Both the position numbers and the translations under genes were made by a program. The notes below the pieces were generated by a model, which saw nothing but the letters and a program-made list of their open reading frames with translations, had not been told where the DNA came from and ran no database searches. Positions 1 through 40,066 of a stretch of DNA of 40,066 bases are shown here, piece after piece. Source of the stretch: Guillardia theta CCMP2712 (Eukaryota; Protista; Cryptophyta); the NCBI RefSeq assembly GCF_000315625.1, contig NW_005434572.1:133430-173495 (forward strand), given 5' to 3'. How positions within the stretch are numbered: position 1 is the stretch's first letter; every line of letters begins with the position of its first letter.

Positions 1-398
1 CCTCCGCATTGCGCTAAAGAACGTACAGTTTCTTGCCCGACCCAAAACTTTTTAAGTCAAATTCAGGACTCACTCTTTTTCGGGAACCGCAACAAAGCCT
101 GAGGGAATGGCGAGGGAGGAGGAGGAAGGAGGAGGAGGGGGAGGAGGAAGGGAGGGAGCGAGATGGCAAGAGAGCAAGAGTGCAGAAGGAAGATAGGAGG
201 GAGAGATATGAAAGTGAAGGGTGACCATTGATAAGGAATGTAGTAATAACGATTGCAACTCAACTAGGAAGGGTTGACATGACATGAGTCTGGTCTAGCA
301 CAAGGCCCTCCTTGTCCTTTCTTTACATATATATCCCTCCTCCTCTTCCAACTCTATCTACTTCCCCAACCATCAACCTGATCATCCTGCCCCTCCAG

Positions 399-1388
399 AT
401 GTTCCAGGACATCCGCACTGTCTACGAGTCCCTCTCCTCCATGCCCTTGTCCAGCGTCACCGACTGCTACGACAGCAACGGAGACCTCAACGCAGGCGTC
501 GCCTCCTCCACATGGCCGGTCGGCGTGATCAAGAACTGCGGCAGCGCCGTCGCCAACACGACCTGGTAGGGAAGAGCGGGGGTTGCGGGGACAGGGGCAG
601 GCGGAGGGGCGGGAGGAAAAGCCGTGACACAGGAGGACGCAGGTCCAAGACGCTGTCTGACGGATCTCCCGTGAACGACATGAAGTCAGCCGCCTCCTAC
701 TCGGGCAGCACCAACCCCGACGGCATCTTCAAGTGAGCGACAAGAGGAGGGATGGCGAGAGGCAGGAGGAGGAGAGGGGGAGGAGAGAGGAGGGAAAGAA
801 GGAGGGATGGAGAAGTGAAGGAGGAGAGGAAGAGATGGGTTGGAAAGAGGGGGGACGAGGAGGAGGGAGGAAACAATGAGGGGGAGGAAGGAGGAAGAAG
901 AGGACGAGGAGGAGGGAGGGAGGAAAAAAATGAGAGGGAGGAAGGAAGGAGAAGAGGACGAGGAGAGAGGGAGGGAGCTGACGAGGGCGAGCAGGTACGG
1001 CGTCGACATGGACTTCTACGGATGCGTGTACCACGATCCCAACTGGAAGACGTCGGGAGTCTCCGACGAGGTNNNNNNNNNNNNNNNNNNNNNNNNNNNN
1101 NNNNNNNNNNNNNNNNNNNNNNNNNNNNNNNNNNNNNNNNNNNNNNNNNNNNNNNNNNNNNNNNNNNNNNNNGAGGCAAGGGAGGAGAAGGCGATGGGGG
1201 AGGGAGGGAGGCAAGCGGCAGGGGGGCAAGGATCGTATGCAGGGGGTTGCAGTAGCGCGGGAGGAAGAGAAGAGGAGGAGGAGAGGAGGGAAAAGAACGA
1301 GGACAGGAGGAGACGGAGAGGCTGACGGGAAGGGATGCAGGTGCTTCCAGCGAGCGATGCTCGTTGCACGACGGTTCCTACTCCTTGA
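399..1388 (+). CDS. 3' part of a spliced hypothetical protein (5' end probably upstream of the window; one gap inside)
   Basis: In-phase exons ~399-566 (MFQDIRTVYESL...ANTTW), ~643-732, ~994-1070 (YGVDMDFYGCVYHDPNWKTSGVSDE) and 1341-1388 (VLPASDARCTTVPTP*). GT..AG introns with CTGAC/GTGAC branch sites and high GC3. No family recognised. Confidence 0.6.
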
Positions 1389-1633
1389 GGTGGAAGAGGA
1401 CTGTGTAGACTGCGTTCCGGGGATAGGATAGGAGTGAAGAGCAACGTTATGAACACGAACGGTCTTGCCTTGTTCACCCTGGTGCGCGTTCCTGGTGTAG
1501 TCTTGAAGTCAACTCATGCTGACAATCTTCTCTTTCGACATCCGTTGCTGCGAGGCTCTACTTGTCAAAGGCGGTTGAGGAGGGACTGACAACGAGCGTA
1601 AGTAGGAGAAGCGAGTGGAAAACGCAGAGTAAT

Positions 1634-3781
<2,148 letters not shown>

Positions 3782-4223
3782 ATCCGAGCAGCTCCTCCTC
3801 CTCTCCCAGCCCTATCAGATCCAGTCTGTTTGAGGTAAGTCAGCCGGAAAGAGTTTAACATTCGAATGGTTTCAGACACGTTGGAAGTTTCAACTTTAGA
3901 GAAGTTCTGAGTGATACAAAGTTTGCGAACTTGTAGACTATTGTTGTATCATCTGAGCAAGCGCTGTCTATGACCATGCCATGCCAACTTCCCAATCATG
4001 TACTCAGTTCTCTCTCATCTTCTCGCATGTGCTCACGTCTCATCTCCTGTTCCTTGTCTTCTCTTCGCTGCAACTTCACCATTTACAACTCCATTTTGCA
4101 GCTTCTCCATTTCGTTGTATTTCTCTAACGATCTCGTAAGTGCCTCATAACCGCCTCTCCAGGGACCCATAACGTCAATTGCAGCCGTTACACTGAAGAG
4201 TCACCGGATATAGTGAGGGGTCC

Positions 4224-5161
4224 ATGGCAGGGGCAAGGGCAGTAGCGGCATGGCTGAGCGCTGCCGCTCTGTGTGCTCTTCTTGCTACCATGATGAAAGA
4301 TGATATTCGAGTTATGCTAAAACAGGTGATGATGTCTTGCTGGCCCTATGCTCCTCGTCCTCCTCTTGCCCCTCCACTCCCCCACAATCGCTGCCTTGAA
4401 TTGAATGATTTGACAATGAGCTGACGCTGTTTTCCCCCTCTTTCCCCGCAGAGATTGAATTTCCTTAACAACTATTCAGTTAGAACCGATGATTTAGATA
4501 AAATGGTAAGAGCAAGACTCGCTCTTCGATGCGCTCTAACGCTACTTGCAGCTGGAAAAATACAGGATCGAGAGGGACGTCGCGCTTGCTGCCATAGGCC
4601 ACCACTCGCTCACGGAAGTACCTGCGCACGATCCCAAATCTGAACGAGAAAAGCTAAGAGAACTGAGGCAGCGTGCGATAGAGAAGGTAGTTTGGTGTAC
4701 CTGCATTGCAAGGGAATGACATCGTCCTTGGGTGGCAGCTGCACAGAATTTCACGGGGGCGACGAGATTATTCTCTCGGGATCAAGGAAGGGGACCTCAA
4801 GACTGCAGCGAACCCTGACTGTGACGAGGGGGACGCTCGGCTCGGGCTTTGCGGGGTTGAGGTTCCATCTCCCGAAGACGAGGAGATGCACAGTGCGGAG
4901 GCCAAGGTGGAAAAGCAGCTCACGGCGAGAGAAAAGGCGGACGACGCAGAAAGGGCTGAGATCATGAAGCAAATCAACTCGAAGAGGCTTGCAAAGGCGC
5001 AAGTGCTCATGAAGAAACTCTCGGAAACAGATCAGAGGATCAACGAACTGGTCCATCACACCTTGAAGGTAGCAAACATCCTTGCCGCTTGGTTTGGCGA
5101 AGCTGATCCTCCGCAGGTGGCCGCGATGGCACCGCACACGCCCAGCGGAGATGAAGGATGA
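4224..5161 (+). CDS. Hypothetical protein with N-terminal signal/TM segment and coiled coil
   Basis: MAGARAVAAWLSAAALCALLATMM... joined by 4 GT..AG introns in phase to ...LEKYRIERDVALAAIG...LHRISRG...AEIMKQINSKRLAKAQVLMKKL...VAAMAPHTPSGDEG*. Confidence 0.65.
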
Positions 5162-5378
5162 TGTGTTGGAGAACGCTGCCAGAGTGCAGAGAAGAAACGC
5201 AAACCATCAAAAAACAACAAATTCTTTATTCTTATCGCACAAGCCAATCAACAAGAGTCATGCATGCCCGTCTTCCCAAGCGAACAGAAAAGTGAATCTC
5301 CTTCTTGAGTAAAATTCTATCTTATCATACGAGGACGAGTTCAAGGATTATTATACAGGACAACATCGCTACTTGGCA

Positions 5379-6239
5379 TCAACAATGACCAAAGCACTTG
5401 GTTGCACCCAGAATGATTATCAGCATGACAACCTAAAAAAACAGCATCTTAAGCTTCATGCACCACGTCGACTCTAACTCACCGAAACAGAGCCAACAAT
5501 GATGATCTGCAATTTCAAGTTGTGCCACCAAAGCTTCCTCTGCAGCTGTTTGCTTGATCTCTTGAATTTCAAGGCTTGTTCGCTCAAGTCGCCTGACTTG
5601 TCGACAAGAAGCTCGATCTTGTCACCTCGATCTAAGATCCTCTCGATGTTCTCTGACATCACTTGCTTGACCTCCTCGATCTCTCCCTTTACCTTGCGAA
5701 TGTGATCTGGTGCGTTCTGTTCAGTCTACAAGCAGTGAGTGCGCAAAAGTTCAACATTACCGGCCTCTGGGTTGCTGTTGTAAAATTCCATCTTCTCGCT
5801 CAGCACTTTGCCGAACGTTTTGTTCATCTCATACGCCACAGCTCTACACAACATGATCCATGTCAACAACAACCTCACAAGGCATCTCAGGTTGACATTA
5901 CGTTCCGAGGATGTCCGAATATTTCTCTTCGAACTGTTGTTTGATGTCTTCCAAGAAGGCAAACGCAATGCGGCGTTGGAAATCCTTGTTGGCCATGCAG
6001 ATGTACACGATTCCTTGCTCGGTGATGAGGTGGAATACAAACTCGTCATATTTGTACGAGTGCTTGCCCTCTTGGGTAGAGTCGAACTTCTCAAGAATGG
6101 TTCTTGTAACCTGCTGAAAGTTCCCGCTCTCGCTGCACCTCAACGTTAGCAGAAGCCCGTCTCCATGTGCGCATTGTCACCTTGTGTGTTCGCAGAACAC
6201 TGTAGTTCCACGACTTATCAGGCTGTACACAATCGACAT
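5379..6239 (-). CDS. VAMP7: VAMP7/VAMP71-type longin R-SNARE
   Basis: Longin domain MSIVYSLISRGTTVFCEH...GNFQQVTRTILEK...HSYKYDEFVFH...RRIAFAFLEDIKQQF; R-SNARE motif VMSENIERILDRGDKIELLVDKSGDL...LWWHNLK; TM ending VVMLIIILGATKCFGHC*. Confidence 0.95.
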
Positions 6240-6919
6240 TCTGCCAGCCGAAATCAGCATGAATGGGACTGAACAAGATTGCCTCAGAAGTTCAAATACT
6301 AAACGACTTCAAGACACTCCCTCAAATTAACATCAACTAGGATATTAGGCAGGTTATCCATTTGAGGATCACATTTCAATCACCACACTCCCTTCAACAC
6401 CAACTAATTTTCACCCTGGCTCAGACCAAAACTCTGCAACACTGAACCTTTCTGCTGGAACAAACTTTCTGGTTTGCCTGGCTCGCAACGGAACCAGCTG
6501 GACAACAACCAAACAACTCGCTGCATTGAAAAATATCCTTCATATCATCGATCTTGGTCTTCATATCATCCTCCGATCGTAGCTCCTCTCCTTTCCCTCC
6601 CTGACCTCCGCCAAGCCATGCGCCCTCCTCTTCTGATTTCAATTCCACCTCCCCACGCATACCGGGCCCGACCCGGCGATGACGGTCCCCCTTGCTACTG
6701 AGATTGAAACGGTTTTCAACGGTCATGACATCATCAGGTGCAAGGTCGATACGTCGAATGAGTTGTCAGGGCTGACGGCAAATTTGGTAAACCATTGCCT
6801 AAAATTTGAAATTATGATGAGATGATAGAATTATTTCTAGTCATTTTGAACGTGTGCTACACTCCTGAAGTCTATTTTCAAAAGGTCAAGATTCTGGACT
6901 ACCTCCGTGTTTGTCAACC

Positions 6920-7530
6920 TGAAAGTACCCCTAGTTGAGATAGGGAGTCAACTCATCCCTACCCCCTACCCCCTCTATTCTGGTCTATAACATGGTAGGA
7001 GGTTCACATTTGACTACCCCACCCCGCTACACAACCCTTTCGGCAACTCACACCGTGCCTGTCAGCACAGTCACCCCCACCCCACTCGCAACGTCTGATT
7101 ACTGATCCCCACCCTCGCTTGTTCTGGAAGTACCCTACCCTTTACTAGCCTCTAGGCTCTTCTACCACCTACCCATGAACATATGGTTTGCTCCACCGTC
7201 ACCTGTGATAAAATCACAGGTAAGACTACCCACCCTTTTCCCTATGCTAAACCCTACCCAGTTCAGGCGGTTGAAATGACCACCGGTGGTAGTTATTACC
7301 CCATCAAAAAATGATGAAATGACCGGTGTTGAATAATCATTCTACATTATGTCGGAAGTACCCACCCATAGATCGGAAGAGATACCCGTCCCCTTTTCAA
7401 TGACCATATCCACCCACCTCACTAAAACGAACAAATATTCTTTACAATGGAGGGGTAGTGCATACACCCCTGAGATAAACGCATAGGGATAAGGTCACAC
7501 CACCCCATTGTCAACTACCCCTACCCCCTC
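6920..7530. promoter_or_regulatory. TACCCC/CACCCC-dense island in the head-to-head intergenic region
   Basis: Many (T/C)ACCC(C) motifs, nearly all on the + strand. Perfect hairpin ACCTGTGAT-aaa-ATCACAGGT at 7201-7221 and palindrome ACCACCGGTGGT at 7279-7290. No credible ORF. Regulatory role is inferred. Confidence 0.45.
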
Positions 7531-7922
7531 CATGGACGTGGTTGATGACCACAGTGAGCCAATACCATCCGCCCGCCCAGCCCCGACCGGGAGTTCCCTT
7601 GCTCGCCCCCGCTCCGCCATAACAGCTTCCTCCTCTTCCCAGCTCTTACTTCCCTCGAGCTTACTGCCTGACAGAGAGCTCCTTGACCTCTTACTTGTCG
7701 CACTTCCTTGTTTCTGCCTCACGTCTCTCGTCCTTTGGAAGAATCTGTCTTTCCACCCCGGCGTGACTAGTTCAACTCTGTTTTGACGAAACGTTCTACG
7801 GGACAAATATCTCTTCGCGTCCCCTCTTTTCTTGCAAACATCAATTCAATCTGACGTCATATAATTTCTTCAATCTAAGTCACGACATCCTCACATCGGG
7901 AAGGACTTCTAAGACACCACCC

Positions 7923-8288
7923 ATGAACAACTTGTCGCGAAGGCTGGTCAGCCAAACGGTCGCTCATCAACGCAGATTCTCTCTCACTGCGCACAGAATC
8001 ACCAAGCTCTATGTATTCGGCATGACAACCTTTGGCTTCACAGGCCTTGGCTTGATATTCGCCCAGCGAAATTACCAGCGACTCATGTACATGAAGGAAC
8101 ATGGCATTGATGACTTCGAAGGCCACGACCTGCCTGCTTGCGGATGCGGTGCTGGACATCTCCCTTGCAAGGGATCATCGTCTATCCACCACCATCATCC
8201 CCCCTCGACCTTGAGACACTTTGTGACAGGGACAGAACCACCTCACATCGAGCTGATGGATCGCTGGTTAGCTCCCATTGACCAGTGA
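7923..8288 (+). CDS. Small single-TM protein with a mitochondrial-like presequence
   Basis: MNNLSRRLVSQTVAHQRRFS (R/S-rich, no acidic residues), TM LYVFGMTTFGFTGLGLIFA, then a C-x-C-x3-H segment. Probable in-frame GC-AG intron 8167-8229. Confidence 0.65.
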   Translation: MNNLSRRLVSQTVAHQRRFSLTAHRITKLYVFGMTTFGFTGLGLIFAQRNYQRLMYMKEHGIDDFEGHDLPACGCGAGHLPCKGSSSIHHHHPPSTLRHFVTGTEPPHIELMDRWLAPIDQ

Positions 8289-8880
8289 GCATGCGTTGGT
8301 CTGAAATACAAAATTTGGGGATGGGAATCATTCCGTATTGAGCTTGGTAAGAGAAACTGGAAATTGTGAGCTGGACAAGTTGAGATCAGCTTCGTGCTCT
8401 TATTGGAGTTGATCGGGTGTCTATCGCTGTGAAGCTGTGCTGTATTTGACGACAGCACTCAGATTGTATTTACTGCATTTTTGTCTAAAGTTTGGTTGCA
8501 ACCCTCTGCAACTTTGTACAACAAGAGATTCGTTGTTTTGAGACTCTCCCTTTGAATCTAGATCTACTGTAAAACTTACAGATCTGTAATGAAGACCATG
8601 CCCTTACCTTTGGTAATGGTTATCGAACCATTTGTGAGAAAATGAAAAGGTCCACCGTATGAAACCGAATAATAAGTCTTGCAAGTGCTATGACGGGTTG
8701 TGGTAAGATGCACGTGAAGAATAGCGAAATAGACACCACTTGCTCAGATTTCCAATGAAATTCACTGTACATCATTGATTGATAATGCATGAATGGAACT
8801 TGTCTCATGTAACTGAACTGGATCTCATACAGAAGACTAAGAACTCCGAAACAAAAAGATGGTCGTGCGATCGGACATCA

Positions 8881-10114
8881 TCAGTTCAGTTTTTGATCCT
8901 TTGTCTCCACTTTCACTGTGCTTCGGCATCTGTTCTTCCTCCCTCTGGATTCACTCCGATGGATATTTCGCCTCTTCTGTGAACGCGCCTTTGCCTTCCC
9001 CATGGCCTTCCTGTACTTGTCAACTGCTACGTCGCTGTACACGAGAACAACCTTATATGTGCAATCATCCTTGTCGTAAAACATGGAGCCCTTCAAGTCA
9101 TTGATAGTGTTCCCTCCCTTTGTCTTGGTGTACAGCGACATCAGGCCAGCCTGCTGCATCATATTGGAAGCATCGTTGCTGTAGTCCGATCTGCTCGCGT
9201 CATGCGCTCGCTTCTGCTTTCCGTTGACCTGCACAGCCTGCTTTACATCTCGCACGATTTCTGAAAACGCCTTGTGTATGTCTACCATGTCTGGAACCTG
9301 TCCAGGGTCTGAAGGTTTGATGGGAATGAACATCCCGTCTACTCGGAAATGCTCGTCTTTGCACAAGTAAATCATCCTCCTATCTTCAGCTGCTCTGTCC
9401 CTTCCTCCGTCTTGGTGGTAAACCCGCTTCAGCAATGCCATGGCTCCTCTTTTGCAGGCCTTTTCGATGAAGAGATGCCCCAAGCAAATCATCCTTCCTT
9501 TCTCTAATACGACGGAGCAGCCATCAAGACTGGACTTGATCAAGCAGTTGCACTCATCCGCTGGAGTTTCATCGCTGTAAGGCATGTTCATAGCTTCACC
9601 ATTTGCATTATTCTGTCCCAATTCAGTCTGGCAAAGGCTGCTACCTCTCCTGCTACGTTCATGATCTGAAGCGATGCTCCCATCTTCATGGTTTGCAATG
9701 TCGTCAAAAGGGCTATTGACCATCAAATTGGCACTCAACATTCCATCATCGACAGGATAGACTCTCTCCAGCGTTTCTTCAAGGTATGTGTCGACAAGAC
9801 TTGTAGATTGCGCGCCATGACACCCCATCATTTCTGACGAAAGGGCGACCATAGCGCCGATTTCATCGGGCAGGGGGGAATATCTCCATCGCTCATCGAG
9901 GTCGCTAAACATTTCAGAAGGAAGCTCCTCATCGGATCTGGCATGTGCGGAGGGCTGGATGAAGAAGTCTATGGTGTCAGTGCAGCGGAGGGGGGGAGGA
10001 GATGAGGGGATCAGGGCGCACGGGGCTGGAAGCAACACCATGACCAGATTCCTTGGCAGAAAGCAACTGATACCACCCCCTGATTTGACCATGAAAGGAC
10101 CCGTTCGATTCCAT
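8881..10114 (-). CDS. Hypothetical protein (~385 aa) with a basic C-terminus, possibly nuclear
   Basis: Exon 1 MESNGSFHGQIRGWYQLLSAKES (ATG 10114), intron 9969-10044 (GTCATG...CTGACACCATAG), then a >1 kb complex ORF ending in K/R-rich KAKARSQKRR. No family recognised. Confidence 0.7.
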
Positions 10115-10699
10115 CAGGATATAAATGTAAATTACATTCAAACATTTGAAATTTAATTGTGATATATTTCAAATTGTTGTGTCTGGCATGTTAAAAGTGA
10201 TGTTATCAAGTGTTGTACCATGCGTCTTCTTTGGTGGAGGCGGATCTGATTTTTAAAATGATTAAAATCATCATTACAAATACAAAGAAGAGCTGGTATA
10301 GTAAATGGTACAAAAATTTGGATACAAAAGAGAGATATGGTTTATTATATTTAAATACAAGATTTTAATATAATTTTATTTGTACCAGAGTATATTTCTC
10401 ACAGTACCCAAAACTTGTTAGTTCAATTGATGTCTGCACCGACCCCGCAAGAGCTCTAGGACTACTAGGACCTCTTCCTAGGACTAATGACCACCAATCC
10501 TAGTTGACATTTTGCTAGGCCCTATAGCATCACTCGCTAGTATTGTAGGGATAGTGATCTACTTCCTGGGTCCTAGGGAAGTCCTAGGGAAGGATGCCGC
10601 CCCCTCGCGATGCTGAACTGCCGTACACGAGGGGGAAGGGGAGGAAGGGGCGGGAAGGAGAGGGATATGATGAGAAGGGCAGGAGCATGAGAGTGCACG

Positions 10700-13093
10700 A
10701 TGAACGATGGATTGATCGTTAGGGAGGGAGAGGATGAGGATGTTGAGAAGGTTGCATCGAGGTGCGTTGACCTGCTGTTGGACCAGCTCGGTTTGAAGGA
10801 TGAGTAGTAGGGCTGCATGCGAGGCGTGAAGGATTGGCAAGAGGAAGCTGCGGATTATACCTTAACTTTGTGTTTGAGAATGAGGGGGAGAATGATTTTG
10901 GCGCTGTGAAGAGAAACATTGACTTTGTCTTCTTCCTCAATGCCATGAGCCCTGATGTGACAATTGAACAGGGGCCGGGCATAGAAATTCTGGTGCAGCT
11001 CTCACGATGAAAGCTGTTGCCAAGCGAGTAGCTCAATCTGCAGGCTCTGCCCTCTGGGCAGGAACAACTGGGCTGACTGACACGGGAGGTGGAGCAACTG
11101 ACGTCATTGTTGTCCGGTGCGGTTCAGTGCATAATCTTGTGATACTCCATTGACGAGCTAAATCTGCAGACACTCGAACGGGAGGCTTGTGAGCACGAGC
11201 TTCCATGCTCAGCTCCCCAAGCTGTCGAAGCAGGACTTCATGGGCACCAGGGTCTCTTTGTTCGTGAACAACATCCCGACAGGCGTGTCGATGGTGCTAG
11301 ACAGAGAGCTCATCTGCTGCTTCGATGACGGGAGCTACCGCGCGTCCCATGCAGACTTGGAGAGCATGAACTTGCGCTCTGGAAAGAACACGATTCGCTA
11401 CGAGATGATCCACCCCTGTAACAATGATAGAAGATACACAGTTCGGGCTAACATCCATCTGTGGAATGTCTGGGACAAGATAACGGTTGTTGACATTGAT
11501 GGGACAGTGACAAAGACAGATGTTGCCGGGTTCGGCGCAGAGAAGTTGGGGTACGAATACATCCATTCGGGGGTCTGCGAGGCTGTCACAGAGATCTCAA
11601 GGCAGGGTTACCGAATCCTGTTTCTGACCTCTCGCGCTATCACACTCGCTCAATCAACACGGGAGTTTCTTTGCACCATTGGTCAGTCGAATGGAGGGAC
11701 CGGCATGCCGGTAGGCATTGCTCTGCCAGCATTGTTTTGATGTTGACATGTGTGGTGGTTCAGGAGTTTTGTCTGATTACAACGACTGAGCGTTTTTTGC
11801 CTTCCCTCGTGGTTGGTGTGCGATCAGCTGATAAGTTCAAGACTGTGGCCTTGCAGGTCATGAGCGCTGCTTTCAGTGCACACCTGTCCTGAAGACTTGT
11901 ACAGGAGATCCTCAGAATTTTCAATCCAGAGATGCAAAGTATCAAGAGGGCAGATGATGTAGTCGAGCAGGTATGGCAACCTTCTGCCTTGTCCCTGTTA
12001 GCGCCTATTTCTCTCATACGCGTCCCTCCACATCCTCTCTGATTCTGAGCCGTTCCTTATTCCTGCATCCTGTCATTCGCTTTGCTTTGCAGATTCCTGG
12101 TTGGCGTCTGGATACCGCTCCTGTCCTTGTCGGAGCAGAAAAATGGGACAAGGTGAAGATGGAGGAGGATGAGTTAGGACGAGCTCACGCACCTCCAGCT
12201 CTGGCATGGACCCTCTGAGACGGAAGACGATGAAGCCAGCAACGCGAGCACGCATGCTGGGAGCGACTCGGACAAGGACAAAGATCGGCTAGGTGTGCCA
12301 TTTATTTCGCACTCTCTTGCAGAATGTTCACACTTGCTCTTTCCATTCTTCCCCCTCTCACCTGGCTCCTCCTCTTGCTTGTTGCTCATTTTCCCTACAC
12401 TTTCCCGTCTCACTGATATGCCATCACAGGAGGCCTTGATGCTGAGGACTCGGATGTAGCACAGCGCAACACCTTGAAGCGCGATGCCGACAGCTTCTCG
12501 AGCTCCTCTGGCGTCATGGGCTCCGGGTCAAAAGATCCTTCTGGCACGTTCGTGTGCGGGTTCGGCAACAGATTGACAGACACGGCTGCCTACAACGCCG
12601 TGGGAATCCCTCCCGAGAGAAATTTCCTCATCGATCAGTCATCCCAGGTCAGCCGCAATCCCTTGACTCCTCAACTCGTCTCCTTCACTCCTCTCCTTTC
12701 CTTCACTCTTCTCCTCCCCTTGTTTTCCTCCTTCGTTGCCTCTCTAGTTGAATCTCTAGATGTCTCCTCTGCTCTCGTCTTACAGTCCTGTCGACGTCAC
12801 TGACCCTCTCCGTCATAGATAAGGATGACGGGTGTTTATAACCAAGTCTTCGATGGCTACACCGGTTTGCTCCCTCACATTCGACGCCTCCTGCCTGCTC
12901 TGAACTCAAGAGGGGAGCCTCTCTACCGGAAGAAAGGAAGGTAGGACCTGCTTTCCTCCTCTCTTGCTCTCACCGCAACTGGTGTCTTGTGATTGCATGT
13001 TCGCTCTTGCCCTTTCTTGTTGTGGTACTAACTTGTCCTGCTCTCAGAGGAACATGTCCGCTTGACTGCGACTGCGATGAAGTGGTTTTGTGA
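10700..13093 (+). CDS. PAH1: Lipin/PAH Mg-dependent phosphatidate phosphatase (N-LIP + LNS2/HAD)
   Basis: N-LIP-like NIDFVFF...STSFHAQLPKL...VSLFVNNIPTGVSMVL; HAD motif I VVDIDGTVTKTD; LFLTSRA; KFK; GFGNRLTDTAAYNAVGIP. Start codon uncertain (~10700); stop ~13093. Confidence 0.9.
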
Positions 13094-13155
13094 TGTTTCG
13101 TATTTTTTCTTCTTCTGATCTTCTATGAACAAACGTTGTGAATGTGAACACATCC

Positions 13156-14979
13156 TCACAGTTTCCTCTCCTCCTCCTCTTCCTCTTCCTCCTCCTCCTC
13201 CTCTCCGTCTATCTCCTCGTGTGCTTCTACTTCGCCCGTTGTGCCATTGCTCATGCTGAGGAGCTCTTTTTGTCTCCTTCGGATCGCTCGCTTGTAGTGA
13301 ATGGTCTGCCATTTCGTCAGCCTCATTCTCATCATCACAACATCTCAAACCTTGGGCCTGCGCCTCAGGTGCCAAACTCTCGACTGCGGGCAGAGGAAGC
13401 AGCAGCATCAGGTCAACCAGCGAAGGTGGGAAGGGGAGGAGAGAGGGATAGTAAGGCGAAGGACAGGGAAGGAGCAACGAAGGACCGGCAAGTGGTGAAG
13501 TAGGGGAGGGGGGCGGAAGAGGAACATGGAGGGAGCGGGTGTGTACCAGGTGAGGAGGAAGGGGATTGCCAACTTCGGAAGGTCTCTGCGGTCTGGTCTT
13601 GACCGGAATGTCTCCATGGCCCAACCGCAGGACGACGATAGGCTGAGGCATCTCAGTTGAGAGAGACAAGGAGAGTGAGGGGAGGACAGGACAGGACAGG
13701 ACAGGACAGTGCTGGACAGGTCAGGAAGAGAGATAGAGAGGAAGTGGACGGGAGAAGAGTGGTGAGGCAAGGCAAGATCAATAGATCCTCACAGGATCTT
13801 CCGGACGAACGAGAGCGAGTCGTTCCTCCAAGGAGAGCTTGTGGAACTCTATCCAGTCATCTCCTCTCGCAGTCTCCTCTGTGAAGTGTGAGCACACGAG
13901 GGAGGAGGGAGAAATCCTGAGGGGGCGGAGGGGAGGGAGGGAACTCACCAGAGAGAGGATCGAGGTTGACCCTGCAGAATTTCCTCAGCTTCTTCGACAT
14001 GATGCTGCAAGATGATCATCTCAGTGCAGGATGTATTCCTTTCCTCTTCCTCTCCCTCCCTCCCTCGTTTCCTCCCTCTCTTCTTGCTCCTGTTTCCGCT
14101 GCCCTCCTCCCTCTTCTACACCCCCTGCTCCCCACTTCCTTACGGGTCAATCCAAATTTCAGGTCTATCTGTCAGGCGAATGTAGGGAAGGAGCTCGTGC
14201 TTGACGTGTCTCTTCATCTTCATATGCCGCAGGCAGCGCCGCCAGGAGCGGAAACGAGCATCGCAGCAGGGACATGCGTACCGCTGCTGCTCAGGGGGCA
14301 GAACCTTCTCCTCCTCCTCCTCGTACGACATCCCCCATGGCCCGTACAGGACAGCATCCTGGGAGAGCTTTCCATAGGCTTCAAGAGGAAGAGGAGGCGG
14401 GGAGGAGGTGGATATCAGCACCTCGTGCCTCACAGCGACCCCGCTCTCCTCTGTCCTGTGAAGCACCAACTTTCGCTCCATGCCGATGGCGCCGCACATC
14501 AGCCTGGCGATGAAGTTGGGAGGAAGAGCTTCGACTTTCCACCCGTCCACCTCCACCAGCTCGTCGCCGACCTCCACCTTCCCGCTCTGCTCTGCTGCGC
14601 TGCCCCTCACGATGCCTACGACGAACACTCTCCGCTCCCTGTACTCGAGCACGAGCCCGATCCCTCCCTGCCGTTTCGTCTTGTTGTACGTCTTCCCGTT
14701 CCTCACAATAGGAGGACCGTCAATCCATGCAGGAGGTATCGCTTGCCTTCCTGCCTTGGAGGGGTCGGAGGGTCCCGCCATGCCACGTTCTCCATAGCCG
14801 CGGGTGCGGGGCTCCCACGTGCGATGGGAGGAGAAGGGTCGTGTCCATGGTCTTGCGTCGATCGCTCGATGGAACATGTTGCTTGCAATCATCGGATGCG
14901 ACCTCGCCCTCGCACACACGCGCATGCCTCTCAGCCATGCCTCCGCCCTGCCCGCCATCGCTATCCGCCCTCCTGCCAT
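13156..14979 (-). CDS. PDZ domain + C2H2 zinc-finger protein with an organelle-targeting-like N-terminus
   Basis: PDZ GGIGLVLEYRERRVFVVGIVRGSAAEQSGKVEVGDELVEVDG; C2H2 YACPCCDARFRSWRRCLRHMKMKRH; downstream small exons ending ...TIHYKRAIRRRQKELL...EEEERKL* at 13156. Internal exon boundaries are approximate. Confidence 0.75.
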
Positions 14980-15149
14980 GACCAGTTGCTGCCCCCGCTG
15001 TCTTTTTTGCTCTGCAACTTTCAATTAGTCGATTTTCTCTGTCTTGGGTCATACCTAGCTGCCTTTTTATTTGATAACAAAAAACGACATATATCTTGAT
15101 GCCTTGCAAAGGAAATAAGAATTGTAATGAGGCGGACTCATATATTTCA

Positions 15150-15732
15150 CTTACCACCCCTACCCCAATTCTCCACATATTCCACCCCATTCTTTCCCTG
15201 CAAAATCACCGGTACCAAGTCATCTTCAATACCCCACGTGTTCATCACCCCACCCTCCTATGGTTCATGACTTGTGGTGTCTACCCCTACCCCTATTTCC
15301 GTAGAGTATTCAGGGGCTCTCCTTCTGAGCTGTGACTAGGGGTGTGTACCCCTACCCCCTTCAAGGTGCTTTCGTAATCGAGCTGTGACTTGTAGGGGTG
15401 GATCCTACCCCAGGATCCAGATGCTTCATGGATGGGTGGTGACCCCTACCCCCCCCATCCAACTCCCCACCTACCCCCCTCCTCCCTCTTCATACCAGCT
15501 CCAGATTGAGTACCTGCCCCCACCCCTCTGAATCAGCAGGCTGTGACTGATGCTAGCACCCCTGATTTCGGTATTCGTGAGCTGTGACCTGGGGTACTAC
15601 CCCCTACCACTTTATTTAGCGAGAATGACCCTCTAATTACTAGTGGCTGTGACTGGGATTACTACCCCCCACCAGGATCTTGCATGACCCCACCCCCGAT
15701 GATGTGACAGGGGTTGATCCCCTTTTACCCCT
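15150..15732 (+). repeat. Degenerate ~55-bp-period array, (GC)TGTGAC-N-GGGGT..ACCCC, in a TACCCC-rich island
   Basis: GCTGTGAC at ~15329, 15382, 15540, 15581 and 15646, and TGTGAC at 15703. Most copies are followed by a GGGG..CCCC inverted repeat. Confidence 0.75.
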
Positions 15733-15950
15733 TCCGTTCGGGTCATCTTCCAACAATTTCAGCCCGTTGGATAAAATCTGAAATATTGTTACTAAATTTC
15801 AAACCGTAACTATAATTTCTTCGAAGTTCTCGAAGGGATGGATCCAAGGGGGCTGCCGGCCGCATCTTTAAAAATACTTTTACAATTTAAAAATACTTGT
15901 AGCCTGGCCCCCTCCTCCCCTCCCCCCCGAAATCATCGCCTCCCCTTTCC

Positions 15951-15959
15951 CATATAAAC
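15951..15959 (+). promoter_or_regulatory. Putative TATA box (CATATAAAC) upstream of the 16179 gene
   Basis: TATAAA in a C-rich context ~225 nt before the ATG, followed by a pyrimidine-rich leader. Confidence 0.4.
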
Positions 15960-16178
15960 ATCCGCCCCTTGCTCCCTCCTCCCACTTCGCTTCACCGCTC
16001 TCCTCCTCCACGCTCTCTTACCAGCTCCTCCCTCCTCCTTCCTCCTCCTCTCATCCTTGAGAACTCCTACGCACAGCTCTTTCAACCCCTCGCTGCTGAC
16101 CGCATCCTCCATTTGAGCCGTTTCGTACTCTCAAACCGCGTTGAATCTTCCAAAACAAAGTCTTGAAACCAGAACAAC

Positions 16179-16610
16179 ATGAACCGAGCCGCCCGTATCG
16201 CAAGTCCCATGCTCAAGAGCCTCCGTGTCCTTTCCTCAAGGGCCTTCTCCTCACATGCTCCCAGCCTCGACGCGATCCTGGGAGGGGACCTGAGTATGGG
16301 CCCAATCTCCCAACGACCTGCCGCCATCCCGGCTGTGCATGTTGAAGAGAAGCCGACGGACAACGTCCTCGAGTCAGCGTTCCTGCATTGCGATGCTCTA
16401 GAGCAGGCGCAGATGAAGGACCGGGCCTACGTGCTCTCCATGGCGGAGTCGCTGCTGGGACAGGCCAGCGCCAACTGGAGCCTGGAGTTCACGACGCTCA
16501 AGTTCGAGGAGCAGCAGGCGAATGCTCACCAAGTGGTCTCCTACCAGGAAAGGCGGCACTGGGACCTTGCTCTCCAGCTCGCCTGCGGGCCCTCCTGCAT
16601 GCGCCACTAG
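16179..16610 (+). CDS. Intronless 143-aa hypothetical protein with a mitochondrial-like presequence
   Basis: MNRAARIASPMLKSLRVLSSRAFSS (classic R-x-F-S-S cleavage-like site), strong GC3 bias, AATAAA at ~16697. Confidence 0.75.
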   Translation: MNRAARIASPMLKSLRVLSSRAFSSHAPSLDAILGGDLSMGPISQRPAAIPAVHVEEKPTDNVLESAFLHCDALEQAQMKDRAYVLSMAESLLGQASANWSLEFTTLKFEEQQANAHQVVSYQERRHWDLALQLACGPSCMRH

Positions 16611-16857
16611 ACGATCGTTGTGCCGCCTTGTATTCTTCTCCTCCTCTTCCCTCCCTCCGCTCAGAAAAAGTTTTTCTTGATATTGCTTGCTTGTTCAATA
16701 AAGATTTTCCCGTAGACACAACTTATGCTGGTCCTTCATGGGTACCCTTGAAACATGNNNNNNNNNNNNNNNNNNNNNNNNNNNNNNNNNNNNNNNNNNN
16801 NNNNNNNNNNNNNNNNNNNNNNNNNNNNNNNNNNNNNNNNNNNNNNNNNNNNNNNNN

Positions 16858-17579
16858 GAGGGAGTAGAAGGAGCGGAGGAGGGAGAAAGAAGAAATTACA
16901 GAAGGGGCAGATGAGGGATTGAGGGGATGAAACGTAGGTAGAAGGGAGGATAAGGGGAGAGGAGGGAGAGGGGGAGAGGGGGGGATAGGGCAGAAATGGA
17001 GGATTTTCAAGGAGGTTGGGGCTGAAGGGAGCAAGAGGAAAACGTAAGGAAGAAAGGAGAAATGGACTGAGGACAAAGCAAAAGGAGGAGGAAAAAAGGA
17101 CGGGAGGAAGAAGGATGAGGGGGGGGAGGGGAAGCGATGCAGGGGGGAGAAGGAGTCACGAAGGACCTTGGGTTTTCCTCCAACGTGAATGATTCTCGTG
17201 TAACAATTGGGCTCGCAGGAGTGATTGATGTAGCTGAGATGCGAGTGAGAGGTAGATGGACTGAGAGGAGGCAGGGGAAGGAGGCAGGAGGCAGGAGGCA
17301 GGAGGCAGGAGGCAGGAGGGAGGAAAGGGGGCAGGAGGCAGGCAGCAAACAAGGGGAAGGAGGGAGGAGGCAGGAGGCAGGAGGGAGGAGGGAGGAGGGA
17401 GGAGGGAGGAGGGAGGGGTACCGGGCCCGAGATCCGCAGTGAGTAGCATCGATAACTTGTGACTTGCTGACTCGGAACATGTAGGAGGAGCCCATGCCGC
17501 TCCTCTCGTACATCTTCTCTCTCTTCTCGCACACCTGTAAGAGCACGTCAGATAACGAGCAGCAGGATCAGGAGGAGCG

Positions 17580-17618
<39 letters not shown>

Positions 17619-20600
17619 TCAGGACGAGCAGGAGGAGGAGAAGCAGGAGGAGCATGAGCAGGAGCAGGAGCAGGAGGAAGAAGGAACAGCAGGAGCGTCA
17701 ACAGGAGGGCAGAAGGACGAACAGCAAGAGCAGCAGCAGCAGCAGAAGCAGAAGCAGCAGCAGCAGCAGGTCCTTTCCTTGTTCGAGATCAACTCTCCCT
17801 TGTACTCGATCACCATCTCCTCGGGCTCGATCACCTCGTCTGCGTACAACCCCCATCCTGCATGCAGACTTGTAAGCTTGTGCAATCCCTCCTCCCAACC
17901 TTGCCCGTCTGCTCTCCTGCCCTCCTCATTCTCCCTCCCTCCTCACTCTTCCTCGAGCCTCCGTTTTTCTTCTCCTATCGTCTATCCTCCTCTCCTCCTC
18001 TCCTCCTCTCCTCCTCTCCTCCTCTCCTCCTCTCTCCAACCTTCTCCCTTTGCTCCTTCCTCCTCTCATCTCTCCTCCTCCTCTACCATGGATCGCGCTC
18101 TTGCGGAAGGAGAGCCTCTTCACGCGGGACTTGAGCTGGTCGAACCGGAACGCATCGCTGCTGATCGAGCTCGTGACAGTCGCCTGCTTCCTCGTTGCTC
18201 GTCTGTTCGCTCTCTCCCACGACGACCCTTGCTTCCCATGCACCTGATACATCTCCTCCTCCTGCACCTTCACCGGCTCCTTGCTGCGAGACAGCGGGTG
18301 ATTAAACTGCAGATACTTCACTTTAGTCTCCCATGGAATTGGCCGGTACCCCATCGCCCGCTGGCAACCTTCCTCGCTCGCTCCCCCATCCTCCGCGTGC
18401 CCCGGCCTCTTCCTCCTCTCCTCCTCTCCCGCCTGCTTCTTGACTAGCCTCCTCCTCATCACCAGGGAGCAAGGGACTTTTCTCTCCTGCGCTTGCTGCA
18501 CGAAGAATATGTGGTAGGAGCCGTCCTTGAACACGTCCAGCACCAGAGCTTGCAAACGTCTCCCGTCCTCTCCCTTCACGTCCACCTCGCTGCCCTTGGG
18601 GTACCGCACGTCAGCAGGGCGGACGACGGAGAAGGGGGGCAGCGAGCATGGCTCCGCCCACTGTAGCCGCAAGTCCCCGTTACCCTCGAAGCAGGCCACC
18701 ACTCCATGCTGGAAAGACCCGTCCTCCCTCCTTGCGCTGACCTCGTTCCCGACCTTGATGTCGATGTGCCGGAAGCTCTGTCCCCTGTCCTCCAGCGCCT
18801 CCCTGCTCCTCCTCCCCCTTCCCTGCCCCACGAGAGGGAGAGCATTCAGAGGGTCTCCAGGAAGCCGCACCTCGGGCAGACAGCCCGCAGCCTCCTGCTC
18901 CTGTGGACAGCTATCCTTGTTCGACTTCCTTTTCTTGGACGGTCGGAAAGTAGCCGCCGGTTCGACCTGCTCCATCTTCTTCTCCTTCTTCATCCTTTTG
19001 GTTTCTACCTTGCCCGCATCCTTCGAAGCTGGAGGAGGAGGAGGAGACAGAGGGGGAGGAACAGCGGCGGCGGCGGCGGCAGCAGCAGCATCTTGTCTGT
19101 CCGTCTTCTTGACTTCCCAGAGAGGGAGATCATCACCTGAGCTCTCGTAGATCGCTTTATTTCCCGCCCCTCCCCCTCCTGTCGCTGACTTGACCGCTAG
19201 CGTCGAGCTCGATGACTTCTTCGACTTCCTCCTGCTGCAAGCCGGCACACCATCTCGTCGCTCCTCCTCCACTTCCTCCTCGCCCTGCGCTCTCCTCTTT
19301 GCCGGAACTCTGGCCACCTTCTCCGCCTCCTCCTCCTTCTCCAGTTGCGCAGATTTCCTCTGTTTTCCCTCTTCTTTTGCCCATTTTTCTGATCTTTCTT
19401 GCTTATTCCCGTTCTTTTGCACTTTCTTCGGATTTTTGCGCTCGCGTGATTCCTTCCTCGCCTTATCCTCCTCTTTTTCCTTCTCCTCATCTATCTTGCC
19501 GCCCCTCTTCTCCTCCTGTACTGTAGCAGTCCACTTCCCCTTGCCCTTGCCCTTGTTCTTCCCTTTGCCATTCTCCCTGTGGTCCGCCCCCTGCTTCTCC
19601 TTTCCCTTGCCCTCCTCCTTCTTCTCCTTCTCCTCCTTCTTCTCATTCTCGTTTTTCTTGCCACGTACTTTCTCTTTTTCGTGCTCCTTCTGCTTTCCCT
19701 CCTGTTTGTCTCGCTTTCGCTCTTTCTCGATATCCTTCTTCCTCACTTTATCTTTCTCATTCTCTGCCTCTTTCTCCATTCCTCTCTGCTTCCCGTCCTC
19801 CTTGTGTTTAAAAACATCTTTCTCCTTCCTGTGCTCTGTTTCTCCATCTTTCTGCTCTTTGCTCGTGTTCCTCCCTTTTTTCTCTCCCTTCAACTCCTTC
19901 TTCTCCTTCCCCTCCCCCTTCTCCTCTCCTCCTCTCTTGTCTTTCTCGCCTCCATCTTGCACCTTCGCACAACCGTCCTCCTTCCTCGCACGCGACCTCT
20001 CATCCTCCTCCCTTCCAGCGTGTCCTACACATCTCACACCTTCCACCGCCCTCGGCTCCCGCAGCTCCTGCTGGACGTGCGACGTCTCCTCGACCCTCTT
20101 CTTGCTCGCATCATGAGCAGGCAAGTCCGATGTTCTCCTCCCTCCTCCAGTAGCTGAACCAACAGGATTGCCCGACGCCGTCCAAGAATCCTTCGTAAGC
20201 TCCTCCATGCGCCTTTGCGTTCGACTTTCCCCGGGCGCACAAGGAGCCGGTGCTGCGTCCTGCCCCTGACAAGTCTCAACCCTCAGGAAAATGACGTCAT
20301 CAGTAGCATCCTGCCCTGGCTCCTCTTGACCACCAGTCGAGCTGCACTGCCCTGCTCCGTCCTCTTCAGATCGAGCAAGGATCGAAGATTCCGGGGTCTT
20401 TCCATGGTCCGGAGTTCCAATCTCTGCTCGCCCATCCTCGTTGTTGACTGCGCTAACGTTCTCCACCTCATGCGTCACGGTCTTTGAAAACAACCTCGCT
20501 CTCCTCGGAATGCTTCCTGGCAGGCTCGACGCCGCTCCAGTCGCGCGATCACTTTGTGAGCTTGATCGCACTGAGCCGACTCTCTTCACATCTGACAGAG

Positions 20601-23088
20601 TTGTCGTGACAGCAGTCCTTTCTGTGGACAGGTTCGGAGGTTCAGCGACAAAAAGCTTCTGACGGGGATCTTTCCCTCCTCCTTCCGATGGCTCCGGCTG
20701 ATCAGAACCCCCCTGTCAAGAATGCCTCTCAGCACAGAGCAGGAAAGGCAATCACAGAAGATCCTCACAGCACAATCTCTCTCCCTCCCCTTTGCAAGTT
20801 GCATGCTGCCATCCTCCTTCGTCGCAGTGGGAGGACAGGAGGCGCAGTCGGTCTGTATCATGCAGGATGATCTTTCAGCAGGGAAAGGTCTGTGGTCATC
20901 AAGTGAGATTGAGAGTCAAAAGTCAAAAACTTCAAGAACCGTTCTGACGGGTGTGGTCGATCGTCCGGAATCCCTCCAGGAATGTCGCCGGCACGTTTCA
21001 CTCCGGTATCGGAGTGATGTACATGCTGTTGGTGATGGTGATGATGGTTACGTAGTTGTGGTTGTTGTGGTTGTGGTTGTTGTTGTTGTGGTTGTTGATG
21101 ATGATGATGATGATGATGTTGTTGTTGTTGTTGATGATGATGATGATGATGATGATGATGCAGTGATGTTTGTGGATACTGGTGCTGATTGTGATGATGG
21201 CGATTATTGCCACGGTGCTCATCGCGATTTCCATGGTCTGCATGACGTTCTTCGTTCCTGACACGATCTCTCCGATACCGACTAACTTCCTCGTATCCAT
21301 GAGAGTATCGATCGTCTCTGTCATGGAAACCTTCACGACTTCCGCTCCGATGATGGTGGTGCCCATAACGATGAATATCTCCATAGCTCCTGCTATGTCC
21401 CCTGACATGTTCACGGCCTCTTTCACGCTCTGTGTAGCGCTCGCCGTGTCTTTGACCATCTCTGCAACGTTCGAGTCATTCAACAACCACCCTTGCCCGC
21501 TCCAGGTTCCTACCGGCCCTCCGAGCGCCTCCGCTCCGCATGCTCCCGACCGTCCAGCTCTCGGTCGCGGGGCATCTGAGCTCTAGGTTGAGAATCGCTG
21601 TAACTAACAGAGCATCGCCCACCTTCGCATGCTGGTCATGGCGTCGACCATCGGACAGGAAGGAGCAGCTCTGTTCAAACATGCATGACGACGGGAGTGT
21701 GAAGTCATGGACATGGCCCACCCTTTCATAGTTGCGCTCTTCAACGCCCAACTCCCTGCTGTACCTCTCAGCGCTGCTGCCTCTGTTCACGATGCAACGG
21801 CCAGTGTTCTTGTGCTACACATCGCTTCATCACGATCGTTGCGAGCAGACGAGTCGCAAACCTGTTGAGAGTGACGCCAAGAATCGTCTCTGTCGGGGTA
21901 TCGCCGATCATCTGGTCGATGACATCCTGCCACATGCTGCTCTCTGTGCGCAGACCCGACGAGGTCATTCTTCGCTCGTTCAAACCTCCACCAACCATCT
22001 GCACACGAAAAACTTCATCAACTCTCCTCTCCCCTCCCTTCTCCTCCCCTCCTCCGCCTTGCTCTCCTCTCCTCTCCTCTCCTCTCCTCTCCTCTCCTCT
22101 CCCTTCCCATCCCATCCTCTCCGACTGGTAGCTTCAGAGTTCAGACGTCACCTTGCGAGGAACTCTCATGGTGAAATCTGCCAAAGCGCATCAGTCGCCA
22201 TCCTCCTCGTCCTACTCCACTCGGCTGAACCTGTTCAAGGGTCGATCGGGTTGCGCCCTTTGGCCCTCTTGCTCGCCTTCCCTTCGACGAGTTGAGACGT
22301 CGTCAGGGCGAGGCCGCTTGCGAGAGCTCTCATGATCGTGACTGCCACTACCCAACATCACTCGCAGCTTCCTTGAGGCCAGAGCATGCCGTCACTCACT
22401 TCCTGCTGTCTCGATCGCTCTTTCCTTCCCCCCACCTTCGCTGACCATGGTTCTCGCTATGGTTGCAACCGTGCTGAGGGAAGCGATCAGGGAAGGGCAG
22501 AGGAGGATACTTCCCTCCTACTTACATTCTCGTTCGACTTGACCTGCCCGCTCGCACCTCCCTGAGGATCTGAGCAGAAATACGACTTGATCCGGCTGCT
22601 GATTTGGACGACTGCCTGTATCCTGCCTTCGCTCCCTTTGAGTGAGATAACTCAGTCACTGCATGCTGGAAATCATTCGTCGTCGTTACCTACGAAAGAT
22701 TTCTTGATGATCGCGTCTGCAAACTTTTGATTGTCTCGGAAAATCTTCTCCAAATGGAACTGAGGGGTTGTAAATGTCAGCTGGGTATCGTCATCAGCAC
22801 AGCAAGAAGCATGAACAACCAGGTCATCTTTCTCGAAGTCGCTCTTCTTAAGCTGATAACCCTCGAGCAAGCTGTGCAGAGAGTCTCTGCATGGCGGCAT
22901 ATCAGCCTTCCGCCGTTCCGATCCCCCCTGCGAGCATAGCGCGGATTCCATAATCTTCTCCTCAACTCAGGGCCATGTGCCCAGAAGCTCCAAGGATCGG
23001 CCAGCAAGCTTCAACCATGTTCGCTTCCTCCTTCGAGCCGCATAGGAGGAGCGAACGCTCCGTCGTAACCTCCCCCCTTGTCCGCCAT
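16858..23088 (-). CDS. SET1: SET1/SETD1-type histone H3K4 methyltransferase (C-terminal SET/post-SET exons lost in gap 16758-16857)
   Basis: Win-like GCQRAMGY, RANRR basic motif, FRFDQLKSRVKRLSFRKSAIHGWGLYA...MVIEYKGELI...SSYMFRV...IDATHCGSRARYINHSCEPNC. Upstream are tandem Tudor/Agenet-like folds, a KE-rich region and a poly-H/Q region. Whether the exons at 21500-23088 belong to this gene is less certain. Confidence 0.85.
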
Positions 23089-23261
23089 TGCGTCGACCCA
23101 CAACCCGTCAGAGCATGCCCACGCCCAACCACTACCCCCGCCCTCCACCACCCCACCCATTCTCGGACAACCACCCCTGGTAAGGGCACTTTGAAAAATC
23201 TTTCCACGAGGGGTGTGTATTTGTGCTGAAGGGGTAGGGTGGGGGTAGTCATAATGCGATA

Positions 23262-23340
23262 TAACGGTAATAACGGCTTTAATAACAACTGCCTGGAAAG
23301 TGTAACGGTGCAGGTGTTCTCGTTACAAATTGAGTAACGG
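23262..23340 (+). promoter_or_regulatory. Cluster of four TAACGG (MYB-type YAACGG) sites in the SET1/eIF3i divergent promoter
   Basis: TAACGG at 23262, 23271, 23303 and 23335. Confidence 0.5.
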
Positions 23341-23408
23341 TTCTTTTTTGGGATGGTTTGTAGGGGGAGGAGGGCCAGGGAGGAGCGAAAGACACGCGGC
23401 ACGCGCGC

Positions 23409-24947
23409 ATGCGGCCGATCCTGTTGAAGGGGCACAAGGGGCCGCTGACATGCGTGAAGTACAACAAGGATGGCGATCTCCTCTTCACCACATGCAGAAG
23501 AGGAGGCGTGAACCTGTGGTACAGTGACGATGGGGAGAGGATCGGCACGTACAACAACCATAATGGTGCCGTCATGTACGTCGACGTCAACTGTGAGTAC
23601 CTTCATACGGAGGGGGCGCTGCGTTCAGGGCGTGTGCAGCTGTAGTGTTGATATGAGGGCATGTAGAAAGTTGCCCGAAGGGTGTGATCGTGTTGTGCCC
23701 ATAATTGCATGCACAGTATATGGCTCATGTGCAGCTCAACAAAAATGTGACGTGGCAGGGCACGACATTGAAGCTGTTGTTGGTTGCAAAAGATGTTGAC
23801 TCTAGCAGCAAACATATCTTTTGAATGACGGTGTTTTGCACATTTGTTTGATGCTGTGATTTTTATGGGCGCAAACGCATGACAAACGTGAAAGATGCAA
23901 TTCCACAGAAAACCTTTTGTTTGTTGTAGTAGGAGAGGCGACGATCAGTTATTAGTATGTGACTTTCCATGTCAGTTGCTTGCACTCGTCTTGCCACAGC
24001 ATCTATGGACGCCACAGCTCGTATCTGGGATGTAGAGACTGGCAAAGTCCTGCGCGAGTTCAAGACCCAAGCAGGAAACCGCTGCGCGAGCTTCGCAACG
24101 GGAGATAAGCGACTTGCAGTCCTCACTGACCCATGGGGCGATCAGCCGTGCTGCATTCAGATCTTTGACACGGAGAGCGGCGACAGCCCTGTGATGAGAA
24201 TACCGATGGATGTTGGTGTCGCCAAGGCCACGAGGGCTCTGTGGGGCCCTCTCAACAAGAAGATTCTTGTCAGCAACGAAGCTGGTGGAATCCTTTCCTA
24301 TGAGGCAGCGACCGGTGAATGCTTGATCGAGCGCTGCGACTTCGAGCAGGAGATCCCAGACTTCACCTACTCTCAAGACATGATGACTTTCATTGTTGCC
24401 TCCAAGGATCATACTGCGATGGTGCGTTGAAGTGGACCTCTGAACCTGCCCTGACGATGTTTGCTTCCAGTTGTACGATACAAACACGTTGGAGCCGATC
24501 AGGAAGTATGTCAGTGATAGGCCCATCAACAGTGCAGCCATCTCTCCCCTCATGGACCATGTACAACCATCAAGCATGCAGTGGGTGTTTTTCCTGACGT
24601 ATGGGTGCCAGGTTGTTATCGGTGGTGGTCAGGATGCTTCTGCGGTTACCACGACAGCCGGACGCTCTGGAAGATTCCAGGTTCGACGTCAGCAGGGAAC
24701 TCCGTGTTGTAACACTCTGATCGCAGGCGCTCTTCTACCACAAAATCTTTGAGAACGAGATCGGCAGCGTTCAGGGTCACTTCGGCCCCATCAACTCGCT
24801 GGCCTTCAACCCTGACGGCCGCAGGTGAGTCGTGCGAACTTCGTCGTTGATGTATGCTGACGCTTGGTTCGCAGTTTCACGAGTGGAGGAGAGGACGGTT
24901 ATGTTCGCGTTCACCACTTTGACCCGGAGTACTTCTCCCTTGAGTAG
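23409..24947 (+). CDS. EIF3I: Eukaryotic translation initiation factor 3 subunit I (WD40)
   Basis: [26 protein letters not shown]...GERIGTY..H.GAV; [10 protein letters not shown]; [12 protein letters not shown]; [15 protein letters not shown]; [13 protein letters not shown]. All are eIF3i/TIF34 hallmarks. Confidence 0.97.
23690..23910 (+). ncRNA. Candidate intronic structured RNA (H/ACA snoRNA-like hairpins) in eIF3i intron 1
   Basis: The 383-nt intron contains G-U-rich stems 23690-23700/23758-23768 and 23773-23794/23816-23832, with ACA triplets at 23765, 23840 and 23905. Confidence 0.35.
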
Positions 24948-25163
24948 AAGGCAAGGATTGTATAGCAAGGCAACCTATGAACGATCGAGCATTTCAACAG
25001 CAGATTATTTTTTGACATATGCTAAGATAAGAGTATGCATTTTGATTTCTTGTAGCGTTTGAGTGAAGGACGTGTAACCAAACTCACGAGTCGTGATAAC
25101 GAGATTTCTCATCTGCCCATCCTCCCTCCACGTGTTCTTCTGTCCATGTCAGCTGAACATGTG

Positions 25164-26850
25164 CTAGGAAGACTGCTCGTCATCTTCAGTCTCACTCGAG
25201 CCCACGTCAATAATCAAGTCTCTCTCGCGCGGAACGTTGTAGCTCTTGGACGTCAGTCCCCTGCTTGCGGAGTTAGGACAAGGCGGAACAAACAGCAAGG
25301 TAAGAAGCAGGAAGTTGCAGAAAGGGCTGCAGAGACATCAAGGGCGCGTGAGAAGGAAAGGGATGGAGACGAGGGAGGAGGAGTTGAGGCAGAGCGAATC
25401 ATGATCGACCGATCTTTGACGACTTTCTCCAGGTTGGACATGATTTCAGCCATCTCGTCGTGGTACCTGACGGTTGTAAGGAAATGCCAGAGAGCAAGTG
25501 GCCATGACGCACCTGGGGCCGTCTCTGAATTCCAACCACTTCTGCATCCCATAGTCCTGGAACTCTTCGTAGACATGAATCTTGTGCTCGTCGCCTTCGA
25601 TCAGATCCTGTCATGACGAGGCTATCAGTCTCTCTCGCCGGTAGCCCGCCTCTCCATCACCTCGATGTAGTATCTTGAATCCGCCAGATCCAAATCGTGC
25701 ATCACCGTGTAGGCATCCTGCTCAAAGTCACACTGGAAACAAGGGAGGTGGAGAGATACGCAGATTTCATAGAAGGTCGCATTGAACTGCCTAAAAAATA
25801 CTTGATAGTCAATGTCCCGGGGTTGCTGCCAAGCCTTTTCCTGCCAGCACCAGTGAATGCATTGTGAATGAAGTCTGTATCTCTACCAACACTGACAGCA
25901 TCGTTTTCACCAACCATTCTTTGGTATAGATCTCTCGTTTGGCTTCATCAGAATCCAGCTCGTCATCGTCCTGGATAAAAGCTTATCACAGGCATGCGGG
26001 AACAACTCCTGACTCACATCTGGCGATTCGTTTGGATCCTCAGTCAATGAGTTCAGAACGACTTCAAACTCATCGGCAAGAGTCTCATTCCTTGGGAGGT
26101 CCTGGAATCGTAGGATGTTCCCATCACGGTCGATGATTTTCTCGAACTTGTGCTTGTTGAGCCATTCTTGATATTCCGGTGTGTCTGGCTTTGGGGCAGG
26201 CGGCAGGTTCTGCAACAGTCTTCATTCACAGTAATCCCAAGACGACATTCATGTCACCTTGAGGTATTGCCGGATCTGTTGAGCGATCCTCCTGCATTCC
26301 TTGTATCGCTCCAGTGGATCCTCGGGGAAAGATCGTCTCTGGGGGATTTCTGGGTGATACATATGGCTCTGGGATGGCAAAAAATCAATCTCTGGCAGGG
26401 CAGGTTCACTCTTTGGTGCCCTACCACGTTCTCGTGCGGATAGAAATACTTAGCGTCCAGCTCTTGAAAGTATTTCTTGGCCCTCTCTCTGTCAAGCCTG
26501 TCCTCTTCCTCCTGCGTCAGCTCTGGGTCGAGTTCCTGCTTCTGTTCAAATCTCTGCTTTGAAGAAGCCGTGGATAGCCCGAACGTTGGAGGCGGTCTCG
26601 CTTCAAAATTAGCATCACTGCACGTTCGGTCGTCGTCGTAGCCGTCCATGACCTTCTCGAGGAACAGAGGAAGCTTCCCTCGCCTCATCCTCTTCAAGTC
26701 ACTGAGAGCCTCAGCTATCAGCTGCGGGTCCTGCCCTCCTCGCAGGGACAAACGGACTCTTCCATGCTCACTGGCGGCATTCGGATACATCAGACATACA
26801 AAGATGTATGTCGAGTAGAAGAGATGAGCTTGATTCGTTAAGGCTCCCAT
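25164..26850 (-). CDS. Hypothetical protein with signal peptide followed by an LSLRGG motif
   Basis: MGALTNQAHLFYSTYIFVCLMYPNAAS-EHGRVRLSLRGG, then multiple short-intron exons (NLPPAPKPDTPEYQEWLNKHKF..., QFNATFYEICVSL..., YHDEMAEIMSNL...) ending ...SSETEDDEQSS*. Confidence 0.7.
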
Positions 26851-27269
26851 TCTTCTTTCATCGGAAATCAAAACCAAACTCGCATCTGGATCTGAACAAA
26901 ATCATCAGAGGATCTCTAAGATTTTGAGAAACGAAAAATAAAATTGCATGTTAGAAGTTTTTCTAAAGGAAGCATCGCAGATTTCCAACCTTTTTCTACT
27001 TTCTCTTTTGATGATTCTCAGGCCCATCATTCTCCTTCGCACATGCTACTGTCCTCAGTATCTCCTTCCCTCCATGCTGCCTTTCCTCGCATTCTCAAAA
27101 TATTGCATCCTAATCATTGCACATCATCTTGATCTGCATCATCTTCTCATCTACATCCTCGAACTCATCCTGTCGTCTGTCATCTCCCCATCACCTCTGG
27201 CGACCATCCTCAACCCCATTGCTGCATGTTCCGCCCTCCCAGTCCCAGTACAATGTTTTACTCAATTAT

Positions 27270-28125
27270 CATGGTGGACCGCCGCTGGCTTGGACTCCGG
27301 GAGTGAGCCACCGTCCGACCCTACGGTACGGTCGCGCGTCACCACCACACGGTGGCACTCAGGGCGGCGTCACACGCGGCCCGGCCCGGTAGCCGCGCGG
27401 GCCGCGCCGGGCCGCGCCCCAGGGTTCGCGGCCGGCGTAGCCTCGGAGCGACCGTCGCCTAGCCTAGTAGGCCGGCCGGCCCGGGCGGGCGCCGCCGCGG
27501 TTCCGAGGGCCGACGCCGCACTGCACTGCGGCAGCCTGAGCCTGTGTTCCGTGGCAACTCGGCGCGGCCGGTTGAGAGTCTCCGAATTCGGCATAGCCTG
27601 TGTACGCTGGGTAGTATCGACCCCCGGGCCCCGCGGCCGAGTCAACTGGCGGTCCGAGCCGTGACTCGTGACCGTTGAACCGGCGAGGCCACGGTTTGAC
27701 CGTCCGTGACTCACTGACAGCCGGGCCCCCGGGCCCGGACTCAAGTTGTTACCGTACCGTAGTACTTCCCCGCATTGAACTTAAGTTTCAACGAGTAAAA
27801 CATCCAACTTCACGGCCTGAGTCATGAGAACGGGCTCGTACTGTCATTTTTAACTTAACGGAAGTTTGATCGCCGGAGTCCCGACACCGCCGCCGCCGTA
27901 AACTGAACCGGATGATACCGCCTCAGTGGCAGTGACACTGCCAGGACTCCGGGTCATCACGCCGCCGGGTTTTATAGGCCCTCGGCCCGGTAAGCCTTCG
28001 GCACAGACTCCGGGAATCCGATCCGAGCGGCGGAAGGGCCCGGGCCCGGGCCGCGGGCCGCTCAGCTAAGTTGTTCGTCCGGGAGTCCCGAGTCCCCGGC
28101 ACACGGCAAGAGTCGGTGGCAGCGA
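27270..28125. other. CpG/CCGG/GAGTC-rich palindromic island in a head-to-head intergenic region
   Basis: About 24 CCGG and 13 GAGTC/GACTC sites by manual count, with several short perfect inverted repeats. An AT-rich tract follows at 28200-28420. Confidence 0.7.
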
Positions 28126-28652
28126 AGATTCTAATGGGTTGCTTTTTTCTGTCCTCCTGAAATTTTGTAGAGAATAGTGAGGCGGGCTTGTTCTGTTCTC
28201 CCCAGGGGAGTTCAAATATAAAATAGTTTTAAACCGTCTACGACTTCAAGTTGCTCGTACCATTTTATGACCACCTTCATAATATTGACTCCTCCCATCC
28301 TACAGAAGTTGTACCACAAGTTACTATATTATTATTTAAATTTGTATCTGGTTTTAGAATTTGCCACAGTATCGTACAGATTGGGTGAAATATGTAAGGT
28401 TTTAAAAAATTGTTTTAGCTGTCGAATCCCAGCATGGCGGGTAGCGGGCAGGCGGGCGGGAGCGCGAAGAGGAGGGAGAAGGGAGAGTGAGAGTGAGAGG
28501 ATGAAGGGGAGAGGACAGATTTGAGAGACAGGAATCTTGTATCGTGTGCATCGAGGAGGAAGGAAGTAGAGGAAGCGAGCGATTGAGGGTCGGTGAGTGG
28601 TCCTCCACAAAAGTGAGCAATCTCGAGCCCGGGCCCCAGCTCGCTGGTTATC

Positions 28653-31600
28653 ATGCTGGTCGAACCTTTGCACCTCAATCTCGATCTAGTTGATCCATCT
28701 GTATCGAAACAATCGGTTATCAAGATCATCACCCTCGTGAATTCCGGAACTGCGAATGCGGCATTCAAGATTCGGACCACGGCCCGTGAGAGGTAGCTGC
28801 GGGCATGCGAGAAGTCTTTCGCTCCTTGTCTGCTGCTCTCCACATGTCCCCTTTTCATTGTCTTCATTCGATTGGACATCCATGACACCCGCTCCCTCGT
28901 TGTCTGCATGCTTGCGATCTCTAACTTCCGTCACTCGAACCTGAGCCTGGTTTCTTCCTCTGCAGGTACTCCACAACCCCCAACAGCGGACTGTTGGGGC
29001 CTGGTCAAGAATGCGATATCATTGTCACGATGCTCCCCCTCTCGCAGGAGCAGTACATTGATTTCTCTTCCACAATGTCGTGCACGGACAAGTTCTTGGT
29101 CAGAAGCTGCTTCACCGATGAGTCAGTCACGGAGGACAACGTACGAGGGGAGACGGCGGCGTCATGGTGGAACTCTCGCCCCAAGTCAGAGCTCACAGAT
29201 CAAGTCATCACATGCAGTTACATCAGACAAGCCACTCGGGTGGAAGTTGGGCAATCCAAGTTGAGGTTCCAGAAGGAACGATCCCCACACAAGATGGTGG
29301 GGACGTCGCGAGTTCTTGCCGAGGAGGTTGGTCCGAGCACATGCCTCGCCCTATTCCTCGCACGCTCATGTTTGATGTGACATGGGATGATGTAGATACT
29401 GGTGCTGCTCAACAACACAAGGCAAAGACAGGCTTTCAAGATCCGCACAACGGCACGTGACCGATATCGGTGAGAGTTGGTGTAACCTGTCTCAGCGCTT
29501 ACAAGCTCACTCCAGCGTCGAGCCCTCATGCGGAATCGTTGAGAGCGGGCAAAAGTATTCAGTTCGCATCTCGATGGTTCAGGTTTGACCTGTTCGGGAT
29601 AGTTGTGACTCGCTCGTGACTTTCACCATTTCAGCCACGTGGGGTCACCAGTGACAAGTTCCAGGTGAAGAGGATTTGATCCTTGAAGGATCTGTTCTTG
29701 ACAAGATTGCAGGTCCGATGTGTAGTAGCAGACGCAGACACAGATGAAACTCAGATCAAGAGGTGTGTTGCGTCTAGTTGCTCACCCTCGCGACCTCGCA
29801 GTCTTTTCAGTGGTTGACCGATGCTGTAGGAACGAATGGTGGGCGGAGCCGACTATCAAGTCTAAGCTTTATGATACGACACTAGACAGGTAGCTAAGAC
29901 CGTTGTCGGTCCCATTCTTCTCGTCTTGCGATGATCGGCACAGTTTGACATGTTTACAGCATTTACATCTCCGATGCCGACGAAGAGAATGTACTCATTT
30001 GTCGTTAGAAGATTCCGTCTTCATATTGACATGTACCTTACAGATATCAGACAAGAACCGAGGAAATGGCTATCTGGACTTGAAGAAGACTGAACCTGCT
30101 ACGACTCTGGCCGTCTTGCCAACGGATTCGAGGTGAGCTTGTCCTGTCACTTCGATAGTTTCTGACGAGGTTCCAGCATCAACGCTGACGAGGGTTCATA
30201 CGATGCCCTTCTGAAGGTAACTTGCTCGAATCTCTTGGATCACCTCTTGACGCTGTTTGCAGATTGTGCTTGTGGGCGACTCGGATGTGGGAAAGACAAG
30301 CTTGTGAGACATGGCTGCCTCGGTTTGCTCGATCACTGTGCCTGATGCTCGGATTCAGGTTGACTCGATTCTCCGATGATAACTTTTCCAACTCCTTTAT
30401 CTCGACCATCGGTGTGGACTTTCGTTGGAGGACTGTAAGGACGGCCTGACGTCGAGGTGCCCTGCGCTCATCTGGACCGGCAGATGTCAATAAAGGACAA
30501 GAACATCAAGTTGCAGATTTGGGATACAGCTGGCCAAGTGAGAGAATATCACTCTGACAAGTTTGTTTCCATACTCATGAGAGATTCCAGGAGAGATTCA
30601 GAACGATCACAAGTGCATACTACCGCGGGGCTGGTCAGTAACGTTGATCTCTACTCTTTTTCTTCCACTGATGGACGCGCAGACGGGATTGTTGTCGTCT
30701 ACGACATCACCAACAAGTGTGCTGCCGCCTTTGACAGGGTTGAAACTGACGCTCGTTGGCTAGGGAATCTTTCGATCACGTGGACATGTGGATGAAGGAG
30801 ATCCACAAGTTCACAGACGATAACCACGTACCTTGACACCCCTTCTCCGCGTCCTACCTGACGTTTTCTCAGGTCCGGGTGCTCGTGGTTGGCAACAAGT
30901 GCGACATGGAAGAGAAGAGAGAAATCCCAACGTCTCTTGCTCGGGCAAGATGGGGAGGAGGAGAGGCTTCGCGGATGTGACAGGGGACACAGGAATATTG
31001 TAACCAACGAGGTATGAAGGTGGTCGAGACTTCTGCCAAGACTGCGACCCGGTTCGGGCAGCTGTTCCACTCTTGGAATGTCAGCGTGACATGTTTGTTG
31101 AAGAGTGAACACTGCTTTCATCGACATGGCGGAGGAAATTCTGGAAAATCGACAGAAAGTGAGGAGAGGACGTGCATGACAAATCTCTAAACCTCCTCTG
31201 GCAGTTTGCCGAGAACAAGCCCAAGGAGCTGGACTACAGTGGGGAAACAAGGTTCTTCTGTCCTCCTCCCCCTCCCCCTTCCCCCCTTTCCACCTCCCCC
31301 TTCGATCTGCTCCTCCTCGATCTGCTCCTCGATCTGTTTTTCCTACCACCTTGCCCTTTTCGCTCTCCCTCGTGCTATTTTCAGTATTATCGGTGACTGA
31401 GGTTACAGCTTGAATCAAGCGTCGCAGAGCTGTGAAGGAATCATGCAAAGTTGCTTTGCCTTCATCAAGTCAGTTTCCTTCACTTCTCTTCAATCCTTCC
31501 CTCTCCACGTCTTGTCGCCTCTCTTCTTCGCTTGGCTTCACCTTTCCCTATCCTCACTATCTCACGTCGTCCCTTCGCTTCTCTGCTCTCCTCCCTCCCC

Positions 31601-31735
31601 GCTCCTTATAACTCTATTTCTACTCCTTCCTCTCTATCTACTCCTTCCTTGACCTTTACCTGTGCATCTCTCATGGATGGTTCTCCCAGGGGAAAGGCAG
31701 GTTTCGGTCACACAAGCTACGGCAAACAGATTTGA
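28653..31735 (+). CDS. Tandem MSP (VAP-like) domains fused to a Rab1/Rab8-like small GTPase
   Basis: In-phase splicing gives MSP1 (MLVEP...AAFKIRTTARERYSTTPNSGLLGPG...DKFLVR), MSP2 (QAFKIRTTARDRYRVEPSCGIV...DKFQVR), a linker, then YDALLKIVLVGDSDVGKTSLL.RF.DD.F...FISTIGVDF...[26 protein letters not shown]...GNKCD...ETSAK, ending GKQI*. The start could be slightly further upstream. Confidence 0.88.
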
Positions 31736-31920
31736 AAGAAAGAGGAGGGAGGACTGAAGAGGAACTTGAAATTTTCTGAGCTAGAAAGAGAAGATCTTGC
31801 TTGTTATCTTTTCTTTCTCTCCATCATCCTCTTCACTTGCCAGTACACAACGAAGACTATCACTTGTGCTGCTTCCAACAGGTTGAGGCCATGAAGACTC
31901 TAGATGCAGAATCAGTCCAG

Positions 31921-34900
31921 CTAGGCACTAGCTGAGGCACAGCTGACCTTCCAGATGTCGACGTTGCCTCCTCTTACTTGGAGGAGGGAGGAGAGGAGAG
32001 GGCCTTGAGGGAGACTTGATACTTTGGAGAGGACCAGGGGATGCGTGCGAGCTGCTCGTAGTGTCACCTCCTCCCTCCCTTGTACCTTCCTCTCCTCCTG
32101 GCCAGGCCCATCCCCCTCCCCATCCCTTCTTGGTCCTTCTGCTTCCAGCATCCACCTTCTCCTTCTCCTACTCCTACTCCTACTCCTCCCTCCTCCTCTC
32201 CCTCCCTTCTTAGTCCTCTTCCTCACTCCTCCTTCCATCTTAGTCCTCTCTGCACTTCACTTCCCACCTGAGACAGGAAAGCTCTCCACAAGCTGCAGGA
32301 GGGGAAGGGAGGAGCCTGTGGTGGAAGTTGAGACGAAGGCTCATCTTCGCAGCAGCACCTTGATGGAGGAAGTCGAGGAGCCAGAGGAGAAGAGCTCTTC
32401 TTCCTTCGTCACTGACAGGGCAAGCGATGTCCTTCCTTTCCTCCTCATTGCTGAGCAGCCGCAGCGCCTGGAGGAATCTACTCCTTTGCCTGATAGTCCT
32501 CTGCTTCTGCAACGCGCGGATGTCTGGAGGAGGATGAGAAGGAGGTGGAGAGGAGGCAGCGAAGCAGGAAGAGGAGGAGAGGAAGCATGGAAGAGGGGGT
32601 AGGAGCAGGAGCAGGAGGCAGGGCACAACGGGAAGAGGAGGAGCAGAGAAGCAGAGGAGCAGAGGGGAGGGGGTTGAAGTGGAGGAGGGCAGGGGAGGAC
32701 ATTTTGGTACCTTGCTCTACGTTGGTCTGGACAGTATCGAGCATCTTCGCTTCATGCCCCTCACCTGCTTCCTCCTGTCAATCTCAGCAGGAGGAGGGGA
32801 AAGGATACGAGACCCCAGGGAACAGAGAGGATGGCGAGCAAGAGTCGCTGCACCTCCTCTCCCTCCCCCTGCCACTCCATCCTGTCGTTTAGCATGTCCT
32901 CCCCCAGCCAGACCGTCCATAGCACTGCACAAAGTTTCAGATACCTTCTCCATCCTCCTCCTCGTCCGCCTTTTCCTAAGAACTCCCCCAACCTTTCCCT
33001 CCCTTCCATCCTCCTCCTCCTCCTCCTCCTCTCCCTCGTCCTCCTCCTCCTCCTCCTCCTTCTCTCCCTCCTCCTCCTCCTCTGCTTCCTTGGAGAGGGA
33101 AGGGACGGTAGCGGCCACTGTTCCACTCCTCGAGGTGTCTCCTGTTGTCTGCCAGGTGACGCGGGCGGACAATCTTGTGAGTGACGTGGGCGATGTTGGA
33201 GCTGGAGGCGAGCATGAGCGAGTGAGAGACGCGGAATGAGGGGAGGAGGAGAGGGCGTGAAAGGGAACATACGGTACAAGATTCGGTTTGAGTGCGATAG
33301 AGGATGGAGGCGACAAAAGAAACAAGACGAGAAGGGAGGAGAGGAGGGAGAGAGAGGAAGGAGAAGATCAGGAGGGAGAGGAAGAGAGGAGTGGAGTGGA
33401 AGGCAAGCAGGGGGCATCAGGAGAGGAGGGGAGTGAGCTGGAGGGGAAAGACCTCTCCTCTAGAATGATCTCCAGCATGCTGCTCCTTCCTTCTGCAGAC
33501 AGGTCGATCACCTCCCGCTTCTTGGTTTCCTCTGCGACTGAGTGAGCTGGGATAGCGGGGAGCGGAGATACCCGAGGCGACGCTTCTCACGGTCATGCTC
33601 CGTTCGAGGACGAGGATGCGTCCTGGGGGCCAGGTGAGGGGTCAACTGGGGTCCAGCTGAAGTCACTGGAAGGGTGCAGCTCGTTCCAGAAGCTCTCCAA
33701 GTCCTTCATGCTCGTCCACTCCGCGTCCTGCAGGCCGTCACGTCCGGCAACCCCAGCAGCAGCCCAGCACTTGGCCAGATAGCAAGTTCCCTAGCGCCGC
33801 AGCGACCGTCCTCCTGCTGGGCTTTAGCTCGTAGGAGGCGCCGCAGGGGGAGGAGGAGAGGTAGGTGCAGCCTGCGAGCTCCTGACAGAGCTCGAACCAT
33901 GAGGAGGAACAGCGAGTGTCTGTGGCCGTCGCCTCCTCCCTGCCAGCAGCTCAGGAGCTGTGGAGGAGGTTGGGGGGCAGGTGGGGGACCTGAAGAAGGA
34001 GAGGAGACGGGGGGAGGAGGAGGGAGGGAGGAGGGAGAGGGAGAGGCTGTTGCTGTCTGCGTCAAAGAGCAGAAAGTCCACCACCTCTCTCAGCACGAGC
34101 TCGACGCAGTCCGGGACTTCAGCCCCATCCTTGTACCTGTGCCTGCTGGACCTCATCATGGGCTTGAAGGTCTGACTGGTAGCAACGCTCGCTGCAAGGA
34201 GCTCCAGGGAGGAGGAGGAGAACAAGGAGGAGGACGAGGACGAGGATGAGGACGAGGAGGAGGAGGACGAGGAGGACGAGGACGAGGAGGAGGAAGGGAA
34301 GGTTTTCTCGTCCAGCAGCAGCTCAGCTGCACGCGCCACCTGCGAGGCCCCGAGCTCGTCGATGGAGAAGCTCAACATGGTCCACTCGTCCTGGAAGGCT
34401 CTGTCGTGCTGGAGGAGGAGGAACTCCGGTCGTAGGACGAGCACATGCGCGTTGAGAGCGAGGAGGAAGTCGAGTAGGCACCTCCTGCTCTCCGCCCTCT
34501 CCCACAGGAAGCGAAGGAAGAGGAGGAGGATGAAGGGCCTCGACGGCCGCACGAGGCCCTCGGAGAGCACGCGAACGATCTCTGTGTACCGAGCAAGCGA
34601 CACTCCCGTCCTTATCCCCTTCACTCGGTTGCTGCGGATGCCACAGCCCTCCAGCACGCTCTTCACCTCCTCCTCACTCGCTCGAGCTGCTGCGAGCCCC
34701 AGCATGTGGCCGATGGCTGCAGGGTCGAGGTGGTAGGCAGCCATGGACGGGGAGCGAACGGCCCGGAGAGGAAGGGAGGCGTCCCTTCGGTGGAAGAGGA
34801 GCCTGCTGAGCTTGAACGCCTCCACCAGCTCTCCTCCAGCACAGCTGAAGCTGTACAAGTTGGCGATCAGAGCATGTGAGTGATACCCTAGGAGCCCAAG

Positions 34901-35077
34901 TGCAGGAGAGAAGCCGACGGCCTCCGGCTGAAGGACCATCATGGTGCCCCTGACATAGGAGGCGGGAAGGGCAAGGGAGCGCTGCTGGAGGACGTGGAGC
35001 AGAGTTGGCCTGCAGCATCTGGACAGACGATGAGCGACGATCGCAGGGAAGGAGAGGACTGCGGCTGTTCCCTTCAT
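31921..35077 (-). CDS. Hypothetical protein with PDCVE...WF.L..L.G..Y...YELKP motifs and an organelle-targeting-like N-terminus
   Basis: Long first exon (MKGTAAVLSF...VPDCVELVLREVVDFLLFD) and further exons (SSWFELCQELAGCTYL...YELKPSRRTVAAALGNLL; LEIILEERSNIAHV). 3' exons are approximate. Confidence 0.65.
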
Positions 35078-35608
35078 CTCCCCTTTGACATCTGCCGCTC
35101 CTCCTCCTTCTCTTGCTCACCCCGTCGCTTTCAACATCTCAGTCGTGTCCAGGAGCGATGCAAGAAAAGGAATGGCGACGTCAGCGATGAGAGCAGAGCA
35201 AGATCATGTTGTTGATGTTGGGTCAGAGTCAACTCTCGAGACGGATGAGCTCGTGTCAGGTCGGTTATGGTCAGACTTCTTGGTTGCAAAGTTAGCACTG
35301 GATCGTTTATTGTATCGTTGATTTCCTACTTTCTCTCCTCTCATCTCATCTCCTTTCCTCTCATCTTCTCTCATCTCCTCTCCTCTCCTCTAATCTTCTC
35401 TCATCTCCTCTCCTCTCCTCTCCTCTCATCTCATCTGAGCATTTGGTAAGAACAAGGTCACGATCTAACTCAACTTCAGCAGAAGATTATGTTGCAGAGT
35501 TAGTAAAAGGTAGATGAGCAGTGTAAACAAGTGAGACAAATGCTCAACTGATGCAATTGAATGCGACGATCACATTCCTTACAATCACCTTTCTCCGCGC
35601 CCAATCTC

Positions 35609-35630
35609 GTCATCATCATCATCATCATCA

Positions 35631-35665
<35 letters not shown>

Positions 35666-35881
35666 ATCATCATCATCATCATTATCATCGTCATCGTCAT
35701 AAAGTTGTTTCGTCATCATACAGAACAACCACCTAGCCTCTGAGATGAGCACAAAACAGATTAGAAGCAGCCGCAGGGGCAAGGGCAACAGAATCCGCAA
35801 GAGCAACAGCAGGAGGAGCAAAAGGAGTAGGGAAGGGGGCAGGGGCAGGGAGAGCAGGAGCAGGGGCAGGGAGAGCAGGGC

Positions 35882-35916
<35 letters not shown>

Positions 35917-36061
35917 CAGGAGCAAAAGGTGCAGGAGCGGGAGCGGGAGCAGGAGCGGGAGCAGGAGCGGGAGCAGGAGCGGGAGCAGGAGCAGGGGTAA
36001 GAGGAGCAGGAGCAGGAGCAGGGGCAGGAGGAGCAGGAGCAGGAGCAGGAGCAGGGGCAGG

Positions 36062-36094
<33 letters not shown>

Positions 36095-36142
36095 GGTAGG
36101 AGGAGCAGGAGCAGGAGCAGGAGCATCAGCATCGGCAGCATC
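35609..36142 (+). repeat. (CAT/CGT)n and (GCAGGA)n simple repeats
   Basis: CAT/CGT run at 35609-35700; AGGAGC hexamer array at ~35880-36125. Confidence 0.9.
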
Positions 36143-36412
36143 AGCTTGTATGATTCCTGGGATAACTCCGGTGGTGGTCGCTTCTACATTGCAGAGCAAT
36201 CTGTCTGAATGAGGGGTGGTTTTCAATACAATAGAGGGGGTGGGGTAGCCATCACCGCAATGGCTTGAGGGGAGGGGAGGGGGGTGATTGGAGGACAGAG
36301 GACAGAGGAGAGCAGGAGAGAGCAGAGGAGAGCAGGAGAGAGCAGGAGAGAGCAGAGGAGAGCAGGAGAGAGAGAGAGGAGAAGGGGAGAAAGAAGGAAG
36401 GAGGAGAGTGCA

Positions 36413-40066
<3,654 letters not shown>

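What the first reader, a model, noticed from the sequence alone, without database searches (positions are those of the whole stretch)
28653..31735. MSP-MSP-Rab fusion: a 'large Rab' carrying two VAP-type MSP domains
Seen in sequence: exons 28653-28792, 28966-29326, 29396-29469, 29516-29582, 29635-29664, 29713-29762, 29830-29889, 29960-29990, 30044-30132, 30177-30216 and 30263-30303 join via GT..AG introns with matching phases and no stop. There is no in-frame ATG between MSP2 and the Rab P-loop, and no intergenic space. Both MSP domains keep the VAP signature FK(I/V)(R/K)TTA..RY and DKF. The GTPase has all G1-G5 boxes and Rab1/Rab8-type RabF motifs (IGVDF, KLQIW, RFRTIT, YYRGA). Established: MSP domains of VAP/Scs2 bind FFAT motifs at membrane contact sites, and known large Rabs (Rab44/45/46) carry EF-hands and coiled coils rather than MSP. 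Inference: this could be a GTP-switched FFAT-binding tether linking lipid-transfer proteins to Rab-defined membranes. I do not know of this architecture being described, but could not search.
Basis: partly seen in the sequence, partly recalled or inferred. Interest (0 to 1): 0.88.

Follow-up and report, generated by a model that had tools for sequence, protein, structure and literature searches.

The report
Cryptophyte Rab1A with two MSP domains
This alga really makes one protein that joins two VAP-like docking domains to a Rab1A membrane-traffic switch lacking the usual lipid tail; the Guillardia protein appears to have been described in 2009, it is conserved across cryptophyte algae, and its job is still untested.

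Summary
The fusion is real: one 22-exon gene (28653-31735, 530 aa, Guillardia theta GUITHDRAFT_97443). Spliced contigs from three studies span it end to end, and full-length orthologues occur in Hanusia, Baffinella, Rhodomonas and a Teleaulax cluster. It is very probably not new. The GTPase belongs with the SAR Rab1A paralogue (tree 100/97). A G. theta Rab1A is already in the literature, and from memory Elias, Patron and Keeling 2009 reported it with two MSP domains and no prenylation motif (paper not held, so not read). VAP's K45/T46/T47/K87/F88 positions survive, but K118 and R55 are lost in both domains and M89 is Gln in MSP2. MSP2 is nonetheless the best-conserved part, which suggests an altered ligand. 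Additions from this work: every complete orthologue lacks terminal CC/CXC and carries an internal cysteine cluster on a short helix, probably S-acylated; plastid-less Goniomonas has the same Rab and cluster without MSP domains. Best reading: a non-prenylated, probably acylated Rab1A with a built-in peptide-binding adaptor. Function untested. No earlier scan note covers it.

The parts
28439..28652 (+). 5' UTR part of exon 1 (contigs start at 28439-28449); holds a 7-codon uORF at 28501
28653..28792 (+). Coding exon 1: start ATG, N-terminal half of MSP1 (FKIRTTA)
28966..29326 (+). Exon 2: rest of MSP1 (DKF, WW, last strand) and first strands of MSP2
29396..29889 (+). Exons 3-7 (29396-29469, 29516-29582, 29635-29664, 29713-29762, 29830-29889): core of MSP2, the most conserved part of the protein
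29960..30216 (+). Exons 8-10 (29960-29990, 30044-30132, 30177-30216): end of MSP2, disordered linker (about aa 267-307, pLDDT<50, 20% conserved) and start of the G domain
30263..31158 (+). Exons 11-19 (30263-30303, 30359-30434, 30484-30537, 30591-30633, 30683-30716, 30764-30827, 30873-30944, 30993-31051, 31104-31158): Rab1A-type G domain, G1 at aa 319, G3 with Q61-equivalent intact, G4 NKCD, G5 ETSAK
30945..30992 (+). Intron 17, a GC-AG intron
   Evidence: fits the record coordinates
31205..31468 (+). Exons 20-21 (31205-31251, 31409-31468): hypervariable tail and predicted helix aa 505-516 with Cys504 and Cys511, candidate S-acylation sites
31690..31735 (+). Last coding exon and stop codon; the protein ends without CC/CXC/CaaX
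31736..31863 (+). 3' UTR as far as the contigs reach

Best explanation
A single cryptophyte gene encodes a Rab1A-clade GTPase with two MSP domains in front. SHOWN: one spliced transcript; intact G boxes; Rab1A placement; no prenylation motif or TM helix; an internal cysteine cluster 20-40 residues from the end in all complete orthologues; altered FFAT pockets; separate canonical Rab1 (two) and VAP genes in the same genome. INFERRED: the protein is held on a membrane by S-acylation of those cysteines plus a short hydrophobic/basic helix. It would then not cycle through GDI as prenylated Rabs do. The G domain switches with GTP and binds Rab1A-type effectors on a secretory (Golgi or post-Golgi) membrane. 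The tandem MSP unit, on a flexible linker, is a built-in adaptor that binds a short peptide motif in partner proteins. MSP1 may still bind FFAT-like motifs weakly; MSP2 most likely binds a different motif. The net effect is VAP-like docking placed on a Rab-defined membrane rather than the ER.
For: Single transcript. Colinear MSP and Rab exons in one 14.4 kb gene in the Baffinella genome. Orthologues. Tree: Cryptista + SAR Rab1A 100/97; the SAR-type SA..D signature is in all cryptist members. Tail: Cys at -27/-20 here and at -19 to -40 in orthologues and Goniomonas, while 112 of 116 short Rab1A-type hits have Cys in the last five residues; helix 505-516 in the model. MSP2 core is 81% identical among five distant orthologues versus 58% for the G domain. 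Pocket definitions from PMC12582312. Canonical Rab1s at G000 C5 and C6 and a VAP with K45/R55/K118 and a hydrophobic C-terminal stretch at C155. Precedent for small GTPases swapping prenylation for acylation or added domains, including PX-Rheb in Cryptista: PMC5869587.
Against: No acylation, localisation, GTP-binding or ligand data. The hydrophobic moment of the tail helix is modest (0.3-0.4) and that region has pLDDT<50. Cysteine spacing differs between species (CxxC, CCxC, C-x6-C). The AlphaFold model (pTM 0.51, 16 sequences) says nothing about domain contacts. The ligand of MSP2 is unknown.
Confidence: 0.5

Rival explanations
1. One reading: both MSP domains are ordinary FFAT receptors, so the protein is a GTP-switched tether that brings FFAT lipid-transfer proteins to a Rab membrane.
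For: K43, K45 (as Arg), T46, T47, K87 and F88 equivalents are kept; the best solved relatives are Scs2, VAPA/B and MOSPD2; MSP1 has Leu at M89, as Scs2 does.
Against: K118 is Val/Ile in MSP1 and Thr in MSP2; R55 is Thr/Ser and Glu; M89 is Gln in MSP2; K87 is Met in Rhodomonas. R55A alone weakens Nir2 FFAT binding sixfold (PMC12582312). The genome has its own VAP with an intact pocket.
Confidence: 0.22
2. The MSP pair is a structural or oligomerising Ig-like module, as in nematode MSP dimers or ciliary ASH/Hydin/CFAP65 domains, that parks the Rab on a cytoskeletal, flagellar or ejectisome structure.
For: Secondary Pfam hits to Ig_CFAP65_4th, Cep192 and HYDIN and weak PDB hits to FAP47, CFAP65 and Hydin; the FFAT pockets are altered.
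Against: True VAP MSP domains get the same secondary hits. The strongest conservation lies on the FFAT-binding strands themselves, which fits peptide binding better.
Confidence: 0.15
3. The protein is not lipidated. It is a soluble Rab recruited only through MSP-partner binding, the MSP pair replacing the lipid anchor.
For: No prenylation motif or TM; weak amphipathicity of the tail.
Against: The cysteine cluster is kept in an otherwise 25%-conserved tail, and also in the Goniomonas protein that has no MSP domains. The tail is therefore an anchor candidate independent of MSP.
Confidence: 0.12
4. Annotation artefact: two neighbouring genes, or read-through.
For: Contigs alone cannot show transcript starts.
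Against: One spliced contig with all linker joints in three studies; no read pile-up after MSP2 in a 3'-skewed raw-read run; no Met for a separate Rab; same fusion in other genera and in a second genome.
Confidence: 0.01

Closest known systems
G. theta Rab1A-like protein of Elias, Patron & Keeling 2009 (J Eukaryot Microbiol 56:348; PMID 19602080)
   Same: Almost certainly this very protein: same species, the Rab1A-clade member of this genome found here, identical GenBank entry ABW35313.2. From memory the abstract names two N-terminal MSP domains and no C-terminal prenylation motif. The citation is confirmed but the text is not held.
   Different: Nothing in identity. Added here: RNA confirmation, orthologues across cryptophytes, the MSP-less Goniomonas orthologue, the tail cysteine cluster and the pocket substitutions. 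I could not check whether later papers already report these.
SAR Rab1A paralogue (Plasmodium/Toxoplasma Rab1A)
   Same: SA..D switch-II signature, best sequence hits, sister clade at 100/97
   Different: SAR proteins are about 205 aa with terminal CC; this one has two MSP domains, no terminal Cys, and RW rather than RF after GVDF
VAP/Scs2 and MOSPD2 MSP domains
   Same: MSP fold and FK.RTTA / DKF motifs
   Different: Two domains, no coiled coil or tail anchor, K118 and R55 lost, M89 to Gln in MSP2
Rab1K (Kelch-Rab1 of myzozoans; bioRxiv 10.1101/2022.12.12.520010) and PX-Rheb of Cryptista (PMC5869587)
   Same: Lineage-specific small GTPase with an added N-terminal binding domain
   Different: Different domains (Kelch propeller, PX) and different lineage or GTPase
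Large Rabs Rab44/Rab45/Rab46 (from own knowledge)
   Same: Rab domain at the C-terminus of a longer protein
   Different: No EF-hand or coiled-coil family hit here; the G domain is Rab1-type

Membership tests
Rab GTPases | G1-G5 boxes intact, catalytic Gln present | tested here: met
   Ras family E 2e-60
Rab GTPases | RabF1-F5 motifs | tested here: met
   IGVDF, KLQIW, RFRTIT, YYRGA, VYDIT; best PDB matches Rab1
Rab GTPases | C-terminal CC/CXC geranylgeranylation motif | tested here: not met
   Last Cys is 20 residues from the end; absent in all complete orthologues. An atypical, non-prenylated Rab.
Rab GTPases | GTP binding and hydrolysis | not testable with these tools
   inferred from motifs only
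Rab1A (SAR paralogue) | Groups with SAR Rab1A apart from pan-eukaryotic Rab1 | tested here: met
   100/97 with Rab8 root; same split 97/94 under the mixture model, though Rab11 rooted on the cryptist branch. The alternative (with Rab1) was not rejected, p-AU 0.085.
Rab1A (SAR paralogue) | Signature residues RF after GVDF and SA..D in switch II (derived from the hits here) | tested here: inconclusive
   SA..D met (NA..D in the Teleaulax cluster); RF replaced by RW, RV, KV or KM
VAP/Scs2 family | MSP domain | tested here: met
VAP/Scs2 family | FFAT pockets K45/T47/M89/K118 and V44/T46/V54/F88, plus R55 | tested here: not met
   K118 and R55 lost in both domains, M89 to Gln in MSP2, V54 to Thr in MSP1
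VAP/Scs2 family | C-terminal transmembrane anchor in the ER | tested here: not met
   highest 19-residue hydropathy about 1.1
Large Rabs Rab44/45/46 | N-terminal EF-hands and coiled coil | tested here: not met
   no EF-hand family; two MSP domains instead
Large Rabs Rab44/45/46 | G domain in the Rab44/45/46 clade | not tested
   not in the tree; nearest relatives are Rab1A and Rab1

The most novel reading that the evidence does not exclude
The Rab1A of the cryptist ancestor first swapped prenylation for acylation, as seen in plastid-less Goniomonas. It then gained the MSP pair in plastid-bearing cryptophytes, where it serves a cryptophyte-specific route (contact sites or traffic at the chloroplast ER or ejectisomes) through a new, non-FFAT peptide code read by MSP2.
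Probability: 0.12. Interest if true: 0.75.

Novelty: already known. Interest (0 to 1): 0.36.

Why it matters
It is a natural join of two core membrane systems, Rab switches and VAP-type docking, kept across cryptophyte algae and apparently never tested at the bench. The architecture itself was very probably reported in 2009, which caps the surprise. Two things remain worth testing. A near-invariant MSP2 surface with reversed charge could reveal a new peptide motif beyond FFAT. The Goniomonas orthologue gives a handle on the order of events and supports a Rab1A shared by SAR and Cryptista.

Tried and rejected
The 2009 paper could not be read by DOI or PubMed id, and PMC3383260 is not held. Ten full-text searches found no held paper naming the MSP-Rab architecture, so that part of the prior description rests on memory. 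Exons were joined only inside local scripts to check the frame, and later searches used the database's own record P0001, returned by the exon-2 search and identical to the model. The 79% identity shown for P0001 is an average over two matched stretches, not a different species. MSP+Rab outside cryptophytes: none among 8 N-terminal hits or the 120 best long Rab hits; this is not an exhaustive census. An FFAT-like motif in the acidic linker was rejected (no aromatic pair, not conserved). HMMER's alternative register that would make K253 the K118 equivalent was rejected: the model's last strand starts at 255, MSP1 and MSP2 align in the other register, and K253 is not conserved. The first tree with Rab11/Rab18 outgroups had long-branch warnings and was rebuilt without them. 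Whether Goniomonas never had or lost the MSP pair is unresolved (p-AU 0.47 for MSP-Rab monophyly). Pfam found nothing in seven long ORFs elsewhere in the window. Earlier scan notes were unrelated.

Full report
OBSERVATION. The window is from an 87.1 Mb, 669-contig genome, and the gene's product is named by NCBI as Guillardia theta CCMP2712 GUITHDRAFT_97443. I extended the model by 11 exons to the stop at 31733-31735: 22 exons and 530 aa, with one GC-AG intron at 30945-30992. Searches of the model went exon by exon by reference and the joined step was left out. The exon-2 search returned the database's own 530-aa record P0001, identical to the model, and I used that record afterwards.

ONE TRANSCRIPT. 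Contigs from three runs of three studies each give one spliced record (1752, 1941 and 1848 nt) that starts at 28439-28449. Two of them visibly reach the last exon. The tool reports 21 joints, the number of introns in my model, and the 15 it lists include every joint across MSP2, linker and P-loop. Exon positions in the X2 record equal those computed from the model. A raw-read run with a strongly 3'-skewed profile has depth up to 90 at 31737-31867 and 0 to 0.2 over 28593-30819, so nothing suggests a transcript ending after MSP2. That library's type is inferred from its profile, and only about 6% of the run was read. No Met lies between residue 212 and residue 354, so a separate Rab would lack its P-loop. 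A JGI transcript contig also encodes the full protein. In the Baffinella genome the MSP and Rab exons are colinear in one 14.4 kb gene. The artefact reading is dead.

DOMAINS AND DISTRIBUTION. Pfam gives two Motile_Sperm stretches and a Ras domain. AlphaFold gives two well-formed Ig-like domains (1-134, 135-265), a disordered linker (267-307), a G domain and a mostly disordered tail with one helix at 505-516 (mean pLDDT 72, pTM 0.51). The best solved relatives are Scs2, VAPA/B and MOSPD2 for the MSP domains, and Rab1 for the G domain. Full-length MSP-MSP-Rab proteins occur in Hanusia phi, Baffinella frigidus, Rhodomonas lens, a cluster holding Teleaulax amphioxeia and an unnamed MMETSP transcriptome, at about 50% identity outside Hanusia. 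No protein outside this set carried both families among the hits listed. The genome has only one copy. It also has two canonical Rab1 genes, a Rab8 and a conventional VAP, so the fusion is an extra, specialised paralogue.

WHICH RAB. The best short hits almost all carry RF after GVDF and SA..D in switch II, where canonical Rab1 has KI and SS..H. Named members of that set are Paulinella, Euglypha, foraminifera, Perkinsus, Eimeria and Prorocentrum, that is, the SAR Rab1A paralogue. With Rab8 as root, the cryptist proteins form a clade (100/99) sister to SAR Rab1A (100/97). A tree forcing them with Rab1 is 20.6 log units worse but not formally rejected (p-AU 0.085). An earlier tree with distant outgroups kept the same split but had long-branch warnings.

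PRIOR DESCRIPTION. Klinger et al. (bioRxiv 10.1101/2022.12.12.520010) write that Rab1A is present across SAR and in G. theta as previously reported, and recover it at 0.99/86/100. PMC2817417 and PMC4922565 cite Elias, Patron and Keeling 2009 (PMID 19602080) for the Rab1A paralogue. P0001 also carries the accession ABW35313.2, separate from the genome entries; by my own knowledge that series predates the 2012 genome. From memory, the 2009 abstract says the G. theta Rab1A-like protein lacks a C-terminal prenylation motif and has an N-terminal extension with two MSP domains. The paper is not held, so this last step is recalled, not read. I put it at about 0.9.

MEMBRANE ANCHOR. The protein has no terminal CC/CXC and no TM segment, whereas 112 of 116 short Rab1A-type hits have Cys in their last five residues. 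Every complete orthologue has two or three cysteines 11 to 40 residues from the end, followed by hydrophobic and basic residues, in a tail that is otherwise 25% conserved. Goniomonas pacifica, a plastid-less relative (own knowledge), has a 231-aa protein in the same clade with the same cysteine cluster and no MSP domains, and an in-frame stop lies upstream of its ATG. S-acylation is the simplest reading. It is inferred, with precedent in other small GTPases (PMC5869587). Goniomonas nests weakly among the MSP-Rabs (94/80) and MSP-Rab monophyly is not rejected (p-AU 0.47), so gain versus loss of the MSP pair is open.

FFAT POCKETS. In VAPB the pockets are K45/T47/M89/K118 and V44/T46/V54/F88, and R55 forms a salt bridge whose loss weakens Nir2 binding sixfold (PMC12582312). 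MSP1 keeps K43, Arg at 45, T46, T47, K87 and F88 and has Leu at 89 like Scs2, but has Thr at 54, Thr/Ser at 55 and Val/Ile at 118. MSP2 has Glu at 55, Gln at 89, Thr at 118 and mostly Asp at 120, and the first three are invariant. Yet the MSP2 core (172-200) is 81% identical among five distant orthologues, against 58% for the G domain. A surface so conserved but charge-reversed points to a specific partner other than a classical acidic FFAT. The K118 mapping rests on alignment and predicted strands, not on a structural superposition.

MECHANISM. Best reading (0.5): an acylated, non-prenylated Rab1A sits on a secretory membrane, switches with GTP, and carries on a flexible linker a two-domain adaptor that docks short motifs of partner proteins. 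MSP1 perhaps binds FFAT-like motifs weakly, and MSP2 a different motif. Rivals are a classical FFAT tether (0.22), a structural Ig-like module (0.15), a soluble unlipidated Rab (0.12) and an artefact (0.01). Whether GTP controls the MSP domains is untested; the long disordered linker gives no sign of it.

VERDICT. It works like a Rab1A with a VAP-like adaptor. It is an atypical Rab1A-clade member, not a VAP and not a Rab44/45/46-type large Rab. The architecture is very probably already known, though uncharacterised. The cross-species conservation, cysteine tail, Goniomonas orthologue and pocket changes make it testable. Interest 0.36.

Noticed in passing
window 31469-31689 (intron 21): A low-depth contig in run X1 (31440-31719, depth 4.8 against 158) retains intron 21. 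Read through, the frame runs to 31652 and ends in a hydrophobic stretch (19-residue hydropathy 1.9) that resembles a tail anchor. The intron is 80% pyrimidine and raw reads show no depth at 31475-31605, so this is probably pre-mRNA and chance.
   Followed up: partly
window 28434-28521: Two short upstream ORFs: ATG 28434 (18 codons, just before the contig starts) and ATG 28501 (7 codons, inside the 5' UTR).
   Followed up: no
window 30945-30992: GC-AG intron in the G domain, consistent with the contig coordinates.
   Followed up: yes
window about 30135-30165 (intron 9): Contigs in runs X1 and X2 match a short piece ending at 30165 and then run on unlike the window, so a similar short sequence is probably transcribed elsewhere.
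   Followed up: no
L038:53-748 (P0175): Goniomonas pacifica Rab1A-clade protein without MSP domains and without terminal cysteines, with an internal CCxC cluster; extends Rab1A to a plastid-less cryptist.
   Followed up: yes
P0126-P0128, P0130: Foraminiferal Rab1A proteins (Ammonia, Nonionella, Elphidium) are 340-412 aa with a 140-210 residue N-terminal extension that has no listed Pfam family, and they keep terminal cysteines: another lengthened Rab1A.
   Followed up: no
L002 (G000:C215:35176-35448) and L003 (G000:C101:211977-212165): Two further MSP-like matches in the genome, one inside a 1912-codon open frame.
   Followed up: no
P0116, P0117, P0146, P0151: Environmental Rab1-like proteins listed with kinase or EF-hand families; could be real fusions or chimeric gene calls.
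   Followed up: no
window 27500-28150: GC-rich stretch with palindromic CCCGGG-type words upstream of the gene; a DNA search found no other copy in the genome.
   Followed up: partly
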